Shown: positions 1 to 35,763 of the stretch, piece after piece | Position numbering within the stretch: the stretch's first letter is position 1 | Layout: the number at the start of each line of letters is the position of its first letter | Program-made: the position numbers and the translations under genes | Notes under the pieces: generated by a model | What the model was told of the DNA's origin: nothing | Database searches by the model: none | What the model saw: the letters and a program-made list of their open reading frames with translations, nothing else | Source: Bradymonadia bacterium | GTDB taxonomy: Bacteria; Myxococcota_A; Bradymonadia; UBA7976; UBA1532 | Assembly (NCBI GenBank): GCA_046290225.1 | Contig: JBKAGE010000072.1 | Span: 1-35,763, forward strand | Length of the DNA: 35,763 bases | Direction of reading: 5' to 3'

Positions 1-82
1 GCACCTCCAAGAGTTGTCCTGGTTTGGCTTGTCCTCCGCTACACCACAAAACCTACCCTCAAAAGGGGGGTTGCGAATTGAT

Positions 83-120
83 AGAGAGTCCGTGCCCGTG
101 CCCGTGCCCGAAAACTCTCT
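83..120. repeat. Solo copy of the hexanucleotide-repeat element: AGAGAGT-(CCGTGC)x3.5-GAAAACTCTCT. The same motif (gagagttttc + GGGCAC hexamers) recurs at 18642-18704 and 18876-18938.
   Basis: Direct read: ccgtgcccgtgcccgtgccc at 90-110 flanked by agagag / ctctct arms. It lies about 30 nt beyond the stop (151-153) of the minus-strand gene 151..1041, with the G-rich strand on that gene's transcript. Confidence 0.7.
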
Positions 121-150
121 CAAGGCGTCAGCCGTCCCCCTGAAGCAACC

Positions 151-1037
151 TTAATCCACTAACCAGAACCACAAAGAAGCCAACCCCAACGCCCCCCCAG
201 TCCCCAACAAAATCCGGCTCGTGTTCAATCGGCTGTTCGTCGTGTCGAAGGCCGAGGTGATCTCCGACTCCAGCTCCGGCGAGCGGTTCATCGGATCACT
301 CAGATAACGATCGTATTTCTGCTCGTAATCGTCGTTCGAGCTCAGGGCCATCCCATAGACCACCACCCCAGCCGCCAACGACAGGGCCGCGCCACCCGTG
401 AGCGACCAGGCCACAGTGCGATCAGACTCGGGCTCCGGGGTAGGGGCCACCGCGATCGGCGCGAACAGAATCTCTGCCTCGCTCACCTGGCCAGCCTGCA
501 CAGTGGCTTGAGCCTGAGCGATGCCGCCATCAGGGGCCGTAGCCACGAGGCGATATGTGCCGGGCGTCAGATCCGAGATGGTCGCGCCGCAGGGCAGATT
601 GGTCTGCTCGATGCCCTGCACGGTCACCTGCGCTGGTCCTTGTGGACACACAGTGCGCACGACGCCCAAGCGATCTCGCCGCAGCGCCTGTACCCGATCT
701 CGAACTCGCTGGGCCACCTTCGGCGGCAAAGAGGGCCCCTCGCTGCTCAGGTAGGCCTGCACAGCTGCTCGGGGGCGGCTCAGCTTGTCGAGACAACGCC
801 CGATGTTGAAGCGGATGATCGCCAGCTCTGCAGCGCGCTCTGGCATATCTTCGAGCAGGGGCTCGATGGCCCGATATCCCCGCAGCGCCTCGGCGTAGTC
901 CCGGGCGGAGAAAGCCGCGGCGGCTTTCTCGCCTTCCGAGCGAATCAACGCGTCTCGGGGGTTGGTCTGAGCCGCTGCCATCTGGGCCCACAGCATGACG
1001 AAGCAGAGGGCACAGGCGATCAGGCAGAGGCGTCGAA

Positions 1038-1041
<4 letters not shown>
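151..1041 (-). CDS. Secreted/membrane-anchored protein: N-terminal signal peptide, TPR-like helical segment, PEGA-like beta domain (TVCPQGPAQVTVQG...TPGTYRLVATAPDGG), Pro/Glu linker, C-terminal TM helix.
   Basis: 296 aa ORF. Hydrophobic N-terminus ending in AAAQ, and a hydrophobic stretch near the C-terminus (ALGLASLWFWLV). The start overlaps the upstream kinase stop by 4 nt (1038-1041), implying co-translation with the kinase. Confidence 0.6.
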
Positions 1042-2632
<1,591 letters not shown>

Positions 2633-2636
<4 letters not shown>

Positions 2637-4342
2637 GGGGCCATCATCGCCAGCTGAAGGGCGATGCCCAGCTCCAGGAACGCGTGCTCCACGGCGCGCT
2701 CGAGATGCAGGGCCTCGTCGTCGGCTGCCCTCGCGGCAGCTTCGAGGGCCGCGAGCCGGGTCTCCTGCTCAGCCTCGACGGCGAGATTGGACCGCTGCAG
2801 TTCCAGCAGCTGATGGCGCAAATCGTGAACTTGTTGGTGCACTTCGAGCAGATTCTGACGCACCGCGCGCTGTTGCGCCAGGGCCTTCGCCCGAGCGTCG
2901 CTGCTGGCCCGCATGTCGGTGAGGATCGCTTCGACAGAGGCGCCGAACAGCCCCTCGAGGGCCACAGGCTCTGCCCGTGCAGAGGCCCGGGCCGATTCCT
3001 GGCGCTGAAGCTGCTCGATCTCGCGGTAGGCTCGGATGTAGGCCTGATCGGCGTCGCCGAGCTCGGTGCTCACCTCCATGAGGGCGGTGGACAAGTCGAC
3101 ATAGCGCGCCCGGGCCTGCTCATAGGCTGTGGTGACCCCGTCGATGGCCCGAGAGAGCCTGCGCGTGCGACTCAACAGCGTTCTCGCCGCCTCGTCCGCC
3201 TCTCGACGGGTCTCGTCTCGAGCCTGCAGCTGACTTCGGCGCTCGGCGTCGAGACGGTCGACCTCCTGCAGCTGCGCCGTCAGCTCGGTGGGGATGTATC
3301 CGGGCTTGAAGATACGGGCCACGGTGAGCACCACGTGGCTGCGGAACCGCTGATGATCGGCGAGATCACCCAGGGAGGGCAGGTGCAGATCACCCACCTG
3401 AATGGTGCGGCCCCCGAAGACCAGAGTGGTGTGCTCAAAGGCACCCTTGCCTGCGCCTTCGAGGTGCACCTTCTCCAGAGCCTCGACAAGGGCCTCTGCA
3501 GTCTGAGGCCGGTCAGAAGGCTTCGGCGAGAGCGCTGCTCGAATCACCCTGGCAAGGCCTGCAGGCACAGTATCGGGCAACGCTGGGGCTTCAGTGGCGT
3601 TCGCCGTGGCCAACAGAACAGCCCGTGGCGTGCGGCCTGTAAAGGGCGGGCGGCCGGTGAGGCAGCAATACAGTGTCGCCCCCCAGGAGAAGACGTCACT
3701 GGGGGCCTCGATGTCCTCACCGAGACACTGCTCCGGGCTCATGTATCCCGGCGTGCCGAAGATGAGCCCCTGGGCGGTGTGCACTCGACGCTGGGGGTCA
3801 TCTTTGGACAGCGCCGCGAGACCGAGATCGAGCAGCTTGACCTGCTCTGGCAGGATCCCGTTGTCGCACAAGAAGACGTTGTCCACCTTCACGTCGCGGT
3901 GGCACGCGCCCCGGCGATGAATCGCTGCGAGGCCTCGCGCGAGCTGCCGGCCGATGGCGAGGGTAGCGCTCGGGCTGAGCGGGCCCTCGGCAGAGAGCAC
4001 ATCGCCGAGGGCCTGGCCCGAGAGGCGCTCCATGATGATGTAGATCGAGCGATCGGCCAGCTGACCCCAGTCGTACACCCGCACCACATGGGGGTGATCG
4101 AGGCTGAAGCAGAAGTGGGCTTCTTGTAGGGCCCGCTCAGCTCGCCTGGCTGGGTCGTCTGGGCGGCCAGGGACCACCTTCACCGCCACGGGGTGATCAC
4201 CCCGCCCGCCCGTGAACACACCGCCATAGACCGTGCCGGAGGATCCGGCGCCGAGGACGTCGAAGAGGTCGACGCCAGGCACGTTCGGTGGAGGTGGGTG
4301 GCGCATGGAGAGGGTTATACCGAACCATGCACCGACGTGCAT
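2633..4342 (-). CDS. Hanks-type Ser/Thr protein kinase with an approximately 300-aa C-terminal coiled-coil domain. The six-frame ORF extends to 4666 but the true start is probably ATG 4342 or ATG 4306.
   Basis: G-loop GAGSSGTVYGG, VAVK, HRDVKVDNVFL, DLGLA, GTPGYMSPE. The C-terminal half is heptad-rich Ala/Glu/Arg/Leu. The upstream gene stops at 4347, so a start at 4342 (4 nt after that stop) or 4306 is more plausible than 4666. Confidence 0.75.
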
Positions 4343-4346
4343 GTGA

Positions 4347-5711
4347 TCACGGGCAGCCCTCATCGATGGTGCCGTCGCAGTCCTCGTCCTGACCCTGGCA
4401 GGCGATCTCGCGATCTGCGGGCTGGCCGGGCTCGCAGCTGTCGAAGATGCCCTGAGGACCGCACTGCAGCACGCCTTCACGGGCGCAAGCGCCGATGCCG
4501 CAGTCGGTGACGATCTCCACGTGATCCTCGTCGATCCGACCATCACAGTCGCCGTCGAGGCGATCGCAGAGGTCGTTGGGCAGCGGGTTGCCGGGCTCAC
4601 ATCGGTCCACCACCTCGCCTGCGACGCACCGACGCTCTCCAGTGGCCTGGCAGAACCCGACCCCACACTCGATGAGCGTCACCGGGGCGTCCTCGTCGAT
4701 CTGACCATCACAGTCGTCATCGATGTTGTTGCAGGGATCAGCGGCCTCTCCGCCTGCGGGCTCGCAGATGTTCACCAGCTCGCCATCCGTACAGCGCTGA
4801 GTGCCCTCGTTGACGCAGGCACCGATGCCACACTGGATCACCATGGGCGCGAAGTTTTCGTCGATGCGGCCATCACAGTCGTCATCGATGTTGTTGCAGG
4901 TGGCGTCGTTCGGCGCAGGCTCGCCAGGCATCGCCGAGCAGACAGGGTCAGTGAGGTCAGGCCCGTCACAGCGGAGGATCCCTCGACGCTCACAGGCACC
5001 GACCCCTGTCTGGCAGACCTGATTGACCAGGGCGAAGGCCTCGTCGACCTCACCATCGCAGTCGTTGTCCACCCCGTCGTTCTCGTCGCACCGCTCGGGC
5101 TCTGGCATCCGGGGCTGGGCATCGCAGATGACCATGGTGCCGTCACCATTGCAGATGCGCAGCCCTTCCACCGCGCATCCCCCCGAGCCAGCGGTGCACA
5201 CCTGGCCCACCATGGGGAAGTCTTCGTCGATGAGGCCGTCACAGTCATCGTCGATGCCGTTGCACGTCTCTGCGATGGGTGAGCCTGACTCCGCTCGACA
5301 GATCGGATCCGACTCAGGCTCGTTGGGGTGGCACCTCATGACACCCGGCACGGCGCAGACCCCCTGCCCCACGGTGCACGGCGTATTCAGCTGAGGGTAG
5401 TCCTCGTCAGTACGGCCATCGCAATCGTCGTCGATGTCGTTGCACAGCTCGATCTCCAAACACACCCGGGCATCGGCCTCGGGGTCGAGATCGGGCACAG
5501 GGCCTACGTCACCTGGATTGATGTTGCCGTCAGTGGCGGTAACGCAGCGGTTGGCCACGCAGGCCTGGCCCTCACCACAGACCCCCTCGTCGGGGAAGCA
5601 CTCGGGGATCTCTCCCTCGAAGCTCACGCAGCTGATCACCCCGATGGTGAGGGCCGCGGCCACACCCACAACAGGCAGGTGTCTCGTCAATCGAGGCATG
5701 GACCAGCGCAT
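4347..5711 (-). CDS. Cys-rich repeat lipoprotein carrying about 9 tandem modules of C-N-x-I-D-D-D-C-D-G-x-I-D-E followed by a CxxGxGxC pattern (putative metal-binding MopE-like motif, PF11617 type).
   Basis: Signal/lipobox-like N-terminus (AALTIGVISC). The repeated CNNIDDDCDGRIDE / CNGIDDDCDGLIDE units are read directly. Strong SD AGGAGA sits 4 nt upstream of ATG 5711, which is 10 nt after the stop of the upstream gene. Confidence 0.7.
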   Translation of the reverse strand: MRWSMPRLTRHLPVVGVAAALTIGVISCVSFEGEIPECFPDEGVCGEGQACVANRCVTATDGNINPGDVGPVPDLDPEADARVCLEIELCNDIDDDCDGRTDEDYPQLNTPCTVGQGVCAVPGVMRCHPNEPESDPICRAESGSPIAETCNGIDDDCDGLIDEDFPMVGQVCTAGSGGCAVEGLRICNGDGTMVICDAQPRMPEPERCDENDGVDNDCDGEVDEAFALVNQVCQTGVGACERRGILRCDGPDLTDPVCSAMPGEPAPNDATCNNIDDDCDGRIDENFAPMVIQCGIGACVNEGTQRCTDGELVNICEPAGGEAADPCNNIDDDCDGQIDEDAPVTLIECGVGFCQATGERRCVAGEVVDRCEPGNPLPNDLCDRLDGDCDGRIDEDHVEIVTDCGIGACAREGVLQCGPQGIFDSCEPGQPADREIACQGQDEDCDGTIDEGCP

Positions 5712-5721
5712 CGTGTCTCCT

Positions 5722-8610
5722 CTACTGTCGTCCGGAGAGCGAGAGCATCTTCAGCTCGGCGATGTTCACGCGGTTGAACACCCCGCCGACTCCACCGAGC
5801 CCCCCGGTATACGTCTCGAAGTGCGCAAAACTCGACATATTGATCGCTTGCCCGCCGCCGTCGATGGTCACGCGGTAGGTGTGACCGGCCTCGAGATCGA
5901 CAGGCACGAAGTTGGAGTCTTCCCACCGATCCCACACGCCGAGGTGGGGCATGATCAGATAACCCTCGCCAGCGACGCGATTGTCGGTGAGATCGAAGAC
6001 CTCGAGGCGTTTGACCGAACAGGTCACCCCTGTATTGACCGCACCTGCGCCATTGCCGAAGGTCACCTGAAAGACGTGGGTACCGGTGTATTCTGCCGTC
6101 ACCCCCTCGGCGGTGAGGCTGTGGCCCGGGTCCCCCCAGTTTTCGTAATGGAACCGGCCATGGTTGTTCACGCCCTGGCCGCCGACGTTGCTCAGCTGCG
6201 CGGCGTTGAAAGTGGTGATGCGCTCGAAGCCAGCGCCCCACCAGCAATACGGTGCGCTTCGCTGTCCGGTGTGACCAGAGCGGGTGAAAGTCAGCTCTGC
6301 GCTGTAACAATGGCTCACCGTGTCGCCCTGCGCGGCCTCGTCCACCCAGCTCGTGGTGTCACCTGACACCCCCGAGGCCACCTGCACCCCATCGCGATAG
6401 AGGGTGAAGGTGACATCACCGGGCTGCTCTCCCCCAGCGTTGAAGTTAAGCTGCAAGCCCCCAGGCGCAGCGGACACGCCTTCGATCTCCGGGGGCTGCG
6501 GGGCGAAGTAGTCGCGGTAGTTCTCGGCGGCGTCCACCACGATGATGCTGCTGTCGTCACCGGCGCTGGAGCCCAATGTGATCGTCACAGTGGCGCCGTC
6601 GGGCAGATCCTCAAGGCCCAGCCACGCCTCGGCATCTACAGCGGTGCCGTTCACCTGAACCCCATCGACGCTGAGGATCCCACCGGGGCCGGCCTGAGCC
6701 GGGAGCGCCACCTTCACGATGAGGCTACGCCCTTGCCACGCCAACCCTTCGAGCACCACCTCGTCGGTGGCCCCGAAAAGCTGCTCGCGCATCCAAGCGG
6801 TGACGGCGGGCTTGAACTTGATGCCCAGCGGGCCCTGAGGAGGCGCCCACTGCAGGCCAAAGACCACGTCGTGCACCATCGAGAGGTAACCCGCCACGGA
6901 CCAGAGCTGCCGCTGAGAGTTCACCACCGGACCCGAGGCGTCGCCGTCTGCCACGAAGGGCAGACCCGTGGTGGCCTCGAAGTTCTCCATGTTCGAGAGA
7001 TTGAGGGCCGCGGCCTTCATCATGTTCTGCATGTTGTGATCGAGGGTGGCGGCATGGCCCATGTGGGCTGCGGCCCTGATCCAATAGGCGGTGACGAAGG
7101 GCCACAAACCCCGATTGTGATAAATCGGGATCCACTGCTGCTGGGGCCAGATGACCGGGGGGCCGTACGCTGTGTGAGGGTACTGGTCGAGCATCGAGCG
7201 GGCCTGCGCCGGCGTGGCCACGCCGTGCAGAATCGCCAGAGCCGATCCCAGCAAGTCGAAGTGGCGCGCGGGCGCGCTGTCGAGGCCGGTGGTCACAAAG
7301 GTGGAGTACATGCCCTCTTCAGGCAGGTACAGCCGGGTCTGGATCGCCGACGAGAGCTCATCGGCCCACTGCCCGTACCGCGCAGCCGCAGCATCATCGC
7401 CCTGGGCTTCGGCGAGCTCGGCAGCGAGACGCATCAAGCTCAAATGGCCCACGTTGGTCGACAACGCCTTGGACATGGCGATGTGCACCACGTCACCCTC
7501 GACCCAACGCGGGTAGGACTGCTCTCGCCAGTCGAGGAAGGACTGCTCACCGCGATAGAGACCATCTTCGGGGTCGTAGACCACCGCCCGATCATGCTCG
7601 AGAGTGTTGATGGCGGCGTCGAGGGTCCGGGTGGCGAAGGCGTCACGGGCGGGGCCTTCGAGCCAGGCCAGGGCCGAGCGGGCCCCCATGGACCACACCA
7701 CGCGATCAGAAGAGACGGGGTAGCTGCCCCCGGAGCCGGTGTCCTGCACGATCTGCAAATCACCCCCCTCGCGGCGCTCGGAGAGCTTGAAGTCGAGGGA
7801 GTTCGTCGATCGCACGGGATCCATCATGGCCAACGACAGGTCCACGGCATAGGCGGTGTCACGCGTCCAGACGTAGTTCCACTTGCGGCCGGTCTCGAAG
7901 CAGCCCCCTTCGGGGCACGCCACAGGATCTCCCTCTCGGAAGGCGCCGTCGCGGATGGCGTCGACGGCGTTCTCCTGTACCTCGACCCGGGCGAGGGCGT
8001 AGAGGGCATCAAAGAACGGATGCCCGCTGCGCAGGCGGGGCCCGGGGGCCCCTTCGTCCACACCCCGAGGGCTCAGTGGCAGGGCGTCACGTCGCGGCAA
8101 GTCACTCGACAAGGTGAAGACGCGACGACACGGATCAGCGTCATCGACAGCGAGGCTGGCCTGCCAGGGACCTTCGGTGATCGACTCCGGGAACCAGAGC
8201 CCGTCGGTGGGACCCGTCTCAGGCAGAGCACACGGCCCTGGGGGCACCGCAGCGTCTGGACGACCTGGGCCCATGTCGGGATCACCTGCGCCCGTGTCGG
8301 GCGCATCACCCGCGTCGGGATCACCCATGCCCATGTCGGCCTCGACGGCGCCGCCAGCGCCACCAGGCTCACCGCCTGCACCGCCCACTGCACCCCCAGC
8401 GCCGCCGACCTCACCACCGGCACCACCCATGGCACCACCGGCGCCACCGATCATCACACCACCGGTGCCACCGATGATCCCGCCTCCGCCACCACCGCCA
8501 GCCTGGGCGTCTGGCGACAGCGCGCCGCCGATTTCGTCATCGTCACACGCCGCGAGGGCGGTCAGTGACATGATCAGGGTGAAGCATCGAGGGGCACTCA
8601 ACAAAGGCAT
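5722..8610 (-). CDS. Large lipoprotein with three parts: a Gly-rich low-complexity linker, an (alpha/alpha)6 glycoside-hydrolase-like domain (GH15/glucoamylase-like motif NYVWTRDTAYA) and a C-terminal beta-sandwich carbohydrate-binding-like module.
   Basis: Lipobox LTALAAC. (GGAGG)n tract. The Y-x-W-T-R-D motif resembles the GH15 signature YTWTRDS (recalled from memory, not searched). C-terminal approximately 250 aa are Gly/Thr/aromatic-rich, typical of CBM-like folds. Confidence 0.55.
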   Translation of the reverse strand: MPLLSAPRCFTLIMSLTALAACDDDEIGGALSPDAQAGGGGGGGIIGGTGGVMIGGAGGAMGGAGGEVGGAGGAVGGAGGEPGGAGGAVEADMGMGDPDAGDAPDTGAGDPDMGPGRPDAAVPPGPCALPETGPTDGLWFPESITEGPWQASLAVDDADPCRRVFTLSSDLPRRDALPLSPRGVDEGAPGPRLRSGHPFFDALYALARVEVQENAVDAIRDGAFREGDPVACPEGGCFETGRKWNYVWTRDTAYAVDLSLAMMDPVRSTNSLDFKLSERREGGDLQIVQDTGSGGSYPVSSDRVVWSMGARSALAWLEGPARDAFATRTLDAAINTLEHDRAVVYDPEDGLYRGEQSFLDWREQSYPRWVEGDVVHIAMSKALSTNVGHLSLMRLAAELAEAQGDDAAAARYGQWADELSSAIQTRLYLPEEGMYSTFVTTGLDSAPARHFDLLGSALAILHGVATPAQARSMLDQYPHTAYGPPVIWPQQQWIPIYHNRGLWPFVTAYWIRAAAHMGHAATLDHNMQNMMKAAALNLSNMENFEATTGLPFVADGDASGPVVNSQRQLWSVAGYLSMVHDVVFGLQWAPPQGPLGIKFKPAVTAWMREQLFGATDEVVLEGLAWQGRSLIVKVALPAQAGPGGILSVDGVQVNGTAVDAEAWLGLEDLPDGATVTITLGSSAGDDSSIIVVDAAENYRDYFAPQPPEIEGVSAAPGGLQLNFNAGGEQPGDVTFTLYRDGVQVASGVSGDTTSWVDEAAQGDTVSHCYSAELTFTRSGHTGQRSAPYCWWGAGFERITTFNAAQLSNVGGQGVNNHGRFHYENWGDPGHSLTAEGVTAEYTGTHVFQVTFGNGAGAVNTGVTCSVKRLEVFDLTDNRVAGEGYLIMPHLGVWDRWEDSNFVPVDLEAGHTYRVTIDGGGQAINMSSFAHFETYTGGLGGVGGVFNRVNIAELKMLSLSGRQ

Positions 8611-8690
8611 GGCAACACCAGGGGTCGAGGTGAGGGAGCATCATACAGGCTTCGTCAACGATGAAGCCAAGGCAGGCGCGAAGGCCTGGA

Positions 8691-9878
8691 TCACTGACCA
8701 AGCAGGTAACCCACGAGCAGCATGCCCGTGGAGGTGTTCACCACCGCATCGCTGTCGATGTTGTCGTTGATGTCCAGGACCCCCTGAGTGACGCGTAGCT
8801 CGAGGGTCAACGCGCCGAAGTCCACCCCACCTCCGACGAGCCACCCTGCGTCGAAGCCACTGAAGCTCTCTTCGACATCGGAGAGTTCTGACCCATCAAA
8901 TTCTCCGCTCGCCGAGGTCAGTATGCCTGTGAAGACACCGCCCACCACGAATGGATTGAACTCGAAGTCGCCGAAATTGTAGCGAAACCCAACGGTAGAT
9001 TCGAAGTAGTTGAGACTGACGGAGCCCTCACCAGAGAAGCCGTCGATGGTGAACGTCGACCCTTTCTGCACGTAGCCCAGGTCGAGGATCATGTCGAGGC
9101 TCTCGCCCAGAGGCGTCTGAAGTCTGGCGTACAGTGCCAGGCCGGACTTCGAGTCGTATTCTTCGAGGTCGCTGTCTGTACTCAAACTCGCGGCTGTGAC
9201 GCCTACGAGGAGCGCCGGGCCACCCGCGCGCCTGTTCGACTGGCTCACTGCGGGCTTGGGCTCTGGTTCCGTAGCCGGCTCGGGGTTCGGCTCCGTGACC
9301 GGCTCGGGCTTCGGCTCGGGTGTGGGCTCGGGTTTGGGCTCGACCTTGGGCTCTGGTGCAGGTGCCACCGTGGCCTTCTGAGCGAGTTGAGAGAACATCC
9401 GACGGGCGGCCTGCACCACAGGCTCTTCCAACGTATCCACGTCGGCCGCCGAGGCCCGCTCACTGGCCAGCAGCGCACCATTACCGGTCTCGTACAGCTT
9501 CATGGTGACTTTGAGCTTGCTGCCGAACTTGATGATCTGCCCCGACACCACGAAGTCGGCGCCGACGTTGCGGCCTGTCTCGACCTCGCAGCTGCCTTCG
9601 CAGCTGGCGAGATCGACCCCAGGAGGCAACATCTCAAGGATGTTCTCCCGGGTCATGATCAAGTAGCCCCCCTGGGGCAGCCGGGTGGCCTCGCCGCGGA
9701 CCAGGTCGGGCACATACTTCGCTTCGGGCTCCGTGAGACCGGCGGTGTTGATGAACTCGAGCACGGCGATTTTCTTGCGGCCCTGAGCGTTGGTGGCCGT
9801 CGACAGAGCGACGAGCAACATCAGCGTCGTCCACACACAGGACAGAGTACGATATGGCAAGTTCATGATGTCTCTCAC
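8691..9878 (-). CDS. Outer-membrane protein: signal peptide, CsgG/LpoB-like N-terminal domain (KIAVLEFIN), (PEPK)n Pro-rich linker, C-terminal OMP beta-barrel-like domain.
   Basis: Signal ...ALSTATNAQ. Alternating hydrophobic pattern and aromatic-rich C-terminal 180 aa. GTG start at 9878 or ATG at 9866. Confidence 0.6.
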   Translation of the reverse strand: MRDIMNLPYRTLSCVWTTLMLLVALSTATNAQGRKKIAVLEFINTAGLTEPEAKYVPDLVRGEATRLPQGGYLIMTRENILEMLPPGVDLASCEGSCEVETGRNVGADFVVSGQIIKFGSKLKVTMKLYETGNGALLASERASAADVDTLEEPVVQAARRMFSQLAQKATVAPAPEPKVEPKPEPTPEPKPEPVTEPNPEPATEPEPKPAVSQSNRRAGGPALLVGVTAASLSTDSDLEEYDSKSGLALYARLQTPLGESLDMILDLGYVQKGSTFTIDGFSGEGSVSLNYFESTVGFRYNFGDFEFNPFVVGGVFTGILTSASGEFDGSELSDVEESFSGFDAGWLVGGGVDFGALTLELRVTQGVLDINDNIDSDAVVNTSTGMLLVGYLLGQ

Positions 9879-9938
9879 GGTGAGCCTCGAAGCGGCGGAA
9901 GGCTAGCGTGTTGACGCCATGAGATAAAGGGCTCGCCC

Positions 9939-11282
9939 TTGACCTGCACCCGATTCACAGGCACACCCACAGCCATGTGTGTGCGTCATCTCGTCTTCGC
10001 CTTGCTCTTCACCGTGATGCCCGCCCTGGCCTGGGGGCACTCGGGCGGCGCCGCTTCGCCTGATCTGGTGGTGGCCTATCAGCTGAGCGCAGGTCGGGTG
10101 CAGCTGGGCTTGAATCTGCCTCCCAAGGTGCTCTCGGCCATCACGGAAGGGCGCCCGGGCACCCCCGAAGATGGCTGGGATCTAGGCGCTCCACTTGATC
10201 TCGAAGCCCAAAAGGCCCTCTTCGCTCAGCTCAGCGAGCTCATCGCCACCGAGAACGCCATCCATGCTGACGGCGCAGCGCTCAAAGGCACTCTGAGCCA
10301 GCTGACCCTGGTGCACGACCTGCCTCATGCCCGCCTCGACGACTTGCCCAAAGCGCCGAACGTCGCGCTTCACAGCAGCCCGTGGCGCGCGGTGCAGTTG
10401 CGGGTGGACTACCCCTACACCGGTGGGGCGCTGACCTTCGCCTGGACGCTGAAGCAAGTCTTCCCGGGGCCCACGACCTCACCGAAGGGACGACCGATCC
10501 CGCCTCGGGGGATCCCCGCGACCCTCTACCCAGGGGGAGACGCTCAGCCGATCCCATTCACGTTCACCGCTGAGGCACCGAGCTTCTCCTGGTCTCCAAC
10601 ACCCACGAAGGCAACAGCAAAAAGCCCCACCAAGGCAGCGGCGAGCACGCCGCCACCTGCAGAGACCTCTTACGCCTTGCCCCTCGCCCTGGGTCTGATC
10701 GCCCTGGTCATCATCGGCTTCGGCGTGGCCCGACGCGCCGTGAGAGTGCCGGCGTTCATGCTCGGTGGCGGTCTGCTCTTCGGGGCTGGACTCACAGGAT
10801 GGGTAAGCATGATGGGCGGTGGCCCCATGGGCCCCGAGGCGGCCCGTACACTTTTCGAGGACCTGCACCGGAACATCTACACCGCCTTTGACGCGGACGA
10901 TCCCGACACCGTCTATACGATCCTCGCCAGGAGTGTGGACGGGCCGCTGCTCGACACGGTCTATACCGAGGTCTATCAGAGCCTGATCTTGAAAGAAGAC
11001 GGCGAGGTGCGGACCGAGATCACCGAGGTCGATCTACAAGAGGCGGTCATCCAGCCTGATGAGCCCGCGGAGCCAGGAGGCTTCGTCGTCAAGGCCCGCT
11101 GGAAGGTCACCGGCGAGGTCTCTCACTGGGGCCACGGCCACCGGCGGGTGAACCAGTACTCCGCGCTCTACACCGTGGCACCTCGCCCCGACGGCTGGCG
11201 GCTCGTGGCCACCGAGCTGCTCGACCAGACCCGGGAGACGGTGGACATCAACATCGAGCCCGCAAAGCACAAGGGCCACTGA
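9939..11282 (+). CDS. Membrane protein of unknown function (signal peptide, periplasmic domain, two TM helices, His-containing C-terminal domain). First gene of the ABC transporter gene set.
   Basis: 447 aa. TM segments LPLALGLIALVIIGFGV and FMLGGGLLFGAGLTGWV. C-terminus HWGHGH...HKGH. The stop overlaps the start of the ABC ATPase gene by 1 nt (TGATG). Confidence 0.55.
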   Translation: MTCTRFTGTPTAMCVRHLVFALLFTVMPALAWGHSGGAASPDLVVAYQLSAGRVQLGLNLPPKVLSAITEGRPGTPEDGWDLGAPLDLEAQKALFAQLSELIATENAIHADGAALKGTLSQLTLVHDLPHARLDDLPKAPNVALHSSPWRAVQLRVDYPYTGGALTFAWTLKQVFPGPTTSPKGRPIPPRGIPATLYPGGDAQPIPFTFTAEAPSFSWSPTPTKATAKSPTKAAASTPPPAETSYALPLALGLIALVIIGFGVARRAVRVPAFMLGGGLLFGAGLTGWVSMMGGGPMGPEAARTLFEDLHRNIYTAFDADDPDTVYTILARSVDGPLLDTVYTEVYQSLILKEDGEVRTEITEVDLQEAVIQPDEPAEPGGFVVKARWKVTGEVSHWGHGHRRVNQYSALYTVAPRPDGWRLVATELLDQTRETVDINIEPAKHKGH

Positions 11283-11980
11283 TGCGCGAGAATCACTCCG
11301 GGCACACGCTGAGGCTGCGCGGTGTGAGCTTGCGCCATCAGCCCGTGGGCGCTGGCGCGCCCTTTACCTTGTCTCTGCCCGATCTCGAGATCCCACCGGG
11401 CGCCCAATGGGCCCTCGTGGGGGCCAGCGGCTCCGGGAAGACCACCCTGCTCTCGCTCGTAGGTGGCGTCTATCGACCCACCACGGGGGAGATCACCCTC
11501 GGCGACTTCGCCCTCAGCGCAGCCTCCGAGGGCGCCCGACGGCGGCACAGGCTGCACACCATCGGCTGGATTCATCAGCAGCTCAGCTTGATCCCCTACC
11601 TCTCGGTCTCCGAGAACATCACCTTGCCCCTGCGGCTCGCGGGGGCCGTGCGTGTGCCCGCCGAGATCCGCCAGCGCGCCCGCGACCTCGCCGAGCAGGT
11701 GGGCTTGAGTCACCGCCTCGGCCACCGACCCGACCAGCTGTCCCAGGGTGAGCGTCAGCGTGTGGCCCTGTGCCGCGCGCTCATCACCCGGCCCGCGCTG
11801 GTCCTCGCCGACGAGCCCACGGGCAACCTCGATCCCACCACCGCCGCCCAGGTGATGGATCTGCTCCAGCAACAAATCAGAGCCCACGGCGCCACCTTGC
11901 TCATGGCCACCCACGATCATGGTCTGCTCGATCGGTTCGATCGCGTCCTCGACGTTCAAGCGCTGGAGGCCCGCACGTGA
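11282..11980 (+). CDS. ABC transporter ATP-binding protein of the MacB/LolD/FtsE type.
   Basis: Walker A GASGSGKTT, signature LSQGERQRV, Walker B LVLADEPTGNLD, H-loop ATHD. Confidence 0.9.
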   Translation: MRENHSGHTLRLRGVSLRHQPVGAGAPFTLSLPDLEIPPGAQWALVGASGSGKTTLLSLVGGVYRPTTGEITLGDFALSAASEGARRRHRLHTIGWIHQQLSLIPYLSVSENITLPLRLAGAVRVPAEIRQRARDLAEQVGLSHRLGHRPDQLSQGERQRVALCRALITRPALVLADEPTGNLDPTTAAQVMDLLQQQIRAHGATLLMATHDHGLLDRFDRVLDVQALEART

Positions 11981-13128
11981 TCCGGGCGCTCCCTCTGGCC
12001 CTGCGCTACCTGTGGGCTCACCCCCTCGGGGCGTTGATCCGGGTGGCGTGTGTGGCCATCACCCTCGCCCTGCCCCTCGTGGTGCACGTGCTCGTCGATC
12101 ACTACGCCCACCTGCTCACCGCGCGGGCCGAGGTCACCCCTCTGGTCCTCGGCGCCCCGGGCAGTCGGCACGATCTGATCATGACCACCCTCTACTTCCG
12201 GCCCACGCCCGTGCCCCCCATCACGCAGGGGGCCGCCATGCAGATTCAGGAGACAGATCGCGGGCTGGTGATCCCCCTGCACACGCGGTTCACCGCTCGG
12301 GGATGGCCGGTGGTGGGCACCACCCCGGACTACTTCTCGTTTCGGGCGCTGAAGCCAGCTCAGGGGCGTCTACCCCTCATCATCGGCGAGGCCGTGGTGG
12401 GCGCTCGGGTCGCCGAGGATCTCAAGCTCGCGCCAGGGGGCACGGTCATCTCCGACCAGAAGAGCCTCTACAACCTCGCCGCCACGTATCCGCTCAAGAT
12501 GAAGGTGGTGGGGGTGCTTCCACCCACCGGCAGCGCCGATGACGAGGCGGTCTTCGTCGACGTGAAGACCGCCTGGATCATCGAGGGGCTCGCCCACGGC
12601 CACCAGGACGTCTCCGACGAGGCGGCTCCGGGAGAGACCAACGTCAAGGCCAACCCCGGCCTGGTGGAGTTTCAAGAGGTCACCCCCGAGAACATGCACA
12701 CCTTCCACATGCACGGCGATCCCGAAGGATTCCCCCTCACCGCTGCCCTGGTGGTGCCCCACAGCCCACGGGATCGCACAGTGCTCACCGCGCAGGTGAA
12801 CGCCGACACCGAAGGGCCACAGCTTGTGGCCCCTGCAGCGGTCATCGAGGAGATCCTCGCGGTGGTGTTCAAGGTGAAGCGGTTCCTCGATCTGCATGGC
12901 CTCGTGGTGGCGATCTCCACGGCGCTGTTGTTGGCGCTGGTGGTGGTGCTGGGGTTGCGGTTGAGGCGCCCGGAGATGCAGACCCTCAAGCTGATGGGGG
13001 CCAGCCGAGGGGTGATCTTCTGGGTGAACGCCTGGGAATGGATCGGCGTGTTCGTCTTTGGGGCGACGATCGCCCTGCTGCTCACCTGGGGCGCCCTCGA
13101 ATGGGCCCCGGCCCTGGTGGGCTTGTGA
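11977..13128 (+). CDS. ABC transporter permease, FtsX/MacB-like. GTG start overlaps the ATPase stop (GTGA). The six-frame ORF from 11770 is an overextension.
   Basis: N-terminal TM (LIRVACVAITLALPLVV), large periplasmic domain, C-terminal FtsX-like 3-TM bundle (LVVAISTALLLALVVVLG ... GVFVFGATIALLLTW). Confidence 0.75.
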   Translation: MIRALPLALRYLWAHPLGALIRVACVAITLALPLVVHVLVDHYAHLLTARAEVTPLVLGAPGSRHDLIMTTLYFRPTPVPPITQGAAMQIQETDRGLVIPLHTRFTARGWPVVGTTPDYFSFRALKPAQGRLPLIIGEAVVGARVAEDLKLAPGGTVISDQKSLYNLAATYPLKMKVVGVLPPTGSADDEAVFVDVKTAWIIEGLAHGHQDVSDEAAPGETNVKANPGLVEFQEVTPENMHTFHMHGDPEGFPLTAALVVPHSPRDRTVLTAQVNADTEGPQLVAPAAVIEEILAVVFKVKRFLDLHGLVVAISTALLLALVVVLGLRLRRPEMQTLKLMGASRGVIFWVNAWEWIGVFVFGATIALLLTWGALEWAPALVGL

Positions 13129-13142
13129 TGCAAGGAGCGAGG

Positions 13143-14171
13143 ATGGCCAGTGGAGCATGGATGCTGTTGGGCGGAGTGATGCTCGTGGCGACGGCCTGTG
13201 GCGAGAAGGCCAGCGGGCCGTCGAAGGCGCCCCAAGACACAGCCGAGACCGGGCAGAAAGCCACCGCGACCGCGCTGAAGGTGACCACAGGCTTCTACCC
13301 CACGGCGTGGCTCACCGAGCGCATCGCCTCGGCGACCTCGGGGGCGGTCACGGTCCGCGATCTGTGCCCGCCCAAAGAAGATCCAGCGCTGTGGCTCCCC
13401 TCAGTGACCGAGCTGCTGGCTTTTCAGGAGTCGGATCTCGTCGTGCTCAATGGCGCCGACTTCGCCCAGTGGCCCAGCAAGGCCTCGCTGCCCATGTCCA
13501 AGGTGGTGGACTCTGCCCGAGCCTTCAAAGACGAGCTGCTCACCTACACCACCACGGTGACCCACAGCCACGGCCCCGGCGGCGCCCACACCCACGAAGG
13601 CATCGACGGTCACACCTGGGTCGACCCGATGACCGCGCTGCTCCAGGGCCGGGCGATCCACGCCGCCCTCGTCAAGGCGCGGCCCGATCTCGAAGGGCAG
13701 CTCGACACAGGCCTCGCGGCCTTGTCTGCCGATCTCAAGGGCCTCGACGCCAGCCTGCTCGCCCTGAGCGAGAAGCACCCCGATCTGAAGCTGCTCTCCG
13801 CCCACCTGGCCTTTGGCTACCTCGCGCGCCGCTACGGATGGGGCCTCGAAGATCTCGACCTCGATCCGAAACAACCGCTCACGGCGCCCCAGCTCGCCCG
13901 CATCGAACAGACCCTCGAGAAGCACCCCGCCAAGGTGTTGTTGTGGGAATCAGCCCCTTCAGAGGCCATCGCCGAGCAGCTGCAGAAGCAGTTTGGCATC
14001 GTCAGCGTGGTGTTCAGCACTGTAGAGCACGCGCCGACACAGGGTGACTATCGCTCTGCCATGGCACAGAACATCAAGGCCCTCGCTGCAGGCCTCGACA
14101 CAGCTGCGACACAACAGCCGATCAAAGATCCGGCCCCATCACCGCCTCCAACAGCGCCCGACTCACCATGA
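13143..14171 (+). CDS. ZnuA/TroA-family (cluster 9) periplasmic metal-binding lipoprotein.
   Basis: AAGGAG RBS 6-8 nt upstream of ATG 13143. Lipobox LVATAC. His-rich HSHGPGGAHTHEGIDGH. DGHTWVDP matches the DPHxWxDP motif. LSAHLAFGYLARRYG matches the H-x-x-F-x-Y-F C-lobe motif (from memory of ZnuA). Confidence 0.8.
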   Translation: MASGAWMLLGGVMLVATACGEKASGPSKAPQDTAETGQKATATALKVTTGFYPTAWLTERIASATSGAVTVRDLCPPKEDPALWLPSVTELLAFQESDLVVLNGADFAQWPSKASLPMSKVVDSARAFKDELLTYTTTVTHSHGPGGAHTHEGIDGHTWVDPMTALLQGRAIHAALVKARPDLEGQLDTGLAALSADLKGLDASLLALSEKHPDLKLLSAHLAFGYLARRYGWGLEDLDLDPKQPLTAPQLARIEQTLEKHPAKVLLWESAPSEAIAEQLQKQFGIVSVVFSTVEHAPTQGDYRSAMAQNIKALAAGLDTAATQQPIKDPAPSPPPTAPDSP

Positions 14172-15021
14172 CCCGCCCCTCGGCCCCCTCGGTGAAGCGC
14201 CCGGGGATGGGATCGAGCAAGCCATCGGGGGCATAGAGCCACTTCGGCGGCGGGGTGCGGCTGTGACTCAGCACCTCGCGCTCGGTGGCTTGAGCAGTGA
14301 TCTGCACACAGGCCACAGTGAGCTCTCCCTGTCCGCCTGCGGCTCGGGCGGCGTGGATCAGTCGATCACACACCCACTTCGGATCAGTGACGCGCTCGAG
14401 GACCAGCTCGGCGATGCGCGCCTCGTCGAGCACGGTGTGCACCTCGTGATTGCACAACACATAGAGATCGCCCTCGTGGGCCGGAAAAACACCATGGCCA
14501 GGCTTCAATGTGTGGTTGTGCGCGCCCATGGACTCAGTCACCACCTGCAACAGCGAGGGGTTCTCGGCGGTGATCTCTTCCAGGTCGCGTCCCTGCCGCT
14601 CGAGGTGGTGCGCCAGAGTGTGATCCTCGGTGAGGCGATGCAGATGACCTCTGTTCAAGCGGTACACCCGGCAACGACCCACGTGAACCACCTCAACCCA
14701 CTGCCCGCTGGCCCGCACAGCGGCCACGGTGGCACCGGTGCCCGCCCGCCCGGTGACGGGGGCGATGCGCAGGTGGGCCTGCTCCACGGCGCGGCTCAGG
14801 GCATTACACGCCGATCGGAGTGGGTCGATCACAAAGGGCTCGTGGATCGCCCAGACTGCGATCTTGGAGGCCACAGCCCCCGCAGCCGTCGGCGAAGCGC
14901 CACCGATGACGCACAGGCCCGACTCGGGATCGATGCGCACATCATGTGTGCTTTGCACGTCGCTGGCATCGACGCAGAAGTGACCATGCAGCGTGAAGTG
15001 TGTGGACATGGGGGCGTTCAT
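14122..15021 (-). CDS. PP2C-fold (PPM family) protein with degenerate metal-binding motifs, a candidate pseudophosphatase. It overlaps the 3' end of the ZnuA-like gene convergently by about 50 bp. The start is uncertain (ATG 15021 or 15009; the ORF extends to 15132).
   Basis: Alignment by eye to B. subtilis PrpC: AGAVASKIAV vs AGDVASKMAV; GTGATVAAV...VVHVGRCRVYRL...LTEDHT vs GMGTTIVCA...VAHIGDSRCYLL...VTEDHS; GDLYVLCNHEV vs GDKLLLCSDGL. The three Asp-containing motifs (DGMGG, GDSR, SDGL) are replaced by IGGAS, GRCR and NHEV. Confidence 0.6.
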   Translation of the reverse strand: MNAPMSTHFTLHGHFCVDASDVQSTHDVRIDPESGLCVIGGASPTAAGAVASKIAVWAIHEPFVIDPLRSACNALSRAVEQAHLRIAPVTGRAGTGATVAAVRASGQWVEVVHVGRCRVYRLNRGHLHRLTEDHTLAHHLERQGRDLEEITAENPSLLQVVTESMGAHNHTLKPGHGVFPAHEGDLYVLCNHEVHTVLDEARIAELVLERVTDPKWVCDRLIHAARAAGGQGELTVACVQITAQATEREVLSHSRTPPPKWLYAPDGLLDPIPGRFTEGAEGRVMVSRALLEAVMGPDL

Positions 15022-15058
15022 ACACTGGATTACGGCCGCCCGGGCGCAGCCTCTTGAA

Positions 15059-15271
15059 TCATTGAGACTGAAACAGATGGATCGAACGCACCTGATGGGT
15101 CCACCAGGCAATGTGTTGCCAGGGCGGCTCACCTGTCTCAGGGGCGATGCGCTCGATCAAAGTGGCGTTACGGGCCGCGATCTCACCGGCAGGTGGATGC
15201 TTAATTTTACGCCCTTGAGCTGTGGAGCTGAGGGCGATCGAGAGGAGAACGGCGAGCGTGAGTGTGCGCAT
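15059..15271 (-). CDS. Possible small secreted protein (70 aa, signal peptide MRTLTLAVLLSIALSSTAQG).
   Basis: Lies in a lower-GC stretch (15060-15480). Clear signal-peptide-like N-terminus. No recognisable domain. Confidence 0.3.
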   Translation of the reverse strand: MRTLTLAVLLSIALSSTAQGRKIKHPPAGEIAARNATLIERIAPETGEPPWQHIAWWTHQVRSIHLFQSQ

Positions 15272-15479
15272 GTTGAAGGCTACGCACCATAAGCGCAGAA
15301 GATCTCAACGCTTACGGTCACAGTGTGGAAAAACTTGAGCAAACCACCAAAACCTACTTTTGCCTACAATCTCCGTAATCTTCCTCAGGCGGCGTTGATC
15401 GACCCCCTCTCCCTCATGATAATGGCCCGACCATGCCCGTTGGGAGTTCACCCGGGGCCGGCAAAGGTGGTGAAGACCA

Positions 15480-17264
15480 TTGAAATTTTTCGACGCGCTC
15501 AGGCAATCCTCCACCCCCTTCCTGCTCATGGGCACGATGGTGGTGGCAGGCTGTGGTCAGGAGGGGGTCAGCGATGACCCGGTGACCGGCGGCATGCTCG
15601 GTGAAAACGCCGGCGCCGCTGGCGGCGCTGGCGGCGTGGCCGGTGGCGGTGAAGATCCCCTCGAGCCCATCATGCCCACCTGTGACGCAGGGAACATGGA
15701 TCCCGGCCCCGCGTTGATTCGTCGGCTCACCCGCCAGGAATACAACAACAGCGTCCGCGATCTCTTCGGCTTCGACTCGATGTCCATCGCCGACGAGTTC
15801 CTCCCTGAAGAGGAGATGCTGGGCTTCAACAACCAGGCGGCTTCCCTGCAGGTCTCCCCGGTGCACGTCGAAGAGTACATGAACGCCTCGGAGGCCATCG
15901 CCCGCCGGGCGGTGAGCGAGCGCTACCTCGACCTCGTCGGCGTCGCCCCTGCTGATCTCACCGGCGAAGCCCTCGACGCCTTCATCCTCGACTTCGGCAT
16001 GAAGGTGTGGCGCCGCCCCCTCGAGATGGCCGAGCAGGTGGCGCTCCGAGGCCTCGCCGATCAGGCCGAGGGCCTGATGCCCGACCAGGTCTGGGGCGAG
16101 GCCGCCGTCGAGGTCGTGCTCCGGGCCATGCTGCAGTCGCCGAACTTCCTGTTCCGCATCGAGGTGGGTGAGCCCATGGCCGAGCGCCCGGGTGTCGCCG
16201 CGCTCAACGCCTACGAGATCGCCACTCGCCTGTCGTACCTCATCTGGCAGAGCACCCCCGACGACGCCCTGCTTGAGGCCGCCGGCTCGGGGCGTCTGGT
16301 CACGCCGGAGGAGATTCAGGCGCAGACCCGCCGCATGCTCGAAGACGATCGCGCCCGCTCGGCCATGATGGACTTCTTCGATCAGTGGCTGCGGGTGGGG
16401 CACCTCGAGGAGGTGGATCCTGATCCGAACTACGTAGAGAACTTCGATCCCGAGATCGTGCCCCTCTTCGAGCAGGAGACCCATCGGTTCCTCGAGGCTC
16501 TGGTCTGGGGCGAGGGCACACACGATCTGCGGCAGCTCTTCACCGCCCCCTTCACCTTCGTGAACGCCACCCTCGCCGAGCACTACGGCCTCGACCACCT
16601 CATCGAAGAGGGTGCCGTCGGCGAAGAGTTCACCCGCGTGGCCCTCGACGGCGAGACCCGCCGGGGCGTGCTCACTCAGGCCTCGGTCCTGTCGGTGACG
16701 AGCAAGCCCAACATGACCAACCCCATCGAGCGCGGCCTCTACGTGCGCAGCCAGATCCTGTGTCACGTGCTGCCCTCCCCGCCGGCCGATCTGGCGGTGG
16801 TGGCTCCGGAGCCCGATCTCAGCCGCCCCACCCGGGAGATCTTCGCTCAGCACTCCAACGACAACGCCTGCATCGGCTGTCACTCCCTCATCGATCCCGT
16901 GGGCTTCGCCTTCGAGCACTACGACCCGGTGGGTCGCTGGCGCGACTTCGAGCGCGAGTTCCCTGTGGACGCCAGCGGCGCCCTCACGGCCACCGACGAC
17001 GCCAACGGCGAGTTCTACGGGGTGGTCGAGATGAGCGATCTGCTCGGTGAGTCGGAGCAAGTGCAGCGCTGTATCTCGACCCAGGTCTTCCGCTTTGCCT
17101 TTGGTCGGGGGGAGACTGCAGCCGATGACTGTACTCTGGACGACGCGTACGACCACTATGCAGAGTCCGGGTACGACTTCCTGGCTTTGGTGGAGCACCT
17201 GACGATGAGCGAGGCCTTCCGTTACCGCCGCCTTGACGGCTTCCCCACCGAGGGGGGCCAGTGA
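15480..17264 (+). CDS. DUF1592/DUF1587/DUF1595/DUF1585/DUF1588-family lipoprotein (Planctomycete-type PSD/PSCyt architecture) with a CXXCH heme-binding-like motif.
   Basis: TTG start with AAGGTGGTG RBS. Lipobox LLMGTMVVAGC. Hallmark N-terminal RRLTRQEYNNSVRDLFG. C-terminal CIGCHSLIDPVGFAFEHYD. Confidence 0.8.
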   Translation: MKFFDALRQSSTPFLLMGTMVVAGCGQEGVSDDPVTGGMLGENAGAAGGAGGVAGGGEDPLEPIMPTCDAGNMDPGPALIRRLTRQEYNNSVRDLFGFDSMSIADEFLPEEEMLGFNNQAASLQVSPVHVEEYMNASEAIARRAVSERYLDLVGVAPADLTGEALDAFILDFGMKVWRRPLEMAEQVALRGLADQAEGLMPDQVWGEAAVEVVLRAMLQSPNFLFRIEVGEPMAERPGVAALNAYEIATRLSYLIWQSTPDDALLEAAGSGRLVTPEEIQAQTRRMLEDDRARSAMMDFFDQWLRVGHLEEVDPDPNYVENFDPEIVPLFEQETHRFLEALVWGEGTHDLRQLFTAPFTFVNATLAEHYGLDHLIEEGAVGEEFTRVALDGETRRGVLTQASVLSVTSKPNMTNPIERGLYVRSQILCHVLPSPPADLAVVAPEPDLSRPTREIFAQHSNDNACIGCHSLIDPVGFAFEHYDPVGRWRDFEREFPVDASGALTATDDANGEFYGVVEMSDLLGESEQVQRCISTQVFRFAFGRGETAADDCTLDDAYDHYAESGYDFLALVEHLTMSEAFRYRRLDGFPTEGGQ

Positions 17265-18640
17265 TGTCCAAGTACGGTATGTCGAACGCCAGGATGTCGG
17301 CCACTCGGCGCATCAGCCGCCGCAACTTCATCCGTGGGGCCGCCGGCGGCCTCATGGCCCTGCCCCTTTTGAGCGAGCTCGGCGGCGGCGTGGCCCGGGC
17401 GCAGGCTCAGGAGGCGTTCCCCAAGCGCTTCATCGTCTTCTTCCAGCCCAACGGCACCCTCAAAGAGCTCTGGAGCCCCCAAGGCCAGGGCGCCGACATG
17501 GTGCTGCCGGAGCTGCTGGCTCCCCTCACCCCCTTCAAAGATCAGCTGAACATCTTCGACGGGGTGGACAACACTGTGGGCCACATGGGCCCTGGCGGTC
17601 CGCACCATCGCAGCATTTCTTCGGTGCTCACGGGGGCCATCATCCAAGAGGGTGACTTCGTCTCCAACGACGGCCGCCGTGCCGGCTGGTCCGGTGGCGC
17701 ATCCCTCGATCAGATCATGGTGGACGCCCTGAATCCCCCGACGCAGTTCGGCAGCCTCGAGCTGGGGGTGAACGTCCGCGAGAACGTGCCCATGGGCCGC
17801 ATGATCTACCGCGGCGCAGGTCAGCCTCTGGCCCCGGAGAACGATCCCCGGGCGGCCTACGATCGCTTGTTCTCCATGGTGAGTCAGGCCCCGGGCGAGC
17901 TCGACAAGCTCGCCCTGCAGCGCCGCTCGGTCCTCGATGTGCTTAAGGCCGACTTCAGCCGCCTCAACCGCAAGCTGGCCACCCCAGATCGCGAGAAGCT
18001 GGGGCAGCACCTCGACTCGGTCCGGGCCCTGGAGCGCCGCCTGGGCATTGTGGGCTCAATGAACGACGCCTGCGCCAACCTCGCTCGTCCGCCGGAGATG
18101 GACGTCACCGACGAGGAGCTGATCGAGGCGGTGATGCGCCTTCAGATCGACATTCTGGTGACGGCGATGTCGTGTGATCTGACCCGTATCGGCAGCATCC
18201 AGTCGTCCTCGGCCTTCAACAAGATCCGCTTCAAGTTCCTCGGCCTCGACGATCGCGACGGACACTCGCTGTCACACGCCGGCGACAACAACATGGATCT
18301 CCAAGAGAAGTGGCGCCGCATGCTGACGTGGTACTCCACGCAGTTCGCCTACCTGCTCGAGCGCCTGGCCTCGGTGCCCGAAGGCGACGGCACGATGCTC
18401 GACAACACGATCGTGCTCTGGTGCTCGGAGCTGAGCCGCGGCAACACCCACAACCTGAACGATCTGCCCTTCCTGCTCGCAGGGAAGGGTGGCGGGGCCC
18501 TGCAGACGGGCCGCCACCTGGTCTACGACGGTGTACCCCACAATGATTTGTTGCTGGCGGTGCTGAAGGCCATGGATGTGGAGCAGGCGACGATTGGGCA
18601 TGCGGAGCTTTGCTCTGGGCCTTTGTCCGGAGTGCTTTAA
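17261..18640 (+). CDS. DUF1552 (HXXSHH-family) protein with a twin-arginine signal, the usual partner of DUF1592 proteins.
   Basis: TAT motif RRISRRNFIRGAAGGLMALPLL. HSLSHAGD matches the HxxSHH-type motif. 4-nt overlap with the upstream gene (GTGATG). Confidence 0.8.
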   Translation: MMSKYGMSNARMSATRRISRRNFIRGAAGGLMALPLLSELGGGVARAQAQEAFPKRFIVFFQPNGTLKELWSPQGQGADMVLPELLAPLTPFKDQLNIFDGVDNTVGHMGPGGPHHRSISSVLTGAIIQEGDFVSNDGRRAGWSGGASLDQIMVDALNPPTQFGSLELGVNVRENVPMGRMIYRGAGQPLAPENDPRAAYDRLFSMVSQAPGELDKLALQRRSVLDVLKADFSRLNRKLATPDREKLGQHLDSVRALERRLGIVGSMNDACANLARPPEMDVTDEELIEAVMRLQIDILVTAMSCDLTRIGSIQSSSAFNKIRFKFLGLDDRDGHSLSHAGDNNMDLQEKWRRMLTWYSTQFAYLLERLASVPEGDGTMLDNTIVLWCSELSRGNTHNLNDLPFLLAGKGGGALQTGRHLVYDGVPHNDLLLAVLKAMDVEQATIGHAELCSGPLSGVL

Positions 18641-18641
18641 A

Positions 18642-18704
18642 AGAGAGTTTTCGGGCACGGGCACGGGCACGGGCACGGGCACGAGTTGATTCGGGTGTTG
18701 ACCC
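18642..18704 (+). repeat. Left 63-bp terminal inverted repeat of a 297-bp element: aGAGAGTTTTC-(GGGCAC)x5-GAGTTGATTCGGGTGTTGACCC.
   Basis: Exact reverse complement of 18876-18938. Begins 2 nt after the TAA stop of the DUF1552 gene. Confidence 0.85.
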
Positions 18705-18875
18705 GTGGCCCTGCATGACTCCGCTCGTAGGTGTGTAATGCTCTACTCAGCCCCACGCTCTTCCTCATTGGAGGATTTGTGCTCCATACCTCCAAGACCT
18801 GAAGCCTCAAGCCATTCTGAAACACATCCACTCAGCATCAATGACAACCGTCGCCCTGAGTCCAGGAGGGGCTAC

Positions 18876-18938
18876 GGGTCAACACCCGAATCAACTCGTG
18901 CCCGTGCCCGTGCCCGTGCCCGTGCCCGAAAACTCTCT
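18876..18938 (-). repeat. Right 63-bp terminal inverted repeat (GGGTCAACACCCGAATCAACTC-(GTGCCC)x5-GAAAACTCTCt).
   Basis: Exact reverse complement of 18642-18704. Lies 36 nt downstream of the lipocalin gene stop, with the G-rich strand on that transcript. Confidence 0.85.
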
Positions 18939-18974
18939 CTGCGAGCGAAGCGAGGCCGCCAGGCCCCCTGCCCT

Positions 18975-19490
18975 TCATCTCTGCGGCATCAACTCCAGCT
19001 TCCCCACGGCAAAATGGTTCGCCTTCAGCCGCTCGATGATCCCCACATACACCTTCGGATCCATCTTCGGCGTGCGGGCCATGATCCACAGATGCTTCCG
19101 TGTGGGCTCACTCACCACGGTCCACTGATAGCCCGGGTCGAGATCGATGACCCAATAGTCGTAGTCGAAGAACACATAGAACGTAGACTCGAAGCGACCA
19201 TCCTTGCCATCGCCCTCGCGATCGACTGACCCTTCGAGGGTCTTCAGCTCGCCGTCGAAGCCCCCGATCCAGCACTTGTCCACCAGATCGAACTCGTCTT
19301 CGTCATCGAGGGTGTAGATGGCCTGCATGCCATAGCAGTTCTTCTGCTCGTCTTCGGGGAAGCTGGCGATGACGTACCACGTGCCCATGTACCGCTCGAG
19401 ATCGACCTTCGACACGGCCTCGAGCTTGGGCTTGGCCCAAGCAGTCGAGCACATGCAGAGCATGAACAGGAGAAGTCGCAGGGTGTGCAT
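18975..19490 (-). CDS. blc: Bacterial lipocalin (Blc-like outer-membrane lipoprotein).
   Basis: Lipobox FMLCMCS. Lipocalin SCR1 motif VDLERYMGTWYVIA. C-terminal WTVVSEPTRKHLWIMARTP. GGAG SD 8 nt upstream of ATG 19490 (the ORF extends to 19514). Confidence 0.8.
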   Translation of the reverse strand: MHTLRLLLFMLCMCSTAWAKPKLEAVSKVDLERYMGTWYVIASFPEDEQKNCYGMQAIYTLDDEDEFDLVDKCWIGGFDGELKTLEGSVDREGDGKDGRFESTFYVFFDYDYWVIDLDPGYQWTVVSEPTRKHLWIMARTPKMDPKVYVGIIERLKANHFAVGKLELMPQR

Positions 19491-19537
19491 CGTCGGTCTC
19501 CGTAGCGGTATCATCCCCCAGCGATTGGGAGAGCGAG

Positions 19538-20023
19538 ATGAACCATAACCCGCAACGCACGACGAAACCCAGCCTGTGGCTCATGGTGCCCCTGCGACTG
19601 CTGCAGGCCTTCATCGGGTTGATTCTGCTGGCCACGGCCCTGGGCAAAAGCCTCGACATCCCAGGTTTTGCCGACGTGGTGGGCACTTACCAGGTGCTGC
19701 CGGAATGGAGCTGGATGCTGGTGGCGGTGGGCATGACGGGTTTCGAGTGGGTGCTTGGCGCCTGGCTGCTCTCAGGACGTAAACTGACACAGGCGGCCCT
19801 GGTGAGCGCGGCGCTACACACGGCATTCTTCGGCTGGGCGAGCCTGGCGCTGTATCGCGGGCTCGAGCTGTCCAACTGTGGATGCTTCGGGGTGTTCCTG
19901 GCCCGGCCGCTGACGACGGCGACGCTGTGGGAGGACGGCTTCATGGTGGGGTTCTCGCTAGCGCTGGCGCTGCTGGCGAGGCTGCACACATGCTCGATGA
20001 CCCAGCCTGCCCTCTCCTCATGA
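19538..20023 (+). CDS. MauE/DoxX-like small integral membrane protein (CGCFG motif).
   Basis: 161 aa, 4 predicted TM helices. Motif SNCGCFGVFLARPL is characteristic of the MauE family (from memory). GGGAGAGCGAG SD. Confidence 0.6.
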   Translation: MNHNPQRTTKPSLWLMVPLRLLQAFIGLILLATALGKSLDIPGFADVVGTYQVLPEWSWMLVAVGMTGFEWVLGAWLLSGRKLTQAALVSAALHTAFFGWASLALYRGLELSNCGCFGVFLARPLTTATLWEDGFMVGFSLALALLARLHTCSMTQPALSS

Positions 20024-20048
20024 CGACATCCCAGGTCTATCTTGATGC

Positions 20049-20588
20049 TTACAAGCCCAGTTGCTTCACCATCGTGGGAAAGTCCGGAGCGACAACCTGC
20101 CAAATAGGCACCAGGGAGTCCGATAATACTGATGAGCCGCGCTTTTCTGGAATCGCCTTCCAATAGTTGCACAGAACCTGTGGTCTCTCCATGGAGTTGC
20201 GGTAATCCAACACCAAGCTGGAATCATCTCCAATCTCGAACTCGGCTAAATCAATGGCCAGATCCATATCCAAGCCCCGTGCAGCCCCCATTCCATTGTT
20301 CGCAGCCAGCCAGTAGCTCGGGTTTGCGAGTGCACTCTCGCGCACAGTCAGAAAGGGCGGTGATAGCAAATAGATGGCATCTCGCAAACAAAATGCACTG
20401 ACTTGTGCCCGAGGCACCCATTGAGCCTCATATTGCTGAGTACTCGCTTCCTCTGAGTTCTTGGGCCAGCGGCCTGTATTGAGCATCTCGAGCAGTAAAG
20501 GCGGAAGTGGAAGAGTGTATTTATACATGCATGAGCCTCCAAAGCTCACCGCAGAGATATCACCCAATAGAAGACGAGCATACCCCAC
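20049..20588 (-). CDS. Low-GC hypothetical protein, possibly a SUKH/SMI1-KNR4-like immunity-type protein (alternative start at 20528, MYKYTLPLPP).
   Basis: Distinctly AT-richer codon usage than its neighbours. Motifs LPLPPLLLEMLNTG, DSSLVLDY and C-terminal FPTMVKQLGL resemble the SUKH-1 pattern (from memory, weak). Confidence 0.4.
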   Translation of the reverse strand: MGYARLLLGDISAVSFGGSCMYKYTLPLPPLLLEMLNTGRWPKNSEEASTQQYEAQWVPRAQVSAFCLRDAIYLLSPPFLTVRESALANPSYWLAANNGMGAARGLDMDLAIDLAEFEIGDDSSLVLDYRNSMERPQVLCNYWKAIPEKRGSSVLSDSLVPIWQVVAPDFPTMVKQLGL

Positions 20589-20902
20589 CGTCTTCGACGA
20601 GCCCGGGGCAGCTCAACCCACCAAGTCGAGCCTACTGGAGTGAGGCTCATATGGAATGAGTATTTTGTCTGGCCGCAGTTCACCACCCCACAATTTCCTC
20701 ATCCATGACGTACCACAACAACACGCAGTCTACGTCCTGAGCACCCATAGAGAGAGCACCGCGTAGAGGCGGAGGCCTCGGGAGTGGGCGGCTGCGTCGT
20801 GAGGCGTGGTGGCTGAGTGGTGACTCAACCGCAGGCGCAGCAGCGCTGCGTCGAGGATTGCGGCGCCGCTCAGACGCCGCGCATCGCGGGGCAGACGCCC
20901 GC

Positions 20903-21670
20903 TCACGGGGCCGGAGCCTCGGAGCCCCAACGAATGTACCAGGACACAATCCCGCCCCAGCCATCCAACGGCACCCGAGCGTAGCTATAGAACACATCCA
21001 GGTTCAGCAGCGCCGACGACGTTGGCCAGCCTTCCAAGATCACCCCACCGCTCACGCGGTTTGGGATCACCCCCTGCCCACGGATGCGGCCCACCGTGTG
21101 CTCCCCGTAACCCCACCAGGACACCCCTTGCCCCGGCAACGCGCCGGCGAAGCGGTACATCAGGGCCGAGGCCTGCTCGATGGACCACTCCTCGTCCAGA
21201 ATCAGATCTCGAAAGATCTCCTCCTGGCGGAAGCCTCGGTGGCGATACACCCCTGTCGTGCGGCTATAGAGCCACCAGTCCGACGTGCGGATGTTGAGGT
21301 TCATCTGAGGGCGGACCAGCCAGCGCAGGCCGTAGGTGCGGGTGGTCACGTCGCCTTTCCCCTGATCAGGGCCCAGCTTCAGAAAAAAACCCGGCTCCGC
21401 CCCCGCGTCCACGTGGAACTCCAGCCAGGCCGGATCCGTCTTGTAGCTGAGCTGTACCCCCAGGCCGTTGGCGAAGACCAGCCACTCGTTGTAGAGCGCC
21501 AGCCCGAAGCCATCATCCCCGACGTCCCAGCCCGCGTCGTAGCGGAGGAACAGGCCTTCAGGGTTCACGATGAGCGCGCCCGTGAGAGTGTGGTGGGGAT
21601 CATCAGCGAGGACTGGAGAGGCGGCGAGGGCCCCGAGCGCGACGAGGGCGCTCGGGAGGGCGCGGATCAC
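20903..21670 (-). CDS. Secreted hypothetical protein (signal peptide, Trp/Gly-rich); last gene of the radical-SAM operon.
   Basis: Signal ALGALAASPVLADD. The start overlaps the stop of the DUF547 gene by 4 nt. No domain recognised. Confidence 0.55.
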   Translation of the reverse strand: MIRALPSALVALGALAASPVLADDPHHTLTGALIVNPEGLFLRYDAGWDVGDDGFGLALYNEWLVFANGLGVQLSYKTDPAWLEFHVDAGAEPGFFLKLGPDQGKGDVTTRTYGLRWLVRPQMNLNIRTSDWWLYSRTTGVYRHRGFRQEEIFRDLILDEEWSIEQASALMYRFAGALPGQGVSWWGYGEHTVGRIRGQGVIPNRVSGGVILEGWPTSSALLNLDVFYSYARVPLDGWGGIVSWYIRWGSEAPAP

Positions 21671-22458
21671 TCCTTGACCGGCTTGTTCAGCGTCCAGTCG
21701 TAGGGGCGGTAGGTGATCCGGATGTCGGGGGGGATCTCCAAATCAGCAGCGGAGCCGTTGATCCAGCGGATGACCGTGGGGGGGAAGTCCTCGGCGTACC
21801 ACTCGAAGATCTGGCTGAGGAGCACGCGATCCGCCACCTTCTTCACGTTGCGCTCCTCGTGCAGGAACTTCACCGTCTCCCGGGTGAGCTGCTCCTCGAG
21901 CTTCTCCGGCAAGAAAGGCTCGTTGGGCAGCTGCGGGCAGCCCACGCTGGCGCAGTTGAGGGCGAAGTGGATGCGGGGCTCCTTGAAGGTGGGGCGGATC
22001 ACCTTGTTCTCGAGATCGTAGAGGGCGATGTCCTGGCCATCGAGCACGAACTCGGTGAAGTAGAAGAAGTTCTTCGGATCATCGTTCACCGACACGAACT
22101 TGGGCAGCCGGTTGATGACGTTGAACATGGTGAGGGCGTTGTAGGCGTTGATGTAGTACGCCAGCCGATCCTCTTTGGTCTTGAAGAGGTTCGGAGTCTT
22201 GCGAGGGCCCGCGGCGGCGATGAGGGCCACGAAGCGATCGAGGCCCTCGCGGTTGGCCTTGAGGGCGGAGTAGTTCACTCGACCGGCGTCGTCGACGTAG
22301 GTCTTCAGCACCTCGGTCCAGTCGGTGTAGTCGAAGCTCTTCATGCCCGAGACCTTGCTCGGATCGATCTCGACCTTGGGCTTGACGGTGCTGGAGCAGG
22401 CGGCGCCGAGCATCAGACAGCTGATGGCGGCGAGGAAAGTACGAATCATGCGGCTCAA
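21667..22458 (-). CDS. DUF547-domain lipoprotein.
   Basis: Lipobox LMLGAAC. LAYYINAYNALTMFNVIN matches the DUF547 core motif (a-F-W-I-N-x-Y-N-a). 4-nt overlaps on both sides. Confidence 0.65.
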   Translation of the reverse strand: MSRMIRTFLAAISCLMLGAACSSTVKPKVEIDPSKVSGMKSFDYTDWTEVLKTYVDDAGRVNYSALKANREGLDRFVALIAAAGPRKTPNLFKTKEDRLAYYINAYNALTMFNVINRLPKFVSVNDDPKNFFYFTEFVLDGQDIALYDLENKVIRPTFKEPRIHFALNCASVGCPQLPNEPFLPEKLEEQLTRETVKFLHEERNVKKVADRVLLSQIFEWYAEDFPPTVIRWINGSAADLEIPPDIRITYRPYDWTLNKPVKE

Positions 22459-23849
22459 CCGGCCCTCCGGATAGGCTCTTTGATGGAGACCAGGCGATCC
22501 TGGTCCTTGAGATTCTGTTTACGGCGCATGTCGGTGCCGTTGAGTCGACACATCGACACCATCTCGCCGTCGATGGGCACCTTGAACGAACAGGCGTCGA
22601 GGCGGGCCTTGCCCTCCTCGGTCTCCAGCTCGTGGGCGCTCATGAAGTTGTGCACCACCACGCCGAAGGGGCTCACGCGCCAACGGCGGCGGGCGGCGAC
22701 GGCCTTGAGGAACTCCGGCACCCAGGCCCGCTCCTCCCAGACCCGGCTCGCGCAGAAGGTGGGGATGCTCCACAGGTAGCGGGGGCTCTGGGCGAAGCGG
22801 CCCATCAAGCGGGCGAGCACCAAGTGCCCGGCCTCGCCGTCGGGGCTGAAGCCTGCGAGGCCATCGCTGATCAGGCGCTCGAAGAAGACCCGATCTTTGT
22901 CGACACCTTCTCGGGTGACCTCCATGAGCTGAGTCTGCTCATTGCCCTCGGCGTCTTCGTATTTGATCACCCAGAACATGCTCACCGAGTTGCACTGCGG
23001 GTGGCCGAAGCGCATGGCGTGGCGGTTGAGGTGCAGGCCTGCTCCCTCGCGGACCTGGTTCCAGAGGGCCTCACGCTGGTTCACCTGCTCGCTCTCACGG
23101 GTGCGCCCCACATCGGCGGTGGGCTGCAGGCTGAACAGATAGAAGGCGTCGCTGTTGTCGATGAACCACCGCAACACCTCGGGCACCTGCTCGAAGTTGT
23201 CTTCGGTCACTGTGAAGGTGCCCGCGGCTTCGAAGTTGATCCCCGTCTTCTTGCGGGTCTGGCGCACCAGATTGGCGAAAGCGTCTCTGATCCAGTGGAT
23301 GTCGGTCTCGGTGTCTCGAGCCCGCAACCCCAGGCGGCCCTTCTGAGTGGTATCGATGTGGAACGCCACCTTGCGCAAGTGCCCCTCCACGAGCAGGCGC
23401 TCGAGGTAAGTCGGATCTTTCAAGATGGTCTGACCATTGGTCATGAGCATGGGGGTGAGCTGAATCTCGTGGCAGTACCGCAAGATCTCGATCAGCTCGT
23501 CACAGGGCAGCAGGGTGACCTCGCCGGCGGTGATCTGGGTGCTGCCCCAGGGACCGAGATGCTCACGGATCTGGTCGAGCTGAGCCTTCACCTCGTGCAT
23601 GGGCAGCGGCGGGGTGTCGTCGGCGACGTCGGCGAGATAGCAGGCGGTGCATTTGAAGTCGCAGGCCTCAAGCACGCCATAGGTGGCGGCGCAGCCCGCA
23701 GACTGCTTGCCCAGGACCTGATTGGGCACCTGCAGATCCGGGGGCAGGTTGTCCCAGGTGCGCTGCGCGGCGCCGGCTTTGTCTGCGTGCACAGGGTTGA
23801 GGAAGGCGGAGACAGTCTCGCGGGCGGTGCGCAGCGTGCGCGTGATCAT
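22455..23849 (-). CDS. Radical SAM enzyme of unassigned subfamily. The C-terminal roughly 250 aa show no SPASM or B12 motifs I can recognise.
   Basis: CxxxCxxC = CDFKCTAC at about residue 64-71, with Y after the third Cys. Downstream ITAGEVTLLP matches the GGEP-like SAM-binding motif. Two further Cys near the C-terminus (CSFK...SMC). Confidence 0.8.
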   Translation of the reverse strand: MITRTLRTARETVSAFLNPVHADKAGAAQRTWDNLPPDLQVPNQVLGKQSAGCAATYGVLEACDFKCTACYLADVADDTPPLPMHEVKAQLDQIREHLGPWGSTQITAGEVTLLPCDELIEILRYCHEIQLTPMLMTNGQTILKDPTYLERLLVEGHLRKVAFHIDTTQKGRLGLRARDTETDIHWIRDAFANLVRQTRKKTGINFEAAGTFTVTEDNFEQVPEVLRWFIDNSDAFYLFSLQPTADVGRTRESEQVNQREALWNQVREGAGLHLNRHAMRFGHPQCNSVSMFWVIKYEDAEGNEQTQLMEVTREGVDKDRVFFERLISDGLAGFSPDGEAGHLVLARLMGRFAQSPRYLWSIPTFCASRVWEERAWVPEFLKAVAARRRWRVSPFGVVVHNFMSAHELETEEGKARLDACSFKVPIDGEMVSMCRLNGTDMRRKQNLKDQDRLVSIKEPIRRAG

Positions 23850-24004
23850 GATCCAACCTCTCTGATCGCCGCCCTGCTCTCGGCGGCGTTCATCGCGTCA
23901 CTCGGGTGTGCGTCCATGCACGACATGAAAAGGTGTGCGTGCACAGTACGCAATGGGCCCGTCTGGAGCAATCACTGGTCGCGATGAGAGGTTGCGAGCA
24001 GGAC

Positions 24005-25261
24005 TCAGCCCTCGGCGTCTTCACTGCGGGGCTTGGTGTCGGGGAAGTACTTGCGCTCGATCGTCTCGTAGTAGTCGATGATCTGGCGCACGTAGGCCCG
24101 CTTCTTGAGGTAGGTGCCGGGGAAGAAGCTGCGCTTGAAGCCATAGATGATGATGGAGCGCAGATCGTCCCGATCGATGTCGAGGTGCTCCACGGCGAGG
24201 GACAGCTCCCGGGTGACGGTGGTGTCGCTCACGGTGCGGTTGTCGGTGCAGATGGTGGTGGACAGCCGGTGCTTGCGCAGCGTCTTGAAGCTGTGCTGCG
24301 AGAGCGAATCCATGTGGGGGTTCGTCTGCAGGTTGCTCGTGAGACAGACCTCGAGGGTGATGCGCCGATCGGCGATGTACTCACCGAGTGACTCGACGTA
24401 GGCCTCTTTGTCTTTGATGCCTTCTGTCTGGATGGCGTTCGGATCGAGCAGGTAGGTGCCGTGGCCGATGCGATCAGCGTGCAGATCGGTGATGGCCTGG
24501 AAGATGCTCTCGGGGCCATAAGCCTCGCCGGCGTGCACCGTCTTCTTGAGGAACTTCTTGTGGGCGTGCTGGAAGGCGTCCATGTGGGACTCTGCGGGGT
24601 AGCCCGCCTCTTCGCCGGCAAGGTCGAAGCCCACCACCGGCAGCCCGTAGTCGTCACGGGCGATGACCGCGGCCCGGGCCAGCTCCATCGACGCCATGGC
24701 GTACACCTCGTCATCGGGGGTGTAGGTGTGGGCCCGGTGGATGTTGGAGAAGTACTCGCTGAAGGCCGGCGTGAACATGCGCATGGCGCAGCAGATGATG
24801 CCGTACTCGAAGGGGGGCTCGGTGCCAGAGCTGACCTCTGTGCGGCTGTTGAACTCGTCTTTGGCTTTCTTGAGGCCCCGGTTCACCGCCTTGATCACCG
24901 TGACGGTGTTCATGTGCTGGTGCACGTGCAGCTGAGGGGCGAAACGCACCTCGAGGTAACGCACGCCTTCGGCCTGGTTGTCCTGAGCGAGCTCGTAGGC
25001 CACGCGCTCCAGGGCCACCTCGCTCTGCATCACCGCCACGGTGTAGGCGAAGCCCTGCAGATACTCGCCGAGGTTCTTGTAGCGACCCTTGAAGACCTTC
25101 TCGCGCAGACCAGCCTCGGTGTAGCTGGGCAGCTCGACGTTGTACTCACGGGCGAGGTCGATGAGGGTGGGGATGCGGATGGAGCCGTCGAGGTGGACGT
25201 GCAAATCGGTCTTGGGGAGTTCTTTGAGGAACTCGAGGGGGATCTCTTCCCGTGCGCTCAC
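24005..25261 (-). CDS. Adenosine/adenine deaminase-family metallohydrolase (ADA fold). At 418 aa it is longer than typical Add.
   Basis: N-terminal LPKTDLHVHLDGS (the ADA HxHxDG zinc motif). Conserved downstream His/Asp such as ...HAGE... and ...SDD-like TDNRT. The subfamily needs a database check. Confidence 0.75.
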   Translation of the reverse strand: MSAREEIPLEFLKELPKTDLHVHLDGSIRIPTLIDLAREYNVELPSYTEAGLREKVFKGRYKNLGEYLQGFAYTVAVMQSEVALERVAYELAQDNQAEGVRYLEVRFAPQLHVHQHMNTVTVIKAVNRGLKKAKDEFNSRTEVSSGTEPPFEYGIICCAMRMFTPAFSEYFSNIHRAHTYTPDDEVYAMASMELARAAVIARDDYGLPVVGFDLAGEEAGYPAESHMDAFQHAHKKFLKKTVHAGEAYGPESIFQAITDLHADRIGHGTYLLDPNAIQTEGIKDKEAYVESLGEYIADRRITLEVCLTSNLQTNPHMDSLSQHSFKTLRKHRLSTTICTDNRTVSDTTVTRELSLAVEHLDIDRDDLRSIIIYGFKRSFFPGTYLKKRAYVRQIIDYYETIERKYFPDTKPRSEDAEG

Positions 25262-25384
25262 TGGGCCTCCTGAGGTGATTGGATGCGAGGGATGATACGC
25301 CCTTGCAGAGGCCGGTGCGAGGATGCTGTGCAGTGTGGAGGATCTGCGCTCAAGGAATCTCTGTGGAAATCCCTTGGGGATCTC

Positions 25385-25489
25385 TCAGGGATCCCGTCTG
25401 GGCATGACCCCGAGGATGAGCTGACATGCGCCGGCGGTGAGGGCGACGCCGAAGACCGCAGAGAGACCGAGAGCCAGAACGATTTCCAT
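25385..25489 (-). CDS. Candidate 34-aa hydrophobic small protein MEIVLALGLSAVFGVALTAGACQLILGVMPRRDP (one TM helix) in the add/dapA divergent intergenic region.
   Basis: Near-perfect SD AAGGAG 6 nt upstream of ATG 25489. The peptide is a single hydrophobic helix. It lies 124 nt upstream of the ADA-like gene on the same strand. Confidence 0.25.
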   Translation of the reverse strand: MEIVLALGLSAVFGVALTAGACQLILGVMPRRDP

Positions 25490-25688
25490 GTCTTGCTCCT
25501 TCACTGCCGAGGGGCAGCCGACCCCTGTAGAGGGGCCAAAATTTCGCGGGAAGTTATCGGGGGTTGTGGTCGCTGTCAACGCTGTTGAATCACCATTCAA
25601 CATGCGCCACAGCCTCGCCCCTGGACACGGCGCTCGCGGATCCCTAGCCTGCGTCGGTCCTGATCCTGGCCCCAGCGAGGTAGCCGCC

Positions 25689-26618
25689 ATGTCCCAGAGC
25701 ACCACCGACCGTCCCCTCTTCTCGGGCATCTACACCGCCCTGATCACCCCCTTCGTCGACGGCGCCCCCGATCTCGACGGCGTGGCCCGCCTCGTGGAGC
25801 GCCAGATCGCAGCAGGCGTCGACGGTGTGGTGCCATGCGGCACCACAGGCGAGTCGGCCACCCTGAGCGCCGATGAGCAGGCTCGGGTCATCGAGCAGGC
25901 CGTCAAGACCGCTGACGGCCGCTGCCAGATCATCGCCGGGGTGGGCAGCAACAACACCGCCACGGCGGTGGAGCTCGCCCAGCGGGCCAAGGCTCTCGGT
26001 GCCGACGGTGGCCTCACCATCACGCCCTACTACAACAAGCCCGGCCAGGAAGGCATGTACCGCCACTTCGCCGCAGTACAAGAGGCCAACCCCGGTTTCC
26101 CACTGGTGCTCTACAACGTCCCCGGCCGCACCAACGTGAGCCTGAGCGTGGAGACCTGTCTGCGCCTCGCCGAGCTGCCTGACGTGGTGGCCATCAAGGA
26201 GGCCACCGCCGATCTCGCCTTCAACGGCGAGCTCATCGCCGCCCTCGGCGATCGGATGGCGGTGCTCTCCGGCGAAGACTCTGTTGCGTTCCCCCTCTGG
26301 TGCATCGGCGGCCACGGCGTGATCGCCGTGGCCAGCAACGCCGTGCCCGAGCGGCTCGTGGCCATGTGGAAGGCCTTCCAGAGCGGTGACTGGCTCGAAG
26401 CCCGACGCCTGCATCTCGCCCTGATGCCCCTCTTCAAGGCCAACTTCTGCGAGACCAACCCCACCCCCATCAAGGCCCTGGTGTCCTGGATGGTGGACGG
26501 TATCTCACCAGAAGGCCGCTTGCCCCTCGTACCCTTCACGGAAGCCGGCGCTGACCGACTGCGAGGTGTGTGCAGAGGCCTCGAGATCCCCCTGCCCTTC
26601 GACCTGGCCGCCCGATGA
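25689..26618 (+). CDS. dapA: 4-hydroxy-tetrahydrodipicolinate synthase.
   Basis: GTTGES, LYNVPGRT and AIKEAT motifs. GAGG about 10 nt upstream of ATG 25689 (the six-frame ORF 25437.. is overextended). Confidence 0.9.
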   Translation: MSQSTTDRPLFSGIYTALITPFVDGAPDLDGVARLVERQIAAGVDGVVPCGTTGESATLSADEQARVIEQAVKTADGRCQIIAGVGSNNTATAVELAQRAKALGADGGLTITPYYNKPGQEGMYRHFAAVQEANPGFPLVLYNVPGRTNVSLSVETCLRLAELPDVVAIKEATADLAFNGELIAALGDRMAVLSGEDSVAFPLWCIGGHGVIAVASNAVPERLVAMWKAFQSGDWLEARRLHLALMPLFKANFCETNPTPIKALVSWMVDGISPEGRLPLVPFTEAGADRLRGVCRGLEIPLPFDLAAR

Positions 26619-27376
26619 CTGCGGAGACAGCAGCGGCCCCGATTCACCTGGGGCTCTTCGGCGCTGGGGGCCGCATGGGTCGGGCGGTCATCAGCCTCGT
26701 ACCCGAGTTTCCCACCCTGACCTTGTCGACGACGGTGGGGCATCGCACGGATCCTGAGATCGACTTCGCTGGCTGTGACGTGGTCATCGACTTCGCCCTG
26801 GCTCAGGCCACTGATGATCTGCTCAAGCGCCTCGATGGCAGCCGCGCGGCGTTGATCACCGGCGTCACCGGGCGTACGCAGGCGCAGGAAGACGCCATCC
26901 GGGTGCGACAGCACGTGGCCCCTGTGCTCGAGGCCTCGAACTTCAGTGTTGGGGTGGCCATCCTGCGGCGCCTCGCCGCCCAGGCCGCAAAGATGACGGG
27001 CACCGACTGGGATCTCGAGGTGATGGAGATTCACCACCGGCGCAAGCAGGACGCCCCCAGCGGCACCGCCCTCACCCTCGCCACCGATCTCGCCGAGGCT
27101 CGGGGACAGCCCTGGCCTCAATCTGGCGCCATGGGCCGAGCCGCCACAGGGGGCTCACGGTCCGCCGGGGAGATCGGCGTCTCCGCCGTGAGGGGGGGAG
27201 ATGTAGTCGGAGATCACACCATATACTTCATGGGCCCGATGGAACGTCTCGAGTTGACCCACCGCGCCATCGATCGTCGCGTCTTCGCCCATGGTGCCTT
27301 GCTCTGCGCCCGGTGGGCCGCTCGACAAGGGCCGGGCCTCTACACGATTTATGATGTGCTCGACGACGCGATCTGA
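26615..27376 (+). CDS. dapB: 4-hydroxy-tetrahydrodipicolinate reductase.
   Basis: N-terminal Rossmann motif GLFGAGGRMGR. EIHHRRKQDAPSGTAL signature. ATGA overlap with the dapA stop. Confidence 0.9.
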   Translation: MTAETAAAPIHLGLFGAGGRMGRAVISLVPEFPTLTLSTTVGHRTDPEIDFAGCDVVIDFALAQATDDLLKRLDGSRAALITGVTGRTQAQEDAIRVRQHVAPVLEASNFSVGVAILRRLAAQAAKMTGTDWDLEVMEIHHRRKQDAPSGTALTLATDLAEARGQPWPQSGAMGRAATGGSRSAGEIGVSAVRGGDVVGDHTIYFMGPMERLELTHRAIDRRVFAHGALLCARWAARQGPGLYTIYDVLDDAI

Positions 27377-27425
27377 GCCCCTCGACCTGCACCGCCATTT
27401 GAACCCGTCCTGACCCCCCGCTAAG

Positions 27426-27776
27426 GTGTTTCACAGAGCGGTTCAAACCGGGGATTTAGAGGTGAAGACAGAAGGGTTCAGCCCTGTCACCGGGCTCGAT
27501 TTACACGTGATCGAGCTGGGTTCGTCAGGTATACATTTTCTCTTCGCCCCGGAAATCATCCGGGCAGCGTTTGCATCCATTGAGCAAGATGGCATTGACG
27601 CCCGATGTATCCGACTGGCACATCAAGCGCTTCGCTCGCTCTCTTCTCTAGAAGATCCATACGAAACCCACACACATCTACAAAGCTTGGATGACCGAGT
27701 GTTGTATACGGTGGTGTTTCTGTATTTTCGGACGCTGGATCAATATATGGCTCAAGGTGGCTTCACGCTCCACTGA
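27426..27776 (+). CDS. Hypothetical 116-aa ORF in a low-GC stretch between dapB and the TamB-like gene. Coding status is uncertain.
   Basis: Only the ORF and atypical composition support it. No motif. Confidence 0.2.
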   Translation: MFHRAVQTGDLEVKTEGFSPVTGLDLHVIELGSSGIHFLFAPEIIRAAFASIEQDGIDARCIRLAHQALRSLSSLEDPYETHTHLQSLDDRVLYTVVFLYFRTLDQYMAQGGFTLH

Positions 27777-27994
27777 AGCCCGTCTCTCCTCGCCTCGCAC
27801 CCACCCTTCGGGTGATCCCGGCACACATCGAGATCACAAACCGGGCGATCTGCCGCGAAACCTGTAGAATACGCGGCCGCGCACCCTGCGTTTGATCCTC
27901 TGATGTCTGACGAGCCCTACCAGCCGGTCTGATTCTCCATGAGCCCCTCCCCCCCGCACGGCCCTCGTGGGCCACGTGATCTCCGGAGCCTGCG

Positions 27995-30900
27995 GTGAGG
28001 CGGCCCGAGGGGCGGTTCTGGCCTGATCCCCGTAAAGCGGGCCGACAGGTGAGGCGGGCTTCGGCGCGGCTCTATCAGCGCTTCAGCTTTCCGTTGATCA
28101 TGCTTGGGGCCTTCTTGGGCCTCGTGTATTGCCTGACCTACTTCCTCATCAACTCCGGCTACGCCGTCCGGGCTTTCGACGAGACCGTCAACCCCCTGTT
28201 CCGAGGGCGCATCGTCTGGGAGCGGGTCACCTGGGGGCCACTGCCCTGGCGCATTCGCGTGCTCGGCGCCCGCATCGTCGATGGAGACAACCGCACGCTC
28301 TGCTCGGCAAAAGAGGTCCGGGCCTCGGTCGATCTCAAAGCCCTGCTCGACTTCAAGATTTTCGCGAAGGACATCGAGGTCAACGACGCCGAGGTGAAGG
28401 TGGTGGTGGGGGCCGAGCCCGACCCGGTATACGGCTTCGACGTCACCACGGTGAACCTCGCACAGGTCTTCCTGCCCCCAGGGCAACCCTACGATGATGG
28501 AGAGCGTGGGGTGGTCCCTCACCTGAGGTTCACCTCGGCCACCGTCCGCAACGCCCACGTCACCGTGGACGTGGGCACTGCCTGGCTCGATCACACAGGG
28601 GTCGATGTACTTGGCGGGCGCTTCGAGCTGACCCCTGAGGGCCTGTTGAAGATGGGGGCGTATCAGATCGACGCCGAGCGGGTCGATCTGCGGGTGGCGA
28701 AGACTGAAGATCCAACGCCAGTGCACCGGCGGCCTCTCGACTCGGTCTATCGCTGGATCATCGAGCGGGTGAGCGCCCGGGGCATCGACTGGGTCGGGCT
28801 CGCCTTCGACGTCAAAGAGTTCCGGGGCCAGGTTCAGGGCGACACCGTGAAGGCCGAGGCGTTCCACATGGATCTCGACCGCCCGGGGCTGCCCTACGTC
28901 AAGGCCCGAGGCACCTTCGACACCGACGACATCTCCCGACAGATGATCACGGTGGATGCGCCCGCTTTCACGGGGCCGGTGAAGGCCCGATTCGAAGGTG
29001 AAGGCGATCTGTTCAGCGTCAAAGGCACCTTCTCCATGGAGGGCCGCCGCCTGGGCCTCGACGACTGGCAGACGGGTGCATGGGATCTCAAAGGGCGGGC
29101 CCTCAACAACACGCTCTTCTTCGATGAAGGCAACTTCGAAGCCTATGGAGGCCAGATTGGCTTCACGGGGGCTCTGATCGGCGAAGAAGGCACGATCCAC
29201 GGGCGCCTCGATGTCGACAATGTTCACCTCGAGCGCCTGCCTCAAGGGCCCGGTGAAGCCTTCGCTGGCCCTCTGAGGGGTCTCGTGGGCATTCAGCTGA
29301 GGGGGCTCTTCGACGAGCTGTGGCTCGGTGCAGACGCTCGGCTCTGGCTCGATCGCTTCACAGGGGCACCCGACATCGCGGGCCTGCCTCTGGGGCGTAA
29401 GATCTTCGCGGCCGTCTCGGCGCAGATGTTCCGCGACGAGATCACTGTCACTCAGCTCGACGTCGACAGCGCCCACGCGGATGTCTGGAGCAGCGGCACG
29501 CTCGATCTCGCGGCGAGCACCCTCGACTTCCGCGCCCGCCTCCGTAGCCCGGAGGTACGCCCGCTGGCCCTCGGGCTGGGGCTCGACGCCCGAGGCAGCC
29601 TGACCGTGAACGGCACCATCACGGGGGCCCTCGTCGATCCCACGATCTCGCTGCGGGCGAAGAGCCCGGCTCTGGATTACACGCCCACCCCCGATTTGCC
29701 CTTCAAGCGGGTAGGCCTCGACGCCCGCCTCACGTACGGGCAGGGCCTCCTCACGCTCAAAGAGGCCTCTGCGCGCCTCGCCGGCGGTCGGATCGTCGCC
29801 TCGGGTACGGTGGGTGTCGGTGACGATCGCATCCCCCTACGGCTCTCGGCGCGGCTGAAGCAGATCCGCGCTGAAGATCTCCCACTGCCATTGTCTGCCG
29901 ACGTCCGGGGCGTGCTCACGGGCAAGGTCAAGCTCACCGGCCCCGCTCGACGTCCCGCCGTCGACGGGCGCCTCGCCATCGCCCGCCCCCGCTGGAACCG
30001 GCTGGCCTTCACCGCCCTCGTGCTCGACGGCCGATACAGCGGCAACCAGGTGAAGGTGCGGGCCCTCTCGGTGGTCGATGGCCAGCGCACCCTGGTGAAG
30101 GGCTCTGGGGGTCTCGATCTCCGCAAAGAGACCTTCGATCTCGACCTGCACCTCAACGCCGCCTCTCTCGAGCTGATCAACAAGGTGGTCGACACCCCCG
30201 TGCCGATCCGGGGCACGGTGACGATGGACTTCACCGGCGGAGGCACCTTCAAAGATCCGAAGGGTGGCGGCACGCTGGTGCTCGAAGATGTGGTGTATGG
30301 CGTGCCGCCCGAGCAGGACGCCTTCGAACTCGAGTGGAGCGCCGAGCTCAACGTCACCGCGGACAACCGCCAGCTCACCCTCGACGGCAGCCTGTCGGAA
30401 GGCATCGAGCTCCGCGCCGATGTGCCTCTCTACCCCGATGGCCCCCCGACGACGGCCGAGATCACCTTCGACGAGCTGTCCCCGGATGATCCGCTGTTGC
30501 GCAACTTCATCCCGCCCCTCGACGAGGAGGTCTTCACCGAGCCCCCAGTGCTCACGGGCCGCATCAACGCCACCGGCGACGCGTGGTCCGGGGCGCTCTA
30601 CGAGGCCGACCTCACCCTCGACACGCTGCGCACGAGCATCCAGGACCAGGTCTTCGAGTCGGAGAAGGCCGTGCAGCTGGTGTATCGGGACAACCAGATC
30701 AAGGTGAAGCGTTTGTCCCTCGTCGCCGCGGGGCAGCGCCTGGAGATCAGCGGCGGCGCTGATCTCGACGGGTTCCTCGATTTGCAACTCACCGGCGAGG
30801 TCGATCTCGAGCAGCTGCACATCTTTCTGCTCGACACCTTCAACAGCATGCGCGGCCTCGCCTGGCTCGACCTGCGCATCACCGGGCCCTTCGAAGATCC

Positions 30901-32284
30901 CATGCCCTCGGGGGTGCTCACCCTCACCGACGCCTATCTGACGCCAAAGCGCTCACTCATTGCCCGGGAGATCGAGCTGCTGCAGCCTGTGGACGTCACC
31001 GTCGCCGGGCTGTTCGGCCCGAACCCCACGCCGGGCAACTTCGCCATCACCCTGCCCGACCGCCGGGTGGCAGTGGATCCTGGGGCTGGGGAAGAGCGGC
31101 CCCTCAACCGGGTGGTCATGCGCCGCGACGATGGCGAAGTCTATGTGAAGGGCATCGAGCTGGTCTTTGCCAATTACGCGCCGCAGTCGCTGGTGATCAA
31201 AGCCGACGGCGACAACCTCACCTTCAACGTGCCTGACACGACCCGAGGCACGACCAATGTCGCCGATCTGCAGTTCGAACTCATCGACATGGATCGCCCC
31301 CAGCTGACCCGTATGACCCTCGCTGGCGACTTCTACCTGGTTCGGGCCGAGTACGTCGCCGACGTGTACTCCACCTCGGAGATCAGCCAGGGCGTCACCG
31401 ACAACCTCTTCGGCCGTGCTCGGCGACGCTCCGTGAGCGCTTTCGAGCGGATCCCCCTGCTCAAGCGCATGGAGGTCGATCTGCTCATCAACGGCGACAA
31501 CGACATCTTCGTGCGCAATCAGGTGGCCACCTTGGCCCTGGACATGGAGATCCAGCCCGTCGACGTGCACCTCACGGGGAACCTGTTCTCCGATCTCAAC
31601 ATCGACGGCCAGGTGCTGGTGATCACCGACGACTCGACGATCACCTTCAGCGGCCGGGCCTTCGAAGTCATCGAGGGGCTGGTGAACTTCGACGGCGACA
31701 ACTTCCTTGAGACCAACATGCGCGCGCAACGGAACTTCGAGTTCCGCGAGAGCAGCTTCCAGAACGTGGGCAGTATTCTGGGCCCCGCCGGCGGCGAGCT
31801 CGATGAAGAGCTGGTGACCTTGATCTTCAGCCTAGTGATGCCCACCCCGAGCAGCGACTTCAAACCAGACATCAAATTCGAGAGCAGCAGCGGCGCGCCG
31901 CAGATCGACGTGCTCAGCCTGGTGCTCACAGGGCGCCGCATCGCTGATCTCAACGCCGACGCAGCAGCTCAGCCAGCCCTCGAGGTGGCCCTGAGCCCGC
32001 TGCTGAGCTACTTCGAGCGACCCCTCGAAGAGACCCTCGAGCTCGATCTGAGCGTGGTGCCTCAGACCACGGGCACGGTGGAGGTGGATGTAGACAAGAA
32101 GCTTGGTCAGCGCGTGCGCCTCTTCACCCGTGCCCAGGTGGGCAACGATGATGTGGGCAACCAGCTGATCCTCGGCGCGGAGTATCAGCTGAACAATGTG
32201 ACCTTCGGGGAGTTGACCAATGCCCGCATCGGGCTGCAGAACTCCACCACCGCCCGGTTGAGGTTCAGGTGGACTCTGGATTGA
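27995..32284 (+). CDS. TamB/AsmA-like translocation-and-assembly-module protein (N-terminal TM anchor, long beta-rich periplasmic body, DUF490-like C-terminus).
   Basis: 1429 aa. TM FPLIMLGAFLGLVYCLTYFLI. Repetitive amphipathic beta-strand composition. C-terminal ...ARLRFRWTLD. GTG start; the true start could be a little downstream. Confidence 0.65.
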   Translation: MRRPEGRFWPDPRKAGRQVRRASARLYQRFSFPLIMLGAFLGLVYCLTYFLINSGYAVRAFDETVNPLFRGRIVWERVTWGPLPWRIRVLGARIVDGDNRTLCSAKEVRASVDLKALLDFKIFAKDIEVNDAEVKVVVGAEPDPVYGFDVTTVNLAQVFLPPGQPYDDGERGVVPHLRFTSATVRNAHVTVDVGTAWLDHTGVDVLGGRFELTPEGLLKMGAYQIDAERVDLRVAKTEDPTPVHRRPLDSVYRWIIERVSARGIDWVGLAFDVKEFRGQVQGDTVKAEAFHMDLDRPGLPYVKARGTFDTDDISRQMITVDAPAFTGPVKARFEGEGDLFSVKGTFSMEGRRLGLDDWQTGAWDLKGRALNNTLFFDEGNFEAYGGQIGFTGALIGEEGTIHGRLDVDNVHLERLPQGPGEAFAGPLRGLVGIQLRGLFDELWLGADARLWLDRFTGAPDIAGLPLGRKIFAAVSAQMFRDEITVTQLDVDSAHADVWSSGTLDLAASTLDFRARLRSPEVRPLALGLGLDARGSLTVNGTITGALVDPTISLRAKSPALDYTPTPDLPFKRVGLDARLTYGQGLLTLKEASARLAGGRIVASGTVGVGDDRIPLRLSARLKQIRAEDLPLPLSADVRGVLTGKVKLTGPARRPAVDGRLAIARPRWNRLAFTALVLDGRYSGNQVKVRALSVVDGQRTLVKGSGGLDLRKETFDLDLHLNAASLELINKVVDTPVPIRGTVTMDFTGGGTFKDPKGGGTLVLEDVVYGVPPEQDAFELEWSAELNVTADNRQLTLDGSLSEGIELRADVPLYPDGPPTTAEITFDELSPDDPLLRNFIPPLDEEVFTEPPVLTGRINATGDAWSGALYEADLTLDTLRTSIQDQVFESEKAVQLVYRDNQIKVKRLSLVAAGQRLEISGGADLDGFLDLQLTGEVDLEQLHIFLLDTFNSMRGLAWLDLRITGPFEDPMPSGVLTLTDAYLTPKRSLIAREIELLQPVDVTVAGLFGPNPTPGNFAITLPDRRVAVDPGAGEERPLNRVVMRRDDGEVYVKGIELVFANYAPQSLVIKADGDNLTFNVPDTTRGTTNVADLQFELIDMDRPQLTRMTLAGDFYLVRAEYVADVYSTSEISQGVTDNLFGRARRRSVSAFERIPLLKRMEVDLLINGDNDIFVRNQVATLALDMEIQPVDVHLTGNLFSDLNIDGQVLVITDDSTITFSGRAFEVIEGLVNFDGDNFLETNMRAQRNFEFRESSFQNVGSILGPAGGELDEELVTLIFSLVMPTPSSDFKPDIKFESSSGAPQIDVLSLVLTGRRIADLNADAAAQPALEVALSPLLSYFERPLEETLELDLSVVPQTTGTVEVDVDKKLGQRVRLFTRAQVGNDDVGNQLILGAEYQLNNVTFGELTNARIGLQNSTTARLRFRWTLD

Positions 32285-35200
32285 TCATCACCCCCCAGCT
32301 TTGGAGACGCCTGCAGTGGATCACGTGTCTGCTCGGCGTGCTGTGGGGCGGGCCCGTGTGGGCGCAGATCGACACCACCGGTGCAGAGGCCGAGGCCCGC
32401 AGCTGCGAAATCGGCAAGATCTCCAAGATCGGCGAGGGGCTCACCAGCAGCCTGAGCCGCAGGAACGAAGACGGCATCAAAGCAGATCGCGCCCGCATCA
32501 TCGCCGAGGGGCTGCCCTTCGAGGGCGTCGAGATCGCGTCGATCTCACTGGGCTGCGACAGCCCCGAGTGCGACGAGCCCCGCACATATGACGCACTGTA
32601 CCGCATGACCCGCCTGCGCCGCGGTGAGCCGCTCACGGCGGAGCAGCTGGCCAACGCCTGGACGAGCCTGATTCGCCTGTTCAAAGAAGTGCGCATCGTC
32701 TTGAGCTGTCGGCCACCGGCGAACGGGAGCCGCCAGGGGGTGGTGGAGGTGCAGTTCCTCACCATCGGGCACCACATCATCGAGAAGCTCGACATCCGCT
32801 ACAGCGATCTGCTCAGCCGCCTGTACCCCCGCGTCTTCAGCCGGGACATCCGCAAGCGCATCCGCTTCAAGCGTGGGGGTGTGTGGCCCGAAGGCAACGC
32901 CGAGCGCATCGATCGCGAGCGCCGCAAGATCCTCGATTACTACGAGCGCCTGGGCTACCAGGGCACCAAGGTGAACTTCGACGTCGAATACACCGGGCCC
33001 TACAAGAAGCGGGTGAACCTCACGGTGGAGATCACCGAGGGCACTCAGCCCTGGCTCGGCGAGGTGCTGCTCAAGGGCAACGAGGCCATGAGCTACGCCG
33101 ATGTGGTGAGCCAGCTCTCCACCGGTGAGGTGGCCGACTTCTGGCGCCCGCTCTTCGGCGCCTTCGGCATCGGAAAGCTCGAGAAGCGCGTGCTCCGGCA
33201 AGAGCTCACCGCCGTCGAGAAGAACTACCGCGAGGAGGGCTGGCTCACCGCCCGCGTGCGTCTGGTGGATCTCATCGAGGGCGATGGTGAGGTGCAGCCC
33301 CTCGTGCAGGTGTACGAGGGCCCCCGAGTGCAGGTGCGCTTTGAGGGCAACGAGAAGATCTCCGACGAGTCCCTCGCCGCGCTGCTCACCTTCGTGGAGA
33401 CCGGCAGCATCGACGAGACCGAGCTCGAGGGGAGCCGGGAGTCGATCCGCGAGGCCTATGAGGCCATCGGCCACTATTTCGTGGAGATCGACATCGATCC
33501 ACCGGTGCGCACCACCGACAGCAAAGGCAACGAGGTCCTGCGCATCGTCTTCAACATCGACGAGCGGCGGCAGGTCTACATCCGACGCATCAACATCAAG
33601 GGCAACCGGGGGATCTCCACGGAGAAGATCAAAGAGGTGATGGGCACCAAGGGCCTCGGTGGCAGCGGCGTGGTGACGCTGTTCAGCTCCGACTCGATCT
33701 TGCAGGACGCCCGCATCATCAACGATCTCACGGCGATCCGTGACATGTACGAGCAGCAGGGCTATCAGGCCACCAGCTTCAGATGCCAGGCCCCCGTGGA
33801 GAAAGAGGACTACTGGATCGTCCGTCGTCTGCAAGAAGACCGAAACCCCGAGGGACCTTTCGAAAGCGGCCGCTTCGACATCTGGACCCGCTCCCCCTCG
33901 GTGACCCAGTGCTATGTGGTGGAGCCCACCCTCGATCCCCGCCTCGTGGACGTGACCCTCGAACTGCACGAGGGGGCCCGGACCACCACGGAGCGCCTCG
34001 ACGTGGATCGATTCCTCAAGTGGATGAACGAGGAGTGGCGCGATCGACTCTACGACACCCTCGTGGGCCAGGGCTTCATGGACGATCGCCGGCGCTGGCG
34101 GACGGCGGGCTTCAACGGCAGCAAGCTCCAAGACGTGGAAGGCATCATCCTCAACTGGCTGCACCACGAGGGGTACCGCGACGCCCAGGTCATCGCCCGC
34201 TGCGGCTACGAGTCGGCCCCTGGGGTCTCGTGTCGCAACGAGCTGCCCTACGGCGCCGCCCTCGACACCATCTACTTCGAGGTCTACCGCGGCCCTCGAC
34301 TGATCACCGATGGCATGATGGTCTGGGGCAACACCGAGACGGAGCAGGACGCCATCCGCGCAGAGCTGCGCATGAAGGATCGCGCCCCGCTCTCAACCGA
34401 CGATCTCTTCGTGAGCGAGTCGAACCTGCGGCGACTGGGCATCTTCAACTCGGTGAAGATCGAGACGATCCAGGGCACCATCGAGAACTCGAACCAGCTG
34501 ACTCTGCAACAGGCTGATCCGAGCCAGGACAACTCGAAAGAAAGCCTCACCACGGTGCTGGTCACCGTGGAAGAGTCGGACACGGTGCTCTTCGAAAGCT
34601 CAGTCGGTGCCCAGGTGAGCAACGCCGCGGCCCTGGACGCCACCGACATCCCGGTGCTCTACATCCTCGGCCTGGGTCTGCGTGATCAGAACTTCCTCGG
34701 CAAGGCGCTGCAGCTCGGTGGCGCCGCAGAGCACGCCAACCGCATCACCCGCCCCACGGACATCGAAGGCGACGACGCCCTCTGGCTCGGTCGCATCTTC
34801 CTCACCGATCGCTCGGTGGCGGGCACTCAGCTCGACTTCAGCCAGGAGCTGACCTACTCCCGCAGCCGCACGGCCCAACAGGATCGATATGTGGAGCAGT
34901 ACGCCCTGACCTCCACCCTGGGCTACGAGTTCTACAACCTGTCGTACCCCGAGCTGTGGGGCCGCGGGCTCCGAGCCACGCTCTCCGTCGAGGCGAGCCG
35001 CGAGCGTCGCCGACGCCTCACCACCGCTGACGAGCGCCCGCCCTTTCAAGATCCGGTGACCTCGGTCACCGTGGGGCCCACGATTCGCTGGGACAAGCGG
35101 GACAGCCCCCTACACCCCACTCGGGGGTTCCTACTGGAGCTGTCGGCCACTGCGGTGTTTCAGGGTGATCTCACCGACACGGTGCTCACGGTGCCGGCCT

Positions 35201-35742
35201 TCAAAGAGACGATCTTCGGTCAGGTGGTGATGCCCTTCTTCGACCGCCGCCTGTTGATCGTACCCACGCTGAGCTTCGGCGCCGCCCAGACCGATCTCGG
35301 CGATGACGATCTGCCCGTGGACTTCTTGTTCAAGGCCGGTGGCGATGTGGTGGTGGCCCACCCGACCCGCGGTTACGAGCCTGCCTCCATCGATAAATGT
35401 GGTGCAGATCCAGCCTGCTTCGCCCCTGACACGGCGGACACGACTGAGCTCGATCCCATCAAAGTGGGTGGCAACGCCCTGGCCCTGGGATCTCTGGAGG
35501 CCCGGTTCCCCACCTTCGTCATGGATGATCTCTGGGGTGGGGTCTTCCTCGACGCCGCGGCGGTCTCCGGTACCTGGGGCGAGATGTCTTCAGATGACAT
35601 CTACCCCAGCGTGGGCACGGGCCTGCGCTACCTCGTCGCCGGGCAGATCCCTGTACGCCTCGACGTGGGCTTCCCGCTGCGCACACCGAACTTCGGCAGC
35701 CGCGGGGCGCAGTTCACGTTCAACATCTTCTACACGCCGTAG
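32269..35742 (+). CDS. Omp85-family outer-membrane protein (TamA/BamA-like) with POTRA repeats and a C-terminal 16-strand-barrel-like region. At 1157 aa it is unusually large.
   Basis: Signal peptide ...VLWGGPVWAQ. POTRA-like blocks (YxxxGYxxxxV..). C-terminal alternating aromatic pattern ending in FTFNIFYTP. 16-nt overlap with the TamB-like gene. Confidence 0.7.
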   Translation: MDSGLIITPQLWRRLQWITCLLGVLWGGPVWAQIDTTGAEAEARSCEIGKISKIGEGLTSSLSRRNEDGIKADRARIIAEGLPFEGVEIASISLGCDSPECDEPRTYDALYRMTRLRRGEPLTAEQLANAWTSLIRLFKEVRIVLSCRPPANGSRQGVVEVQFLTIGHHIIEKLDIRYSDLLSRLYPRVFSRDIRKRIRFKRGGVWPEGNAERIDRERRKILDYYERLGYQGTKVNFDVEYTGPYKKRVNLTVEITEGTQPWLGEVLLKGNEAMSYADVVSQLSTGEVADFWRPLFGAFGIGKLEKRVLRQELTAVEKNYREEGWLTARVRLVDLIEGDGEVQPLVQVYEGPRVQVRFEGNEKISDESLAALLTFVETGSIDETELEGSRESIREAYEAIGHYFVEIDIDPPVRTTDSKGNEVLRIVFNIDERRQVYIRRINIKGNRGISTEKIKEVMGTKGLGGSGVVTLFSSDSILQDARIINDLTAIRDMYEQQGYQATSFRCQAPVEKEDYWIVRRLQEDRNPEGPFESGRFDIWTRSPSVTQCYVVEPTLDPRLVDVTLELHEGARTTTERLDVDRFLKWMNEEWRDRLYDTLVGQGFMDDRRRWRTAGFNGSKLQDVEGIILNWLHHEGYRDAQVIARCGYESAPGVSCRNELPYGAALDTIYFEVYRGPRLITDGMMVWGNTETEQDAIRAELRMKDRAPLSTDDLFVSESNLRRLGIFNSVKIETIQGTIENSNQLTLQQADPSQDNSKESLTTVLVTVEESDTVLFESSVGAQVSNAAALDATDIPVLYILGLGLRDQNFLGKALQLGGAAEHANRITRPTDIEGDDALWLGRIFLTDRSVAGTQLDFSQELTYSRSRTAQQDRYVEQYALTSTLGYEFYNLSYPELWGRGLRATLSVEASRERRRRLTTADERPPFQDPVTSVTVGPTIRWDKRDSPLHPTRGFLLELSATAVFQGDLTDTVLTVPAFKETIFGQVVMPFFDRRLLIVPTLSFGAAQTDLGDDDLPVDFLFKAGGDVVVAHPTRGYEPASIDKCGADPACFAPDTADTTELDPIKVGGNALALGSLEARFPTFVMDDLWGGVFLDAAAVSGTWGEMSSDDIYPSVGTGLRYLVAGQIPVRLDVGFPLRTPNFGSRGAQFTFNIFYTP

Positions 35743-35763
35743 TCGGGCCTGGCGGCCAGCAGG

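Follow-up and report, generated by a model that had tools for sequence, protein, structure and literature searches.

REP elements, BIMEs and REPINs, which are mobilised by RAYT, are extragenic repeats that often lie just past stop codons or between converging genes. In their paired form two inverted short units flank a spacer and fold into a long hairpin. They leave no target duplication, occur side by side as single and double units, and serve to stabilise or terminate transcripts at their ends. More generally, REP, ERIC and Correia-type repeats block read-through and protect transcript 3' ends. Bacterial MITEs (Correia/CREE of Neisseria, Nezha, RUP) are small, non-coding and intergenic, have terminal inverted repeats of typically 15-40 nt, vary in presence or absence between related genomes, form a hairpin in transcripts and give rise to shorter derivatives with the same ends. 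They form multi-copy sets that share a core, and they have a parent IS. Foldback (FB) transposons, which to our knowledge have been described in eukaryotes only, carry very long inverted arms made of short tandem subrepeats around a non-coding middle. Bidirectional intrinsic terminators, including the U-tract-less 'I-shaped' hairpins of high-GC bacteria, place a GC-rich stem of 5-15 bp with a loop of 3-8 nt between converging stops.

Here we describe a 297-bp element (18642-18938) in a stretch of 35,763 nucleotides, hereafter the window, from a metagenome-assembled genome (MAG) of the Bradymonadia, a poorly studied predatory lineage. It resembles each of the above systems in part. With bacterial MITEs it shares its small size, non-coding and intergenic nature, terminal inverted repeats, presence or absence between related genomes, a transcript hairpin and a shorter derivative with the same ends. 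It differs from them in having no target-site duplication and in its arms, which at 70 nt are far longer than usual and contain a hexanucleotide microsatellite. Like REPINs it consists of paired inverted units around a spacer, is extragenic, lacks a target duplication and is accompanied by a singlet, but no self-complementarity and no conserved 5' GTAG are seen in its unit AGAGAGTTTTC(GGGCAC)n, its 157-nt spacer is longer than typical, and no RAYT gene was found in about 38 kb. The closest match to the microsatellite-in-arm design is provided by the FB transposons, although nothing points to homology with them or to an enzyme in common. Bidirectional terminators are alike in the GC-rich perfect stem between converging stops and in the UUUU on one strand, whereas the present stem of 70 bp and loop of 157 nt far exceed theirs, the other strand has no U-run, and in relatives this position is occupied by a small hairpin of 8 bp. 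The element is most likely a small selfish repeat, an unusual design within the familiar palindromic intergenic repeats, MITE- or REPIN-like with foldback-style microsatellite arms.

Architecture of the element and its recurrence

The element lies between two converging genes. On the + strand, the DUF1552 (HXXSHH) gene (17261-18640, TAA at 18638-18640) encodes a protein that matches one named from a Bradymonadia MAG at 100% identity; on the - strand, a gene for a Lipocalin_2 (Blc-like) lipoprotein runs from 18975 to 19490 (stop 18975-18977; its 171-aa version is the call from the Logan assembly). A repeat finder delimited two inverted arms of 70 nt, 18642-18711 and 18869-18938, which are 99% complementary and separated by 157 nt. 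Their outer 63 nt are perfect (18642-18704 versus 18876-18938) and the sole mismatch, G versus A, lies just inward. Direct reading and repeat finder thus agree with the original prediction of perfect 63-bp inverted repeats with five GGGCAC units each. Each arm reads A-GAGAGTTTTC-(GGGCAC)5-GAGTTGATTCGGGTGTTGACCC followed inward by GT(G/A)GCCC. The left arm, AGAGAGTTTTC-(GGGCAC)5-GAGTTGATTCGGGTGTTGACCCGTGGCCC, starts 1 nt past the DUF1552 TAA and carries its array at 18653-18682 on the + strand, a canonical G3N3 potential-quadruplex motif. The right arm is the reverse complement of the left with the one inner-end mismatch and stops 36 nt before the lipocalin stop; its array, at 18898-18927, is (GTGCCC)5 on the + strand and (GGGCAC)5 on the - strand. 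The number of repeats is equal in both arms (5 and 5), and the 297-bp unit ends in the inverted termini AGAGAGT...ACTCTCT.

Between the arms lies a unique core of 157 nt (18712-18868) with a GC content of 0.53 and short ORFs without homologs. Core GC is 0.53-0.55 against 0.65 across the window, which bears out that the core is richer in AT than its surroundings. No other inverted repeat in the window comes near the element in length, and it is the only long one both there and in about 100 kb of related sequence. Compared with shuffled sequences, the (GGGCAC)3 18-mer was seen 8 times against 0.03 expected, and the 22-nt inner arm segment twice against 0; the arrays and the inner segment as chance events are excluded. 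The units are contiguous, 6 nt long and free of spacers, and are correctly set apart from CRISPR with its repeats of 23-50 nt and unique spacers. The element also borders a segment of lower GC, which is variable among relatives.

A shorter, solo copy of 38 nt, predicted as a partial copy, is real. It lies at 83-120 on the - strand, 30 nt downstream of the stop of a 296-aa gene (151-1041, - strand), and reads AGAGAGT-CC(GTGCCC)3GAAAACTCTCT. At its ends it carries the 7-nt inverted termini of the full element, AGAGAGT and ACTCTCT, neither of which occurs in the 35.7 kb outside these two copies, and over 32 nt it matches the outer part of the right arm exactly. The solo copy may represent a short, or internally deleted, member with the same termini. 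Its site is empty in a relative (L020), where the spacer of 72 nt has no hexamer array. No further copy was found in 2.3 kb beyond the window (L018), which leaves one full and one 38-nt copy in about 38 kb of this genome.

Beyond this genome, we searched for the exact 20-mer GAGTTTTC(GGGCAC)2, which spans the 8-nt junction GAGTTTTC and two hexamers. It matched just 5 times among 185,579 species representatives and a further 7 times in a collection of 241 million metagenome records. Three of these (L002, L004, L014) are two-unit matches of the kind expected by chance. The others are real intergenic arrays at about nine sites: a Polyangiaceae MAG (L001), a Planctomycetota MAG (L003), a 'Deltaproteobacteria' MAG (L005) and metagenome contigs (L008-L013). 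The outer motif therefore recurs away from this locus, though sparsely. Beyond the part covered by the search pattern the arrays end in GTTTAC in four contigs (L009, L010, L011, L013) and in GTTTAT in L012. In three contigs (L009, L010, L013) a second, inverted array of the same hexamer follows 85-166 nt away; these paired units share a conserved core hairpin, GGGCUGCC-loop-GGCRGCYC, and fold into long hairpins with z of about -7.4. The neighbours of the related arrays are unrelated housekeeping genes. L012 has a GC content of 43%, so the GC-rich unit is clearly foreign to its surroundings there.

These hexamer-array palindromes (L009, L010 and L013, with L008 and L011 partial) have in common with our element the hexamer GGGCAC, the junction GAGTTTTC, two inverted arrays around a core of 90-170 nt, the intergenic position and the predicted long hairpin. 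Their polarity, however, is reversed: the C-rich array comes 5' and GAGTTTTC lies towards the core. At the outer ends they carry GTTTAC and a G-run where the window element has AGAGAG; their arms are imperfect and unequal in repeat number, unlike the perfect outer 63 nt and the 5 and 5 repeats described here; and their GGGCUGCC...GGCRGCYC core hairpin is absent from the window core. The mirror-image polarity limits the likeness to the design and a short shared module. Neither the core nor the inner 29-nt part of the arms had another match in the related loci, viral contigs, plasmids or phages. The whole element gave no blastn match to plasmids and phages, and viral contigs scanned for the junction, the inner arm and the array-plus-GTTTAC patterns yielded nothing. 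A topical literature search found no description of such an element, and the hexamer dimer occurred in full-text literature only in unrelated mouse primers. For a wider family we propose two looser signatures, namely GGGCACGGGCACGGGCAC within 300 nt of GTGCCCGTGCCCGTGCCC, and (GGGCAC)nGTTTAC.

Insertion at a stop codon and its origin

The spacer that follows the DUF1552 stop codon measures 334 nt in the window and 24-33 nt in four relatives (L017, L016, L021, L030); without the element the window spacer would be 37 nt. The most informative relative is L017, from a different sample, whose DUF1552 protein is 82% identical and whose gene order is the same, with DUF1552, a converging lipocalin gene (truncated there) and MauE. 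There the two stops are 31 nt apart and the spacer consists only of a small GC hairpin of 8 bp, GAGCGCGC...GCGCGCTC. In L016 (DUF1552 84% identical) a converging gene follows after 24 nt, and the segment that spans 18.6-21.7 kb here is absent altogether. In the more distant L021 and L030 (52-56% identical) the spacers are 24 and 33 nt. Since the relatives have short spacers, one of them with the same gene order, sequence comparison identifies the 297 bp as a lineage-specific insertion at the stop codon.

How these 297 bp arrived is less clear-cut. We hold with moderate confidence that the element is a lineage-specific non-coding palindromic repeat of the MITE, REPIN or foldback kind, with the transcript-end hairpin as an incidental effect. 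It would have inserted, or been copied in, directly behind the DUF1552 stop. As it carries no gene, any movement must rely on an enzyme encoded elsewhere, and we suggest that a mobilising enzyme in the rest of the genome may have moved it. That the element is, or was, mobile is to our mind evenly balanced. The prediction of a non-autonomous mobile element or MITE agrees with an inserted, non-coding, hairpin-forming unit that shares its termini with the solo copy and is absent from the orthologous sites of relatives. The lower GC of the core, the outer junction and array that recur in other taxa, and the breaks of short-read contigs inside the arms speak for the same reading. What it does not find is a target-site duplication or a second inner arm or core. 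No direct repeat of 3 nt or more was detected at the full element or the solo copy with offsets of up to 4 nt to either side, the sole match being GAG inside the arms. Only a single full-length copy is known, and its inner 29 nt and core are unmatched elsewhere. The 20-nt junction is very rare and some of its matches are due to chance; about 260 kb of sequence (redundant) from DUF1552-bearing relatives contained neither a (GGGCAC) array nor a long perfect inverted repeat; and the related elements in other taxa are of opposite polarity. No transposase, recombinase or reverse transcriptase gene was found in the window or in 2.3 kb beyond it, which also counts against mobility.

The main and serious rival is that the palindrome arose on the spot, an origin that we regard as rather unlikely. 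Replication template switching or hairpin-mediated repair would have produced an inverted copy of a 70-bp piece at the DUF1552 3' end with its GGGCAC microsatellite, forming a palindrome around a pre-existing spacer, and the arms would be identical through intramolecular gene conversion or because they are very young. A recent local inverted duplication predicts perfect arms equally well as mobility does, and the equal repeat numbers, the missing target-site duplication, the unique core and inner arm and the lack of a nearby transposase gene all agree with it. The lower-GC segment that borders the element is variable among relatives and thus clearly prone to rearrangement. On the other hand, such an event needs about 230 nt of pre-existing arm and core, and L017 has just 31 nt at this place. 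A purely local event also leaves unexplained a solo copy with both termini 18.5 kb away, and the paired-array architecture recurs in unrelated contigs.

A number of more specific assignments were considered and discarded. GGGCACG resembles the TGGCACG -24 box of a sigma-54 promoter, but the -12 GC is out of register. The Tn3-family 38-bp IR shares GGGTC...GAAAACTC with the element in a polarity that would put the transposon outside it. IS66-type GTAAGCG ends, considered for the metagenome family, would call for an 8-bp duplication, which is absent; the TTAC or TTGAT target logic of IS200/IS605 fails as no IS is present; and a retron was dropped because the window and 2.3 kb beyond it encode no reverse transcriptase. 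No match to parS was seen. Finally, the three copies differ in frame, which speaks against stop-codon read-through tails.

Behaviour at transcript ends and the content of the core

RNA folding of the two strands gave -204 and -211 kcal/mol with z-scores of -18.1 and -17.3, and DNA folding of the element gave z = -19.6. The predicted structure is a stem of about 70 bp with a loop of 157 nt, in line with, and slightly longer than, the 63-bp pairing of the arms that had been claimed. Transcripts from either converging gene would fold into this stem, as judged from the folding. By analogy to REP, ERIC and Correia-type repeats, it may stop read-through into the opposing gene and shield 3' ends from exonucleases. 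The idea of a huge bidirectional terminator-like hairpin holds for the enormous stem and fails for the remaining features of a terminator. The stem is followed by UUUUAAAG with UUUU on the - (lipocalin) strand and by CUGCGAG on the + (DUF1552) strand, placing a U-run on the lipocalin side only; the loop is 157 nt long, and a consensus scan reported no intrinsic terminator at the arms. The element is not a canonical intrinsic terminator. The lipocalin gene has a small GC hairpin of its own, GGCCUGGCGGCC, at 18954-18965 on the - strand, 10 nt past its stop and outside the element, which is possibly its native terminator stem. The same 12-mer follows the BamA stop at 35746-35757. With this hairpin in place, and with relatives that manage with an 8-bp hairpin, the element is dispensable, which fits a selfish or neutral insertion.

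The left arm, the right arm and the solo copy lie 1, 36 and 30 nt from a stop codon, and each is oriented with its G-rich strand in the sense direction of the gene next to it. This orientation was correctly noted for all three copies; the left and right arm belong to one palindrome and are not independent, so that they and the solo copy provide two observations rather than three. The further claim that every copy carries a canonical G-quadruplex (G4) motif holds for both arms, which account for two of the six four-tract motifs (G3+N1-7) in the window, and is wrong for the solo copy, which has three GGG and one GG and consequently is not a canonical four-tract motif.

We applied G4-aware folding using the gquad terms of ViennaRNA. 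The terms left the minimum free energy unchanged for the left arm, the solo copy and the whole element. For the isolated right arm a G4 fold of -48.7 kcal/mol was obtained versus -47.0 kcal/mol without, a gain of 1.7 kcal/mol. The predicted hairpin would thus outcompete a G-quadruplex whenever both arms are present. A quadruplex at the G-rich 5' arm would be only transient, before the complementary arm is transcribed. Such a co-transcriptional G4 may form, and it is not the best-supported function of the element.

These data bear on a second rival, a selected 3'-UTR module read either as G4 (in RNA or DNA) or by a protein that recognises the constant ACG in every 6 nt, and controlling termination, mRNA stability or transcription-replication conflicts. 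We consider it improbable. The scarcity of canonical G3N3 motifs in the window, of which the two arms hold a third, and the sense orientation in all three copies speak for such a module. So do the conservation of the unit GAGTTTTC-(GGGCAC)n-GTTTAC even in the 43%-GC organism (L012) and the GGGCAC and GTTTAC arrays that abut in phase in L013. The solo copy, however, has three G-tracts only, and the G4 gains just 1.7 kcal/mol when one arm is folded in isolation and nothing when the element is complete. Towards the upstream gene, the window, L005 and L001 present a G-rich strand but L013, L011 and L012 a C-rich one, and the arrays of L003 and L010 lie upstream of genes. Close relatives, moreover, lack the module at the same genes. 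The proposal of a family of 3'-UTR G4 modules is thus weakened by the missing fourth tract, the marginal G4 preference and the mixed orientation across related arrays.

Long perfect inverted repeats around a short AT-richer segment also have the geometry of an inverton, in which a recombinase would flip the 157-bp core between the 70-bp repeats and thereby turn an internal promoter or terminator. This possibility is very remote, as no sigma-70-like promoter was detected when the core was scanned, the genes on either side run towards the element and would receive only antisense RNA from a flipped promoter, the window holds no invertase gene, the solo copy has nothing to invert, and known invertons have much shorter repeats.

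Just as remote is a coding role of the core, for a small RNA or for a hydrophobic peptide of small size, with the arms as insulators. A candidate exists for each: a single, weak terminator-like hairpin at 18759-18775 with a T-rich tail (together 18759-18785), and a short hydrophobic ORF of 23 codons at 18731-18802 (VCNALLSPTLFLIGGFVLHTSKT). Against them stand the absence of a promoter-like site in the core, of a convincing ribosome-binding site and of homologs of the core ORFs. In Rfam 15 no family reached the gathering score in the window or the nine related loci, nor E<=5 for the element and L009, the best sub-threshold match being Fibro-purF at 16.8 bits versus a threshold of 60. The earlier suggestion of a small-RNA locus was consequently not borne out. 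When compared to 5.8 billion predicted proteins, the two longest core ORFs matched nothing, not even themselves, which means that no gene caller calls them. The ORFs that cross the element are, as had been proposed, translations of the repeats, and none has a homolog.

Mis-assembly is a well-known source of palindromes, and solely the MAG contig shows the element's interior, yet a chimeric fold-back join is extremely improbable because both outer junctions are reproduced by an independent assembly, DUF1552 and lipocalin adjoin each other in the relative L017 too, each arm has a unique flank that differs from the other's, and the core is unique and non-palindromic. The independent assembly consists of Logan k=31 contigs of run SRR22269038, built from the same reads as the MAG, and these contigs cover the window as well. 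Its contigs end inside the arm at the left junction (L015) and the right junction (L019), as well as in the solo copy (L007). Contigs that stop inside the arms indicate that the arms behave as repeated k-mers; their end points provide no basis for an estimate of copy number.

Wider significance

If the element is mobile, it adds to the known repeats a palindrome whose arms contain a hexanucleotide microsatellite, a design of which we know no description in bacteria. The inverted repeats, perfect over 31-70 nt, can give rise to inversions or deletions. Short-read assemblies break at such elements, as happened here, and the elements form very strong hairpins at transcript ends that annotation pipelines ignore. 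If instead the palindrome is only a local duplication it would be a curiosity, and the one aspect that could lift it beyond that is the recurrence of the hexamer-array unit across phyla.

A junction of 20-26 nt that turns up, if sparsely, in non-coding DNA of phyla far apart is difficult to account for unless it moved horizontally or is bound by a common partner. This leads us to speculate, quite tentatively and against our own expectation, that GAGTTTTC-(GGGCAC)n-(GTTTAC) might be the recognition module of an undescribed bacterial class of foldback type with microsatellite-array arms, or else an array with a periodic ACG every 6 nt for a conserved protein. Horizontal spread would have carried such a module over Myxococcota, Planctomycetota and one or more low-GC lineages, and of two mirror-image architectures built from it the Bradymonadia element would be one.

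Surroundings of the stop codons and a variable segment

The left arm of the 297-bp palindromic element between the converging DUF1552 and lipocalin genes is in frame with the DUF1552 gene (window 18638-18716), and read-through of the TAA would append a His-rich tail, KRVFGHGHGHGHGHELIRVLTRGPA. This is probably a coincidence because the frames differ at the other two copies. A 12-mer mini-hairpin, GGCCTGGCGGCC, is located 10 nt after the lipocalin stop (18954-18965, minus strand) and an identical 12-mer 4 nt after the BamA stop (35746-35757, plus strand), both in converging gene pairs. It may be an ordinary terminator stem of this genome; its count in the window was not significant when compared with shuffling.

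Positions 18641-21666 form a variable segment of lower GC content (0.52-0.60) that contains lipocalin, MauE, a 159-aa ORF and a 255-aa secreted protein. The whole segment is missing from L016, an 84%-identical relative, where the 24-nt spacer at that site carries the 8-mer GGCCCGCA twice as a direct repeat. A second relative, L017, has the segment in part, with the lipocalin gene cut down to its last ~35 codons, which abut the MauE start. At 20819-20852 and 20871-20911 we also observed a gap in the Logan contigs from the same reads, of which L019 and L018 are unjoined over ~32 nt, beside a 19-nt tandem repeat in two copies, CAGACGCCGCGCATCACGGGG. The gap may reflect a strain polymorphism or another small repeat.

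The solo copy and the stretch it bounds

Across a distance of 18.5 kb, 31 nt of the solo short copy (90-120) are perfectly repeated in inverted orientation in the left arm (18642-18672). Such a pair could potentially serve to invert the intervening segment, which carries the kinase, glycoside hydrolase, ABC/ZnuA and DUF1592/DUF1552 genes. The 3' end of the 296-aa gene contains a further canonical G4 motif, GGGGACTGGGGGGGCGTTGGGG (184-205, minus strand), on the same strand as the solo copy and ~65 nt upstream of it. In the relative L020 the site orthologous to that of the solo copy (L020:4596-4667) has GATTTTTC and next to it a hairpin, GGTAGACC-CCC-GGTCTACC. In the window the corresponding sequence is GAGTTTTC and then the GGGCAC array. 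Common to both is (G)A(G/T)TTTTCGG. The array could have arisen on this sequence as the ancestral state, or the match could be due to chance.

Elsewhere in the window, a 454-aa ORF (4347-5711) contains four diverged tandem coding repeats of 165 nt (55 codons; 4485-5266, minus strand) with conserved ...CDGxIDEDxP...-type motifs, and from its sequence the product looks like a Cys/Asp-rich repeat protein.

Arrays in metagenome contigs and their periodicity

A separate family of intergenic palindromes was observed in metagenome contigs (L009:520-775, L010:1-343, L011:1-213 and L013:2525-2874), in which (GTGCCC)n and then a CT-rich tract precede the conserved hairpin GGGCUGCC-loop-GGCRGCYC; TGCAC-NN-GTGCG comes next, and last GAGTTTTC(GGGCAC)nGTTTAC with a G-run. 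L009 and L011 additionally have in common a module GTGAAYA..GCGCCC..CGAGGTGCGCTGCTGGAT. Contigs L010 and L011 both stop exactly at GTGAAT, which suggests a second repeated, assembly-breaking module there.

The 43% GC contig L012 carries a complete unit, ATAAAC-GTGCCC-GTGTCC-GTACCC-(GTGCCC)2-GAAAACTC (L012:1647-1760), within the 113-nt spacer that precedes a dnaB-like gene. The unit comes after a promoter-like site, TTGCAA-16-TATAGT, and shares the frame of dnaB, in which its translation would be VPVSVPVPVPENS.

In L013 (2698-2790), (GTTTAC)4 and GTGTAC come immediately after (GGGCAC)3 and keep its phase. The hexamer varies over the whole set of arrays (GGGTAC, GGGAAC, GGACAC, GCTTAC), with ACG every 6 nt throughout. 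Judged by this pattern of bases, the arrays look more like the product of a periodic constraint than like a plain microsatellite.

Follow-up and report, generated by a model that had tools for sequence, protein, structure and literature searches.

In a marine genome that is myxobacterium-like, an operon of three genes couples a cytoplasmic radical SAM enzyme (rSAM) to an exported DUF547 protein, a pairing that is conserved across phyla. In structure, rSAM is a shortened relative of Tes (GDGT-MAS), the tetraether lipid synthase. Gene structure, fold relationship, conserved residues, and neighborhood conservation were observed directly. Our tentative reading, to which we give somewhat less than an even chance, is that the radical enzyme has a lipid-like substrate and is coupled to a periplasmic thiol-redox and outer-membrane module, possibly tied to organoarsenical lipids. 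The kind of substrate, the direction in which the pathway runs, and any link to arsenic in this genome are inferences of this reading.

Layout of the operon and its neighbors

The operon lies in a 35.7-kb stretch of DNA that was analyzed as a whole (here, the window), and the features of interest are listed in Table 1. All four open reading frames that a preliminary description had placed on the minus strand were found as given there. It had also described 4-nt overlaps of the ATGA type between the three operon genes. Both junctions do overlap by 4 nt, but the sequences are TTGA, in which the TTG start of DUF547 overlaps the TGA of rSAM, and GTGA, in which the GTG start of P255 overlaps the TGA of DUF547. 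The TTG start is preceded by GGAGG 5 nt upstream; the other possible start is an ATG 9 nt downstream. When ORFs were called from their first start codon, the 4-nt rSAM/DUF547 overlap was present in 16 loci (the window and 15 others), in both gene orders. Because it recurs in 15 other loci, the coupling of rSAM to DUF547 is not a chance feature of the window. A scan of the operon region for promoters and terminators returned nothing exceeding the shuffled expectation.

TABLE 1 Genes of the operon and adjacent features in the window
Feature	Coordinates	Strand	Description
rSAM gene (Tes-like radical SAM enzyme)	22455..23849	-	464 aa, cytoplasmic; ATG start after GAGAGG
DUF547 gene	21667..22458	-	263 aa; signal peptide, lipobox-like Cys; PF04784
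P255 gene (255-aa exported protein, rare family)	20903..21670	-	Probable outer-membrane beta-barrel
MauE-like gene	19538..20023	+	Integral membrane protein, CGC motif; PF07291; convergent with operon
Adenosine deaminase (ADA) gene	24005..25261	-	418 aa; PF00962, TIGR01430; 155 bp upstream of rSAM gene

The module extends beyond the three-gene operon. A further part that the preliminary description had overlooked is the MauE-like gene, a probable redox partner. Its product matches Pfam MauE (PF07291) at 62.1 bits. MauE-like neighbors occur in six contexts, and homologues are found directly beside P255 or DUF547 in L013/L090, L014/L091, L092, L093, and L095.

The ADA gene, in contrast, probably lies outside the system. 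The deaminase itself, described as lying across a 155-nt gap on the same strand, was confirmed, with scores above both cut-offs (PF00962, 236 bits versus 27; TIGR01430, 220.4 bits versus 216.55). The suggestion that it processes by-products of rSAM found no backing in other genomes: among 80 related loci, which include another Bradymonadia genome, none has an ADA homologue within 6 kb of rSAM, so the gene is a neighbor in this genome only. The same search of 80 loci yielded no homologue of the Blc lipocalin or of the downstream 179-aa ORF within 6 kb of rSAM. Two further candidates, an upstream 275-aa gene in L081 and a 470-aa Cys-rich protein in L086, were unrelated to any module part.

The radical SAM enzyme and its relation to Tes

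Judged by its sequence, the rSAM protein belongs to the radical SAM superfamily, whose hallmarks are a partial TIM-barrel core and the CxxxCxxC motif. The CDFKCTAC cluster noted earlier is present as C63/C67/C70 and is invariant among 25 homologues (alignment A1). The Pfam Radical_SAM model (PF04055) scored 28.9 bits, marginally below its gathering score of 29.5; there was no other Pfam match at an E value of ≤0.01, SPASM and B12 domains being absent, and the SPASM-family models of NCBIfam reached 24 bits or less. The preliminary description was right that the C-terminal half has no SPASM, twitch, or B12 motif, but this half is not devoid of features: C286, C420, C434, and H400/F402/M403 are all invariant in alignment A1, as is C53 in the N-terminal part. 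The C-terminal domain thus carries a conserved signature that reads as that of an auxiliary cluster.

As first described, the enzyme is unclassified. The best NCBIfam score was that of TrsS (NF045646; 45.6 bits versus a cut-off of 490, residues 50 to 266), followed by Tes/GDGT-MAS (NF045702; 40.2 bits versus 450). HpnH (TIGR03470) was absent among the NCBIfam matches at an E value of ≤0.01, and all 11 families listed fell far under their curated cut-offs. Membership in HpnH, NirJ, viperin, AlbA, MoaA, the SPASM maturases, TrsS, and Tes was rejected because of such scores. The GMGT synthase Gms was rejected on its different architecture, that of a SPASM/twitch enzyme carrying COG4001 as a further domain (PMC11214058).

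Structure prediction, a check that the preliminary description had proposed for the C-terminal domain, produced an AF2 model of rSAM (pLDDT of 92) whose fold matches GDGT-MAS along the whole chain, over 334 residues with the C-terminal domain included; the Foldseek TM score was 0.55, versus 0.35 or less. The rSAM profile also matched GDGT-MAS (7tol) when run against the PDB (E value of 3.7e-16), and a phmmer comparison with 7tol gave an E value of 8e-4. Identity to GDGT-MAS is about 15 to 17%. Tes has a C-terminal auxiliary [4Fe-4S] domain near the active site, liganded by three cysteines and the labile Met439 (PMC9433317). In the profile alignment, C420/C434 pair with Tes C456/C470 (residue numbering from PMC9433317), and H400 pairs with Met439, the HxFM of rSAM matching MHFM in a stretch that scores just 3.4 bits.

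Tes also has a rubredoxin-like Fe domain and, at its N terminus, a [4Fe-4S] domain with C73/C77/C80 plus a His (PMC13459092, PMC9433317). With neither of these, rSAM lacks two of the four metal domains present in Tes. Its CxxxCxxC motif is preceded by only some 50 residues, which contain two helices and one invariant Cys, C53 (alignment A1, AF2 model). The enzyme is also outside the definitions of Tes, failing both the 450-bit HMM cut-off and the BLASTP E value of <1e-50 that Zeng et al. used for bacterial Tes homologues (PMC8941075). Since it fails the cut-off and has no counterpart of two of the four metal domains, a substrate cannot be transferred from Tes.

These comparisons bear on an alternative in which rSAM performs the Tes/Mss reaction and joins two acyl or alkyl tails end to end into membrane-spanning lipids of the diabolic-acid/brGDGT type, with DUF547 as an accessory. 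The whole-chain match and the aligned C-terminal ligands favor it, as does the cluster-sulfide radical-parking mechanism, which requires such an auxiliary cluster (PMC13459092). Further, members of the family are found in Acidobacteriota and Planctomycetota, phyla with proposed bacterial Tes homologues for brGDGT synthesis (PMC8941075, PMC11214058). Counting against it are the low identity, a Tes score of 40 against 450 bits, and a position outside the BLASTP definition, together with the two missing domains. Neither Tes nor Mss systems are known to have a counterpart of the periplasmic Cys-pair partner, and the carriers include Verrucomicrobiota (Puniceicoccaceae, Roseibacillus) and Acanthopleuribacter. 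These aerobic marine bacteria are not known for spanning lipids. We consider this alternative unlikely.

Exported partners and conserved neighborhoods

The DUF547 assignment was borne out by a PF04784 score of 74.5 bits (gathering score of 27 bits; residues 94 to 199). The motif HFALNCASxGCPxLP is invariant and contains a CX4C pair, C169 and C174 (alignment A2). In its N-terminal region the window protein has LMLGAAC|SS, a departure from the canonical lipobox L-[AS]-[GA]-C; its orthologues mostly have LTAC, LVGC, or AAGC at this site, and a few have a transmembrane anchor without the Cys (alignment A2). The AF2 model found no relative among PDB structures, and with no solved relative for the fold, the chemistry is guessed from one motif and from fusions. 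An example of the latter is L085, where one protein combines DUF547 with a ResA/TlpA-like thioredoxin domain; glutaredoxin-DUF547 fusions occur in plants (PMC13621322). The distribution of DUF547 extends to plants and ciliates.

DUF547 adjoins rSAM in 47 to 48 of 81 loci, in three gene arrangements and at least eight phyla, among them Myxococcota, Planctomycetota, Acidobacteriota, Verrucomicrobiota, and Latescibacterota. In the literature, no paper was found that mentions DUF547 together with radical SAM. The preliminary description had named as contrary evidence an enzyme of a characterized subfamily with unconserved neighbors. Because rSAM falls in no such subfamily and DUF547 is a conserved neighbor, the linkage withstood this test. 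In four loci, an FAD disulfide oxidoreductase adjoins rSAM.

Such tight translational coupling, in both gene orders, would also be expected if rSAM were a maturase that modifies a residue in or near NCASxGCP of DUF547 in the cytoplasm before export. Known radical SAM maturases (anSME on sulfatases, QhpD on QhpC) modify their targets in the cytoplasm, after which these are exported. The invariant cysteines of the exported partner fit this scheme, and so does the MauE-like neighbor, MauE being part of a cofactor-maturation system for a periplasmic enzyme. However, the DUF547 family is much larger than that of rSAM (more than 2,355 matches), is also found alone, and shows its invariant motif unchanged in many genomes and settings that do not have rSAM, including operons with only ArsS. 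Conversely, 21 loci with full 6-kb flanks have rSAM with no DUF547 nearby. Moreover, none of the domains that handle peptides (SPASM, twitch, or RRE-type) is present in rSAM, whose resemblance is instead to an enzyme that binds lipids. A maturase of DUF547 is therefore quite improbable.

P255 had no match in Pfam, NCBIfam, or the PDB. It has a signal peptide, and most of 20 homologues end in W or F; in the window protein, 7 more residues follow the terminal W. Period-2 hydrophobicity was seen in 164 of 247 windows of its sequence, and from these features it is probably an outer-membrane beta-barrel. The family is rare. An exhaustive search of 1.84 billion proteins gave 38 clusters, a word-indexed homologue search gave 3 proteins, and two metagenome scans gave 0 and 4 loci, respectively. 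A broad alignment of the family is too divergent for designing patterns. PAP2_3 was found in frame with P255. Wherever a flank was available, P255 adjoined DUF547; it is a lineage-restricted partner that follows DUF547 and not a general partner of rSAM. Of the earlier proposal that a radical enzyme works with two exported proteins, the envelope pairing thus stands and is made more specific by the Tes-like fold, but the role of the 255-aa protein as a general rSAM partner does not.

Operons of sister genomes place the module beside arsenosugar genes. In these, ArsS (TIGR04167, 409 to 427 bits versus 300) occurs with DUF547, P255, and/or the Tes-like rSAM, accompanied by TIGR04169 (185 versus 120 bits), TIGR04283 (220 versus 182), and TIGR04282 (153 versus 134). 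Arsenosugar signature genes lie beside module parts in sister loci L085 to L091, and in L090 and L091 rSAM shares an operon with both ArsS and the TIGR04169 peroxidase-like protein. Within the 35.7-kb window, tblastn with ArsS, TIGR04169, TIGR04282, and TIGR04283 found none of them. Genes with a lipid connection occur in the same settings: a periplasmic START lipid-binding domain in the operons of L090 and L091, a PlsC-type acyltransferase in L090, and PAP2 in sister-genome operons, which also have thioredoxin fusions. Because the same parts share operons with arsenosugar genes in sister genomes, the pathway probably serves to produce or handle a modified lipid of the envelope, near organoarsenical metabolism.

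The operons of L090 and L091 could instead mean that the substrate of rSAM is soluble, a small metabolite or a metalloid species, for example in an arsenosugar or selenium step parallel to ArsS, with DUF547, P255, and MauE importing or reducing that species. That the top NCBIfam match is the selenoprotein radical SAM enzyme TrsS would agree with this, and arsenate reductases likewise use a cysteine pair coupled to thioredoxin or glutaredoxin. Yet ArsS lies within 6 kb of rSAM in only 3 of 81 loci, the fold match, C-terminal domain included, is to a lipid enzyme, and the START, PAP2, and PlsC neighbors suggest hydrophobic ligands. A soluble substrate appears rather unlikely.

Proposed pathway and comparison with known systems

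In the favored reading, rSAM would work at the inner face of the membrane on a hydrophobic, lipid-like substrate, one of whose unreactive C-H bonds may be activated by 5′-deoxyadenosyl radical chemistry with the help of a second Fe-S cluster. On the periplasmic side, the putative DUF547 lipoprotein would contribute a thiol-redox or thiol-binding step through its CX4C pair, its redox state being kept by the MauE-like protein here and by fused or adjacent thioredoxin-type domains elsewhere. The putative barrel P255 would serve an outer-membrane step in this lineage. The fold and aligned cluster residues, the DUF547 linkage, the thiol-redox and lipid-related fusions and neighbors, and the arsenosugar operons speak for this reading. 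Weighing against it are the failed curated cut-offs and the two missing Tes metal domains, the 21 fully flanked loci without DUF547, the occurrence of DUF547 on its own, the count of 3 in 81 loci for ArsS, and a window free of arsenosugar genes.

A more specific scheme would make rSAM the missing arsenolipid enzyme, one that adds arsenic at the tip of a lipid tail. First, rSAM would take a hydrogen from the terminal carbon, as Tes does. Second, a trivalent methylarsenical, rather than a second tail, would trap the alkyl radical, giving arsenic-containing fatty acids or hydrocarbons, or a related arsenolipid. Third, DUF547 with thioredoxin, glutaredoxin, or MauE would supply or reduce the arsenical in the periplasm. 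Finally, the START protein and P255 would carry the hydrophobic product across the envelope. The literature found identifies no enzyme for arsenylation of arsenolipid tails. The scheme is quite improbable.

Tes is the sole enzyme known to join unactivated lipid tail ends via an Fe-S-cluster-bound intermediate, and a compact bacterial relative in at least eight phyla would extend such chemistry past archaeal tetraethers. DUF547 would gain its first strong functional context, as a Cys-pair protein tied repeatedly to thioredoxin- or glutaredoxin-type partners and to a radical enzyme, and the recurrent placement with arsenosugar genes may offer a concrete route to marine bacterial arsenolipid synthesis. 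Cultured carriers of rSAM exist (Acidobacteria bacterium Mor1, Puniceicoccaceae K14, Acanthopleuribacter pedis, and Sulfidibacter corallicola), so these hypotheses are testable.

The module has likenesses to several known systems. TrsS (NF045646), an uncharacterized radical SAM (seleno)protein (PMC13188914), is the top-scoring curated model, but the score of rSAM is 10-fold below its cut-off. The arsenosugar set (ArsS with TIGR04169, TIGR04282, and TIGR04283) shares operons in sister genomes with DUF547, P255, the MauE-like gene, and sometimes rSAM, whereas the curated set does not include DUF547 or P255. ArsS, which makes a C-As bond (bioRxiv 10.1101/2024.02.01.577332), is a radical SAM enzyme like rSAM but shows no relation to it past the superfamily core. 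The MauE/MauD-type and ResA/TlpA-type thiol-redox systems resemble the module in setting a MauE-family membrane protein beside an exported Cys-pair protein, and in the L085 fusion. They differ in that DUF547 has no thioredoxin fold (AF2 model, no PDB relative) and that the neighborhood has no genes for methylamine dehydrogenase or cytochrome maturation. Finally, Tes/GDGT-MAS (M. jannaschii MJ0619; PDB 7TOL/7TOM; NF045702) shares a radical SAM core with rSAM, whose C-terminal domain is a putative counterpart of the auxiliary-cluster domain of Tes; Tes has no known exported partner of this kind, whereas rSAM is bacterial, is paired with an exported DUF547 protein, and has the family-specific invariant C53 10 residues before CxxxCxxC.

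Operon structure and surroundings in the window

The radical SAM enzyme (rSAM), the DUF547 protein, and the 255-aa exported protein (P255) form a translationally coupled operon. ORF calls on the window returned the four minus-strand genes exactly where the preliminary description had placed them, and the 4-nt overlaps that it reported at both operon junctions were found, although they are not of the ATGA type. At the rSAM/DUF547 junction the sequence is TTGA, in which the rSAM stop codon overlaps a DUF547 TTG start with GGAGG 5 nt upstream (a second possible start, ATG, lies 9 nt downstream of the TTG), and at the DUF547/P255 junction it is GTGA, the DUF547 stop overlapping a GTG start. The rSAM gene starts with ATG, 155 nt from the stop of the adenosine deaminase gene (ADA), and its product is 100% identical to locus ACE366_23905 (the window comes from an NCBI MAG labeled Bradymonadia bacterium). 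ADA scored 236 bits in Pfam and 220.4 bits against NCBIfam TIGR01430 (cut-off, 216.55). Its proposed link to the operon, as a processor of adenosine by-products, was not borne out, as none of the 80 related loci carries ADA within 6 kb of rSAM. Over the 130 nt past the P255 stop, the RNA fold is unusually stable (-64.8 kcal/mol; z, -3.45), and no site resembling a terminator was called there.

P255 has no family in Pfam or NCBIfam, and its own family is very small (38 clusters at 50% identity among 1.84 billion representatives). Its homologues carry a signal peptide and mostly end in W or F. Period-2 hydrophobicity was found in 164 of 247 windows of P255 compared to 99 of 255 in the helical DUF547 control. 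These three features would fit a putative outer-membrane barrel with some 10 to 12 strands. P255 adjoins DUF547 at every locus with flank available, and a gene for a MauE-family membrane protein (62 bits in Pfam for the window copy) directly adjoins P255 or DUF547 in L013/L090, L014/L091, L092, L093, and L095; DUF547, P255, and MauE make up a putative periplasm/outer-membrane sub-module. Unlike L092, L093, and L095, where MauE abuts P255 directly, the window has a 179-aa ORF between the two, without a family match and in the window's lowest-GC kilobase (0.571), which looks like an insertion. A gap of 23 bp separates the divergent MauE-like gene from the start of a Blc-type lipocalin gene, which lacks conservation at other rSAM loci and, by analogy with the START proteins of L090 and L091, may have a periplasmic lipid-binding role. 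Between the lipocalin gene and a DUF1552/HXXSHH gene lies a 70-nt inverted repeat (99% complementary; arms 157 nt apart, with (CGGGCA)n hexamer runs inside them) that could be a hairpin or a MITE-like element. The TamB/DUF748-type gene, with dapA and dapB just upstream, is ordinary envelope/housekeeping context unrelated to the operon.

Features of the window and of related loci in other genomes
Sequence	Position (strand)	Feature
Window	25261-24005 (-)	ADA
Window	23849-22455 (-)	rSAM, 464 aa
Window	22458-21667 (-)	DUF547, 263 aa
Window	21670-20903 (-)	P255
Window	20780-20910 (-)	Stable RNA fold
Window	20049-20588 (-)	179-aa ORF
Window	19538-20023 (+)	MauE-like gene
Window	18975-19514 (-)	Blc-type outer-membrane lipocalin
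Window	18642-18711, 18869-18938	Inverted repeat arms
Window	27995-32284 (+)	TamB/DUF748-type protein, 1,429 aa
L090	14765-15535 (-)	245-256 aa protein
L002	5202-5936 (+)	245-256 aa protein
L006, L007, L008, L010, L019		245-256 aa protein
L082 (=L025)	6556-8004	FAD pyridine-nucleotide disulfide oxidoreductase
L018, L049, L077		FAD pyridine-nucleotide disulfide oxidoreductase
L085	6571-9467	DUF547-thioredoxin fusion, then PAP2_3 membrane domain and P255 called in one frame (488 aa)
L085, nearby		TIGR04169, TIGR04282, ArsS, two nucleoside-cleaving enzymes
L086/L087		DUF547-P255; ArsS and TIGR04283 close by
L088/L089		One operon: DUF547-P255-ArsS-TIGR04283 glycosyltransferase-SDR
L090		Tes-like rSAM-START-like-MauE-DUF547-TIGR04169-ArsS, then flavoprotein/NapH-like membrane protein, PlsC-type acyltransferase, thioesterase-type hydrolase, glycosyltransferase
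L090	2923-7844, 15601-17790	By the module: two B12-binding rSAM genes, haem-oxygenase-like and metallo-beta-lactamase-fold genes, YpdA-like flavoprotein-NapH/MauN-like fusion
L019	2245-4335	YpdA-like flavoprotein-NapH/MauN-like fusion
L091		Tes-like rSAM, then TIGR04169 and ArsS in one operon; divergent operon START-MauE-P255-DUF547

A Tes-like fold and a conserved signature of a putative second cluster

No curated family in Pfam or NCBIfam claims the rSAM protein. The match to Pfam Radical_SAM was weak (28.9 bits; gathering score, 29.5), and the top NCBIfam scores were 45.6 bits for TrsS and 40.2 for Tes, against cut-offs of 490 and 450, respectively. HpnH, SPASM, and B12 families were absent or scored negligibly in both databases, and rSAM falls outside the published set of bacterial Tes homologues, defined by BLASTP E<1e-50 (PMC8941075). 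A word-indexed search gave 211 homologues at E≤0.001, all with generic names or none and 41 to 64% identical among the matches listed. In an alignment of 25 homologues, C63/C67/C70 are invariant, as are four additional cysteines (C53, C286, C420, and C434) and H400-x-F402-M403, which contradicts the earlier impression of a C-terminal half without recognisable accessory motifs.

Several lines of comparison, independent of one another, agree on the tetraether lipid synthase Tes (GDGT-MAS; 7tol) as the solved relative of rSAM. First, 7tol was the only convincing match of the family profile among solved structures (E, 3.7e-16). Second, a weak second stretch of that match covers the C-terminal motif, aligning C420 and C434 with Tes C456 and C470 and H400 with Met439 (chain-to-native offset, 20; Tes numbering from PMC9433317), the residue that serves as labile ligand to the C-terminal [4Fe-4S] cluster in Tes (PMC9433317). 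Third, with a confident AF2 model (pLDDT 92), Foldseek ranked Tes first (E, 2e-12; TM, 0.55/0.52 over 451 columns), and every other entry had a TM of ≤0.35. Tes contains four metal domains; a sulfide of the C-terminal cluster parks the first substrate radical before C-C coupling (PMC13459092). In contrast, rSAM lacks the rubredoxin domain and the N-terminal cluster domain and can therefore be classed by structure as a compact and distant relative of Tes, not as a member of the Tes family. With the aligned cluster residues on one side and the two missing domains on the other, true tail-to-tail coupling of the Tes/Mss type is quite unlikely.

The rSAM-DUF547 pair across phyla

Scanning one genome per species gave 80 rSAM loci (81 with the window) in Myxococcota, Planctomycetota, Acidobacteriota, Verrucomicrobiota, Latescibacterota, Calditrichia, Bacteroidota, Gemmatimonadota, and others. 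DUF547 adjoins rSAM in 47 to 48 of the 81 loci, in three arrangements: it typically follows rSAM on the same strand in Myxococcota, precedes it on that strand in Acidobacteriota, and is convergent with it in Verrucomicrobiota and Latescibacterota. The 4-nt overlap occurs in 16 loci including the window, in either gene order, on ORF calls that take the first start codon per ORF. Because the DUF547 domain is present only a few times per genome, this phylum-spanning adjacency is far beyond chance, and its persistence despite rearrangement speaks for a functional link between the two genes. Counting against such a link, DUF547 is missing within 6 kb of rSAM in 21 fully flanked loci. When flanking ORFs were clustered without bias, no other neighbour proved broadly conserved. 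That rSAM matures DUF547 itself would suit the pairing, but these 21 loci speak against it, as does the large DUF547 family (>2,355 matches), which also occurs alone in unrelated contexts. This reading is very unlikely.

Two other neighbours recur: a 245-256 aa protein without Pfam or NCBIfam match (7/81 loci) and, in four loci of different phyla, an FAD disulfide oxidoreductase, with a 4-nt overlap between its gene and the rSAM start in the Calditrichia locus.

The window DUF547 protein scored 74.5 bits (Pfam). Its orthologues share an invariant HFALNCASxGCPxLP (C169 and C174) and a signal peptide closing, in most members, with a lipobox-type Cys. In plants, class IV glutaredoxins fuse Grx, DEP, and DUF547 (PMC13621322), and in L085 a ResA/TlpA-like thioredoxin domain is fused to DUF547 (477 aa); these independent signs hint at thiol-redox coupling. 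In its N-terminal half, the DUF547 profile also weakly matched PDB 6ynx chain d (E, 4.6e-4), the mitochondrial ATP synthase subunit d of Tetrahymena, a match that suggests a DUF547-like domain in this complex.

Arsenosugar and lipid contexts and the proposed pathway

In the wider loci, found by tracing P255 and rSAM into other genomes, module parts are recurrently embedded among arsenosugar, thiol-redox, and lipid-handling genes. All arsenosugar models there scored above curated cut-offs, including ArsS, a radical SAM enzyme that moves 5'-deoxyadenosyl onto arsenic in arsenosugar synthesis (bioRxiv 10.1101/2024.02.01.577332). ArsS lies within 6 kb of rSAM in only 3 of 81 loci, and the window has none of ArsS, TIGR04169, TIGR04282, and TIGR04283. 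In L085, the PAP2_3-P255 ORF may be two genes, judging from an internal Met and a signal-like segment. L090 also encodes a 729-aa fusion of a YpdA-like flavoprotein with a NapH/MauN-like Fe-S membrane domain; this fusion recurs in L019.

We propose that rSAM would activate a C-H bond on a hydrophobic, lipid-like substrate, helped by its auxiliary cluster, while DUF547, on the periplasmic side, would carry out a step that depends on thiols and P255 would serve the outer membrane; the pathway may be related to organoarsenical lipids. The general mechanism, rSAM on a lipid-like substrate with periplasmic DUF547 and outer-membrane P255, is advanced tentatively. A non-lipid step on a metalloid or small molecule, weighed between the arsenosugar genes and the lipid-handling genes with the Tes-like fold, is unlikely, and the boldest reading, C-As bond formation on lipid tails (arsenolipid synthesis), is a long shot. 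The function of rSAM is testable in cultured strains, its carriers including Acidobacteria bacterium Mor1, Acanthopleuribacter pedis, Sulfidibacter corallicola, and Puniceicoccaceae K14.

None of the literature searched mentions DUF547 and radical SAM together; publications on DUF547 consist almost entirely of lists of plant transcripts. The enzymes listed in a 2026 review on lipid modification by radical SAM enzymes (Tes, Mss, Gms, Grs, Gmm, Cds, the Hpn enzymes, Jaw5, and ladderane enzymes) include nothing resembling the present family. Gms, in contrast to rSAM, is a SPASM/twitch enzyme of unrelated architecture. We rate rSAM as a distinct subfamily of putative function, combining a Tes-like architecture with a new partner set.
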